64,000 bases of DNA, taken from Macrostomum lignano. Lineage: Eukaryota. Positions 1 through 64,000 of the stretch are shown piece by piece. The notes beneath the pieces are model-generated. The model worked only from the letters and a program-made list of their open reading frames with translations. It ran no database searches and was not told the DNA's origin. The first letter of the stretch is position 1. The number at the start of each line of letters is the position of its first letter. The position numbers and the translations under genes are program-made. The DNA lies in NCBI GenBank assembly GCA_002269645.1, contig NIVC01001399.1, positions 186,001 to 250,000 on the forward strand, read 5' to 3'.

Positions 1-779
1 TTCGGCTTGGCTTGCCACTTAAGTACGAGCTGCGTATGCGTTTCACGTTGCACTTCGAGTGAGCAACCCCCCTTGCACATGTAAGCTAAGCTACAATGTA
101 GATCTCTACCGGCAACTCCACCTGACTACCTAAGAGGTACAATCAAACCTAAGCTAATGCAGCAGTGACTGTACTTGTTGGTAGCCATACAGCTAGTACA
201 TAGAAAGATTTTTGCAAAAAGGAAAGCATTAAGTATAATTAACGACTCACTTTTTTCGCACGGTCGGGTTTCGCTCCCACGGCACTCAGTGTAAAAATGA
301 CTTCTATATTTTATAAACTGTTGTACAGTACGAGAATGTAAAAATGAAATCATATTTTTCGGCATTCAGAGCAGATTTATAAGAGCAAAATTGAAAGGAG
401 AGAGAGAGAGAGAGAGACAGAGCTAAGAGCGGGGACACGACCTCTATACCTACGCCTGTATTTCATTCTTCACGCAGTTTTACTGCAGAGTGCCATTGCC
501 ACACTGAACCCGCACGTACACAAAGCCATACAATCTGTAAGTCTTATTGAATGTAAAACCGGATTTATCCGAACAACACTGACTATTTGCTGTGCTAAGG
601 ACCGGCACAGGTAGAAAGTGGTGCGCAGACAGAGCCTACTGAACAGAGAAGCAGTCTACTATCTTCCAATCTTTCAAATGGCTTCTCGTTAGGTATACAA
701 CAAATGCATACTCACGGAAATCTCTTACATTTACCAATTTGCAATTTTCACATGCGGCTAAATAATCAGAATTCAGCGA

Positions 780-1482
780 CTGATGATCTGGGAGGCTTGC
801 CCAGCAACTGAAGATTTAAGAGGCTGACCCTGCAACTGAGAATCTGGGATTCTGGTGGCCCAGCAACTGGGGATCTTGAAGGCTGGTTCAGGAACTGAGG
901 ACCTGGGAAGCTGGTCCTGCAACTGACACTCTGGAAGGCTGGTTCAGGAACTGAGGACCTGGGAAGCTGGTCCTGCAACTGACACTCTGGAAGGCTGGTT
1001 CAGCAACTGAGGATCGAGAGGCTGGCACAGCAACTGACACTCTGGGAGCTAGGTTGCCTTAGCAACTGAGGATCTGGGAGGTTGCCCCAGCAACTGAGGA
1101 TCTGGGAGCTAGGTTGCCTTAGCAACTGAGGATCTAGGAGGCTGGCCCAGCAACTGAGGATCTGGGAGCTAGGTTGCCTTAGCAACTGAGGATCTGGGAG
1201 CTAGGTTGCCTTAGCAACTGAGGATCTGGGAGGCTGGCCCAGCAACTGAGGATCTGGGAGGCTGGCCCAGCAACTGAGGATCTGGGAGGCTGGCCCAGCA
1301 ACTGAAGATTTAGGAGGCTGGCTCAGCAACAGAGGATTTAGGAGACTGGCTCAGCAACTGAGGATTTAGGAGGCTGGCCCAGCAACTGATGATTTAGGAG
1401 GCTGGCCCAGCAACTGAAGATTTAGGAGGCTGGCCCAGCAACTGAGGATCTGGGAGGCTGTCTCAGTAACTGAGGCTCTGGA
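780..1482. repeat. ~28-bp minisatellite (CTGAGGATCTGGGAGGCTGGCCCAGCAA-like), roughly 20+ degenerate copies
   Basis: Tandem recurrence of GCAACTGAGGATCTGGGAG visible directly; explains ORFs 766..978 and 1000..1185. Confidence 0.9.
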
Positions 1483-1974
1483 AAGTAGACAAACTTACAT
1501 AAAATATAATCTATTGTTTAGTACAATGAATCAACAAAGAGTGCTAACAGGTCTAAAATATGTAACTCCGAGTCGTAGCTTAAATGTGTGGCAAATATCT
1601 ACAGTCAACTAAAGCCCTGGGTTTAACAAGGGTTTGACAAGTAATAAATATTTAGAAAAGTACAAATAACGTGAATCGAGAAGACAGTAAGCAAATCAAC
1701 TTTTTTACACTACTTTGGCATATAGCACAAATATAGAAACACACAAGCATAACTGCCAGTTATTTTGGCGTAGTTTATTTGTTGACATAACTCATATGAA
1801 TTATAAAAGCTACTAAAAACTCGTGACATTATTACTTACAATAGTAGCGAGAGCGAAATTGCCTTAAAACAGTTATATATCGTCAATTAGCAACAACTAT
1901 TAAAATGCTGGAAAACCACCGAGACATCAGACCAGAGCAAAGAGATAGGGAAAACGTAGCTGTGAAAGTTGAAG

Positions 1975-2272
1975 GGAGAGATAAAGGGAGAGCTAAAAAG
2001 AAAAAGTTGAAGGAAGAGATAAAGGGAAAGTTGAAGGGAGAGATGAAGGAAGAGATAAAGGGAAAGTTGAAGCGAGAGATGAAGGAAGAGATGAAGGGAG
2101 ATGAATGGATAGATGAAGGGAGAGATAAAGGGGAAGAAATGGATAGTTAAAGGGAGAGATGAAAGGAGACATGAACGAATAAAAGAATAGAGACAAAGGA
2201 AGAGTCGAAGGGAAAGACGAAGGGAGAGACAAAGGGAGATACTTAGGGAAGAGACAGACGGAAAGGAAACAA
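1975..2272. repeat. purine-rich low-complexity repeat (GAAGGGAGAGATGAAG-like) downstream of PPIL1
   Basis: Almost pure A/G tract with short repeated units. Confidence 0.8.
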
Positions 2273-2348
2273 AATAATATTGACATATAGCTGCACAGCA
2301 CAAGCTAGCAAACTTTTATAAAATGATGGTTAAATAAAACAAAGCCAA

Positions 2349-4995
2349 TCAAGCCGCAGAATAATACGCTTTGATAATTTTAACCTCTTCAACTGGTCGA
2401 TCATTAGAGTCCGTAGCAACCAGACCGAGCTTCTGCACAGTTCTCATTCCGCTATAGACCCTTCCAAATATAGTATGCTTATTGTCTAGCCACTCAGTCG
2501 GGGCCAGTGTGATAAAAAACTGCGACCCGTTCGTATTTGGTCCAGAATTGGCCATGCTGACTATACCAGCGCCTGAGTGCTTTAAGTCTGAATGGATCTC
2601 ATCGTCGAAATGCTTGCCATAGATGGACGAACCGCCCCGACCAGTGCCCGTGGGGTCGCCGCCTTGCACCATGAAATCGCGTACGATCCGATGAAACTTC
2701 ACGTCGTTATAGTAGCCGCGTTTCACCAGCTCAGCAAAGTTCTTGCAAGTTTTTGGCGCATGACGCCAATACAGTTCGATTTCGAATGAGCCCAAGCTGA
2801 GAAAGGAGAGTCAGGCAAGGAGAGCGCCAGTTGTTGGTGGGCCTTTGATATCAAAGTAAAGTTGCCAAGAATTTGCTTTTCATGAGAACATTTTGTATTT
2901 GCAACAAAAAGATCCTAGCAACCAATGTTGATAATAGCTAAGCAGAATTATAGAGAAATGGTTTTCTATCTGGCAGTAGCAGCAATCATATCAGATATCA
3001 AACTGCAATATGATGCTCTACAAAAGTGCACCTTCAACTTGATGACTTCAGCTTGACCTTCAACTTGTTGATACCAAATTCTTTTATATGAAAAGCTTGT
3101 CTCTATATAAAAGAGCAATGGAATAAAGTGCAGGAAGCTGTGCTGAATAACTACCAACTTACAGACCCACCTTCAATGGTAAAGCACAATACCTACTATG
3201 GCATCAACAATGGGCAGCAGTATCAATGTGAGACCATTTTATGTCAGCAATTGAAGCATTAAATACTTGTAGCATACATAAATTACTAAACATTAAGTGA
3301 CTACTCATGATCTTTGTTACTTTTCCAGTTTTGACACATGAGTCAAAGTTTTTTCCAAGCTAAAAAGAACTTTAACTGCTGAGTGCAACACAATAGGTGA
3401 CAATTGTCTACAATCTATTCTGCTACTCCAATTCTACTATAACACTTTTCTAACTCATGAAGAAGTTCTTAAAAAGTTTAAAATGAAGCATAGATGCATA
3501 GAAATTTTACTTTGAAGTGTTAGTGCTAGTGTTTTTCAATTTTTTGAACTAATTTGGAATTGCAATCTTATGAGCTGTCATACATCATATTATATTGTTT
3601 AAACATGCTTAAAAAAAGAAAATAAATTATTTGTGACAAAAACAAAACAAGCTTACTAGTTACTTTTACAGATACTCATTATACACTTGATTTATTTTCA
3701 AGAAAGAAAATAGTGATTGTATATTGTAAAACAAAATTCTTTGTCACTTTGCAAGGCTTTTTAATCCTTGCATTCAAGTTTAGAAAATTATAAGTTTTTA
3801 TACAAGTGTCTATAAAAGTTTTAGCAAATGCTTTGTACTTTTATTATTATGCTAGAACTTTCTATGTTCAAATTATAATGAAGTTTTCTCATTTAAAAAC
3901 TATTTTCCTATGCTTTGAATATTATTTTGACAAGTGAAAAAATTCATTTGACATTTGTAATTTCCATGTTCATTTCATTGTCTATCTTTGCATGTAAGTT
4001 CAGCTAGGCCTATTATTGTACTTGACTTTTGCAAGCATTAAGAATTGGTGATTCTAATTAGGCTTAATGTCTTGGATGCCAATTTTGGTTGGTCTTACAT
4101 GATCATACATGAAATCCACCAACAAATTAAGTATAGGCCTAATAGTTATTTTTTAGTGAATGAATGCCAATTAAAATATAAAAATGCTCATTTTTTATAC
4201 TTATTCATGATTTGTATTTTAAGCACACAATATTGGCAAATGGTATCTCTACAAAACATTCAATATTAGGCCTAGTGGCAGTGCCCCAAAATTGCCACCC
4301 CCACCGAATACAAAATCCAACATACACAATTGCCTAAATTGCTACTATTACCAAAATAGATATTCTTAAATAACTTAAATTAAATAAAGATACTCATTAA
4401 ACAAACTAATGCCTTCAAGAAACTAGTTTTTATCTAAATCTAAGTCTTCTAAAATTCACTTGAAAAGTAAAAACATAAAATAATATATATTTTTGCATAT
4501 TGTTTTGTCAGCCTTAGGCCTAGCCAGTTTTGAACATGCCATTTTTATGCTAGAATGAGCAAAATATAAGGTGATTGTAAACTGAAACAAGCAAAATTTG
4601 AAGTCTAGGTTCAATTTTTGTGCACAGAATATACATATATACCCTTGGCTTAATTTTAAAATTGCACCCTAAAATTAAAAATAAAATTGACAAGTGGGTA
4701 TGGTTTAATGTGATCCCATAACTTATTTTTCTGTTGAAGCCATATTTGCACTGCCTATAACTAAGAAAAAATAGAAATTGCACTCTGAGCCTTTAAATTG
4801 CACTTTGAAATAGCACAGGATGCAATTTTGTACCTTGTCTCTGGCAAAATGTTTCAATGTTTTAAAATTAAAACATAATTAACTATAAATATAGTAATAT
4901 AGAGAATAAAACATTAATTTAAACCAAGTTGGAATTCATTTAACTTACTTGGTTTCAATTTTGATGACTGGGGGTTCATGAGAGGCCATTGGCAT
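2349..4995 (-). CDS. PPIL1: Peptidyl-prolyl cis-trans isomerase-like 1 (spliceosomal cyclophilin), 2 coding exons, 164 aa
   Basis: Exons complement(4949..4995, 2349..2796). Exon 1 reads MPMASHEPPVIKIET with donor AA|GTAAGT; acceptor CTGAC...CTTTCTCAG|C. Total 495 nt, in frame. Protein has ELYWRHAPKTCKNFAEL, FHRIVRDFMVQGGDPTGTGRGG, MANSGPNTNGSQFFITL and WLDNKHTIFGRV, matching PPIL1. Confidence 0.95.
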
Positions 4996-5524
4996 TGATT
5001 TAGTTTAATGGGCAATGGCCAAAATTAGATTAGCCTTATTGACAGAGAGTAGTATCAAGTTAGCTTTTAGAACTAGGGCCTAATTACTTGAATACACAGT
5101 ATAATATAAGCTGAACTAGGACCTACCCAGCAGTAAAGAAGTCACAGTATAAAATTTAAATAAAATGAAAATTGCCTAAAGTATTAAGTCTATTCGACCT
5201 TTGAAAGCAAAATATGCCCTACTCTGTTACTGTCAGCAGTCTCCAGTTGCAGTTTGACTTTTACTTTCTGGTTTTAATAGCCTACCCCTTTGGCCTTTTG
5301 ACGTTTTGTTTTAGTCTACGCTCCAAATCTACTTTTTTAGTTTTATGGAAATATGGAGTGTAGTTGTGATTGTGAACTGGTACGTAGTCTTACAGACGTA
5401 GCTCTTAAGATAAGTTTATATCTAGGACTAGGTGTAGTTCAACTAAGAATTAAATTTTATTTAATCAAAGACAATGGAGTTTAATCCTTTTTACTGAAGC
5501 AACCCAGGCGTGCACATCTGTGCG

Positions 5525-5532
5525 TGACGTCA
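5525..5532. promoter_or_regulatory. CRE palindrome TGACGTCA in the probable divergent PPIL1/JTB promoter region
   Basis: Exact motif about 530 bp upstream of the PPIL1 ATG, next to a CpG-richer patch (5750-5820). Function is inferred. Confidence 0.35.
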
Positions 5533-6954
5533 TAGGCCTATCAGCCAAACAGTATTTTTTCGGAGAAAATTTTAAAACATCAATTTAATTTTTTATATTT
5601 TTCCAAAAAAACGCAAAACTTATAAAAACTAAAAATATTCATTTGATTTTGTGTAGTTCTTGTTTTTAAATACCGAATTTTTTGTTACACTTGTTTTACT
5701 TCGTGCAGTTAAAGTCCGTTAAAAAAACGTGTTTTAAGTTCTTAGCCAAGCGCGGTGCGCGGCGCTGAAGAGGGAGAGATAGAGAGACTAGGCTAGCTGC
5801 GCTGACGCTGACGCTGACTAAGGTGTTGGAGAATGTAGAAAAAGGCTACAACTGTTGCCCTCCACTGAACTGCGGAATATGGTTTTCTCATCATAGGCTA
5901 ATATCGATCTCACCTAACGTGACAACGTCCTAGACTTAAGTACTAACTTTCATGTAATTTTTTTTCAAAAGATTAGGCGTAGGCCTAGGGCCGCTGGCCA
6001 TTATAAATATAGGGCCTAGTCAAATGACTCAAATATTACTAGGGGCTCAATGCCTAATGCCATGATATTATTTGGCCTAGGCCTAATAGTAATTACAATG
6101 TCATTATTTATTTGGCAGTTGTTATTGTTATGGTGACCAGGCATAGCATAGGCTAGGCCTATTAATAACAAAATGGTTGTTTTTATGGTTAATGCATAAG
6201 ACACTATGTGGGCCTATGGTCTTTACTTAATAAAACCATATAAATAGCAAAACTGTTATTTTTATGGTCACTGTAAGTAGGAAACAAAATGGCTATTGGA
6301 GTAGGCCTATTGCCTATTTTTATAGTCAAACTTCAGTCTGATTTTTCAGTCTAAAATTCAAATTTCAAAAATTTCACTTAAATTACAATGTAGGCCCCTA
6401 TTCTATTAGTTAACAATTACCTAGGCCTAAAGTAAGCTACCATGACAAAAACTGCTAGAAGTTACTCTATTATATAAATTTTATTAATAAAACATTTCAG
6501 ATTTCTTTATTTTTTAAATTTAACTATAGGCCTAATAATATTTGCCCAGCAAGTTTGTCATTTCATATAGATGGTATTTGTTTTAAGTGTTAACTGTAAA
6601 AATAACTATCTTGCTATTTATATGGTCATTAGGGGGGCTATAACAATAACAACTGCCTATTTATTTAGCCATTTTTAACATTTTTGGCTTTTTGCAATTT
6701 TGCATTGTACACTAGGCCCTAAATGCTTTTTAGTACAAGGTGTTCAAAAAAGATCTAGGACTATGCCTAGGCAGCAGGCCTACACTACACAGTACAGCTT
6801 CTGGGTGCACTAGGCCTTTTAAATTTGCAGTTTCTTGTAAGCTATAGTATCCATACTTAGGCCTATAAACATAGCCGTTGTGCCTATAAATAGGCTCCAA
6901 TTTAAAAAAGGGTAGATAGAAGAATATTAATAAAAACACTAGAAATAGAAGGCT

Positions 6955-7295
6955 TTAAACAAGCAAAACTGATGAAAATGTTGAGAAAGTGACTATGTTG
7001 CTTTGAAGCAACCAATGGCTGACAATATGCTTGATTGCAAATGAGCTAGGCATAGACTATAACAATGTTTATAAAATCTTGGCTGAAGATCTAGGGATAT
7101 GCAAGATCAGTGCTAAGATTGTTCCAAAGTTGCTAAGCAAAGACTAAGTTATATTTTCAAGTATAACCCAAAAAACATATATCAGAGTTTTGAATAAAGG
7201 TGGCCAAGATCACCAAGACTAATGAAGATATGCTAGTCAAGGTCAACAGTGAAACTTATGCTTATTGTCTTCTTTGATATCAGGGATATAGTAGT
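6955..7295 (+). mobile_element. degenerate mariner transposase relic
   Basis: Hand translation gives TSKTDENVEKVTMLL*...IANELGIDYNNVYKILAEDLGICKISAKIVPKLLSKD* and RSPRLMKIC*SRSTVKLMLIVFFDIRDIV, matching the mariner HTH, WVPxxL-like and KxMLIVFFD motifs. Contains stops and an internal deletion. Confidence 0.8.
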
Positions 7296-9735
7296 AGTAG
7301 TAGTAGTAAATTTGGCTCAGGCTTAAGGAGCCTGTTATGCCAGTATGATCCGATTTATTTATTCAAAAGGTTGAATTTTACACGGTCACTGAAAACGAGT
7401 ACTATACGATATTTGTATTAAGTAAGGTATTTGAAAGGGCATCAATAATTTTTTACGGTTTTTTTAGCCGATTAACGACTAACGACGGAAGCAGCAAGAA
7501 TCTAAGCAGGGAAAAATAGAAAATTGATGTTGTATATATGTGACCTTAATGCAAAACAATTCTTCTAAAATGCGATTCAGAAAAGGTAGTTAAATATTAT
7601 TTTGTCAATATAACAAATATCTAGTATAATTGAGGATTGTTCTCAATAATAGGCGATTTTTGTAAAAAGATATAGTATTTTTGAAAGTATTTGAGAAAGA
7701 TATTGTCTACATCATACTCAAGAAGATATACATTATGGCAGGAAATTCTAGTGCATATCAACAAAAATGTGCACAAAGTGGCAGATATGTTGCATAACAA
7801 AAAAACTAAAAAAACAGTGGCACAAAACAGTATTAGTGTTCTAGTAAACAGTGGCGCATAGTAAAAGCTGATCAAAAAGATTTAGCTCATAACACGTCAC
7901 CTTCAATTTATAGTCCATCTATGCCCTGTACAAAATATGATTTTAGGTACATTTTCAAGGCATAATTGAATAATATATGTCAATCAGATCATTGATTCTT
8001 GGTAAATTAAACAAATGATCATAAATGATCATAATGTAAATTAAAAAAAAGAAATTACCATAAAGTTTAAGCCAACATTTCTTTTATTATTTTCAATGTG
8101 AGCTAAAATACATCATAGAGTTTTAAATTTGAAAAGGCCTAAAAAGCAAAAAAATCCAAAAAATTTAACTACTAGCTGGCAGTCAAAAAGTCAGGTTTCT
8201 TGTTGGTTTGTTTGTTTTATAAGTATAAGTGCATCAGCCCCTAGCCAGGGCTCTTATGCTAATATTTATATTTTATCGTTTGAAATGTTACAGGGGGTTT
8301 GCTTCCCTCTTTAGTTATCCCACTGCTGGTACCAAAGTTGTTACAGTGGTGATTCTTATACACTGAGAATCCCACCGCTGAGACACTAAGTTGTTACAAG
8401 CCTTTTGGCTCTCTATAAGAATCCACCAAAAGCTGTCCCAGGGCTCTTATTTATTCCTTTGTCTAGCCTTACTTGCTGCCACCAAGCTGTTGCAGGGGTT
8501 ATCCCTTCTTGTTAGTATTGCTGGTTCTTACTTACCCTTTACTTGTAGCGCATGTGCTTCTATTGGTAGCGTCTGTACTTCTATTGTACTTTCTGGCCTG
8601 AGCGGTCTAATAGCACTGTCTATTCTATTCCTATGCTTCCCCTAATATTATTCTCTCAGTCCTGGGCGTTCCCTGGATCAGAGGGTCACAGCTTATGCTC
8701 CTTTTCTGCCCTGAGGCAATCTTCTCTCGCTATGAAGCGGTTCTTCTGCCCTGAGGCGAATTTACTATTACTGCCCTGAGGCGGTTTCTCGCTTGTAGCT
8801 GATCTTAATACTACTCCCGATTTGGGGTTTATACTCTAAGAAATGAACAAGTCAATTTTCAAGTGATTGCTTCTAAGATTTAGCTCGCTCAATATTAATC
8901 GACGAGTCGAGGCAAGTTGCTCTCTTGGCCCGCTCGGAGCTTCTATTTATACCATTTTGCCCATGTATTTAAAACAAAATTGGTTTCATACAATATTAAT
9001 TGCATTCACAACATTAAAACAAAAATATTAGCATTTTTGCGAGAATTCAAATAATGGTCTTTCTAAGAAATAAATGTAACATGAATAGGTTTTTAAAGCA
9101 TTCATACTGTATTACAAGAAGCCCTTTCTCAGAAATTAGTTGAAGAGGTTTCTTCTCTGCAAGCACTGCTTTTTATTTATAAAGAAGCTCCTAATCTCAA
9201 TGTCTTGCTCCCTAACATTTTCCAAGCTTGAACTACTATTAGTAGGGTAAAAGCATATCTGCCTTATTATAAGTACAATAAATAAACAATTTGTAATTGG
9301 TAAATAAATATATCAAAAAAAGATTTTTATATTAAAAACTCATACATTGTTTTAGAATTTAAGGGAATAATGTTGTTTATTTAAAAGATTGACTTGAAAT
9401 GGCAGAAAGAATGTTTAATCAAATCCAGCTATTGTAGATTAATAAAAACCCTACTGAGGTAAGAGTGAGGTTACTTTCAATCAGTTGATTGACATTGCAG
9501 ATTGCACAAGATTTTAGATTTGAACTGCATTGATTTAATTCTAGTCAATTAATTCTATTTCAGCAAAAACTGCAAAAGCATCAAGACATACAGCATGATT
9601 GAATATTGCAGCAAAAAAATTATGATGACTACCATTGGTGGTTTAATTTTGTAAGCTTTTCTATTGCCAGATTAAAATATTTTGTTCTTTAATTGTAGAA
9701 ATAATACAATACATTCATTCTCTCACTTTTCCTAG

Positions 9736-11733
9736 CATATGCATCTTGGCTTTGTATCTGGAGGATGCACTAATTGAGCATCCAGAAGCTGTCAAGGCGG
9801 ATGCTGTTCCATTGGCACCAGATTCCGCTGGCACTGCGTCTACAGCTTCTTCGCCTGCTAAGCCAGGCTCCCAGCTGATTCTGCCTAATCCTCAGCAGGT
9901 TTGTCCGCTCTGCGCACCTTTGTTTTTCGCACCTGAATGCCCCTTGACTAGCTCTCTGCTTCATCTGCCCTCTGCCTCCCCTCTGCCTGTCTTCCCCTCT
10001 GCCTCCCCTCTGCCTGTCTTCCCCTCTGGCCTCTGCCTCCCCTCTGCCTGTCTTCCCATCTGCCCTCTGCCTCCCCTCTGCCTGTCTTCCCCTCTGCCTC
10101 CCCTCTGCCTGTCTTCCCCTCTGCCCTCTGCCTCCCCTCTGGCCTCTGCCTCCCCTCTGCCTGTCTTCCCCTCTGCCCTCTGCCTCCCCTCTGCCTCCCC
10201 TCTGCCTCCCCTCTGCCCTCTGCCTCCCCTCTGCCTCCCCTCTGCCCTCTGCCTCCCCTCTGCCTCCCCTCTGCCCTCTGCCTCCCCTCTGCCTCCCCTC
10301 TGCCCTCTGCCTCCCCTCTGCCTCCCCTCTGCCCTCTGCCTCCCCTCTGCCTCCCCTCTGCCCTCTGCCTGCCCTCTGCCTCCCCTCTGCCTCCCCTCTG
10401 CCCTCTGCCTCCCCTCTGCCTCCCCTCTGCCCTCTGCCTGCCCTCTGCCTCCCCTCTGCCTCCCCTCTGCCCTCTGCCTCCCCTCTGCCTCCCCTCTGCC
10501 CTCTGCCTCCCCTCTGCCTCCCCTCTGCCCTCTGCCTCCCCTCTGCCTCCCCTCTGCCCTCTGCCTCCCCTCTGCCTCCCCTCTGCCCTCTGCCTGCCCT
10601 CTGCCTCCCCTCTGCCTCCCCTCTGCCTGTCTTCCCCTCTGGCCTCTGCCTCCCCTCTGCCTGTCTTCCCCTCTGCCCTCTGCCTCCCCTCTGCCTCCCC
10701 TCTGCCCTCTGCCTCCCCTCTGCCCTCTGCCTCCCCTCTGCCTCCCCTCTGCCTGTCTTCCCCTCTGCCCTCTGCCTCCCCTCTGCCTGTCTTCCCCTCT
10801 GCCCTCTGCCTCCCCTCTGCCTGTCTTCCCCTCTGCCCTCTGCCTCCCCTCTGCCTGTCTTTCCCTCTGCCCTCTGCCTCCCCTCTGCCTGTCTTCCCCT
10901 CTGCCCTCTGCCTCCCCTCTGCCCTCTGCCTCCCCTCTGCCCTCTGCCTGCCCTCTGCCTCCCCTCTGCCTGTCTTCCCCTCTGCCTGCCCTCTGCCTCC
11001 CCTTCCCTCTGCTCTCTGCCTGCCCCCTCTGCCTTCCCTTCTGCCCTCTGCCTGCCCTCTGCCTTCCCCTCTGCCCTCTGCCTGCCCCCTATGCCTTCCC
11101 CTCTGCCCTCTGCCTGCCCCCTATGCCTTCCCCTCTGCCCTCTAACTGCCCTCTTCCTGCCCCTCTGCCTTGCCCTCTACCTGCCCTCCCCCTGCTTCCC
11201 CTCTCCCCTCTCTACCTCTTCCCCCTCTCCTTCTCCCTCTCCCTCTGTCTCTAGCCCTCCCTTTACCTCTCCTGACTCTCCCTCTGCCCCCATCCTTAAC
11301 AGCATTCCCTCTCCTATCTGCCTTCCATATCCTACTGGCCTTACACTTGCCTACCGCTCCCCCCCTGCACCCCCAGGTGCTTCTACCTGGCAATCGCAGC
11401 TGCCTAGCCGTGGGGCCGTGTATTCGTTGCAGCCAATTCGAATCCAGCCTATCAAACGCCAAATTATCATCCTATTGCGTATCTGGCTACAAGCGCCGTG
11501 TCGCGTGCCCCGGCGACAGCGAACAGAAATCTACGCCATCTAGATTCGCCGCCTGTCCATCCAATTTGATACCGACAAAGTCGCAGGCACTGGAGCGCGG
11601 CAAATTCTTTCTATTTCACGCACTGTGCTTTCTAGCGTTGCTTTTATCTGGCGCACTTGTGCAGAGAAGGCAGCGACAGTTAAATCGTAGCTTTGCTGAT
11701 CGGATTAACAAACAGGTGGCTTCTGGTGTTTGA
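9736..11733 (+). CDS. JTB: Jumping translocation breakpoint protein homolog (partial; first exon or exons not identified)
   Basis: Exons 9736..9898 (tag|C...CAG|gt) and 11377..11733 (ccccag|GTG...TGA). Protein has a Cys-rich domain (C..C..C..C.SGY...V.C...C), a TM segment and RRQRQLNRSFADRINKQV, like JTB IRQRQLDRKALEKVRKQI. A possible further exon is 9388..9458 (open frame, AG|gtaaga). Confidence 0.85.
9958..11300. repeat. pyrimidine-rich (CTCTGCC/CTCTGCCTCCC)n minisatellite filling a JTB intron
   Basis: Direct inspection; lies between the donor at 9899 and the acceptor at 11376. Confidence 0.95.
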
Positions 11734-11934
11734 ATTTGAAATGCTGTAATTATTGATTTTTTCTTTAACCGACCGATCGCCTTTCTACTAGTCTTGACAG
11801 AACCTGAAAATAGTTATTTTTTCTGTTTATTATCTACCAGTAATGTAGCTTTGGATTTCTTCAAAATTAGTGTTGAAAATCCTATTACTAATTTGGCCTT
11901 CAGCTGACTTGAATTAAGGTCCATAGCAGTCTTG

Positions 11935-12530
11935 AGAATTAGTCCTAAACTGACCTAAAATATCGCATCTTGCAGCTTTAGGACACTGGTCCTAAACTGA
12001 CCCAAATTATCACCCCTGGTAGTCTTAAAACTGGTCCTAAACTAACCTAAGATATCGCATCTGGCAGTTTTAGGAAACTGGTCCTAAACTGACCCAAATT
12101 ATCGCCCCTGGTAGGCTTGAAACTGGTCCTAAACTGACCTAAGATATGGCCCCTGGCACTCTTAGGGAACTGGTTCTAAGCTCTGGTCCTAAGCTAACTA
12201 AAAATATGACCCTGACACTATTATGGAACTGGTCCTAAACTTACCTAAAATATCGCATCTGGCAGTTTTAGGAAACTGGTCCTAAACTTACCTAAAATAT
12301 CACATCTGGCAGTTTTAGGAAACTGGTCCTAAACTTACCTAAAATATCGCCCTGGTAGTCTTGAAACTGGTCCTAAACTGACCTAAAATATGATCCCTGG
12401 CACTCTTAGGGAGCTGGTCCTAAACTAACTGAAAATATGGCCCTGACACTAGTATGGAACTGGTCCTAAACTGACCTAAAATATGGCTGCTGGCAGTCTT
12501 GGAACTGATCCTAAACTTACCTAAATTATC
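11935..12530. repeat. ~46-47-bp minisatellite (GGTCCTAAACTGACCTAAAATATCGCATCTGGCAGTTTTAGGAAACT-like), about 12 copies
   Basis: CTGGTCCTAAACT recurs at regular spacing. Confidence 0.9.
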
Positions 12531-13873
12531 GCTCTTGGTACGTCCTGCAAAGTTGTTTTGTATACTGACATAAACTAATAAAAGCGTGTTCCATAATGAT
12601 ATAAATATTCTCAATAAATGTACTCGTACGTACTGGTCACTGAATACAGTTTTAAATGTTTTTAGTAATTTACGAGTATTGACACCACTTCATGATATTA
12701 AATGCCTAATATTGCGTCAACACAAACTCTCCTGATTATGATTATTTAGATAGATACAATGTTATTAAGCTGTTACGTCTTAGTTTATTGTTTCATAAAC
12801 TTCTGTGACTCCTGTATTGCATTTTTAACAACGAGATTTGCGTGAATGCGTTTGATTGAAATTTCATTCCATTTTCTCTTTTTGTGCATGCTGTAAATGA
12901 ATGTTTGTTTATTCAGTTATTGCTATTAGTAAAAAGTAGTGTATTTTCAGAGAAATATTTATAACAGCAGTCAGTCTCTGATTTTATCAGCATTATTTAT
13001 TTCGACTAATTAATTGCTTACTAAGAATATTCTTTATTGGTTAATTAATATAGTTATATTAAAGTGGTGAACTTGTACTATAGGACACAAAATACATTAT
13101 TTACTTGAAGAAGGTTGTTTTGATTAATATTTATTCACTAATATAAAAAACTATCGATTAACTAAGCTTGAACAATATAGTCTGGCGTTTGTTAATTTCG
13201 GTTTGAATAGTTTTTAATTTTGGAAGTGATTTTCAAAAAAACGAAGAAATTTTTGGAAATAAGGCGCATCGTTCATTACGTGTACTCCTACGAGTATCTG
13301 TGCTCTAACTTGGCTGGATCATCTTCCTTAAGTCTAATGATGAAGTCTATAGCGGTGGTTATTTTTTGGCTTGTACAAATTAATGTAGTTTGTGTATGGA
13401 TTAATTTGTACGCTGAGTTAGATCGTTCGCGCTATTCTGCAGATAGGGCGGGTTATGTGCATGTCGGGAAGGAAGGGACGGGAGTTAGTATGTACATTAG
13501 CCTGAAAAAAAATAAAGGCTACAGGGTGAGGGGGGTGGGTAAGATAAGAGAGGCGAAGGCTGGGTTGGCATGGGTGGAAGGACGGGGTTTTACAACCACC
13601 TACCTCTCCTCCCCAGTTCTCTCCCTTCTATTCAGTTTACAATCTGCCGCCCGCTCGCCCGCCCCACCCTTTCCTTTCCTTTTTTACAACTCACTCGCCC
13701 ACCCACTGTTCCGACGGTGTGTGTTTAGCGTGCCATTTTTGTTTTGGCCCAAACAACCCTTTAAGAGACGACAGAAAGCGTGAATTAAGTGGAACCAAAG
13801 TTTGATTAAACACGTCACTGCTAAATACTCCAATACAATAGTCTTCTGCAGTGTGGTCTAGCCAGAGAGATCC

Positions 13874-16800
13874 ATGTCAGCCAGTAGTCAGGACTTCTGG
13901 CGCACCGGAACTGGGGTAGGCACTGGCCTGCCGCGCAAGGTGGCCAAAGGACGAGCTCAAGGAACTCTGCTCTCGTCAACTAAGTCGATGGACAATCTAA
14001 ATCAAACCGCCGCGTCGGAACAGTCCTCGGTGCCGCGAATCGATCTGACCAATTTTGACAGCCCTGAATTCGATTGTCTCGACTATGTCCTTACTAGTCC
14101 GCGCAGCCTAGAGGCCTGCCATCGCCTAGGCCTACAACCGGTTCGTCTGTTGTACAAACGACTGCAGGATTTCGAGCTCGAGAATCCGGGATTACCCGTG
14201 GCGCAGCTGTTTGAACTCTACGATAAACACGAAGCCGAGAGGAAGGCCAGTCTGAGCTTAGCTAGACAGGAGCGCGAGAAACTGATGGCTGCCGAGGAGT
14301 TTGTTGAGAATGATTCAGCAATTCGGTTAGTCATCCAGACTAAGCTAAAGATAAAGTACATTCGCTGTCTAGATTTTTAGGGCTTATGGTTTTGGTTTTA
14401 TTATTACATTTCTTAAAGCTAACTGATTGTTTTAACAACTGTAAGATCTCTAGGGTCTGTAAGATATGGCTTCTAGGATCTCTAGGGTCTGTAGAATATG
14501 GCTTCCAGTATCTCTAGGGTCTGTAGAATATGGCTTCCAGGATCTCTAGGGTCTGTAGAATATGGCTTCTAGGATCTCTAGGGTCTTTAGAATATGGCTT
14601 CTAGGATCTCTAGGGTCTGTAAGATATGGCTTCTAGGATCTCTAGGGTCTGTAAGATATGGCTTCCAGGATCTCTAGGGTCTGTAAGATATGGCTTCTAG
14701 GATCTCTAGGGTCTGTAGAATATGGCTTCTAGGATCTCTAGGGTCTGTAGAATATGGCTTCTAGGATCTCTAGGGTCTGTAAGATATGGCTTCTAGGATC
14801 TCTAGGGTCTGTAGAATATGGCTTCTAGGATCTCTAGGGTCTGTAGAATATGGCTTCTAGGATCTCTAGGGTCTGTAGAATATGGCTTCCAGGATCTCTA
14901 GGGTCTGTAGAATATGGCTTCCAGGATCTCTAGGGTCTGTAGAATATGGCTTCCAGGATCTCTAGGGTCTGTAGAATATGGCTTCCAGGATCTCTAGGGT
15001 CTGTAGAATATGGCTTCCAGTATCTCTAGGGTCTGTAGAATATGGCTTCTAGGATCTCTAGACTCTAGGGTCTGTAGAATATGGCTTCCAGGATCTCTAG
15101 GGTCTGTAGAATATGGCTTCCAGGATCTCTAGGGTCTGTAGAATATGGCTTCCAGTATCTCTAGGGTCTGTAGAATATGGCTTCTAGGATCTCTAGGGTC
15201 TGTAGAATATGGCTTCTAGGATCTCTAGGGTCTGTAAGATATGGCTTCTAGGATCTCTAGGGTCTGTAGAATATGGCTTCTAGGATCTCTAGGGTCTGTA
15301 AGATATGGCTTCTAGGATCTCTAGGGTCTGTAGAATATGGCTTCCAGGATCTCTAGGGTCTGTAAGATATGGCTTCCAGGATTTCTAGGGTCTGTAGAAT
15401 ATGGCTTCCAGTATCTCTAGGGTCTGTAGAATATGGCTTCTAGGATCTCTAGGGTCTGTAGAATATGGTTTCCAGTATCTCTAGGGTCTGTAGAATATGG
15501 CTTCTAGGATCTCTAGGGTCTGTAAAATATGGCTTCCAGGATCTCTAGGGTCTGTAAGATATGGCTTCCCGGATTTCTAGGGTCTGTAGAATGTGGCTTC
15601 CAGGATCTCTAGGGTCTGTAGAATATGGCTTCCAGTATCTCTAGGGTCTGTAGAATATGGCTTCCAGTATCTCTAGGGTCTGTAGAATATGGCTTCCAGG
15701 ATCTCTAGGGTCTGTAGAATATGGCTTCCAGGATCTCTAGGGTCTGTAGAATATGGTTTCCAGGATCTCTAGGGTCTGTAGATGGTTTCCAGGATCTCTA
15801 GGGTCTGTAGATGGCTTCCAGGATCTCTAGGGTCTGTAGACTATGGCTTCCAGGATCTCTAGGGTCTGTAGATGGCTTCCAGGATCTCTAGGGTCTGTAG
15901 AATATGGCTTCCAGGATCTCTAGGGTCTGTAGATTATGGTTTCCAGGATCTCTAGGGTCTGTAGATGGTTTCCAGGATCTCTAGGGTCTGTAGATTATTG
16001 CTTCCAGGATCTCTAGGGTCTGTAGATGGCTTCCAGGATCTCTAGCTAGGGTCTGTAGATGGTTTCCAGGATCTCTAGGGTCTGTAGACTATGGCTTCCA
16101 GGATCTCTAGGGTCTGTAGATGGCTTCCAGGATCTCTAGGGTCTGTAGATGGCTTCCAGGATCTTTAGGGTCTGTAGATGGTTTCCAGGATCTCTTGGGT
16201 CTGTAGACTATGGCTTCCAGGATCTTTAGGGTCTGTAGATGGTTTCCAGGATCTCTAGGGTCTGTAGACTATGGCTTCCAGGATCTTTAGGGTCTGTAGA
16301 TGGTTTCCAGGATCTCTAGGGTCTGTAGACTATGGCTTCCAGGATCTCTAGGGTCTGTAGACTATGGCTTCCAGGATCTCTAGGGTCTGTAGATGGCTTC
16401 CAGGATCTTTAGGGTCTGTAGATGGTTTCCAGGATCTCTTGGGTCTGTAGACTATGGCTTCCAGGATCTTTAGGGTCTGTAGATGGTTTCCAGGATCTCT
16501 AGGGTCTGTAGACTATGGCTTCCAGGATCTTTAGGGTCTGTAGATGGCTTCCAGGATCTCTAGGGTCTGTAGATGGTTTCCAGGATCTCTAGGGTCTGTA
16601 GACTATGGCTTCCAGGATCTTTAGGGTCTGTATATGGCTTCCAGGATCTCTAGGGTCTGTAGATGGTTTCCAGGATCTCTAGGGTCTGTAGATGGTTTCC
16701 AGGATCTCTTGGGTCTGTAGACTATGGCTTCCAGGATCTTTAGGGTCTGTAGATGGTTTCCAGGATCTCTTGGGTCTGTAGACTATGGCTTCCAGGATCT

Positions 16801-18879
16801 TTAGGGTCTGTATACTATGGCTTCCAGGATCTTTAGGGTCTGTAGATAGCTTCCAGCGTCTGCACTGCAAGTGGCTTCCAATCCCTCTGAAAAGTTGCAA
16901 GATCTCTGCAAAAGAGCCCTTAACTTTCATAGGAATCGAAGATAACTATTTATGCAAACGCATAAAACGAGGTCCATAGACCTCTGCCTCTACTGTGTAG
17001 TTTTTAATCGCAAAATTCCACACTTGATTTTGTTTGTTTCAGCAGTAAGCAGCAGCAGACAGCTCCGTTACTTAGCAACGGCGGGACCGACTCTGGCAAT
17101 TGGGAGTCACAGATTCGCCGGGAACTGGCGGATCACGAGGTTCAAGCTGAACGACTGAAGCAGCGGTTGGAAACTAGGCGGTTGAGGCGGCTGGTGAGTG
17201 TGGAATGGGTTGGTTATGGGCGCCAAATTAGGTGTCTGAATGGCGCCACATAAGGTGTCTGAATGGCGCCAAATTAGATTTCTTGATGGCGCTAAATTAG
17301 GTGTATGAATGGCGCAAAGTTAGGTGTCTAACTAGCGCCAAATTAGGTGTCTGAATAGCGCCAAATTATGTCTAAATGGCGCCAAATTAGGTGTCTGAAT
17401 AGCGCCAAATTATGTGTCTGAATGGCGCCAAATTAGGTGTCTTAACGGCGGTAAATTACGTGTCTAACTGGCGCTAAATTAGGTGTCTAAATGGCGCCAA
17501 ATTAGGTGTATGAATATCACCAAATTAGGTGTTACACAAGTACCTCACACCGCCGCACCCGCCTCAGGAGGAGTCAAAAGCGCGCCGCGACCGTGAGCGC
17601 CAGCTGACTGAGCAGAAGCAGCAACAGCAGCAGCAGCAGATCACTGGCAGCAGCAGCAGGCCCCGCCAGCGCTCCCAATCCACCGACGCTCTGAGCTCGT
17701 CAAGTCTGGGCGCCGTGGAACCATGGGAGACGCGTCAGCGTCAGGCTGAGATGCGCCGGCGCCAGGAACAGCGCCGAGCGAGTGGCGCCAGCGGTGCGGC
17801 GCTACAGGACAGCGCCGATGAGTTGGCGCGCGCCAGCCGCGCCAAATCCAGCCAAGAAGCCGAGGAGCGACAGCGCCGTCATCGGCAGCTAAAACGACGC
17901 GAACTGGCGCACCGAGATCGATCAGCTGAGATGCGCCGCATGGCTAAGCGCGAATCTGAATCTGCGCGCCAGGCTAGGGAGCTACGCGCGCAGTCGGCCA
18001 CTAGGAATCACGAACTGGCCATGGAGAAGAAGCAGCTGAGCCTGAAGGAGCAGCAGCTGATGCAATTGGAGAGGTAGTTTTCAGGGACAAAACTAGTAGG
18101 CATTTTCACTGGATTATTAGGTTATGATTTAGATTATTGGGTGATAAAAGCAGAATGGGATTTAGATTTTTGCGGGATAATAGCTGATTAGGATTTGGAT
18201 TATTGGGTGACAATAGTAGAATGGGATTTGGATTTAGATAACAAATCGAGATTTATTTTTTGGGCATAAAGCGAATAAGAAGAGATAAACTTTTACTAGG
18301 CACTACTGTTAGTAGAAATATAGGGAAAATGCATTGTAATAATGGAAACACTGCAAATTTATTGTATATTCTACTTACAGTAACACTATTCGACTCATCT
18401 CCTTAAATTAAACAAAAAGTCAACCATCACTTCGTCTTCCCCTCAGATTTCGCTCGTCAATCGAGCGCCGGAAGCGCTTAGAAAGGGAGATCGACGAATA
18501 CAAGGAGGAGCTGCGGCGCTATCGCGAACTGGCTGAACGGCGCGCCGAAGAGGTGGTGAATCGGCGCTCCCAGCAGATGGCGCGCCGAGCCGCAGCTAAA
18601 GAATCTCAGCGCCAAGCTGTGGCGCGCCGGAATCAGCGCGAACAGGAGCGCGCCGAGGAGGCCTGGCGCAGTCAGACAGAATCAAAATTGCTGGCTAAAC
18701 AACAGGAAGCGGCCAAGCTTGTTGAAGCGCGCAATAGGGAGCGCCAAAATGTGCGCGCCACCGCGGAGACGGCGGCGCGACTGCGCGCCAGTGCTAAGCG
18801 CGGCTCGGATACGTTTGACAAGAAAGTGGCACAAGTTAATCTGGTTAATAGTCTGGGCTTGGGTCACGAGTTTAAGTAA
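13874..18879 (+). CDS. CCDC177: CCDC177-like coiled-coil protein, 4 exons, 513 aa
   Basis: join(13874..14325,17043..17193,17568..18073,18447..18879) = 1542 nt; all introns GT-AG and phase-consistent. N-terminal IDLTNFDSPE...YVLTSPRSLEAC matches the CCDC177 signature LDLFNFDCPE...YVLTSPRSLEAC; the rest is R/E/Q-rich coiled coil. Confidence 0.88.
14445..16856. repeat. ~30-33-bp minisatellite (GGATCTCTAGGGTCTGTAGAATATGGCTTCCA), about 75 copies, in CCDC177 intron 1
   Basis: Direct inspection. Confidence 0.97.
17218..17532. repeat. 23-bp minisatellite (GGCGCCAAATTAGGTGTCTGAAT), about 13 copies, in CCDC177 intron 2
   Basis: Direct inspection. Confidence 0.92.
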
Positions 18880-19364
18880 TGAAATTTTACTGTTATTACT
18901 AGCAGTAGGCGGGTAAGTGTGGCTTTTTTGTCATACCATCAACGGGATTTGCAGATAAGGCCAATCAGCAAAGGGAGAAAATTGAGGGTTGGGGCAGGGC
19001 TTGGCAGAGAGAGGCGGCCCGTAAAGCCTCTCTCGAGTTCTTTTAAACTTCCTAATAGCAATCCGGGTTTCTTCTTCTCAGGGGTTTTTGTCTCTTCTCA
19101 GCACATTTTTCTTTTCTATCCTCTATCATTTCCCTTTTCCCCTCCTTTTTCCTCTCCTCTATCCTCTTCTCTACTTTCCTTTTTCCTCTCTTCTCTCTCA
19201 TCTCCCCTATCCCCTCCTCTCCTCTCCTCTCTTATCTCATTTCTCCCATCTTCTCTCATTTCCCCTCTCTCCTCTCTTCTTTATGGCCTGCAGTCATGCG
19301 CTAGATTCTATATCTAATCCTTAAGTTAAAAAAGTTTGCCAACCCCAGTGTTAGGGTTGATACA

Positions 19365-19611
19365 CCTGCCCTAATTGGCAGATGTGCAACCGACAGCTCA
19401 GCCGCAGCTATTGCACGGTGCATCTGAAGGCTGCGTACGGCTGTTCAGTCCAAGCTAATGCTGGCACCAATTTTACAGCTGGGCAAACTGAAGCAGTGCA
19501 GATCGTTAAGTGTCTTGCTCAATGACACAAATTGTTCCAAGTTGGGTCGAGAATCGAACCTCCGACCTTTCAGTCGGGAGTCCGACGTTCAAACCACTAG
19601 GCTACAACCCC
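19365..19611 (-). mobile_element. tRNA-derived SINE
   Basis: Minus-strand head GGGGTTGTAGCCTAGTGGTTTGAACGTCGGACTCCCGACTGAAAGGTCGGAGGTTCGATTCTCGACCC (A box TAGCCTAGTGG, B box GGTTCGATTC), followed by GTGTCATTGAGCAAGACACTT...CCCAGCTGTAAAATTGGTGCCAGC. A homologous copy lies at 55.8-56.1 kb. Confidence 0.85.
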
Positions 19612-20721
19612 CTAGGCTATATGACTTAAGGGAAAGTTGCTGAGAAGTTCTGGGGTCAGAATACTTTGTAGAATTAACCCATAGACAGCTGGCTTGGCGG
19701 CCAATCATAGGAAAAGTATGGGGACTTGATTGGCTGTATTGTCTATGGCCCAGAGCTGCTGCAGCCAATAGGCATTCTCCATTTGATCAGCTTAATTATC
19801 ATCAACTTGACTAATCTGTTGGGCCATAGACTAAATGAGTTCGAAATAATCTAATCTGTCAGTGTAGTGTCTTGTGGCCAAAACCAATGTTTTTATAACA
19901 ATTTTCATGTTCTTTTTTTCAAATTTTAATTGACTAAAGACTATATATTATTTTAGACTAAGTAAATCTTATTGTCTGATTTTTTAAATGATTTCAACTG
20001 GAAAAATGTTTTTCTTTTGTTTTTTCTATTATTTCTCTAGGAATTTTTGGAATTTGCCGTTTGTTTCTATCTATTTTTATACTTTTGAACATAGTTCTGA
20101 CCGTCCGAACAATATTTTAAGACTTTATCTCGCATTGATCCCTCTATCTTTAGATACTTTCCGTCCTGTTGTATGCGTACAAGAATATTAAATATTAAAT
20201 AAATATAGTTATAGAAAATGCTCACGACTTTATTATTAAAGCTGATTTCAGTGCTGGTTACTGAACAGTTAATCGTCAATTGCGTTTAGATTTCGTTTTT
20301 TGGTGTCTTTAGGACAGATTATTTAAACATTCATCTTACGAAACCAGTTAGTCCAATGAAGATTATGGCTGGGCGATGCCTTATGAGACCGAGAACTATA
20401 AGAGTAGCAGCTTTAATCCAACTCTAGCCATGCGCAATTAAGTACTACCTAGAAAAACTATAGATAGGCCACTCGGCACATTTGCGTGTAAACTACATGC
20501 ACTATCAGTTTAGTTGTAAATTAATTAAACCGAAGCAATTTTTGTACTTTTAAACACAAGGCTCATTATTAGCTCTTAACTAGCAATCTTCGCCCCCCGT
20601 TGGGGGACATCCGTATAGAATCTCTGTTCTCTACAAGTAATAAGAAGATAGCCAAATAAAGCTTTCACAAAGAAAACAGACAAACTACTCAAATGAAGTG
20701 CAATGCAAAAAGAAATCATCC

Positions 20722-21510
20722 CAAGACAGCAAGCATCCCCCAGATTGCAAGCATCCCCCGGATAGCAAGCATCCCCAGATAGCAAGCATCACCCAAATAG
20801 CAAGCATCCCCCAGATAGCAAGAATCCCCAGATAGCAAGCATCCCCCAGATAGCAAGCATCCCCCAGATAGCAAGCATCCCCCAGATAGCAAGCATCCCC
20901 CAGATAGCAAGCATCCCCCAGATAGCAAAAGCATCCCCCAGATAGCAAGCATCCCCCAGATAGCAAGCATCCCCAGATAGCAAGCATCCCCCAGATAGCA
21001 AGCATCCCTCAGATAGCAAGCATCCCCCAGATTGCAAGCATCCCCCAGATAGCAAGCATCCCCAGATAGCAAGCATCCCTCAGATAGCAAGCATCCCCCA
21101 GATAGCAAGCATCCCCAGATTGCAAGCATCCCCCAGATAGCAAGCATCCCCCAGATAGCAAGCATCCCCCAGATTGCAAGCATCCCCCGGATAGCAAGCA
21201 TCCCCAGATAGCAAGCATCCCCCAAATAGCAAGCATCCCCCGGATAGCAAGCATCCCCCAGAAAGCAAGCATCCCCCAGATAGCAAGCATCCCCCAGATA
21301 GCAAGCATCCCCAGATTGCAAGCATCCCCCAGATAGCAAGCATCCCCAGATAGCAAGCATCCCCCAGATAGCAAGCATCCCCCAGATAGCAAGCATCCCC
21401 CAGATAGCAAGCATCCCCAGATAGCAAGCATCCCCCAGATAGCAAGCATCCCTCAGATAGCAAGCATCCCCCAGATAGATAGCATCCCCAAATAGCAAGC
21501 ATCCACCAGA
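20722..21510. repeat. 17-18-bp minisatellite (GATAGCAAGCATCCCCCA) inside Helitron unit 1; also at about 23520-24600, 26975-27690, 29490-30080 and 32470-33555
   Basis: Direct inspection; source of the GDACYL/MLAIWG pseudo-ORFs. Confidence 0.95.
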
Positions 21511-21589
21511 CAATAAGTAGCTAGTGCGACAATTTCCTTAGCATTATAGTGGCTCCTTTAAAATTCGCTCACTTTTACGTTTGAAATTG

Positions 21590-22800
21590 TGTATCTTTTA
21601 TGTTTGACATGGTGGCTCTTTTATGTTTGAAATGAAGTCACTTATATGTTTGACATGGTGAATCTTTTAAATGTTTTACAGGTTGGCTCTTTAATTTTCA
21701 ACATGGTGGCTCTTTTATGTTCGACATAGTGGCTCCTTTATGTTCGACATGGTGGCTCTTTTATGTTCTACATGGTGGTTCTTTTATGTTCGACATGGCG
21801 GCTCCTTTATGTTCGACATGGTGGCTCTCTAATGTTTGACATGGTGGCTCCTTAATGTTTGACATAGTGGCTCTTTAATATTCAACAAAGTGGCTCTTTA
21901 ATGTTTGACATAATGACTTTTTAATGTTCAAAATGGTGGCTCTTTAATGTTTGACATGGTGGCTCTTTAATGTTTGACATGGTGGCTCTTTAATGTTCGA
22001 CACGATGGCACTTTAATGTTTGACATGGTGGCTCTTTAATGTTTGACATGGTAGCTCTTTAATGTTCGAAATGTTTTTTTTGTTTTACAGTGGCTCTTTA
22101 ATGTTCAACATGGTGGCTCTTTTTTTGTTTGAAATAAAGTCTCTTATATGTTTGACATGGTGGCTCTTTAATGTTCGGCATGATGGCTCTTTAATGTTCG
22201 ACATGAAGTCACGTATATGTTTGATATAGAGTCACATATATGTTTTACATAGTGGCTCTTTTATGTTTGACATGGTGGCTCTTTTATGTTTGAAATGGTG
22301 GCTCTTTTATGTTTGAAATGGTGGCTCTTTAATGTTTGACATGGCGGCTCTTTAATGTTCGACATGGTGGCTCTTTACTGTTTGACATAGTGGCTCTTTA
22401 ATATTCAACATAGTGGCTCTTTAATGTTTGACATGGTGGCTCTTTAATGTTTGACACGATGGCACTTTAATGTTTGACATGGTGGCTCTTTAATGTTTGA
22501 CATGGTGGCTCCATTATGTTTACATGGTAACTCTTTAATTTTTGACATTGTGGCCCTTTAATGTTCGACATGGTGGTTCTTTAATGTTCGACATGGAGTC
22601 ACGAATATGCTCGACATGGTGGCTCTTTAATGTTTGACATTGTGGCCTTTTAATGTTCGACATGGTGGCTCTTTGATGTTTGACATGGTGGCTCTTTAAT
22701 GTTCGACATGGTGGCTCTCTAATTTTTGACATTGTGGCTCTTTAATGTTCGACATGGAGTCGCGTATATGCTTGGCATGGTGGCCCTTTTATGTTTAGCA
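21590..22800. repeat. 23-bp minisatellite (GTTTGACATGGTGGCTCTTTAAT) inside Helitron unit 1; also at about 24600-26240, 27770-28745, 30120-31740 and 33555-35260
   Basis: Direct inspection; the 23-aa periodicity (3x23 nt) of the pseudo-ORF MSNIKEPPCQTLKSHHVKHKRAT confirms the unit length. Confidence 0.95.
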
Positions 22801-22839
22801 TTTTGTGTTTTGAAGGTGTTTTAACAAAAAAATTATTTT

Positions 22840-22905
22840 GCTCTACTAAGATTCGAACCCAGGTCACTACATTAGCAGTCCGGTCTGCTCGCATCTAGGC
22901 TATCT
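22840..22905 (-). pseudogene. tRNA-derived segment inside the Helitron (also at about 26287-26350, 28794-28857, 31789-31852, 35306-35369)
   Basis: Minus strand reads TAGCCTAGATGCGA(G/A)CAGAC(C/T)GGACTGCTAATGTAG(T/C)GACCTGGGTTCGAATCTTAG: A-box-like start, anticodon loop CT-GCT-AA, T-arm CTGGG-TTCGAAT-CTTAG. No good acceptor stem. Confidence 0.7.
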
Positions 22906-25900
22906 CTTTTTTTAATCTGAGAACATGAACTGTGGCCCTTTGAATTCAATTCTTACAGCAAGTCAATTGGAGTAAAAAGTTATGACATAATCAATTTCTC
23001 GGTCAGCCAGTATCAGTCCCAATTTAAGTTAGCAATATGGTTACGCAATTTCTATCAAGTAGTGTGTGCATTTCTTTGACACTGTTTTCAACTTTTTGTG
23101 ATGCAATCTTTATCACAATTGAAATTCAGTCAGTCAGTTTTTTCTCTCGCATTTTTACAATGCCTTTCAAGTTGAAAGAGCTGCTTGACCTTTGCAAAAA
23201 AGCATGTTTTTCGAATATTTAATCCCTTTAAAATTGAGCAATTTCTTAGCCAAGATGCATGTACCGTCCCAGGAAAATTTCTGATCGAATAGTGCAAGTT
23301 TGAAGAAAATCGGTTAAGCCGTTTTTTCTGAAATCCATCTCACAGAGACACACATTTCATTTTTAGTATATAGGACTAGCAATCTTCGCCCCCCGATGGG
23401 GGGCATCTAGATAGAATCTCTGGCACTCTACAAGTATCAAAAAGACGGCCAAATAAAGCCTTCACATAGACAATAGAAAAACTGCTCAAATGAAGTGCAA
23501 TGCAAAAAAATATCCCAGGACAGCAAGCAACCCCCCAGATAGCAAGCACCCCCAGATAGCAAGCATCCACCTAATAGCAAGCACCCTTAGATAGCAAGCA
23601 TCCCCAGATAGCAAGCACCCTTGGATAGCAAGGCAAGCATCTCCAGATAGCAAGCACCCCCAGATAGCAGGCACCCCAGATAGCAAGCATCCACCTAATA
23701 GCAAGCACCCCAAGATAGCAAGCATCCACCTAATAGCAAGCACCCTTAGATAGCAAGCACCCCCAGATAGCAAGCACCCCCAGATAGCAAGCACCCCAAG
23801 TAGCAAGCATCTCTAGATAGCAAGCACCCCAGATAGCAGGCACCCCAGATAGCAAGCATCCACCTAATAGCAAGCACCCCAAGATAGCAAGCATCCACCT
23901 AATAGCAAGCACCCTTAGATAGCAAGCACCCCCAGATAGCAAGCACCCCCAGATAGCAAGCATCTCCAGATAGCAAGCACCCCCAGATAGCAAGCATCCA
24001 CCTAATAGCAAGCACCCCCAGATAGCAAGCATCCACCTAATAGCAAGCACCCCCAGATAGCAAGCATCCACCTAATAGCAAGCACCCCCAGATAGCAAGC
24101 ACCCCCAGATAGCAAGCACCCCCAGATAGCAAGCATCTCTAGATAGCAAGCACCCCCAGATAGCAGGCACCCCAGATAGCAAGCATCCACCTAATAGCAA
24201 GCACCCCAGATAGCAAGCATCTCCAGATAGCAAGCACCCCCAGATAGCAGGCACCCCAGATAGCAAGCATCCACCTAATAGCAAGCACCCCCAGATAGCA
24301 AGCACCCCCAGATAGCAAGAACCCCCAGATAGCAGGCACCCCAGATAGCAAGCATCCACCTAATAGCAAGCACCCCCAGATAGCAAGCACCCCCAGATAG
24401 CAAGCACCCCCAGATAGCACGCATCTCCAGATAGCAAGCACTCCAAGATAGCAGGCACCCCAGATAGCAAGCATCCACCTAATAGCAAGCACCCCCAGAT
24501 AGCTAGAACCCCCAAGATAGCAAGCATCCCCCCAGATAGCAAGCACCCACAGATAGCACGCATCTCCAGATAGCAAGCACTCCAAGATAGTAGGCACCCC
24601 ATTTATGTTTGACATGGTAGCTGTTTTGTGTCTGACATGGTGGCTCTTTAATGTTTGAGCTGGTGGCTCTTTTATGTTTGACATGGTGGCACTTTATTGT
24701 CTGAAATGGAGTCATGTATACGCTTGACATGGTGACTCGTAGATGTTTGACAAAGTGGCTCTTTTATGTTCGACATGTGGCTCTTTAATGTTTGACATGG
24801 TGGCTCTTTAATGTTTGACATGGTGGCTCTTTAATGTTTGACATGGTGGGTCTTTAATTTATGACATGGTGGCTCTTTTATGTTTGACATGATGGCTCTT
24901 TAATGTTCGACATGGTGGCTGTTTAATGTTTGTTATGTAGTCATATGTATATGTTTTACATGGTGGCTCTTTTATGTGTGACATGGAGTCACGTATATAT
25001 TTGACATGGAGTCACATATGTTTGACATGGTGGCTCTTTAGTGTTCGATATGGTGGCTCTTTAATGTTTGACATGGTGGCTCTTTTATGTTTGACATAGT
25101 GGCTCTTTAATGTCTGACATGGTGGCTCTTTAATGTTTGACATGGTGGCTCTTTTATGTTTGACATGATGGCTCTTTAATGTTCGACATGGTGGGCTGTT
25201 TAATGTTTGTTATGTAGTCATATGTATATGTTTTACATGGTGGCCCTTTTATGTGTGACATGGAGGCACGTATATATTCGACATGGAGTCACATATGTTT
25301 GACATGGTGGCTCTTTAGTGTTCGATATGGTGGCTCTTTAATGTTTGACATGGTGGCTCTTTAATGTCTGACATGGTGGCTCTTTAATGTTTGACATGGT
25401 GGCTCTTTTATGCTTGACATGGTGGCTCTTTAATGTTCGACATGGTGGCTCTTTAATGTTTGACATGGTGGCTCTTTTATGCTTGACATGGTGGCTCTTT
25501 TATGTTCGACATGGAGGCTCTTTTTTGTTCTACATGGTAACTCTTTTATGTTTGATACGGTGGCTTTTTAGTATCTGACATTGTGGCTCTTCTATGTTTG
25601 ACATTGTGGCTCTTTTATGTTTGACATGGTGGCTCTTTAATGTTTGACATGGTGGCTCTTTAATGTACGACATAAAGGTTCGTTTATGTTCGACATGGTG
25701 GCTCTTTTAGGTTTGACATGGTAGCTCTTTTATGTTCGACATGGTGGCTCTTTTAGGTTTGACATGGTGGCTCTTTTAGGTTTGACATGGTAGCTCTTTT
25801 ATGTTCGACATGGTGGCTCTTAAATGTTTCACATGATGGCTCTTAAATGTCTTACATGGTGGCTCTTTTATGTTTGACAATGTGGCTCTTTAATGTTTTA

Positions 25901-28900
25901 CATGGCGGCTCTTTTATGTTCGAAATGGTGGCTCTTTAATGTTCGACATGGTGGCTCTTTAATGTTTGACATGCTAGCTCTTTAATGTTCGACATAGTGG
26001 CTCTTTTATGTTTGGCATGGTGGCTCTTTAATGTTCTTCATGGTGGCTCTTTTACGTTTGACATGGTGGCACTTTAATGTTCGACGTGGTGGCTCTTTAA
26101 TGTTCGAAATGGTGACTCTTTAATGTTTCACATGGTGGCTCTTTAATGTTTGACATAGAGTCACGTATTTGTTTTACATGGTGCCCATGTAATGTTTGAC
26201 ATGGTGCCTCTTTTATGTTAGACATTGTGCTTTTTTATGTTTAGCAGTTTCGTGTTTTCAAGGTGTTTTATAAAAAAATTATTTTGCACTACTAAGATTC
26301 GAACCCAGGTCGCTACGTTGGCAGTCCAGTCTGTTCGTATCTAGGCTATCTCTTTTCAATTGGAGTACATGAATTGTGGCCCTTATAATTAAATTCTTAC
26401 AGCAAGTCAATTGGGGTAAAAAGTTATGACATAATCAATTTCTCAGTCAGCCAGTATCAGTCTCAGTTCAAGTTAGCAATATTGGTTACGCAATTTTAAT
26501 CAAGTCGTGTGTGCATTTCTTCGGCACTGTTTTCAACTTGTTGTGATGCAATCTTTATGACAATCAGAATTCAGCCAGTCAGTTTTTTTCTCTAGCATTC
26601 TTACAATGAATTTTAGGTCGAAAGAGCTGCTTGACCTTTGCAAAAAAGCATGTTTTTCGAATATTTAATCCCTTTATCATTGAGCAATTTTTTAGCCAAG
26701 ATGCATGTACCGTCCCAGGAAAATTTCTGATCGAATGGTGCAAGTTTGAAGAAAATCGGTTGAGCCATTTTTTCTGAAATCTATCGCATACCTACCCACA
26801 TACAGACAACTCATTTTTAGTATATAGGACTAGCAATCTTCGCCCCCCGATGGGGGACATCTGGATAGAATCTCTGTTCTCTACAAGTAACAAAAAGACA
26901 GCCAAAAATCCTTCAAAAAGACAACAAACAAACTGCTCAAATGAAGTGCATTGCAAAAAGAAATCATCCCAAGACCACAAGCATCCCCCAGATAGCAAGC
27001 ATCCCCAAGATAGCAAGCATCCCCCAGATAGCAAGCATCCCCCAGATAGCAAGCATCCCCAAGATAGCAAGCATCCCCCAGATAGCAAGCATCCCCAAGA
27101 TAGCAAGCATCCCCCAGATAGCAAGCGTCCCCCAGATAGCAAGCATCCCCCAGATAGCAAGCATCCCCAGATAGCAAGCATCCCCCAGATTGCAAGCATC
27201 CCCCAGATAGCAAGCATCCCCGGATAGCAAGCATCCCCCAGAAAGCAAGCATCCCCAGATAGATAGCATCCCAAAGATAGCAAGCATCCCCCAGATAGCA
27301 AGCATCCCCAAGATAGCAAGCATCCCCCAGATAGCAAGCGTCCCCCAGATAGCAAGCATCCCCCAGATAGCAAGCATCCCCCAGATAGCAAGCATCCCCA
27401 GATTGCAAGCATCCCCCAGATAGCAAGCATCCCCCAGATAGCAAGCATCCCCCAGATAGCAGGCATCCCCTAGATAGCAAGCATCCCCCAGATAGCAAGC
27501 ATCCCCCAGATAGCAAGCATCCCCCAAGATAGCAAGCATCCCCCAGATAGCAGGCATCCCCAAGATAGCAAGCATCCCCAGATAGCAAGCATCCCCAAGA
27601 TAGATAGCATCCCCAAGATAGCAAGCATCCCCCAGATAGCAAGCATCCCCAAGATAGATAGCATCCCCAAATAGTAAGCATCCACCAGACAATAAGTAGC
27701 TAGTGCGACAATTTCCTTAGCATTATAGCGGCTCCTTTAAAATTCGCTTACTTTTACGTTTGAAATTGTGTATCTTTTATGTTTAACAGGGTGGCTCTTT
27801 TATGTTATACATTGTGGCTCTTTTATGTTATACATTGTGGCTCTTTAATGTTCGACATGGTCGCTCTTTAATGTTCGACATGGTGGCTCTTTTATGTTCA
27901 ACATGGTGTCGCTTCAATGTTTGACATGGAGTTACGTATATGTTTTACATGGTGGCTCTTTTATGTTCGACATGGCGTCATGTATATGTTTGACATGGTA
28001 GCTCTTGAATGTTCAACATGGAGTCATGTATATGTTTGACATGGTGGCTCTTTAATGGTCGACATGGTGGCTCTTTAATGTTTGACATAGTGTCTCTTTA
28101 ATGTTTGACATGGAGTCATGTAGATGTTTGCCATGGTGGCTCTTTTATGTTTTGCATGGTGGCTCTTTTATGTTCGACATGGCGTCTCTTCAATGTTTGA
28201 CATGGAGTCATGTATATGTTTGACATGGTGGCTCTTGTATTTTTAACATGTTGGCTCTTTAATGTTCGACATGGTGGCTCTTCAATGTTTGACATGGAGT
28301 CATGTATATGTTTGACCTGGTTGCTCTTTAATGTTTGACATGGTGGCTCTTTAATGTTCGACATGGTGGCTCTTTTAGGTTTGAAATGGTGGCTCTTTAA
28401 TGTTTGACATGGTGGCTTTTTAATGTTCGACATGGTGGCTCTTTTATGTTCGACATGGCGTCATGTATATGTTTGACATGGTAGCTCTTGAATGTTCAAC
28501 ATGGAGTCATGTATATGTTGGACATGGTGGCTCTTTAATGTTCGACATGGTGGCTCTTTAATGTTCGACATGGTGGCTCTTTAATGGTCGACATGGTTGC
28601 TCTTTAATGTTCGACATGGTGGCTCTTTAATGTTCGACATGGTGACTCTTTAATGGTCGACATGGTGGCTCTTTAATGGTCGACATGGTGGCTCTTTAAT
28701 GTTTGACATGGTGGCTCTTTAATGTTTGACATTTTGCTTTCTTGTGTTTAGCATTTTGTGTTTTTAAGGTTTTTGAATAAAAAATCTTTTTGCACTACTA
28801 AGATTCGAACCCAGGTCGCAGCATTAGCAGTCCAGTCTGTTCGCATCTATGCTATCTCTTGTCAATTGGAGTACATGAATTGTGGCCCTTATAATTCAAT

Positions 28901-31900
28901 TCTTATAGCAAATCGGTTAGAGTAAAAAGTTATGACATAATCAATTTCTCAGTCAGCCAGTATCAGTGTCAATTTAAGTTAGCAATATTGGTTACGCAAT
29001 TTAAATCAAGTTTTGTGTGCATTTGTTTGGCACTGTTTTCAACTGGTTGTGATGTAATCTTTATCACAATTGGAATTCAGTCAGTCAGTTTTTTCTCTAG
29101 CATTCTTACAATGCATTTCAGGTCGAAAGAGCTGCTTGACCTTTGCAAAAAAGCATGTTTTTCGAATATTTAATCCCTTTAATATTGAGCAATTTCTTAG
29201 CCAAGATGCATGTACCGTCCCAGGAAAAGTTTTGATCAAATGGTGCAAGTTTGAAGAAAATCGGTTGAGCCATTTTTTCTGAAATCTATCGCATACCTAC
29301 CTACCTACCTACCCACAGACAACTCATTTTTAGTATATAGGATTGACTAGCAATCTTTGCCCCCCGATGGGGGACATCTGGATAGAATCCTTGTTTTTTA
29401 CAAATAACAAATAGACAGCGAAATAAAGCCTTCAGAAAAAACAACAGACATTCCCTCTTAAAAACAAAACATCCCAAGACAGCAAGCATCCTCAGACAAC
29501 ATTCAAGCATTGATCCCCAAATAGCAAGCATCCCCCAGACTGCAAGCATCCCCCAGATAGCAAGCATCCCCAGATAGCAAGCATCCCCCAGACTGCAAGC
29601 ATCCCCCGATAGCAAGCATTCCCCCAGACCCCAGATAGCAAGCATCCCCCAGATAGCAAGCATCCCGCAGATAGCAAGCATCCCCCAGATAGCAAGCATT
29701 CCTCAGATAGCAAGCATCCCCCAGATCGCAAGCATCCCCAGATAGCAAGCATTCCCCCAGACCCCAGATAGCAAGCGTCCCCCAGATAGCAAGCATCCCG
29801 CAGATAGCAAGCATCCCCCAGATAGCAAGCATCCCGCAGATAGCAAGCATCCCCCAGATAGCAAGCATCCCCCCCCCAAGATAGCAAGCATCCCCCCCCC
29901 AAGATAGCAAGCATCCCCCAGACAGCAAGCAACCCCTGATAGCAAGCATAACCTGGATACAAAGATACCTTATAGATATCTAGCAACCCCCTCTCAGATA
30001 GCAAGTACTCTCCACCCCCAAGAGCAAGCATCCCCCTGATAGCAAGTATCCATCCTTAAATAGCAAGCATCCACCAGAGAACAAGTAGCTAGTGCAACAA
30101 TTTCCTTAGCTTTATAATGGTTTCATTTTGTTTGGCATGACACTTCTTTTATGTTTGAAATGGTGTCTCTTTTTTGTTTAAAAAAGTGGCTTTTTAATGT
30201 TTGACATGGTAGCTCTTTTGTGTTTGACATGGTAGCTCTTTAATGTTTGACATGGTGGCTCTTCTATGTTTGCCATGGCGGCCCTTTTACGTTTGAAATG
30301 GTGTCTCTGTTATGTTTGACATGGTGGCTTAGTTGTTTGACATGGTGGCTCTTCTATGTTTGACATGGTGGCTCTTCTATGTTTGACATGGCGGCCCTTT
30401 TACATTTGAAATTGTGTCTTTTTATATTAGGCATAATGGCTCAATAATGTTTTGACATGGTAGCTCTTTTATGTTTGATATGGTGGCTCCCTTATGTGTG
30501 ACATGGTGTCTTTTTTATTTTTAATGTTTGACATGGAGTCATATATGTTTGACATGGAGTCATATATGTTTGACATGGAGTCATATATGTTTGACATGGT
30601 GGCTCTTTAATGTTTGACATGGAGTCACGTATATGTTTGACATGGTGGCTCTTTAATGTTTGACATTGAGTCACGTATATGTTTCACATGATGGCTCTTT
30701 TATGTTTGACATGATGGCTCTTTTATGTTTGACATGGTAGCTCTTTTATATTTTACATGGTGGCTCTTTTATGTTCGACATGGCTGATCTTGAATGTTTG
30801 ACATGGTGGCTCTTTAATGTTTGACATGGTGGCTCTTTAATGTTTGACATGGTGGCTCTTTTATGTTTGACATGGTGGCTCCTTAATGTTGAACATGGTG
30901 GCTCTTTAATGTTCGACATGGTGGCTCTTTTATGTTTGACATGATGGCTCTTTTATGTTTGACATGGTAGATCTTTTATGTTTGACATGGTGGCTCTTAA
31001 ATGTTTGAAATGTTGTCTCTGTTATGTTCGACATGGTGTCTCTTGAATGTTTGACATGGTGGCTCTTTAATGTTTGACATGGTGGCTCTTTTATGTTCGA
31101 CATGGTGGCTCTTTTATGCTCGACATGGTGGCTCTTTAATGTTTGACATGGTGGCTCTTTAATGTTCAACATGGTGGCTATTTTATGCTCGACATGGTGG
31201 CTCTTTTATGTTTGACATGGTGGCTCTTAAATGTTTGAAATGTTGTCTCTGTTATGTTCGACATGGTGGCTCTTTTATGTTTGACATGGTAGCTCTTTTA
31301 TATTTTACTTGGTGGCTCTTTAATGTTTGACATGGTGGCTCTTCAATGTTCAACATGGTGGCTCTTTAATGTTCGACATGGTGGCTCTTTAATGTTTGAC
31401 ATGATGGCTCTTTTATGTTTAAAATGTTGTCTCTGTTATGTTTGACATAGTGGCTCTTTAATGTTCGACATGGTGGCTCTTTTATGTTTGACATGATGGC
31501 TCTTTTATGTTTGAAATGTTGTCTCTGTTATGTTCGACATGGTGGCTCTTTAATGTTTGACATGGTGGCTCTTTAATGTTTGACATTGAGTCACGTATAT
31601 GTTTCACATGGTGGCTCTTTTATGTTTGAAATGGTGGCTCTTTTATGTTTGACATGGTGTCTCTTCTGTGTTCTACATGGTGGCACTTTTTTTTGTTTGG
31701 CATGGTGGCTCTTTTATATTTGACATTGCGCTTCTTTTATGTTTAGCATTTTGTGTTTTAAAGTGTTTTAATAAAAAAATGTTTTTGCACTACTAAGATT
31801 CGAACCCAGGTCGCTACATTAGCAGTCCAGTCTGTTCGCATCTTGGCTATCTCTTTTCAATTGGAGAACATGTATTGTGGCCCTTATAATTCAATTCTTA

Positions 31901-34900
31901 TAGCAAGTCAGTTAGAGTAAAAAGTTATGACATAATCAATTTCTCAGTCAGCCAGTATCAGTCTCAATTCAAGTTAGCAATATGGTTACGCAATTACAAT
32001 CAAGTCTTGTGTGCATTTTTTCGACACTGTTTTCATCTTGTTGTGATGCAATCTTTATCACAATTGAAATTCAGTCAGTCAGTTTTTTCTTTCGCATTTT
32101 TACAATTCATTTCAGGTCGAAAGAGCTGCTTGACCTTTGCAAAAAAGCATGTGTTTCGAATATTTAATCCCTTTAAAATTGAGCAATTTCTTAGCCAAGA
32201 TGCATGTACCGTCCCAGGAAAATTTCTGATCAAATGGTGCAAGTTTGAAGAAAATCGGTTGAGCCACTTTTTCTGAAATCTATCGCATAGCTAGTTAGTT
32301 ACAGACATTTCATTTTTAGTATATATGACTAGCAATCTTCGCCCCCCGATGGGGGGCATCTAGATAGAATCTCTGGCACTCTACAAGTATCAAAAAGACG
32401 GCCAAATAAAGCCTTCACATAGACAATAGAAAAACTGCTCAAATGAAGTGCAATGCAAAAAAATATCCCAGGACAGCAAGCAACCCCCCAGATAGCAAGC
32501 ACCCCCAGATAGCAAGCATCCACCTAATAGCAAGCACCCTTAGATAGCAAGCATCCCCAGATAGCAAGCACCCTTGGATAGCAAGGCAAGCATCTCCAGA
32601 TAGCAAGCACCCCCAGATAGCAGGCACCCCAGATAGCAAGCATCCACCTAATAGCAAGCACCCCAAGATAGCAAGCATCCACCTAATAGCAAGCACCCTT
32701 AGATAGCAAGCACCCCCAGATAGCAAGCACCCCCAGATAGCAAGCACCCCAAGTAGCAAGCATCTCTAGATAGCAAGCACCCCCAGATAGCAGGCACCCC
32801 AGATAGCAAGCATCCACCTAATAGCAAGCACCCCAAGATAGCAAGCATCCACCTAATAGCAAGCACCCTTAGATAGCAAGCACCCCCAGATAGCAAGCAC
32901 CCCCAGATAGCACGCATCTCCAGATAGCAAGCACCCCAGATAGCAAGCATCCACCTAATAGCAAGCACCCCCAGATAGCAAGCATCCACCTAATAGCAAG
33001 CACCCCCAGATAGCAAGCATCCACCTAATAGCAAGCACCCCCAGATAGCAAGCACCCCCAGATAGCAAGCACCCCCAGATAGCAAGCATCTCTAGATAGC
33101 AAGCACCCCCAGATAGCAGGCACCCCAGATAGCAAGCATCCACCTAATAGCAAGCACCCCCAGATAGCAAGCATCTCCAGATAGCAAGCACCCCCAGATA
33201 GCAGGCACCCCAGATAGCAAGCATCCACCTAATAGCAAGCACCCCCAGATAGCAAGCACCCCCAGATAGCAAGAACCCCCAGATAGCAGGCACCCCAGAT
33301 AGCAAGCATCCACCTAATAGCAAGCACCCCCAGATAGCAAGCACCCCCAGATAGCAAGCACCCCCAGATAGCACGCATCTCCAGATAGCAAGCACTCCAA
33401 GATAGCAGGCACCCCAGATAGCAAGCATCCACCTAATAGCAAGCACCCCCAGATAGCTAGAACCCCCAAGATAGCAAGCATCCCCCAGATAGCAAGCACC
33501 CCCAGATAGCACGCATCTCCAGATAGCAAGCACTCCAAGATAGTAGGCACCCCATTTATGTTTGACATGGTAGCTGTTTTGTGTCTGACATGGTGGCTCT
33601 TTAATGTTTGAGCTGGTGGCTCTTTTATGTTTGACATGGTGGCACTTTATTGTCTGAAATGGAGTCATGTATACGCTTGACATGGTGACTCGTAGATGTT
33701 TGACAAAGTGGCTCTTTTATGTTCGACATGTGGCTCTTTAATGTTTGACATGGTGGCTCTTTAATGTTTGACATGGTGGCTCTTTAATGTTTGACATGGT
33801 GGGTCTTTAATTTATGACATGGTGGCTCTTTTATGTTTGACATGATGGCTCTTTAATGTTCGACATGGTGGCTGTTTAATGTTTGTTATGTAGTCATATG
33901 TATATGTTTTACATGGTGGCTCTTTTATGTGTGACATGGAGTCACGTATATATTTGACATGGAGTCACATATGTTTGACATGGTGGCTCTTTAGTGTTCG
34001 ATATGGTGGCTCTTTAATGTTTGACATGGTGGCTCTTTTATGTTTGACATAGTGGCTCTTTAATGTCTGACATGGTGGCTCTTTAATGTTTGACATGGTG
34101 GCTCTTTTATGTTTGACATGATGGCTCTTTAATGTTCGACATGGTGGGCTGTTTAATGTTTGTTATGTAGTCATATGTATATGTTTTACATGGTGGCCCT
34201 TTTATGTGTGACATGGAGGCACGTATATATTCGACATGGAGTCACATATGTTTGACATGGTGGCTCTTTAGTGTTCGATATGGTGGCTCTTTAATGTTTG
34301 ACATGGTGGCTCTTTAATGTCTGACATGGTGGCTCTTTAATGTTTGACATGGTGGCTCTTTTATGTTCGACATGTTGGCTCTTTAGTGTTTGACATGGCT
34401 CTTTAGTGTTTGACATGGTGGCTCTTTTATGCTTGACATGGTGGCTCTTTAATGTTCGACATGGTGGCTCTTTAATGTTTGACATGGTGGCTCTTTTATG
34501 CTTGACATGGTGGCTCTTTTATGTTCGACATGGTGGCTCTTTTTTGTTCTACATGGTAACTCTTTTATGTTTGATACGGTGGCTTTTTAATATCTGACAT
34601 TGTGGCTCTTCTATGTTTGACATTGTGGCTCTTTTATGTTTGACATGGTGGCTCTTTAATGTTTGACATGGTGGCTCTTTAATGTACGACATAAAGGTTC
34701 GTTTATGTTCGACATGGTGGCTCTTTTAGGTTTGACATGGTAGCTCTTTTATGTTCGACATGGTGGCTCTTTTAGGTTTGACATGGTGGCTCTTTTAGGT
34801 TTGACATGGTAGCTCTTTTATGTTCGACATGGTGGCTCTTAAATGTTTCACATGATGGCTCTTAAATGTCTTACATGGTGGCTCTTTTATGTTTGACAAT

Positions 34901-36684
34901 GTGGCTCTTTAATGTTTTACATGGCGGCTCTTTTATGTTCGAAATGGTGGCTCTTTAATGTTCGACATGGTGGCTCTTTAATGTTTGACATGCTAGCTCT
35001 TTAATGTTCGACATAGTGGCTCTTTTATGTTTGGCATGGTGGCTCTTTAATGTTCTTCATGGTGGCTCTTTTACGTTTGACATGGTGGCACTTTAATGTT
35101 CGACGTGGTGGCTCTTTAATGTTCGAAATGGTGACTCTTTAATGTTTCACATGGTGGCTCTTTAATGTTTGACATAGAGTCACGTATTTGTTTTACATGG
35201 TGCCCATGTAATGTTTGACATGGTGCCTCTTTTATGTTTGACATTGTGCTTTTTTATGTTTAGCAGTTTCGTGTTTTCAAGGTGTTTTATAAAAAAATTA
35301 TTTTGCACTACTAAGATTCGAACCCAGGTCGCTACGTTGGCAGTCCAGTCTGTTCGGATCTAGGCTATCTCTTTTCAATTGGAGTACATGAATTGTGGCC
35401 CTTATAATTAAATTCTTACAGCAAGTCAATTGGGGTAAAAAGTTATGACATAATCAATTTCTCAGTCAGCCAGTATCAGTCTCAGTTCAAGTTAGCAATA
35501 TTGGTTACGCAATTTTAATCAAGTCGTGTGTGCATTTCTTCGGCACTGTTTTCAACTTGTTGTGATGCAATCTTTATGACAATCAGAATTCAGCCAGTCA
35601 GTTTTTTTCTCTAGCATTCTTACAATGAATTTTAGGTCGAAAGAGCTGCTTGACCTTTGCAAAAAAGCATGTTTTTCGAATATTTAATCCCTTTATCATT
35701 GAGCAATTTTTTAGCCAAGATGCATGTACCGTCCCAGGAAAATTTCTGATCGAATGGTGCAAGTTTGAAGAAAATCGGTTGAGCCATTTTTTCTGAAATC
35801 TATCGCATACCTACCCACATACAGACAACTCATTTTTAGTATATAGGATGCATGTACCGTCCCAGGAAAATTTCTTATCAAATGGTGCAGGTTTGAAGAA
35901 AATCGGTTGAGCCATTTTTTCTGAAATCTATCGCATACCTACCCACATACAGACAACTCATTTTTAGTATATAGGATTACCCCCCACGCCCTCCCCAGTA
36001 GCTTAAGCCCTCTAACTGCACTGCGTCTTGACTCTTCCCACACAAAACCAACTACACCCCCTTCCCGCCGCCGAATTTTTATTGCTTTTCTGAGTGTTTC
36101 AGCCTTAAGCTGCTATGTACATGTACATTTCAGTTTGCGTTGTGTAATGTACATTTATGACTGAACCAATTACAACAGCAAGCCAGCTAGCTGTTCTGTG
36201 TTTTCGTCTGATATTCTACATTGAATTGCTAACTATCTATATCACTCACCAATTCCCTAATTTTATCTCTGTCGTATGTACAGCCTTTTTGTTAAAACAG
36301 TTTCAGGCTACGAGTATATATTAAAAAGAGACAACCACACAATTGTGTGCCTTCTGTTTGCCCTTTTTCTACACTAACGAGAGCCCCACCCCCAGCCCCC
36401 CCCCACCGTGGCTTTAACAACCGCCCACCCCTCCTTTTCAGAAAATCGATACCCTCAGTTTCGTTGTCTATACTCTATCCCCTTCTGCGCGTACAACAAA
36501 TGCACATTAAGCCAGTCCTGGGCGCAACGCGACCCCATTTTTGTCTCAGCCAATCACAATGCAGCAGACGAACTACAATTTTATTATAGCGTAACAATAA
36601 AATCAATGGAATGGAATGGTCAATTTCGTAAATCATACTCAGAACTGCCATTCGAAAGTGAATTCGCTATTTTTCCGGGAAAAA

Positions 36685-39600
36685 ATGTTAACGATAAAAG
36701 ATTACCAAATCCTGCAGTACTTAGGAAGCGGAACGTTTGGCACTTGTAGCAAGGTGTGCTTAAAAGCAGATCCAAAAAAAATATTTGCCTGGAAAGAGAC
36801 CGACTACAATCAGTTCAGCGAATCCCAGCTGCAGATGCTGTGCCAAGAGGTCAATCTTCTGCGTTCATTGCAACATCAGAACATTGTCAGATTTTACGGT
36901 CGCATAGTTGACAAAAGCACTGGTCGCCTGTACGTAGTCATGGAGTACTGTTCCAATGGCGATCTGAGCTCCTTAATCGCCTATTTTTCCGGTGTAAATC
37001 GCCTACTACCAAATTGCCTAGTTCCCGAGTCATTCGTGCGCAGACTCTGTGCTCAACTACTCTCGGCTTTGGACTATTGTCACTCTAGGAATATTCTTCA
37101 TCGCGATTTAAAACCGGCCAATGTACTTTTAGACTCCGACTGGAATGCTAAACTAGCCGACTTTGGTCTGTCTAGAGTGCTGTCATCAATGCAATCATTG
37201 GCTACCACCTTTGTTGGTACGCCAATGTACATGAGCCCGGAACTGCTTGGCGACTCTGAAGCTGAAGGATTCAGTACTCCAAAATCTGATATCTGGGCGC
37301 TCGGCTGCGTACTGCACGAGCTGATGGCGCTGAAACGTGAGTGCTACTGAGAGATGATTGATGAGAGATCTAACATGAGAGGGATGATCAAGACTTAAGA
37401 TTGGAGAGAGAGAGAGAGAGAGAGAGAAGGGGTCTAAGATAAGCGCGGGATGATCAAAGACATGAGATTAGGAGAGAGGGGAGGTCTAAGATGAGCGCGG
37501 AATGATCAAAGACATGAGATTAGGAGAAAGAGGAGGTCTAAGATGAGCGCGGAATGATCAAAGACATGAGATTAGAGAGAGAAGAGATCTAAGATTAGCG
37601 GATGATCAAAGACATGAGATTAGAGAGAGAAGAGATCTAAGATTAGCGGATGATCAAAGACATGAGATTAGAGAGAGAAGAGATCTAAGATTAGCGGATG
37701 ATCAAAGACATGAGATTAGAGAGAGAAGAGATCTAAGATTAGCGGATGATCAAAGACATGAGATTAGAGAGAGAAGAGATCTAAGATGAGATTTACGATG
37801 TGTACTTTCTATTAGCTTCCATGCCTTCCCCACAGCTCCATTCAGCGCTCAGTCCAAGCCCGAACTGCGCCATAGAATTCGAAGTGGTTGCCACGCGGAT
37901 CTGCCCGTAATGTTCTCGCCCAGCCTCCGCCATCTGGCCACCGAAATGGTGGTCCTCGATCACAGCAAGCGACCGAGCGCAGGGGAACTGCTGGGGAGGG
38001 CCGAGGTTCGACTCTGGTCGGTTTCGAAGACCAAAGATTTTGGCTGCACAGTTTACACAAGGGGACGAGCTGAGCTGCAGCTGATGCAGGCGAGTGCATG
38101 CTGACTTTTTGTTAAAAACGGAGGTCAAGGGATAAAGCAAGGGGGTCAAGTCAGTCTGAGGAGATGACATCGGTTTGTGGGGGTTCGTACATCGGTCTGA
38201 GGATAAGGGGGAGGGTTACTCGGTCTGAGGACCTTGAGGCTCAACAAGCAAATAAGTCTATTAACTTTTAGCTGTAGTTGTATTAAGCTGTAGTTGTAAT
38301 GGTCATAAAAAGTTATTAACCGCTACGATCTCATGTCAGGCTGATCTCAGCGATAAAGAAGCGAAATTAGCTGAGCGAGAGCGCCTGCTGGCCGAGGCGG
38401 AAGAGAAAGTCAATCAAAGGCAGACGGAACTGGTTGAGCTGGACAAGGCTCTCAAAGAGAAACAGCAGCTTATTGCTAAAGCGACCGGCTCTGTTACCAG
38501 GCAAGTTGACGGGGCTAACTAATTAACTAACTAACTAACTAACAAAAACTGACTAACTACTCTTGTGGCTATCTAACAGTTTAAATTTTCAATAACCTTC
38601 GCAAAATAAATAATAATCAACTTTCATTACCGACTCTACTTGAAGTAGAAATATAAGGAAGCTATCTAAATTTATGAAAAGGATGCAAATATATTATACA
38701 CTACTACTAGTAACTACTACTTCGCCTGTCCGGAAAGTCGTGAGAATGTGTCAGTCAAGCAAGAAAGCAGCAAGCTGATGACATGGCACACATAAAATTT
38801 CAATAATAGACTTATAGATGTCTATGGTGAAAATTCTTGTTATTCTAGCAGCAAAATTGGGGGCAGGGGCGAGCTCAGCATAAAGTGCTCAATAACCAAT
38901 GCAACGCGGTGATCAAGCTTGAAAATTTCAATAGCGAGTTCGTCAAAATGGAAGATTTCCAGGCTTATGCCTACGCTAGATACCGTCTTGGAATCTCTGC
39001 TATTAGTTGTTATGACGAACTACTTAAAGTTTATGGAGATGCCGCACCAGGTCAGTCAACGGTTTACAGATGGTCCTCAAAGTTCCGTGATGAAGCATTT
39101 CCCCTGGCCTCAGCTCCTCGGACTGGCCGGCCACGGTCAACAAGGACAACGGAACTGATCGAAACCTGCCGAGCTCTCGTTGAAGAGGATTCAAAAGTTA
39201 GTGTCCGAGACCTCGCCGACTTTTTGGAAGTTGGTAAAACAACAGTGCACGAAATTTTGACCGAGGATTTGCACCTTCGAAACGTTTCTGCCGTCTGGGT
39301 TCCTCATGCTCTATCCGAGGAGAACAAGACTGCTCGCATCAATTGTGCCAAGCAAATCCGCAGGCTTTTTTACAACTAGGGGGTGGAAAACTTTTGCGAC
39401 AAGTACGTGGTGGAAGATAAGACGTGGGTGTACCTGAACAACACTGGCACAAAGCAAACAACAGGTGCTGGCTTGGCCAAGGGGATCATCGGCCCCAGGT
39501 TGTCAGGCACTCAGTCGGCAATGCAAAGACAATGCTTCTGGTTGCTTTCACTCCAAGCAAGCGCTTCTCCATTAAATCCACAGCCCCGAAGCAAACTGTT

Positions 39601-40498
39601 GATGCAGATGGCATAGTTGAATTCATTCGGCACACGGGAGACCTATGGCGTACTCTGAGGTCAAAGCCAATTCACCTGTCGGATGTTCTTTGGCAGTGGG
39701 ACAATGCGCGACCTCACGTAGCCCGTTCTGTGCAGCAGTACATGGAGTCCCGTGGAGTTCAGCTGGTGTTTCAGAGTCCTTACAGCCCAGACTTCAATCT
39801 GTGCGACCGTTTTTTGTTCAGTTGGATCAAGACTGATTTCTCCAGGCGAGTGTTCAGCGACCACAATGAAGTTCGAGAAGCTGCGTTGCAATGGGCAAGA
39901 GGCCTTGACGAAGATTGCTTGAAAAGAGAGGTTCAGCGACTTGTTGACCATTGCCAAGCTGTAATCAACGCAAGGGGAGATTGCATTACCAACTAGTGCT
40001 GTTATCGTGTTTTTTGATAGTTCTGACTGATTTTTTAAATACATTCTCGCGACTTTCCGGACAGCCGAAGTAGTAACAAAATTGTCTTTTTAATTTAATA
40101 TCAACATGATTGTCTTCAGACCGCGGCGTCACACGGAGACAGGTGTGCAGGCGATGAAGCCGAAGCAGCAGCAGCAAAAGTGTCAACTGCAGCAACCTGC
40201 ATCTCGACACCGAATCGCCCTCCAAAGTATCGACTGTTCGCCAATCGCGGCAGTTTCAAATTCGCCTCAGCAGCAGCAGCAACTGCTGGAACGTGGCACG
40301 ACGGTAGTCAGGGACGCTAGAAAAGTGACCTTGGCCAAGGGCAAGTACGTGAGTCCTGTAGCTACTCCGCCGGAGGGCTGTGAACAACGTCGAGCACCGC
40401 AGCCGGGCAGATACGAGCCTGTGCTGGACATGACGTTGCGCAGGCGCCAGAAACAGCTGCTGCAGAAGTGCAGTCCAGATCCTGGCGCTTGTGTGTAA
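36685..40498 (+). CDS. NEK2: NIMA-related kinase 2-like Ser/Thr kinase, 4 exons, about 481 aa (upstream in-frame ATG at 36616)
   Basis: join(36685..37336,37836..38089,38340..38500,40120..40498) = 1446 nt in frame. Motifs LGSGTFG, WKE, EVNLL, HRDLKPANV, DFG, TFVGTPMYMSPE, KSDIWALGC, PPF and RPS, then a coiled coil. FAWKETDY...QMLCQEVNLLRSLQH resembles NEK2 LVWKELDY...QMLVSEVNLLRELKH. Introns 2 and 3 use GC donors. Confidence 0.88.
37370..37790. repeat. ~48-bp minisatellite (GATGATCAAAGACATGAGATTAGAGAGAGAAGAGATCTAAGATTAGCG) in NEK2 intron 1
   Basis: About 7 copies, the last four nearly identical. Confidence 0.92.
38720..40070 (+). mobile_element. Full-length mariner (DD34D) transposon, 1351 bp, inactivated, in NEK2 intron 3
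   Basis: 30-bp TIRs CTTCG(C/G)CTGTCCGGAAAGTCG(T/C)GAGAATGT with 2 mismatches; TA duplication at 38718-19 and 40071-72. Transposase about 38949..39996 has WVPHAL, EDKTWVY, WDNARPH and YSPDFNLCD (34 residues between the 2nd and 3rd D). Premature TAG at 39377-79 and a frameshift near 39447. Confidence 0.95.
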
Positions 40499-40734
40499 CT
40501 GCGAAATACGTGTCTGATGAATAAATTGCGCTTGCTGATTCTGGGTGTACAGACAATTGACTGTCCAATCTAAACCCAATCAAGGCTGATTCACACTACC
40601 ATCAGATTAGGACACTAATTTACAAAGCAATGATAATTTTGATGTACAAGTTGTATGGTCGCACGATGATTTTGCCATATTTTATGGCTATGTGAGCAAG
40701 CCTTAGAGACCCTTATTCCTATCCTAAATCTTAA

Positions 40735-41075
40735 GCTACACCAAAATCTAACCAAAAGCCATAACCTAACCGTAGCCTAAACCTTAACCCTAAGCTAAAC
40801 GCCCAACTCTAACTCTAACCATAAACCTAAGCTATGAGTAAACTGCATCTTAAACTGTAACACAAACCTAACCTAAACCTAAACCTAAAGCAAACTTAAC
40901 CTGAACCTAAACTGAACCCTAACGCAAACCTAACCTAAATCCAACCCGAACCCTAACGCAAACCTAGAATAACCTAAATCTGATGCAAACCCTAACGCAA
41001 CCCTAACTTAAACCCTAACACTAACCTAACCTAAACTCTAACCCAACCTTATTTAACCCTTTTACTACCCTAATC
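40735..41075. repeat. degenerate (AACCCT/AACCTA)n telomere-like simple repeat
   Basis: Many CCCTAA, CCTAA and ACCTAA variants. Confidence 0.75.
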
Positions 41076-41804
41076 TAAATATAAGTTGTCAACAGTCAAA
41101 TATTTGGTAGTCAATTTTGATTTTTTTAATAACTATCCGGTGGCTTAAAGTTTAGCCGAGATTAGCTATATTTGGAATGAATAAAAAATAAAACTATTAA
41201 ATAATTATTGTTTGATTTTTTTAGTTATTCACACAAACTCAATATTGACGGGTTGCTTTCACAACCTCGAAACAACCTCACTTGTGAAGTCGGCTGCTAA
41301 AATGGTCTTCGAGGTTGTGAAATTTCGAGCTTGTGAAGCGACCCCATATTGACTACCAAATATTTGATTAATTCCTTCCCAATATTCAACAATCTAATCA
41401 CGATTCGTCATCTATGAAGATTCTATGCACTTTTAGCTACATATACTTTCATTTATTGCAATCTGACAACTTTCAAAGATAATTAGAATATTTATTCGTT
41501 TAAATATAAACCAATTTTTATTGCAAACACTTTTTGTGTTTGGAATAGCAAGTATCATCTTTTTAATTATTTATTTGTCTATTGCAAATTGCAATTGTAA
41601 AACTTACTTACTAGCTAGTTTAGTTAGTTTACTTAAGTTTCCTAGCTATCACAAAGTACACCTAGATCAAAGGAGTGAATTATCGAGCTGGTATGGACAG
41701 TGTATGAAATATTCAAAACTTGCTCGAAACCGTCTAGTTTATGGGAATTTTCTAGTATGTGAATAGCCTCACTTTTGTGAATAGTCTCGACTTAGTGTAA
41801 ACCG

Positions 41805-41965
41805 TCTATGGTTTGTGTAAATAGTCTCTAGTTTGTGTGAATAGTTTATAGTTTGTGTGAATAGTTTATAGTTTGTGTGAATAGTATCTAGTTTGTGTGA
41901 ATTGTTTATAAGTTCCTAGTTCATTTGAACCGTCTATAGTTTGTGTGAATAGTCTCTACTTTTTG
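41805..41965. repeat. 20-bp minisatellite (AGTTTGTGTGAATAGTTTAT)
   Basis: About 6-7 degenerate copies. Confidence 0.8.
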
Positions 41966-42609
41966 TGAACAGTCAATGTCAATAAGACTAGCTTTTGTGA
42001 ATTGAGCTAAGTTAAAATACAAAAAGTTACATAAAAAGAAGCAGTATCATTTCCTTCAAAGATGGAAATCAGAAAAGTGAAAAAAACAACAGTTTTGTAT
42101 TGTTTATTTGTTTAGAAAATATTGCAAAAAAGCAAAAAATAAACGCACAGAGGAGAAACCGGCTTAATGCAATAGTTGAAAACTGTAAACGGGAGTAGTG
42201 ACCAAATAATAAAGGATTTTTTGACTCAAATAAATGGAGTCTATTAGGCATAAAGTGAACTAAATGTGTATAAAAACTGGAACAAATAACGACAAAGAGA
42301 GCAAAAAGCCGCAAAATAAACGCAAAACAAACTTCGGCCACTAAGAGGTGTTTGTTTTCTGATTGAGGAAATCAATCTTGGCCAGATTTGAAAACGAACG
42401 AATGTACTTTTAACCAGCCATAAAGCCATCAAAACCGTGCTTACCCTGGACTGAGAGATGATGAAATGAAACACAAACTTAGAAGCAGAAAAAGAAGCCG
42501 ACTGCATTGTGAAAAGCTTAGTATAGCACGGCAGCTAGTATAGTTAACTTGTGTTGAGTCAGTACTCAACCAGTAGAGTTTCAGTCTCAAGTAGCTCCCG
42601 CTGCACTGC

Positions 42610-45045
42610 TCAATTGTGTCGGTAGCAGCGACGGCCATTGGCGACGTGCTGCGCATTGCCGACACAAGCCGGCAGGGGCACCATGCGGCCGCCGCCTTCT
42701 CCGTTGCGGTGCACCCTGCTGCGGCTGCGGTGCTCCCGGTGATCCCGCTGGTGCTCCCGGTGCTCCCGGTGTCCGCGGCTGTCGAGACGAAGCTCCCTAC
42801 GATCGTGGCTGCGATGACGTTGGCGACTCTGGCGGTAAGGACGGCTCTCGCGTTGCTCGCGAATCTGCGCATTTGTGACATTTTGCTGTTTTAGTAACCA
42901 TAATATGAATGTCGCGAAGATTAAATGATGGAGATTATTGAAAAACGAGGGGACTTAAGCGTGGGGAAATTTATGCAAAATATGCTGGATCAAAGATTCA
43001 GCAAATTTTAAAAATCCCTAAAGTTTGAGAGCGCCCTAAGGAAATCAAATTATTAGTATCCCTAAAGATTAAAGAATAGGGATTCTGATACAGGGAATTA
43101 GAGAATGAGGATCTTGATAGACACAGGGAATCAGAGAATGGGAATCTTGATAGAAAACAGGGGATCAGAGTAGAGGATCTTAATAGACACAGGGGATCAG
43201 AGAATAGGGATCTTGATAGACAAAGGGGATCAGAGAATGGGGATCTAGATAGACACAGAGGAACAAAGAATGGGGGATCTTGATAGACACAGGGGATCAG
43301 AGAATGGGAATCTTGATAGACACGGAGGATCAGAGAATGTGGATCTTAATAGAAAACAGGGGATCAGAGAATGGGGATCTTAACAGACACGGAGGATCAG
43401 AGAACTTTTATTAGCTTTCTCACGTTTTGCTGCTGACGCCGAATCAGGATCTCGCGTAGCTCGGAAGCGCTGCGTCGAATTCGTTCAAAAGCGCCCATGA
43501 GTTCCTTGTAGTCCTCGTCAGCTTTTTCCAGCCTAGAAACCAGCTGGGCCTTGCGCCGCCTCTCGGTCTCCATACAGTGGATCAACTCGGACTGCCGCTC
43601 CTTAGCGGCGAGGCCAGCCTGCTTGACCGCGGAGAGTCGTTGAAGTGCGATCTCGGCTTGGTCCTTGTACTGCTTCTCCTCTTTCTGCTTCTTGCCAAGG
43701 TACATCTTCAGCAGAGAGCTCCTTTCTAACATAGCGGCCGTGGCGGCGCGGCACTCCATCAGGCGGCGCTGCTTTTCCGCGTGGACTTCTTTGGCAATTT
43801 GAACTTGGCGCTTCAGTTGCAGCCGGGACTGGGTTATATTGGGATGGCAGGCGGAGATTCTAGAGACATGGGATCACAGAAATCAGGGTCTACGAAAAGT
43901 CGGAGGATGAAGCTATGAATATGATGATCTTTGTGAATCCAGGGAATGGGAATCTTTGCGAATCCAGGGAATGGGGATACCTGTGAATCCAGGGAATGGG
44001 GAACTTTTTGAATCCAGAGAATGGGGATACCTATGAATCCAGGGAATGGGGAACTTTGTGAATCCAGGGAATGGGGATATCTGTGAATCCAGGAAATGGG
44101 GATATCTGTGAATCCAGGATCCAGAGAATGGGGATATCTGTGAATCCAGGAAATGGGGATATCTGTGAATCTAGGAAATGGGGATATCTGTGAATCCAGG
44201 ATCCAGAGAATGGGGATATCTGTGAATCCAGGAAATGGGGAACTTTGTGAATCCAGGGAATGGGGATATCTGTGAATCCAGGAAATGGGGATATCTGTGA
44301 ATCCAGGATCCAGAGAATGGGGATATCTGTGAATCCAGGGAATGGGGAACTTTGTGAATCCCGAGAATTGGGATATCTGTGAATCCAGGAAATGGGAATA
44401 TCTGTGAATCCAGGGAATTGGGATATCTGTGAATCCAGGAAGTGGGGCTATCTGTGAATCCAGGGAATGGGGAACTTTGTGAATCTAGAGAATGTGGATA
44501 TCTGTGAATCCAGGGAATGGGGAACTTTGTGAATCCAGAGAATGGTGATACCTGTGAATCCAGGAAATGGGGCTATCTGTGAATCCAGAGAATGGTGATA
44601 CCTGTGAATCCAGGAAATGGGGCTATCTGTGAATCCAGGGAATAGAGGTATGAAGTCAGGAGATTACAGAATGCGAACGCACCTGCACCATCCAGGTATT
44701 GACGCTGTGCTTCACCAAGCTAATCGCCAGCTTTATCTCCACGCCGACCAGACCGCGATCGTGGGTTTGAACATGCCGACTGTCGTGCAGGTTGATCACT
44801 TTCCTATCGTCAAGGCTTTGATCAGTGCACAGTAGGCAATAGAAGCCACAAGTCGCATTCAAAGTTTTACTAAACATCCAGGGCTTGTGGTTGCCACAGA
44901 ACACGTGGCCACAAGCACAAATTAAGCCTTCATTAATCAGAGGCAAGTTGCATGTTGAAATGTTGCAGTACATCACGCAGTCATCATTAGGCTTTTTGAT
45001 TTTCAAGTTGCCAACTGGTTCAGTTTTCACCATTTTGCTATTCAT
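42610..45045 (-). CDS. CCNB1IP1: HEI10/CCNB1IP1-like meiotic RING E3 ligase, 3 exons, 347 aa
   Basis: complement(44683..45045, 43424..43828, 42610..42885), all phase 0 and GT-AG, 1044 nt. RING CNISTC...CACGHVFCGNH...CLLC has the HEI10 pattern (CNYRKC...CSHIFCDQH...CPAC). GLVGVEIKLAISLVKHSVNTWMVQ aligns with HEI10 VLAGLRPEIVLDISSRALAFWTYQ, then a coiled coil. Confidence 0.78.
43075..43405. repeat. ~33-bp minisatellite (GGGATCAGAGAATGGGGATCTTGATAGACACAG) in HEI10-like intron 2
   Basis: About 9 copies. Confidence 0.88.
43930..44645. repeat. ~24-bp minisatellite (GTGAATCCAGGGAATGGGGATATCT) in HEI10-like intron 1
   Basis: About 28 copies. Confidence 0.92.
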
Positions 45046-48000
45046 TCTTTCTAGTAAAAAGAACTGTTACATAAACCAATTAGGGTTTTGAATGTTTGAA
45101 TTTGCATAAGAAGTAAAAAATAAACGCTTAAAATACTTGAGTCATTGAGATAACACAATTGGCTTCTTAAAAAAATTATTGTAGATAGACATACAGTATT
45201 TCTAAGTATGTTGAAATAATTCTAAATAAATTGATACTACATTAAAAAATATATATACATAATATTTGCTTACATGAATTGTAGAAAGTCCTGTATAACT
45301 AATTTTAGTATGGCAAGTAGTTAGTTTAATATAATTTTGTTGAAACAGGTAGCTACTTAAATAGACCTTTCTATTGATCTATTGAGGTAATTTATAATTA
45401 ATAACTTTGGCTTTAACAATAAATTAAATATAATAGTTTAGCCTACTTTGCATTGATATTAAATAGTTAGGGAATTGAGTGTGAAGATTGAGAAAAAATA
45501 ATTTTTTTAAATAAGCCTACATAACACAATGTCTATGACTTGAGATGCATTGAGACAAATCATTTAGCAAAATCATGAAAATATTGAACTTTGAATTCAA
45601 AATTTTGGGCATTGATTAAAAAATTAATTAGAAAATCTAATGCACTAAAAATGTATATTTTCTATAAATAAAAAGCGGCGTATTCCCTAGAACTAGATCA
45701 ATCAGATAACACAAAATTATATGCCAGTGGTAAAATAAAAATTAATATTTAAAGTTCACTTTCAGATTGAATGTTTTCTGAGCTTTTAAACGTTAGTCAT
45801 TCTATTCCAGTAGGGCCTACTACTAGAAGGAAAACTATACTAGTTAATTATAAATCAAAGCATGTGTGTAAACAGAAAATCACAAAATCTAAACTAGCTA
45901 CACGAAGTTTGTGGCTTGGATTGCACACAACAAATAATACGATACGAGCACAGCATAGTTTCACATACAAGCAGTGTAATTATTCCTTGCCTTTAATATA
46001 TGATAGAAGAAGTTAGGCTTAGGACTATAAATGGTACTCAAAAACTACTTTGAGATTAGTAAAAGTAAAAGCTAGTGAAGACGTTTTGCTATTTAGTTAG
46101 TGAAAACTGGAAGAAGATCGAATGGCGCAGCGAATCAGCGATATTTTTGAAAATTAGTTGTAGTAGGAATGATCAAGTGCATGCAAAAGTGAGTAAAGAA
46201 ACAAAAATACACTTATGATAATGAACAAAATTGATTTATAACTTAAACCTCCAACTGCTGAAGAAAATAAGTTATAAAAAAATTCTTTAATTGAAGTTCA
46301 TTTAGACAATAACCATAGTAATGGCAAGTAGTATGGCGAGAAATTTGGTTCTAAAAAATTTGAGGGCTAAGTTTTATAAAATACTTAACGGAGATTTTTT
46401 TTCACTTTTTCAGCCTGTTAGATTACAATTGCATTCTTTTTTCATTGCAATATTTATTTTTTGTAAGGTACATGTACAAAGTGTTAAAAGACTTCTTTGT
46501 AATTTGCAGGAGGATCGAGTTTCCTGTCATTTTAATTTCCTTTTTTGTACATGCATATGTTCCCAGCCAAGAAAGTAAAAAATCGGAATCGTTACATTCT
46601 TTATTTAATTTGTTGCTGATTTCAATCCTAATAGGAATTGCTAAAAGCCACACCATCAGGCAGTAAAGCATTTACATGTATGTACAGCGAGACATACACA
46701 GGGCATGCGTAGTTGTCGAAAACTGTATAAACAGGGCGCATGACAGCGCTGCAATTTGAAGGGTTTTTTAGAGAGAGCCTGTCAACTCAAAGTGGAGCCC
46801 GAGTAACCTATGTTCACAAGCGATACGGGATAGTTAGTAATATTATGTCAACTTTAAGCTCATAATTGGTCCTTATCCCGGCCCAGCTTTATTAATTAAC
46901 CCACACCTCCCAACAAGTCCTACTTTTCGTCACTTTTTGCCAAACCCAGCTTTCAGGTGTCACTGTGAGCGGAATGACGTATCATTTGTGTACATATATC
47001 TCACTCGGGATTCAGTATACGTACTAAATTTGATCGTTAAATAAGTTGACTGGACCTTTTGTCAGTATTGAAAGGCCGGAATTTAATTAGTATCGCAGTC
47101 CCTGGATACACGCATATACAGTTACACAGTTAGACACTTATTTTGGACAGCGCATCTGAAATTGCTCGTACTATTGTCGGGTTTCGACCTTCCGGCCCCC
47201 TTGTGGGGAAGCCTTCGGGCCTCAGGTCTCAGAAATAGATCAATTAGAGTCCTGGCGGCACTCCTGTCAGATGGTCAGCCCCAGGTAGCTTGATTGTGTG
47301 GCGAGCAGTCTAGGTCCTATAGCTAAGAGAGGGACAGCGAGAGACAAGCAGGGAGAATTTTGAAGGTAGAAATTAGTTAATCCGCAGATTAGCTAACTCG
47401 CTGCCACCAGCCCTTACGTCCTGGCTCACCACACCCGGACTCTCAAAATCGGGCTTCCGACTAAGGGGCTTTGCACATACCTGCCAACTAGTGTATTTTT
47501 GCTGTCAATCTCGAAGTCATAGCCGATGATAAGGGACACTGCTGGGACTTGATCGCATTGGCCATGCAGGTACAGAGGGGACTTGTGCAGGGGATTCTTT
47601 GCAGTGGCGAGACTATGGGGTAGTTACATGTACTATTACATTGCTAAATACGAAGAATTGTACTTTTGACCTTCAACGCGCCAACCAGCCTCTCCTAGCG
47701 CTGATGATAGGCTAACTCGAACATCAGAGACCGCATGATTCATCACCCGAGCCGCTTGGCTAACCTAGAGTGCACAGAGTACATCTCTGGAGCCGATTCT
47801 GCACTATTGGCAATTTCGCTAACTGATTTGATAGATTGATCGACTGAGAACTGCCTTGCCATAGGTCCACTGTGACCGGCGCCTACTAGCTTAGCTACTC
47901 ATCTGAGCCATCGGCGAACAAAGAAATAAAACCGATAAAAATAACTGTTAGATTTCCTTCTCCTTAAATCACTTCACACCAGATTGAATTGGAGTTTTAG

Positions 48001-49937
48001 ACTACTAGCAGTATTGAATGACTTCTGCCTCAATTACAGCACTACTGAACAAAATGAGCAAAAGCGTGCGCCTAATCCAGCTACTGAAACAGGGGACAGA
48101 TAAGGGATCACCCAATCAAGCAAGTCTCGGCAGCCTCTCACCCAACCAATCAGAAACTCAACAGCCGGAGACCAGGTAATCCACAGTGACCGAATCGGCT
48201 TCGCAGCTGTAGGCCCGGGATGATGCTGATGTCACAATCTTCGCTGATAGCTAGCAGGTGATGCTCTTAACCTTGATGTTCGTTGCTGATGACCAGGGGG
48301 ACTCGTCCTTGATGATAATGGGGGAAGGTCGCAATCTGGGGATCAAGAAACGACGGTCAGTTCCTGGCCGGTGGAGCCAAGGGTAGTATACCCGGTCGCA
48401 AAAAGGTTGCAGTCCGAGCGGGCCAAAAACACCGGTTTAAATAGCCGCCAACTGGACCGCAGTTTGTTATAATGGAACACGTCGATTCTGATTGGCTGAG
48501 CCGATTTGTTAAAATGAGCGTCGAATTTTCTGATTGGATGAGCTAGCTGCCACCCAAAATCACGTGACCGGAAGATCCTATCAGTTCCCTCGGGGTCGTA
48601 AAAACATGACAGGTGCGGCCAAAAATCACTCAAAATCGCAACAAAATGATTTATGACTTTTCGCGTAGAATTGACAAAAATGAATGAAAAAATATACATT
48701 AGAAAGCTCTTATTAAATAGAAAGTGAAGATAATGAAGAGAAATCGCTAATCGCTAATCCCAAAGTACTTTTAGGGGTAAAACGCATAGCTGTCAAAGCT
48801 GTCACACGCTTGAGTGAACACGAACAATAGGCTCTGACCTCATAAATCTGATGGCCTGTCAAAAATGATGCAAAAAAAGCTATCATTCGCATCCCCTCAG
48901 GCCATCTGGCGCGCGCCTCAACACTGAGTGAGGCCCAGGTGGCTGTCAGCTACCAACTTTGAAAGCGATGATTTACGACCCAAAAAGCTGCGCCTACGTT
49001 ATTATGACTACTAGTATGACCAAACATTATATCTAGTATAGATTCTATGACAATTCGCAGAAAAAGGATAAAAATGCCCATTGCCCACTGTTAGTAGGCT
49101 AGTAAGTTTAGAGCCCATGTGCTAGCGCGGGATTTGGAAAAAAGTGCGTCCTCATCACTATAATTAGACAGTACATGTGATGATATGTTCCCTCTGCAAG
49201 ACGGTATTACCGGTACTGTTTTGCAGACAGATCGAGGTACGGCCGGTACTTCTCAGTAAGGATATAGTAGCACTGCTGTGCCCGCGATGAGCAATCAGCT
49301 CTGGCCCTCGGTCAGGGGCATTTGGAGCAAATTAAGCATTGCACTTTTAACCCCCCACGCCGCGTTCGCAACGGCCCTCCGTTCTCCCCGCGCTCCCCAC
49401 ATTTACAATGTACATGTAATGTACCTCTCTAGCGTCCGTGCCCAAGTTTTGATTCGCTATTTTATGTGCGCCGCGATTGTGCCCGCCAATCGGCAGTTGG
49501 GAAAGCATTTATGCGGCCCTAAACTCTATAACCATGGAGATTTGAGGTGAGATGGAAGTTAAAATTTTGAAGTTCATTGAGGTCAACGCAATAAAATTTG
49601 CGTTGAAATAAGTATACAGATGAGTTGGAGGTGAGCGAGAGAGAGCTAGTTTCGATGACACAGCTAGTCAGCCTACGAGTAAATTGCTCAAAAACAATAC
49701 ATTAGAAACATTCCGCTTGCTCTGCCTCGCTTCATTGGGATGAGTCATCACAGTGACTCATGCTTATCGCCCACCCCACTCCCCCGCGCACCAACCCCAT
49801 CTCCTTTTTATTGTTCGAAATCATTATTCATGCGTGTGACAGTTTTATGACCCTCTATCTTCCTAAGTTTTTCCTGTCTGTTACGTAATCCCCAATCATA
49901 AATCATTTTTCTCAGCTGCGCCCCATCCCAATTTCTT

Positions 49938-49991
49938 ATCCAATCACAGCAGCGTGGCTGACGTGTGACGTCATCAGGGTTGCTTGGTAAC
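49938..49991. promoter_or_regulatory. cluster of CCAAT box, CRE (TGACGTCA 49966..49973) and RFX X-box-like GTTGCTTGGTAAC (49979..49991)
   Basis: Three consensus motifs within about 55 bp; target gene unknown. Confidence 0.45.
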
Positions 49992-50035
49992 GAAAGTCAA
50001 GGACAAGACACGGCCTTCAATATCACGCATCACGC

Positions 50036-52022
50036 ATCCTAGATCCCAGATCCTAGATCCCAGATCCTAGATCCCAGATCCTAGATCCCAGATCCTAGAT
50101 CCCAGATCCTAGATCCCAGATCCTAGATCCCAGATCCTAGATCCCAGATCCTAGATCCCAGATCCTAGATCCCAGATCCTAGATCCCAGATCCTAGATCC
50201 CAGATCCTAGATCCCAGATCCTAGATCCCAGATCCTAGATCCCAGATCCTAGATCCCAGATCCTAGATCCCAGATCCTAGATCCCAGATCCTAGATCCCA
50301 GATCCTAGATCCCAGATCCTAGATCCCAGATCCTAGATCCCAGATCCTAGATCCCAGATCCTAGATCCCAGATCCTAGATCCCAGATCCTAGATCCCAGA
50401 TCCTAGATCCCAGATCCTAGATCCCAGATCCTAGATCCCAGATCCTAGATCCCAGATCCTAGATCCCAGATCCTAGATCCCAGATCCTAGATCCCAGATC
50501 CTAGATCCCAGATCCTAGATCCCAGATCCTAGATCCCAGATCCTAGATCCCAGATCCTAGATCCCAGATCCTAGATCCCAGATCCTAGATCCCAGATCCT
50601 AGATCCCAGATCCAGATCCCAGATCCTAGATCCCAGATCCTAGATCCCAGATCCTAGATCCCAGATCCTAGATCCCAGATCCTAGATCCCAGATCCTAGA
50701 TCCCAGATCCTAGATCCCAGATCCTAGATCCCAGATCCTAGATCCCAGATCCTAGATCCCAGATCCTAGATCCCAGATCCTAGATCCCAGATCCTAGATC
50801 CCAGATCCTAGATCCCAGATCCTAGATCCCAGATCCTAGATCCCAGATCCTAGATCCCAGATCCTAGATCCCAGATCCTAGATCCCAGATCCTAGATCCC
50901 AGATCCTAGATCCCAGATCCTAGATCCCAGATCCTAGATCCCAGATCCTAGATCCCAGATCCTAGATCCCAGATCCTAGATCCCAGATCCTAGATCCCAG
51001 ATCCTAGATCCCAGATCCTAGATCCCAGATCCTAGATCCCAGATCCTAGATCCCAGATCCTAGATCCCAGATCCTAGATCCCAGATCCTAGATCCCAGAT
51101 CCTAGATCCCAGATCCTAGATCCCAGATCCTAGATCCCAGATCCTAGATCCCAGATCCTAGATCCCAGATCCTAGATCCCAGATCCTAGATCCCAGATCC
51201 TAGATCCCAGATCCTAGATCCCAGATCCTAGATCCCAGATCCTAGATCCCAGATCCTAGATCCCAGATCCTAGATCCCAGATCCTAGATCCCAGATCCTA
51301 GATCCCAGATCCTAGATCCCAGATCCTAGATCCCAGATCCTAGATCCCAGATCCTAGATCCCAGATCCTAGATCCCAGATCCTAGATCCCAGATCCTAGA
51401 TCCCAGATCCTAGATCCCAGATCCTAGATCCCAGATCCTAGATCCCAGATCCTAGATCCCAGATCCTAGATCCCAGATCCTAGATCCCAGATCCTAGATC
51501 CCAGATCCTAGATCCCAGATCGTAGATCCCAGATCGTAGATCCCAGATCGTAGATCCCAGATCGTAGATCCCAGATCGTAGATCCCAGATCGTAGATCCC
51601 AGATCCTAGATCCCAGATCGTAGATCCCAGATCCTAGATCCCAGATCCTAGATCCCAGATCCTAGATCCCAGATCCTAGATCCTAGATCCTAGATCCCAG
51701 ATCCTAGATCCCAGATCCTAGATCCCAGATCCTAGATCCCAGATCCTAGATCCCAGATCCTAGATCCCAGATCCTAGATCCCAGATCCTAGATCCCAGAT
51801 CCTAGATCCCAGATCCTAGATCCCAGATCCTAGATCCTAGATCCCAGATCCTAGATCCCAGATCCCAGATCCTAGATCCCAGATCCTAGATCCCAGATCC
51901 TAGATCCCAGATCCTAGATCCCAGATCCTAGATCCCAGATCCTAGATCCCAGATCCCAGATCCTAGATCCCAGATCCTAGATCCCAGATCCTAGATCCCA
52001 GATCCTAGATCCCAGATCCCAG
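50036..52022. repeat. near-perfect (GATCCTAGATCCCA)n array, about 140 copies of a 14-mer built from two 7-mers
   Basis: Direct inspection; variant block GATCGTAGATCCCA at about 51517-51625. Confidence 0.98.
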
Positions 52023-52438
52023 AGGGTGACATTCGGTCAGAATACATGTCAGTAGTAAATTGTAATGTAAGTTACTCTACAAAATGTATGGTACAATTTT
52101 GTTCTCATGCAGTTGTATAAGATTTTTAAAAAGTTTCATTTTTTATTCCTTTTATAAAAGACCTGCTGCCTTTTTACATTTATAATTTCTTCGTTGTAAA
52201 AGTATTGTAAGGCCACGCTAAAAAACTCTCTCAGTGCTGACATAGATTCTCTACTTATGTTCGTACTAATTAATTCATAGGCTTGACCAGCACGTGACAT
52301 AGACATTCACTCTTTCTTTGTTAAATTGTTAGACACGAAATTAAATTTAATCTGTTCTCAAAAGTTGCTCAAATCGTAAAACGCTTTGCAGACTGAATTT
52401 TCTACAATTAATATAGCTTTCAAAAGCTGCTATTTACG

Positions 52439-53299
52439 ATGCCAAACACCGTCAATGTTAGTGTCGAATACTGGTAAGTCATCAGCCTATGTTTTATTTT
52501 TAGAGAGTTTCATTTATCTCAGTATACGTACATGTATATAGATTGTCTTTTTTAGACAGTAAATTTGATTGCGACATTGACTACTAACACGAGGTGCTGT
52601 GATGTCAAGGGTTACTGGGGAATTGCTGAGATGTCAAGGGTTACTGGGGAATTGCTGAGATGCCAAGGGTTACTGGGGGAATTGCTGAGATGCCAAGGGT
52701 TACTGGGGGAATTGCTGAGATGCCAAGGGTTAGTGGGGGAATTGCTGAGATGCCAAGGGTTACTGGGGGAATTGCTGAGATGTCATGGCTTACGGGCGGA
52801 ATTGCTGCGATGTCGAGGGTTACTGGGGGAATTGCTCAGATATATCAAGTATGAGAGGTCAGAAGCTACATGTACATGTAGTTTATTCAAAGTTTCCATA
52901 TACTAAAAGTGGTCTGTCGGTAGGTAGATGTACATTTACATCGCTGCGTAACAACTTCACACATGTACTGCGTAATACAGCAAAATCTCTACTGATCATC
53001 TATAATTCCCCTCCCCCCAACCTTACAGCAGCGTCCAATGAGACTACGAACCCCGCTATGAACACCTGCGCGAAGCAATTCTCAGCGCGTGCCCCAGCGG
53101 GGTTCAGGTATCCGGTGTTGCTGGTCGTCGGGGCGCTTACGAGGTGACAGTCAATGGCCAATTGATTTTCTCTAAGCTGAAGATGCGCTGTTTCCCCGTT
53201 GAGAAACAGGTGATCGACGATGTGAGGAAAGCCACGAATGGTGTGAAGCCTAAGAAGCTGGGATCAGATAGCGGAGGTTGTGGATGTCATCTATTGTAG
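52439..53299 (+). CDS. MIEN1: MIEN1/SelW2-like Rdx-family selenoprotein, copy 1 (101 aa, Sec at UGA 53039..53041)
   Basis: join(52439..52473,53029..53299) gives MPNTVNVSVEYC-SVQ-U-DYEPRYEHLREAIL...GAYEVTVNGQLIFSKLKMRCFP...KATNG...CHLL*. Matches the Rdx/MIEN1 motifs VEYC, FEIEINGQLVFSKL and terminal CaaX; SECIS-like element downstream. Confidence 0.85.
52600..52840. repeat. 30-bp minisatellite (AGGGTTACTGGGGGAATTGCTGAGATGCCA) in the intron of selenoprotein copy 1
   Basis: About 8 copies. Confidence 0.9.
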
Positions 53300-53473
53300 C
53301 GCTATTGGCTTCGTTTTTACTTAATTTTCTTGATTTCTCTCTCATAAACGAAGTCTTTTTTTCAATGAATAAACAGATTTTGATATTTGAAATGTATATT
53401 TCTACTTTAAGTAGACTAAATAGTAGCATAAATTGAATTCAGAAACAAAAACAAATAGAAAAACCAGCGCGTG

Positions 53474-53573
53474 CCCAGACGTATGACGACAGGCCTCGGC
53501 GTTAAAATCCTAATTGGAACCGTCCGCAGCATCGCACCGGATGGGCGCCACCTGTCTGACACACGTATCTGGC
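53474..53573 (+). other. SECIS element (atypical) of selenoprotein copy 1
   Basis: ATGAC...TGAC core; helix GACAGG/CCTGTC plus GGCGT/GCGCC; unpaired AAAA; lower helix CCAGA-CGT/ACG-TA-TCTGG. Confidence 0.75.
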
Positions 53574-54029
53574 TGAGTCTGTGCGCGCGTTGGTTTTTTT
53601 GGTTTCATTTAAACAAAAAAACTGTGAAAAAGTTACGTTTATAAAAGGAGAAAGAAAGAAAATAAGTTGTGGCAGAAAAGTGTCTTAAAAGTAACTTTTG
53701 ATTTATTCGGCATCAAATATACATGTATCTTGAAACATAGTTCATTTTTTTGCTTCGTGCAGTCGCATGCTGCGCTACTTTTAATATCAAGGTTGAATAC
53801 TTTTCTAGCGGCTTTTTTATGAAGGGCTACTTAAAAAAAAGAATAAAAATACTAAATAGTTTGCTTGACTTGTGGACCATTAAAGATATGTACATTATGC
53901 TTAAATTAGAAAAAATATACTATAGTTAGGGCAAGTTAGCTTAAAAATTTGTTAATTAGAAGAAAGTTAAAAGATAACTTTAAAATGGAAGAAAGGGCGC
54001 AGCTGGCACTGTGGCTGAGACGGCTCTGA

Positions 54030-54760
54030 GGGTCCTAAGCTGTCAGTCGAGATGCTCCTGGAGCTCTGCCATCTTGGGCATGAGAGGCTGCCTGTTAGAA
54101 GCAGGAATATTGCGGATCTCGCTCTGGAATTCAAGCGGCAGGCGGCTCCAGAGCGCGTAGACGTAGCTGTCGAGGGTGCAGGCAAGCTCGCCGAGGCGGA
54201 GGAGCTGGCCGGTGGCCAGGTGGAGGGCGTCTGTGAATTCCTTGAGCTCACCCAAGTCGGAGGCAGAGCTGAAGTGAAAGGCGAGGAGACGCTGGAAGGA
54301 GGCGTTCTTTTTCTCCTGCGTGTCGGCGTAGTTGGCCTGGAGGACACGCAGCAGTCCTCCACGTAGGCGCCCGGTTGGCAGGCGTCGAGGGCACCGAGAT
54401 TCTTGAGAGCGGAGCCGGAGAGCAAACCGCGGAGTGCCTCAAATTTGTCGACGTCTTTGAGGCTGGAGCGGTCGACGCGGTAAACGAAGGCATCCCAGAA
54501 GCCCGGAAATGCAGCAGGGTCCGTACCGTCGAAGGTCGGGAGAAGCACGTTCTTGAGAATGGTGGAGCGGATGAGCCCGGTCGGATCGTGGGCATCTGAT
54601 GCGGGCGTTGAGGCAGCTGGTGTCGAGGCTGGACGGACGGTGGCAGCTAGCGAGCTGTTGCATCAGGTGCTGGTTCTGCTGCATCATCGCGGGTCATGGA
54701 GGCGAGGTAAGGCGTTGACGTCAACTCCGGGTTAACAGGAGAGGCGGCAGAGATCGGTCT
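54030..54760 (-). mobile_element. BEL/Pao-type LTR-retrotransposon gag fragment (DUF1759-like), frameshifted
   Basis: LPTFDGTDPAAFPGFWDAFVYRVDRSSLKDVDKFEALRGLLSGSA matches the Pao gag motif LPxFDG...W..F...V...L.D..KF..L...L.G.A. Continues in another frame (LQANYAD...ELKEFTDAL...LWSRLPLE). No pol or LTRs recognised. Confidence 0.75.
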
Positions 54761-54870
54761 GAGCAGCAGGATCGGAGCCATTGCTCCGGCTGAAGAAGCT
54801 GGTGACGGGTCACTGAGGTCAAAGGGCGGTTGCTGATTTCCGTCAAGGCCGCGCGCTCTTTGTACGTTCC

Positions 54871-55140
54871 CAGAGAGCTACATTAAACTATGGTGTCATT
54901 GCCTTCGATGGTATGGCAGAGAGCTACATTAAACTATGGTGTCATTGCCTTCGATGGTTGGCAGAGAGCTACATTAAACTATGGTGTCATTGCCTTCGAT
55001 GGTATGGCAGAGAGCTACATTAAACTATGGTGTCATTGCCTTCGATGGTATGGCAGAGAGCTACATAAACGATGGTATCATGGCCTTCGATGGTATGTCA
55101 GAGAGCTACATTAAACGATGGTATCATGGCCTTTGATGGT
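54871..55140. repeat. 46-bp minisatellite (AGAGAGCTACATTAAACTATGGTGTCATTGCCTTCGATGGTATGGC), about 6 copies
   Basis: Direct inspection. Confidence 0.92.
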
Positions 55141-55764
55141 ATCATTGCAGGCAGCGGAGTTCGATGTTATCACTGTCTTCCTGGGCTAGCTTGTAGCAGC
55201 TGTGCTGAAGAGGGCCCTGTGGAGGCGGTGCCAGCAGGGACGAAAGCGGAGTCTAGACAGAGACGGCAGGAGACACGGCGGCAGCTGCGCGGTGCATCGG
55301 AGAAGTTCGGAGCAGTGCCTCTGGAGAGACAACTGCTCTGGGTAGGGTACTCGTACATCGTAGATTTTAAGATTAGTGCGAGCAGTGTTGCTCTGATGTG
55401 AAGATCTTTGTGGTGATATCTTGACGGGCAGCTGGTTGGCAGTAATATTGCATGGCGACCACACGCAAAAATACAGAAGGAAATACTATTTTTTCAGCTT
55501 ACATGTGTAAATCTGACAGAAACATTTAATTTGCATGTCCTACACCAGCGTTTTTATTAACTCTAGGAATTTTCCATTAAAAGATAACCGTACAAATTTG
55601 ATGGCTAAAGTGTAAAATATGATTATATACTCTTGTCATGCAAAATTATACAGACTGAACTTTAATACATTGTATTCAAATGTCAAAAAATCTTATCAAA
55701 TGTTAAAGCTGTCTGCAGTCTGCTGCATTATGCTTCATCGAGATTGAATTGAGCTGATTTACAC

Positions 55765-56056
55765 CGGCCTAGCTTATGGCCAGATGTGCAACCGACAGCT
55801 CCGCCGCAGCTATTTTGCGGCGCATCTGAAGACTGCGTTCAGTCCAATTAAGGACTGGGGTCGCCACACACCCTGAATTACCCCAGCTAATGCTGGCACC
55901 AATTTTACAGCTGGGTGAACTGAAGCAAATAAATGCAGAGTTTACATGTAAAATATCTTCTTGATCGTGCTGCACACAAAATTGTTCCAGTGGGATCGGG
56001 AATCGAATCCCCAACCTTCAAGTCGTGAGTTTGACGCTCAACCACTGGGCTAAAAC
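55765..56056 (-). mobile_element. tRNA-derived SINE, same family as 19365..19611
   Basis: Shared blocks CAGATGTGCAACCGACAGCTC.GCCGCAGCTA and AGCTAATGCTGGCACCAATTTTACAGCTGGG; head TAGCCCAGTGGTTGAGCGTC...GGATTCGATTCCC on the minus strand. Confidence 0.85.
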
Positions 56057-56423
56057 ATTTTATAATAAATATTTAATTGCCTTAAAAATATAAAAATGAA
56101 TACACCTTTTTTACGCATGCATCTATTACATACAAAACATGTATGCGTTTTTCCTTTACCTTTAACATGCTTTACGCTAACTAAATTTTACATAATGTAG
56201 TAATACAGTTTTCTGACTTTGTTCTGTATTAAAAATGCTTTTGGTTTTTACATTTTGCGGAAACATTTGTTAACTTTTATGTTTGTTTTTATCGCGGTAA
56301 TACAGTTTTTATATAAAATGAATTTTCAGTGCTAAAAAAATAAGGAAACGGCAACGCATCATAATAAAATATTAAATAAACCTTAACATTCTTAGAGACA
56401 GAAGTTACTTTACGTCGTTTACG

Positions 56424-59400
56424 ATGTCGCACCCCGTTACCGTTAGTGTTGAATACTGGTAAGTATCATTTTATTAATACTTTAACAGTTGAACTTGATG
56501 CACTAAAAAGATTAAAACATAGGGGATAGGTGGGTGGGGCTACCTTCTTCTTTAGTAGTACTATATACTAACTTTGATGCCATTGTATCCAAATGTCAAA
56601 TCTGTTGAATCGGTTTTGAATCGATAGAAATCCACTAGGCCTATACTGAAATAGTTAGCTACAAGAATCTGTTAGGCCTAGTTTTTACAATAAATGAATT
56701 TAATTAGCAAACTACGCCTAATTCCATTCTCTCTTGCTGTCCAATTGGTACAAACAGTTTTTATGAGGATAGGCCTAGTATAGAAGCGTTAAAGCTATAC
56801 CCAAAGTTCCAGACCAGTATCAGTCTAATAGGCCAACTATTTTTATATTTGTACATGCATGTGTTTCTATTATAATAAAGTTTGTGGCTATTATTAAGTG
56901 TTTAGGCCTATTTAGAGATGGATAAATAGTCTATTTTTGTATAGGCCCTATATGTAGAGTAATTATTATTAGTGTTGCTTCTCATCTCAACAAAACAAGA
57001 ATATTTTATACAATATTTCTATTGCATTAATTTTGAAGTAAGTTGTATTAATATATTTATATTCTTGAAGGGGTAATTAAGCTAAGTTGGGAATCCTACA
57101 ATGGCCACCAAGTTGTTCCAGGGGGTTCTATCTGGCTATTCACAATCCTACGGCTGTCACCAAATTGTTAAAGGATTTTATTTTTAATTTTAACCTATCC
57201 TGCTGATGCTACAGAACTCTTGAGTATCCTGGAATGAGTTTTATAATTTTAAAGGTTCATGTATAAGCTAGCCATTTAAACCAGTTAGAATTACTAGAAT
57301 TACTAAGTTACGAGGTTAGAACTATGGGCTTTCATGTAAGTACGGATTGCCCTAGTAGCACGTAGTGCCTGAGCAGCAAGACACTGTTTAGCTAAGGGGG
57401 TGACTAAGTCCTAAAAAGCAGTCATCTCCAATGGACCAAGGGTGCCCAGTGAATTCTTGTTTCCTATCTACAGATTTGCTTGTGTCATTCACGACCTGTC
57501 ATTGGTTGTTCGATTCGAAATAGCCACTGGGATAATTCTCCCTTGTCTATTGGCTGATCACGCCTCTGTTCTTTGCGGGTCCGCTTATTGGCTCATAGAC
57601 TGTTAGTCTGATACTCTTGGTAGATTCCACCTTTGCCCAATGAGCAGTCGCTCTCAGCTTTTGACAAATAAAGAAGGCTTGAACACCTCTAATTTTCTTA
57701 GGCAAATCGCCTCTATATTCAGGATCGAGTAAAAAGCTCAGTCGCCTCTTTGGGTGCAAAACTCCCATGTATTTATAATAAGATTGGGGTGGGGGACCAG
57801 ATTCATTTAAACAAAAAATATTTTCCAAGTTATGTTTCCATAGTGACGCAAAAATTTAAATTGGGCCTACATCAATGTTAAGTTTATTTACTTGCTAAGA
57901 ACCATAGTCGGAATAGTTTCCATGCATTTTGGTGCTTAGCATTTTGGTACTCCAGATTGCTTTTTGGTGCTCTAGTTTATGATGCCTAAATAATAATAAA
58001 AAGTAATATAATAGCAAATATAATAAATACTTTACAAAACATTTAGTATTTCTAATGAAAGCTATAATCCAGTAGGCCTATCTATTTTTTTTTCAATTGG
58101 CATGTCTTTTAAATTTTGAAAAATCAGGTCAATTTAATTGTATGCACTTTTCGAATCCTTTATTACAATTATAAGGTTGCACTGCACTTAGCATGCATGC
58201 TAAGAAGAGTTATTTAGGTAAAGATGAAATCTATCAATAATGCTAAATGTAGTTTTGATCAAAATTATGGAATGGCACAAATCTATTCTAGTATTGATTT
58301 CTTGAGTCACATGATTCTGTTTTATTTCTTAAAAAATCAAATTGAAAGAAAAAAATTACATGAAACAAGACCATTTTTTAATTTAAACCCAGGTCAGCTT
58401 AACAAAATGAATACCTAAGTTATTAAATAAATAAGTATTATAAAGCAAAGTGCTTACTGCTAAATAGGGCTCATTTTTTATATTTTTGTGTTAACTATAA
58501 TTTTTAATTTAGGCACCAAAAAGCAAACCGGGGTACCAAAATGTAGGGCAACAAAAAGGGTAGATACCGTCTAGATCATGCTAGGTGCATACCCAAATAA
58601 AACTTGAATAATTACAAATGTATGCCAGAAAATTGAGTGTAGTGAATTAATTTTATAGATAAACAAAGTTTATTTACTTGCTGAGAACCATAGTCTTGAT
58701 CATTCATGCCCTAACAAAAATTAAATATATAAATGTATGCCAAAAAATAGAGTGCACACCTATTCTCAAAACTAAGCTGATTTTGCGACATTAAGTGACC
58801 TTTTTTATATTCTACTTTATAATAACTTTTCTATGATTCTATAAAATATATACCAGGTATGCATGCATACCATTTTCTTAATAGTGATGTACACCAACTG
58901 TACATGCCTACTTTTGGCATGCAAGCAGTGTTGGGCACTATTAATGAAAATCTTAACTTTGTTAATGGCAAAAGCATAGTGTTAAAACAAAAAAATCTTA
59001 ACCTATTCACTTTTAATTTTGTTAAATTAACTAAAATTTAACTGATAATTGTTATTAAGTGTTAATCTGTTAAAGTTACCACAGAAAATACAGAAATCTT
59101 GCAAAACAGACTTCATAATATACTGTCTGCTTTTCTACCTTTTAGCAAAACACTGAGATCATTTAAGGGATTTATAAGCTAAGAAAGTAAAAAATAATAA
59201 TTTAAAAAACTTGTATGTGTAGTAGAGCAGTATTTTAGGAATGGGAATTAGTAGCAAAGCAGATATGCTTTTTGCCTACTGTCAGTAGTTTAGGGTTAGG
59301 AAAGTAATTAGAGCGGGGGAAAAGCGCTAGTTTTTGGGATTCCTTAGAAGTATAGAGCAGTTTGGGGCTTGGGAAGCAGATTTGTTCATGGTTTTGTCTC

Positions 59401-62400
59401 GCATAGAGGCGCCTAACTGCAGTCACTCCTGTGAAACTTGTCTCTGCCTGGCTGAAAGCTTGTAATGAGTGAGTAGGCTGGGTTGGAGGGTAATAGTGGA
59501 TCGGGAAGGGCTGTGGGTAGCTGTTTAGGAAGGCAGGCCTATACCTGTACCAAGGTGCTCTGACGGTATCCCTCAGGCACCCTCTGAACGTATAGCCAGC
59601 GACCCTATTAAAGCTGGAGTGTGCCAGAACCAGGACTGAGTCTGAGCAGGATGGGACCGTTGGCACAGTCACAATAGAAATGGCGGGTTGGCAAAGCAAA
59701 GGGTGAAACAGTCCCGGCGATTAGCCCTCCTGCCGCTTCAAAGATAAGAGACTGTCTGTTGGCAAGAGTACCCGTGGCTTAGTTGGGAGGGAGGCTCCTT
59801 TGGGTTGCCACGGCCGTGGGGGCGGTCAAATGACCGGCATTGGCTTTTCTAACCCATGAGTAGGCACGGGCTTCCCTGATTGGTTCTTTCAACCCCCATG
59901 GGCCTCGGGGAGGTTTATGATTTGTACCCGGGGGTAGAGGGGCGGTCGGCCCCAGCATGGTTGCCACGGCTCTAGGCCTTCGGGCCATCTCTAATAGGCT
60001 ATGGGGGCCTTCTAACCTGGTTTGTGGGCACGGGCTTCCTGACTGGTTCGTCGAACCGCTACTGTCCCCGGGGAGGTTTGGTTTTTTTGATACTGCCCTG
60101 TACAGTCCTCTATAGTCTAACTTGGCTTTTAGTGTACATTAGTACTCTCCCAATTTGGAATCTAAATTATTTCTAGTGGCGTAAGAGCCTTTTTACTTAG
60201 GCTGAGGCGCCGGAAGCACTTATCATAGTCATAGTCATAGGCTTGGGAAGCAGATTCATTCATTCGCAGACTTGCGAAGTCTCAAATTAGTCTCAAATCA
60301 CCGCGAGGCTGTGGTTTTGTCTCGCATAGAGGCGCCTAACTGCAGTACCCCTGTGAAACTTGTCTCTGCCTGGCTGAAAGCTTGTAATGAGTGAGTAGGC
60401 TGGGTTGGAGGGTAATAGTGGATCGGGAAGGGCTGTGGGTAGCTGTATAGGAAGGCAGGCCTATACCTGTTCCAGTTGGTGCTTTGACAGTCTCCTTCAA
60501 GTGCCCTCTGAGCAAACAGCCAGCGACCCTATTATAGCTGGAGTGTGCCAGAACCAGGACTGAGTCTGAGCAGGACGAGACCGTTGGCATGGTCACTATA
60601 GAAATGGTGGGTTGGCGAAGCAAAGGGTGAAATAGTCCCGGCGATTAGCCCTCCTGCCGCTTCAAAGATAAGAGACTGTCTGGCAAGAGTACCCGGGGTT
60701 TAGTTGGGGGGAGGCTCTTTCGGGCTGCCATGGCCGTGGGGGCGGTCATATGACCGGTTTTTGGCTTTTCTAACCCATGGGATTCCTGACTGGTGCGTCC
60801 TTCCACTGTCACTGTCTCCCAGGGAGGTTTTTGATTTGTCAATTGCCCTTTGTACAGTCCTCTTAGCTCCAATTAGGATCTCAGTGTACATAAGTACACT
60901 CCCAACCTGGAATTAATTTATATCTAGTGGTGTAAGAGCCTAATCAATGGCTGAGGCGCCAAATACTTATTACTGTTACTGTTACTGCTTGGGAAGCAGA
61001 TTCGTTCGTTTGCGGACTCGCGAAGTCTCAAATTAGGAAAGGTAAGAGGCAGGAAAAATATTAGGAAATACGTAAAACTGTTAGAGGTAGTCAATGCCAA
61101 CAACAGTACACTACAAGGTAGTCAATGCCTAGCTTTTCCCACAAGTAAAGTAACAATAACCATTGCATGCTGATTTTCTTTTCTTTTTTTGAAATAATAA
61201 AGTTTTGTTAAATATTTTGGTTTTCCTGTGTCACTCCTTATCACTAAATTAATAGAAATAGGGAAGCAGGAAGCCTGGTGGCAGGAAATCTACCAAAATC
61301 TAAAACCAGTAAATCCACTAGTAAAATCCTTAGCAATAGAAAACCAGTAGCCCTAACCGCGAGGTATCACACTTGTCCATATTTATATAATACTACTAAA
61401 ATAAGCATATGGTAAAAAGGTAAGACATAACTCATTTATTTGAAACTTGAAAGCTAATTGATTAATAATAAAATACAAATATAAAGGTTGTTTCAATAGC
61501 ATTAGTAAGTGCAGCAGAAAGTTAAGAAAAAATTGGGAAAGAAGTGAATCAAAGTAATTGATGCTCATGCACAAGCAATAACATAATTTTAATTCATTAT
61601 TAAAGTTCATTAGTAAGAAGTTATTATATTTGCATCATCATTCTTAAAAACAAAAATGTTAAATATGTATTTAGGTAAATTGAAATACATACTGCAATGT
61701 AACTTCTTGCCAGATTTATATTTTTGTTCTTTTTTGCATCCTTGGTCATTGACATTGCCATTAATGTTAAGGGTGAATAAGGGATATTATTAATGCAAAT
61801 TTGTTAATCCATTATTGCAAAAAAATCTTAATGGCAGTCTATTAATGTTAATGAAAAATCTTAGTGCTTATTTATGGATAGATGCTTATTAATGGACTGG
61901 TGCCTAACACTGCATACAAGGCCAATGCACACCTTAATTTTTGGGTGTATACTATATGATCCAGAGTTTGGGCTAAGACTTATGTAAATACTAGTGTCAA
62001 GATCATATATTAGTATAGGCCTAATGTATACCAGAGAAAATTTGCTTATTGACTCTAGCTCATAGCTTATAAGCCATATATGCGCAACTGCTGGCCAACC
62101 TGGCCAATCCAGCCACTGTAAATTATATAAGCTTTGTATTATGAGCTAAGCTAGGTAATAGTCTAGCCTATTGACATAAGAGATCAGGCTGAGTGGGAGC
62201 CAATACAAAAGCAGGGCCACAAAAGCCTTAACATGATCTGGGGCAATAAGGATATAATTTTGATTGGCAAGGATAAGAATTTGATTTGTATACATAGTAC
62301 TTGATATAAAAAATTGTGGTGCAAAAAATAAATGTCTAAACAAATAATTAATTTTTGTTGTATATTTGTATTGATCATTTCATGCAGAACTGGTAACATT

Positions 62401-63248
62401 CTTGAAGTTATTAATTAAAATATCATGTATTAGTAATTGAATTTGTAGTAATGTTCAAAGCCCTACCACACTAGCATATAATGAATTAATTCTATTAGAT
62501 AAGTTTTACAATTAATAATTTTATATCCTAAACATATTGTATTATTTATAAAATGTATAAAAAAATATAATATTGATTACCTTTTAGAATGTTTGAATAT
62601 AGTTTATGAAGTATTGAAATTGTTTTAGAATTATACATTTGCAACACCTGGCCAATCTAGCTAATATAGCCAAGTAATGAGATGCCAAGAAAGGTAGTAA
62701 GTTGCAAAAATGGCCAACCCAAGAAAAAGCAAGGGAAGAAAAGGAAAGAAAGCAAATTAAGAAAAAACAAATATGTGATTGTGACAATCTGCAATCAAAA
62801 GCAATAAGTAATATTAATAGCTTCAAATCATATTTGAAGGGTTGAAGCCAGTCTTTGCTTAGTTAGATGCCGAGGCATTTTACTGGAGAAGCACAGTCAT
62901 AGTCACTCCTGCCGTTTACCCAGTTGCGATTTTTATTGAGCATATATCCTTACTGGTTATCCCAATTTCACCCAATGCAGTGGCAGCGGATGAGGCTACG
63001 AACCCCGCTATGAGCACCTGCGCAGAGCTATTCTCAGCGCGTGCCCCAGCGGGGTTCAGATCTCCGGTCACGATGGTCGCCGGGGCAGCTTCGAGGTGAC
63101 AATCAATGGCCAGCTGATTTTCTCCAAGCTGAAGCTGCACGGCTTTCCTGATGAAAATCAGGTTGTCGAACAGGTGAAGCGAGCTACAAATGGCGACGAT
63201 CCTAACGTACTGGAAGATTCTCAAAGTCCCGGATGTAATCTGCTGTAA
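56424..63248 (+). CDS. MIEN1: MIEN1/SelW2-like Rdx-family selenoprotein, copy 2 (100 aa, Sec at UGA 62991..62993)
   Basis: join(56424..56458,62981..63248) gives MSHPVTVSVEYC-GSG-U-GYEPRYEHLRRAIL...GSFEVTINGQLIFSKLKLHGFPDE...RATNG...CNLL*. Same exon phase and UGA position as copy 1; SECIS-like element downstream. The exon 1 link across a 6.5-kb intron is inferred from homology to copy 1. Confidence 0.85.
59365..61037 (+). repeat. diverged tandem duplication (about 875 bp and about 750 bp units plus the start of a third) with retroposon-like 3' ends
   Basis: Units begin GCTTGGGAAGCAGATT, share long homologous bodies, and end with GG(C/T)GTAAGAGCC-loop-GGCTGAGGCGCC followed by a (TAGTCA)n or (TTACTG)n tail. 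Confidence 0.7.
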
Positions 63249-63420
63249 TGCTGTGCTTCGCTATTAACTTTTCATTTACAATCTCTCCGAAGAGCGTTTT
63301 CTCTTTTTTACAATGAATAAACAAATTTAGACGGTCAAAAACGTATATTTCTACTGTAAGTAGACTAAATAGTAGCATGAATTGAATTTCGTCAAAAACA
63401 AATAGAAAAACCAGCGCGAG

Positions 63421-63510
63421 CCCAGACGTATGACGACAGGCCTCGGCGTTAAAATCCTAATTGGAACCGTCCGCACCAGTACACCGGATGGGCGCCACCT
63501 GTCTGATATT
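63421..63510 (+). other. SECIS element (atypical) of selenoprotein copy 2
   Basis: Identical to the copy 1 element from ATGA (63430) to TGA (63504-06) except for 4 nt in one hairpin loop. Confidence 0.75.
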
Positions 63511-64000
63511 ATTGGCTAAAACTTTGCTTGACATTGTTTGGCTAAGTCTGTGCGCGCGTTGGGTTTTTTGGTTTCATTTATAAACAAAAAATTACATTGA
63601 TATGATTAGAAAGAGAGAAAATCACTTTGTGGCAGAAAAGTGTCTTAAAAGTAATTTTTGATTTATTAAGCGTCAAATATATCCTAAAACATTGTTTTTT
63701 TGCTTTCTGTGCACTCGTATGCTGTGCAACATTTATTCAGGTTGAAAACTTTTTACCCGCGGTATTTTTGGACCGATACAATTAAGCTCTGTGTTTTATT
63801 TAAAGGCCACTTAAATTGAAATATAAAATATAATAAATCAGAATTCTACGAGTGTAAGTTACTCGCCCACTATAAAATCTCTCAATTTTAACTTTATTAA
63901 AGAGTAAAAAGTTTTCGAGTTTTCTAATTTTTACTTTTCACCTATCCAGTGGTCCTAGCAACAGATATGTCCTTTTCTGGCTTCCCTAGCAACAGATATC

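What the first reader, a model, noticed from the sequence alone, without database searches (positions are those of the whole stretch)
53474..53573. Atypical three-way-junction SECIS with an extra hairpin, conserved in both paralogs
Seen: ATGAC core, then helix II of GACAGG/CCTGTC, a 4x1 internal loop (CCTC/A) and GGCGT/GCGCC (11 bp in total). Then come unpaired AAAA, a mini-hairpin TCC-TAATT-GGA, and an additional 7-bp hairpin CCGTCCG/CGGATGG before the 3' strand closes with TGA. Copy 2 (63430-63506) differs only at 4 positions in the 11-nt loop of that extra hairpin, a stems-conserved, loop-free pattern. Known: canonical eukaryotic SECIS has ATGA-N11-12-AA and a simple apical loop or mini-stem. 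Here ATGA to AA is 17 nt and the apex is branched, so pattern-based SECIS finders may miss it.
Basis: partly seen in the sequence, partly recalled or inferred. Interest (0 to 1): 0.8.

Follow-up and report, generated by a model that had tools for sequence, protein, structure and literature searches.

The report
Branched SECIS in flatworm selenoprotein W2
Behind each of two neighbouring selenoprotein W2/MIEN1-like genes of the flatworm Macrostomum lignano sits a conserved RNA hairpin that is very probably the signal for reading UGA as selenocysteine, but it carries a bulge and an extra conserved hairpin that standard SECIS detectors do not accept.

Summary
The window is Macrostomum lignano DNA. 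Both copies lie about 185 nt downstream of the stop codon of two paralogous two-exon genes of the SelW2/MIEN1 (Rdx) family. Each gene has an in-frame TGA at the Sec position. The element has the SECIS core (AUGAC...UGA), an 11-bp helix 2, an unpaired AAAA and a 3-bp mini-stem. It departs from the canon in two ways: a 4x1 internal loop in helix 2, and a 25-nt hairpin inserted before the 3' strand. That gives a predicted three-way junction. The paralogs are old (dS 0.54; CDS 74% and neutral UTR about 55% identical), yet the element is 94-100% identical. All four differences inside it fall in the 11-nt loop of the extra hairpin, so its stem is under selection. Eight relatives from other organisms all have compact canonical SECIS (AUGA-to-AA 11-13 nt, span 37-47 nt, against 17 and 77 nt here). 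Rfam SECIS_1 and my own model miss the element, and published SECISearch filters reject Y-shaped candidates. Best reading: a functional SECIS of a derived, branched architecture, a new variant of a known kind. Function, the junction itself and covariation remain untested.

The parts
52439..52473 (+). Copy 1, exon 1 coding part: ATG..GAATAC TG|gtaagt (MPNTVNVSVEY + first two bases of Cys)
   Evidence: Only conserved block upstream of both copies. Sequence read. The spliced ORF translates to a 100-aa SelW2-like protein.
53032..53299 (+). Copy 1, exon 2 coding part (after the cagcag| acceptor): C-VQ-U-DYEPRYEHL...GCGCHLL, stop TAG 53297-99
   Evidence: Pfam Rdx PF10262, E = 1.6e-15. The family is named MIEN1 / selenoprotein W2a by its sources.
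53039..53041 (+). In-frame TGA = selenocysteine codon of the CxxU motif (YCVQU)
   Evidence: It aligns with the position that relatives read as TGA. Their gene calls print W there, and the tool reports 'translates_to_query: no'.
53459..53480 (+). 5' strand of the conserved outer helix (extended helix 1): AAAAACCAGCGCGTGCCCAGAC
   Evidence: Pairs with 53577-98 in the MFE/centroid. 95% identical between paralogs, while the stretch between SECIS and 3' strand is 24% identical.
53483..53487 (+). SECIS core, 5' side: AUGA + C (quartet UGAC)
   Evidence: Matches the UGAN consensus, followed by G at position 1 (PMC2647825).
53488..53502 (+). Helix 2, 5' strand: GACAGG, bulged CCUC (53494-97), GGCGU
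   Evidence: pair probabilities 0.93-1.0.
53503..53507 (+). Unpaired U-AAAA = the AAR motif
   Evidence: Unpaired in the MFE of both copies. 100% conserved.
53508..53518 (+). Mini-hairpin UCC-UAAUU-GGA, at the position of the canonical type II helix 3
   Evidence: It matches the 3-bp helix 3 with a short loop in the Rfam SECIS_1 consensus structure printed.
53520..53544 (+). Extra hairpin: 7-bp stem CCGUCCG/CGGAUGG with an 11-nt loop (53527-37). The loop holds all 4 paralog differences.
   Evidence: It contributes about -14.7 kcal/mol.
53545..53556 (+). Helix 2, 3' strand: GCGCC-A-CCUGUC (12 nt)
   Evidence: The homeolog L006 has C->U at 53552, changing G-C to G-U.
53557..53560 (+). SECIS core, 3' side: U-GA-C (copy 2: U-GA-U)
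   Evidence: The KGAW consensus is met in copy 2. In copy 1 the W position is C.
53561..53576 (+). Variable 3' side of internal loop 1. Copy 2 has a 22-nt longer version that can form its own hairpin.
53577..53598 (+). 3' strand of the conserved outer helix: GUCUGUGCGCGCGUUGGUUUUU
56424..56458 (+). Copy 2, exon 1 coding part (MSHPVTVSVEY + TG), followed by a 6.5-kb intron
   Evidence: Identical in homeolog loci.
62981..63248 (+). Copy 2, exon 2 coding part (acceptor at 62980 or 62986). Sec TGA 62991-93, stop TAA 63246-48.
   Evidence: The protein equals NCBI PAA64976.1-like P0002.
63406..63568 (+). Copy 2 of the whole element: outer helix 63406-27 / 63546-68; AUGA..GA 63430-63506; extra-hairpin loop 63474-84

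Best explanation
The element is the functional SECIS of two paralogous M. lignano SelW2/MIEN1-like selenoprotein mRNAs.

Shown: each gene has an in-frame UGA at the Sec position of the CxxU redox motif, and the coding sequence after it is under purifying selection. The only SECIS-like structure downstream is this hairpin. It lies about 445 nt after the UGA and about 185 nt after the stop codon.

Inferred mechanism: the AUGA/GA sheared pairs form the kink-turn-like core that recruits the SECIS-binding protein (SBP2 or SBP2L) and eEFSec/Sec-tRNA. Helix 2 sets the unpaired AAAA at the usual helical distance. It has 11 Watson-Crick or GU pairs plus a C.A layer, which makes 12 nt on the 3' strand. 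The three surplus 5'-strand nucleotides bulge out.

The apex is a derived elaboration of a type II SECIS. The canonical 3-bp helix 3 (UCC/GGA) is kept right after AAAA. A 25-nt hairpin has been inserted between it and the 3' strand of helix 2, which gives a three-way junction. The inserted 7-bp stem probably stacks coaxially on helix 2, since the 3' strand is continuous. Its stem is selectively maintained and its loop is free. A conserved 22-layer outer helix clamps the base.
For: Gene context:
- The Rdx domain is present.
- Exon 1 and exon 2 splice to MPNTVNVSVEYCVQU....
- The family is named MIEN1 / selenoprotein W2a.
- Relatives carry TGA at the same position.
- dN/dS is 0.44 and dS is 0.54 downstream of the TGA.
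- TGA and SECIS are kept in three homeologous loci.

Core and geometry:
- AUGAC / UGA(C/U), G-C as the first helix 2 pair, unpaired AAAA and a 3-bp helix 3.
- These features match PMC2647825 and the Rfam consensus shown.
- In-silico removal of the 25-nt hairpin leaves a canonical type II fold.

Selection:
- The element is 94-100% identical, against 74% for the CDS and 55% for the adjacent UTR.
- Both strands of the outer helix are 95% identical, while the segment between them is 24% identical with a 22-nt indel.
- All 4 internal differences fall in the 11-nt loop (P = 2.4e-4).
- The one polymorphism in a stem is G-C to G-U.

Uniqueness:
- No other candidate turns up in the window or downstream, by descriptor, Rfam or my own CM.
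- Chance expectation is 0.17 per window.
Against: - Neither Rfam SECIS_1 (no hit at E <= 10 even on a 91-nt slice) nor a CM built from six relatives (2.4 bits, misaligned) recognises it. These models are weak, though. SECIS_1 hits only 4 of 9 relatives, and my CM misses the canonical L008.
- It breaks several published SECIS rules: spacing 17 nt against 10-13; 37 nt after AAAA against 6-23; a 4-nt unpaired run in helix 2; a Y shape.
- There are no compensatory changes in any helix. The sequences available are too similar, or in the case of the relatives, not alignable.
- A conserved AAUAAA (53367) lies upstream of the element. If that were the only poly(A) signal, the SECIS would be absent from the mRNA. 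The next AAUAAA is at 53842 (copy 1) and about 63831 (copy 2).
- I could reach no transcript, 75Se, SBP2-binding or probing data.
Confidence: 0.8

Rival explanations
1. It is a functional SECIS, but the extra hairpin is a tolerated expansion segment with no role of its own. Its stem is conserved only because an unfolded 25-nt insert would disrupt the apex. The active part is an ordinary type II SECIS.
For: Deleting the hairpin in silico leaves a canonical type II fold. All eight relatives do without it. Its loop evolves freely. Latreche et al. found the apical region a minor determinant of efficiency in human SECIS (PMC2761289).
Against: The insert has persisted unchanged in stem sequence through a duplication with dS 0.54. 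Under 'must merely fold' one would expect some compensatory stem changes, and none is seen in 7 bp. With only two lineages this is weak evidence.
Confidence: 0.35
2. It is a functional SECIS without a true three-way junction. The 7-bp hairpin is helix 3 with its apical loop, stacked on helix 2. U-AAAA-UCCUAAUUGGAA is then a 17-nt single-stranded, sequence-constrained internal loop 2, and the UCC/GGA pairing does not form in vivo.
For: The variable 11-nt loop behaves like a type II apical loop, whereas the whole 17-nt stretch, including the 'mini-hairpin loop' UAAUU, is 100% conserved. The 3' strand runs continuously from CGGAUGG into GCGCC. A 3-bp stem is marginal.
Against: The nearest-neighbour model favours the junction by 3.6 kcal/mol, with pair probabilities 0.87-0.99. 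AAAA followed directly by a 3-bp stem with a short loop is exactly the canonical type II layout.
Confidence: 0.2
3. It is not a SECIS. It is a conserved structured 3'-UTR element with another role (stability, localisation, small-RNA precursor). The similarity between copies is due to gene conversion, and the real recoding signal lies elsewhere or the genes are not translated past UGA.
For: Two covariance models fail to score it. There is no covariation. A conserved AAUAAA lies upstream. Other conserved UTR blocks without obvious structure flank it.
Against: AUGA/GA flanks an 11-bp helix topped by an unpaired A-run, exactly where a Sec-TGA gene needs a SECIS. There is no alternative candidate. 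The CDS after the UGA is under constraint and keeps the invariant family residues and the CaaX Cys. A conversion tract cannot explain near-neutral divergence confined to the loop between two identical stem strands, nor the 24%-identical segment between two 95%-identical helix strands.
Confidence: 0.06
4. It is a box C/D-type kink-turn small RNA (C box AUGACGA, D box CUGA, terminal stem ACGU/ACGU) hosted in the UTR.
For: AUGACGA differs from RUGAUGA by one base, and CUGA is exact. SECIS and C/D cores are both bound by L7Ae-family proteins (established knowledge).
Against: The interior is fully base-paired from the first nucleotide after the boxes, leaving no guide region and no C'/D' boxes. There is no snoRNA family hit at this position. 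The terminal ACGU/ACGU stem is absent in copy 2.
Confidence: 0.01

Closest known systems
Eukaryotic type II SECIS element (Rfam RF00031 SECIS_1; Walczak/Krol and Grundner-Culemann models)
   Same: 3'-UTR location behind a Sec-UGA gene. AUGA...GA quartet, with G-C as the first pair of helix 2. A helix 2 of about 15-16 layers including the quartet. An unpaired A-run followed at once by a 3-bp helix 3 with a short loop. A basal helix 1.
   Different: A 4x1 internal loop in helix 2, so AUGA-to-AA is 17 nt instead of 10-13. A 25-nt conserved hairpin between helix 3 and the 3' strand, giving a predicted three-way junction. AUGA..GA spans 77 nt. The W of KGAW is C in copy 1. It is not scored by SECIS_1.
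SECIS elements of SelW2/MIEN1-like mRNAs from other organisms (loci L007-L009, L011-L015)
   Same: Same protein family (41-49% identity), same Sec position, same core. L013 even shares AUGACGAC and has a long-range helix 1.
   Different: All eight are compact type I or II elements: AUGA-to-AA 11-13 nt, span 37-47 nt, no branch. The M. lignano form is therefore derived.
'Y-shaped' candidates rejected by SECISearch
   Same: Same predicted topology: a stem that forks above helix 2.
   Different: In the pipelines these are treated as false positives and filtered out (PMC1802603, PMC3753652). Here the forked element is the only candidate behind a homology-supported selenoprotein gene, and it is under selection.
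Accessory 3'-UTR structures near SECIS elements (e.g. the stem-loops described next to the SelS SECIS; from my own knowledge, not checked here)
   Same: Extra conserved RNA structure associated with a SECIS.
   Different: Those lie outside the SECIS hairpin. Here the extra hairpin is inside the apex.
Box C/D kink-turn
   Same: Tandem sheared G.A core with AUGA(C)GA / CUGA-like boxes.
   Different: No guide region, a fully paired interior, and mRNA 3'-UTR context.

Membership tests
Eukaryotic SECIS element | Lies in the 3' UTR of an mRNA with an in-frame UGA at the Sec position of a selenoprotein family, more than about 51-111 nt from the UGA | tested here: met
   TGA at 53039-41 and 62991-93 in CxxU-family genes. 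The element lies about 445 nt downstream and 185 nt after the stop. UTR extent is inferred from conservation and the next AAUAAA. No transcript data.
Eukaryotic SECIS element | Quartet UGAN/KGAW with an unpaired A 5' of it (AUGA ... GA) | tested here: met
   AUGAC / UGAC in copy 1 (W position is C) and AUGAC / UGAU in copy 2. The invariant UGA/GA is present.
Eukaryotic SECIS element | Fixed spacing between the quartet and the unpaired AA: 10-13 nt on the 5' strand (SECISearch), or helix 2 of 11-16 bp (SECISaln) / 14-15 bp (human) | tested here: inconclusive
   17 nt on the 5' strand fails the 10-13 rule (PMC1802603). Counted in layers (quartet 4 + 6 + C.A + 5 = 15-16; 12 nt on the 3' strand), it falls at the top of the 11-16 range (PMC2647825, PMC2761289). 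The counting convention is assumed to include the quartet.
Eukaryotic SECIS element | Unpaired AAR (or CC) at the top of helix 2 | tested here: met
   U-AAAA (53503-07) is unpaired in the MFE of both copies.
Eukaryotic SECIS element | Apex is a simple loop (type I) or one mini-stem (type II); apical part 6-23 nt; not Y-shaped; no more than 2 consecutive unpaired nt in helix 2 | tested here: not met
   37 nt follow AAAA. Two hairpins are predicted. The CCUC run is unpaired. Rules quoted from PMC1802603 and PMC3753652.
Eukaryotic SECIS element | Helix 1 below internal loop 1 | tested here: met
   ACGU/ACGU in copy 1, and a conserved 22-layer outer helix in both copies.
Eukaryotic SECIS element | Scores with a SECIS covariance model (Rfam RF00031 gathering score 35 bits) | tested here: not met
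   No hit at gathering, nor at E <= 10 on 601-nt, 4-kb and 91-nt slices. My own CM R2 gives 2.4 bits. Control: SECIS_1 reaches 36.7, 27.3, 24.0 and 23.8 bits in 4 of 9 relatives and misses the rest. Failure is therefore weak evidence.
Eukaryotic SECIS element | Helices supported by covariation | tested here: inconclusive
   Only two paralogs and near-identical homeologs were available. There is one G-C to G-U change and no double changes. The support is the conservation pattern.
Eukaryotic SECIS element | Binds SBP2 and directs Sec insertion at UGA | not testable with these tools
   Needs a reporter assay, 75Se labelling and a binding assay.
SelW2 / Rdx12 / MIEN1 protein family | Rdx thioredoxin-like domain (PF10262) | tested here: met
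   E = 1.6e-15 and 1.3e-15. The profile search returns proteins named MIEN1 and selenoprotein W2a.
SelW2 / Rdx12 / MIEN1 protein family | N-terminal CxxU/CxxC redox motif | tested here: inconclusive
   Copy 1 gives YCVQU with the distal AG of a CAGCAG tandem acceptor. Copy 2 has GG at that acceptor, and the available AGs give CGU or CGSGU. Splice sites are inferred, not observed.
SelW2 / Rdx12 / MIEN1 protein family | C-terminal CaaX prenylation box | tested here: met
   CHLL and CNLL. This Cys is invariant in the alignment of 16 family members.
Box C/D snoRNA | C (RUGAUGA) and D (CUGA) boxes with a terminal stem, an unpaired guide region and C'/D' boxes | tested here: not met
   The boxes are approximated, but the interior is fully paired. 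No Rfam snoRNA hit here.

The most novel reading that the evidence does not exclude
The three-way junction really forms and the extra hairpin is required for selenocysteine insertion in Macrostomum, for example as a contact for a lineage-specific SECIS-binding protein domain or a second factor. That would make it the first documented branched ('type III') eukaryotic SECIS. It would imply that Y-shape filters have been hiding selenoprotein genes in flatworms and perhaps elsewhere.
Probability: 0.25. Interest if true: 0.65.

Novelty: new variant of a known kind. Interest (0 to 1): 0.45.

Why it matters
SECIS elements are defined operationally by a narrow structural template, and the prediction tools enforce it. 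Those tools in turn define which genes are called selenoproteins.

Here a homology-supported selenoprotein gene pair has as its only SECIS candidate a structure that breaks three of those rules: the spacing, the apical length and the ban on Y shapes. The element is nevertheless under clear purifying selection.

If it is active, three things follow:
- It widens the accepted SECIS architecture.
- It gives a natural test case for what the apex and the AAR motif actually do, since an extra helix sits next to the AAR motif.
- It warns that selenoproteomes of flatworms and other poorly sampled lineages may be under-counted.

M. lignano is transgenic-tractable, so the test is feasible.

Tried and rejected
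- Rfam: the whole window at gathering, then four permissive searches around both genes and on a 91-nt slice. No SECIS_1 hit.
- Looked for transcripts or close orthologues by exact-protein look-up of the post-UGA ORFs. Nothing on record. The word-indexed protein search found only the M. lignano cluster itself.
- Homeologous loci of assembly GCA_002269645.1 (L001-L006) are 98-100% identical in the element and give no covariation.
- A two-sequence CM (R1) was too sequence-specific.
- A plain MAFFT alignment of the relatives' SECIS was unusable, so I forced a hand alignment by N-padding to build R2. R2 finds its training set and L009 but misses canonical L008 and the M. lignano elements. It is therefore a weak test.
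- I first read L009 as an intermediate with a long internal loop and a 7-bp helix 3. The CM hit and a constrained fold show a shorter canonical element instead, so I dropped that idea.
- The loose descriptor alone is not specific: 5.8 hits per shuffled window. It discriminates only with an energy threshold.
- The ORF at 53967-54548(-) looked like a retroelement gag by eye but has no Pfam hit.
- The search for related loci with the broad alignment failed for lack of a conserved stretch. The narrower one mostly returned bacterial SelW-like genes.
- Literature searches for branched, type III or three-way-junction SECIS found no description, only the Y-shape filters.

Full report
**What is there.**
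- ATGAC starts at 53483.
- GACAGG (53488-93) pairs with CCTGTC (53551-56).
- CCTC (53494-97) lies opposite A53550.
- GGCGT (53498-502) pairs with GCGCC (53545-49).
- T-AAAA occupies 53503-07.
- The mini-hairpin is TCC-TAATT-GGA (53508-18).
- The hairpin CCGTCCG/CGGATGG (53520-44) has an 11-nt loop.
- The closing TGA is at 53557-59.

Copy 2 (63430-63506) differs inside ATGA..GA only at 53529 and 53532-34, all in that loop, plus the base after GA. RNAfold returns this three-way-junction structure as the minimum-energy fold for both copies. The z-scores are about -4.5. Pair probabilities are 0.87-0.99 for the 3-bp mini-stem and about 1.0 for the 7-bp stem. The junction is 3.6 kcal/mol better than the same fold without the mini-stem.

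This helix is present in both copies.

**Where it is.** The window is Macrostomum lignano DNA. The copy 2 protein equals an NCBI M. lignano entry, and loci from assembly GCA_002269645.1 are 95-99.96% identical to the window.

Both elements lie in the presumed 3' UTR of two paralogous genes. A short conserved block upstream of each copy is a first exon ending in TG|gtaagt. Spliced to the distal AG of a CAGCAG acceptor, copy 1 reads MPNTVNVSVEYCVQU-DYEPRYEHL...GCGCHLL. It is 100 aa long, with the TGA at 53039-41.

The protein has an Rdx domain (PF10262, E = 1.6e-15). An exhaustive HMMER search and a profile search place it in the family that sources name 'migration and invasion enhancer 1' and 'selenoprotein W2a'. 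The alignment shows an invariant C-terminal CaaX cysteine. Relatives carry TGA at the same position. Their gene calls print W there, and the tool reports that they do not translate under table 11.

UniProt already labels a fused copy1+copy2 model 'Selenoprotein W'. The genes are therefore known in outline. I found no description of the SECIS.

**Is it under selection or merely young?** The duplication is old: dS = 0.54, dN = 0.24, dN/dS = 0.44. Identity by segment is as follows.

| Segment | Identity between paralogs |
|---|---|
| CDS | 74% |
| UTR just after the stop | 55% |
| AUGA..GA body | 94% |
| 53484-53528 (within the body) | 100% |
| Each strand of the outer helix | 95% |
| Stretch between SECIS and outer 3' strand | 24%, with a 22-nt indel |

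A gene-conversion tract would be contiguous. It cannot leave a near-neutral segment between two conserved helix strands. Nor can it confine all four internal differences to the 11-nt loop that lies between two identical stem strands (P = 2.4e-4). The only stem polymorphism among homeologs changes G-C to G-U.

So the stems are constrained, including that of the extra hairpin, and its loop is not. There are no double compensatory changes. The structure rests on thermodynamics plus this conservation pattern.

**Is it a SECIS?**

*For.*
- The gene needs one.
- The element has the invariant AUGA/GA core, with G-C as the first helix 2 pair.
- It has an unpaired A-run followed directly by a 3-bp stem with a short loop. 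That is the layout of the Rfam type II consensus (PMC2647825).
- It has a basal helix.
- Nothing else in the window or within 3 kb downstream qualifies, by a relaxed descriptor, Rfam or my own model.
- A descriptor hit this stable is expected 0.17 times per shuffled window.

*Against.*
- Rfam SECIS_1 does not score it, even on a 91-nt slice at E <= 10.
- A covariance model I built from six relatives gives 2.4 bits with a wrong alignment.
- The controls show these models are blunt. SECIS_1 reaches 36.7, 27.3, 24.0 and 23.8 bits in four of nine relatives' transcripts and misses the rest. My model misses the canonical L008.
- A conserved AAUAAA at 53367 precedes the element. The next ones are at 53842 and about 63831. 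Transcript ends are needed to settle this.

**How atypical is it?** I fetched eight transcripts of relatives (41-49% protein identity; Logan and JGI assemblies, organisms unknown). All have compact canonical SECIS elements.

| Measure | Eight relatives | M. lignano |
|---|---|---|
| AUGA-to-AA spacing | 11-13 nt | 17 nt |
| AUGA..GA span | 37-47 nt | 77 nt |

The closest relative, L013, even begins AUGACGAC like the M. lignano element, but it has a plain 14-nt apex. The branched form is therefore derived within the family.

Published SECISearch rules require the following (PMC1802603, PMC3753652):
- 10-13 nt between the quartet and AA;
- an apical part of 6-23 nt;
- no run of more than 2 unpaired nucleotides;
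- exclusion of 'Y-shaped' candidates.

This element violates all of these.

One qualification. The 17-nt spacing comes from three bulged nucleotides. On the 3' strand, helix 2 has 12 nt, which is 15-16 layers with the quartet. That sits at the upper edge of the reported 11-16 bp range and 1-2 layers above the human 14-15 bp (PMC2647825, PMC2761289). The helical distance from the core to AAAA is thus nearly canonical.

**Mechanism (inferred).**
- The kink-turn-like core recruits the SECIS-binding protein and eEFSec/Sec-tRNA.
- Helix 2 presents AAAA at the usual distance.
- The canonical helix 3 is retained.
- The inserted 7-bp hairpin probably stacks on helix 2 through the continuous 3' strand.
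- The outer helix stabilises the base.

Two sub-questions stay open:
- Does the extra hairpin have a function of its own, or is it a tolerated expansion that must simply stay folded?
- Does the 3-bp mini-stem form in vivo? If not, the topology is a type II SECIS with a 17-nt internal loop and a 7-bp helix 3. The complete conservation of the 17-nt stretch against the free 11-nt loop fits that alternative as well.

**Verdict.** The interpretation (an atypical, probably branched SECIS conserved in both paralogs) is supported as far as sequence analysis can go.

| Claim | Confidence |
|---|---|
| It is the functional SECIS | about 0.8 |
| The three-way junction forms | about 0.6 |
| The extra hairpin is functionally required | about 0.25 |

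It is a new structural variant of a known element, not a new kind of system. Its interest is moderate. It matters mainly for the definition of SECIS architecture and for selenoprotein gene finding in under-sampled lineages.

Noticed in passing
window 62975-62993 (also L004-L006 around 9985-10000): In copy 2, the splice acceptor that would give the canonical CxxU spacing is GG instead of AG. The two usable AGs give C-G-U or C-G-S-G-U. This is identical in three homeologous loci, so it is not an assembly error. Copy 1 has a CAGCAG tandem acceptor (CxxU or CxxxU). A selenoprotein W2 with a CxU or CxxxU motif would be unusual.
   Followed up: partly
window 53285-53296 and 63234-63245: Both proteins end in a CaaX box (CHLL, CNLL; X = L suggests geranylgeranylation), as in vertebrate MIEN1 (CVIL). 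This Cys is invariant across 16 aligned family members. These would be prenylated selenoproteins.
   Followed up: partly
window 53364-53372 and 63312-63320: A conserved CAATGAATAAACA block with AAUAAA lies about 70 nt after the stop and about 90 nt upstream of the SECIS outer helix, in an otherwise poorly conserved UTR stretch. If it is used as a poly(A) signal, it would give a SECIS-less isoform (possible regulation by alternative polyadenylation).
   Followed up: no
window 53394-53438 and 53666-53705 (copy 2: 63343-63387 and 63627-63666): Two further 3'-UTR blocks are 90-97% identical between the paralogs: GTATATTTCTACTTTAAGTAGACTAAATAGTAGCAT and TTGTGGCAGAAAAGTGTCTTAAAAGTAAC. No consistent stable fold was found in both copies. 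Function unknown.
   Followed up: partly
window 53561-53576 versus 63508-63545: The 3' side of internal loop 1 is the only fast-evolving part of the element. Copy 2 has 22 extra nt that can form their own hairpin (UUGGCUAAA...UUUGGCUAA).
   Followed up: no
window 50036-52023: A 14-bp satellite (ATCCTAGATCCCAG x 142.6, 98% matches) ends about 400 bp upstream of copy 1's start codon.
   Followed up: no
window 52595-52841 and 54871-55142: A 30-bp tandem repeat (8.3 copies) lies inside the intron of copy 1. A 46-bp tandem repeat (6 copies) lies 1.3 kb downstream of copy 1.
   Followed up: no
window 53042-63245 (UniProt A0A1I8HGK5, P0003): The public 397-aa 'Selenoprotein W' model of M. lignano fuses the last exons of copy 1 and copy 2 through antisense, non-genic sequence. 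It is a mis-prediction caused by the unrecognised Sec codons.
   Followed up: yes
window 55998-56052 (-): A weak tRNA-like match (21.7 bits, below the gathering score of 29) lies just upstream of copy 2's first exon. It may be a tRNA-derived repeat fragment.
   Followed up: no
window 59388-59858 versus 60312-60779: The 6.5-kb intron of copy 2 contains internal repeats about 91% identical to each other. It also differs in length between homeologous contigs.
   Followed up: no
loci L007-L015: Rfam SECIS_1 detects only 4 of 9 SelW2-type transcripts at E < 1, and only 1 at its gathering score. Yet eight of them have hand-verifiable canonical SECIS elements, so the family model has low sensitivity here. 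L010's SECIS was not located.
   Followed up: partly
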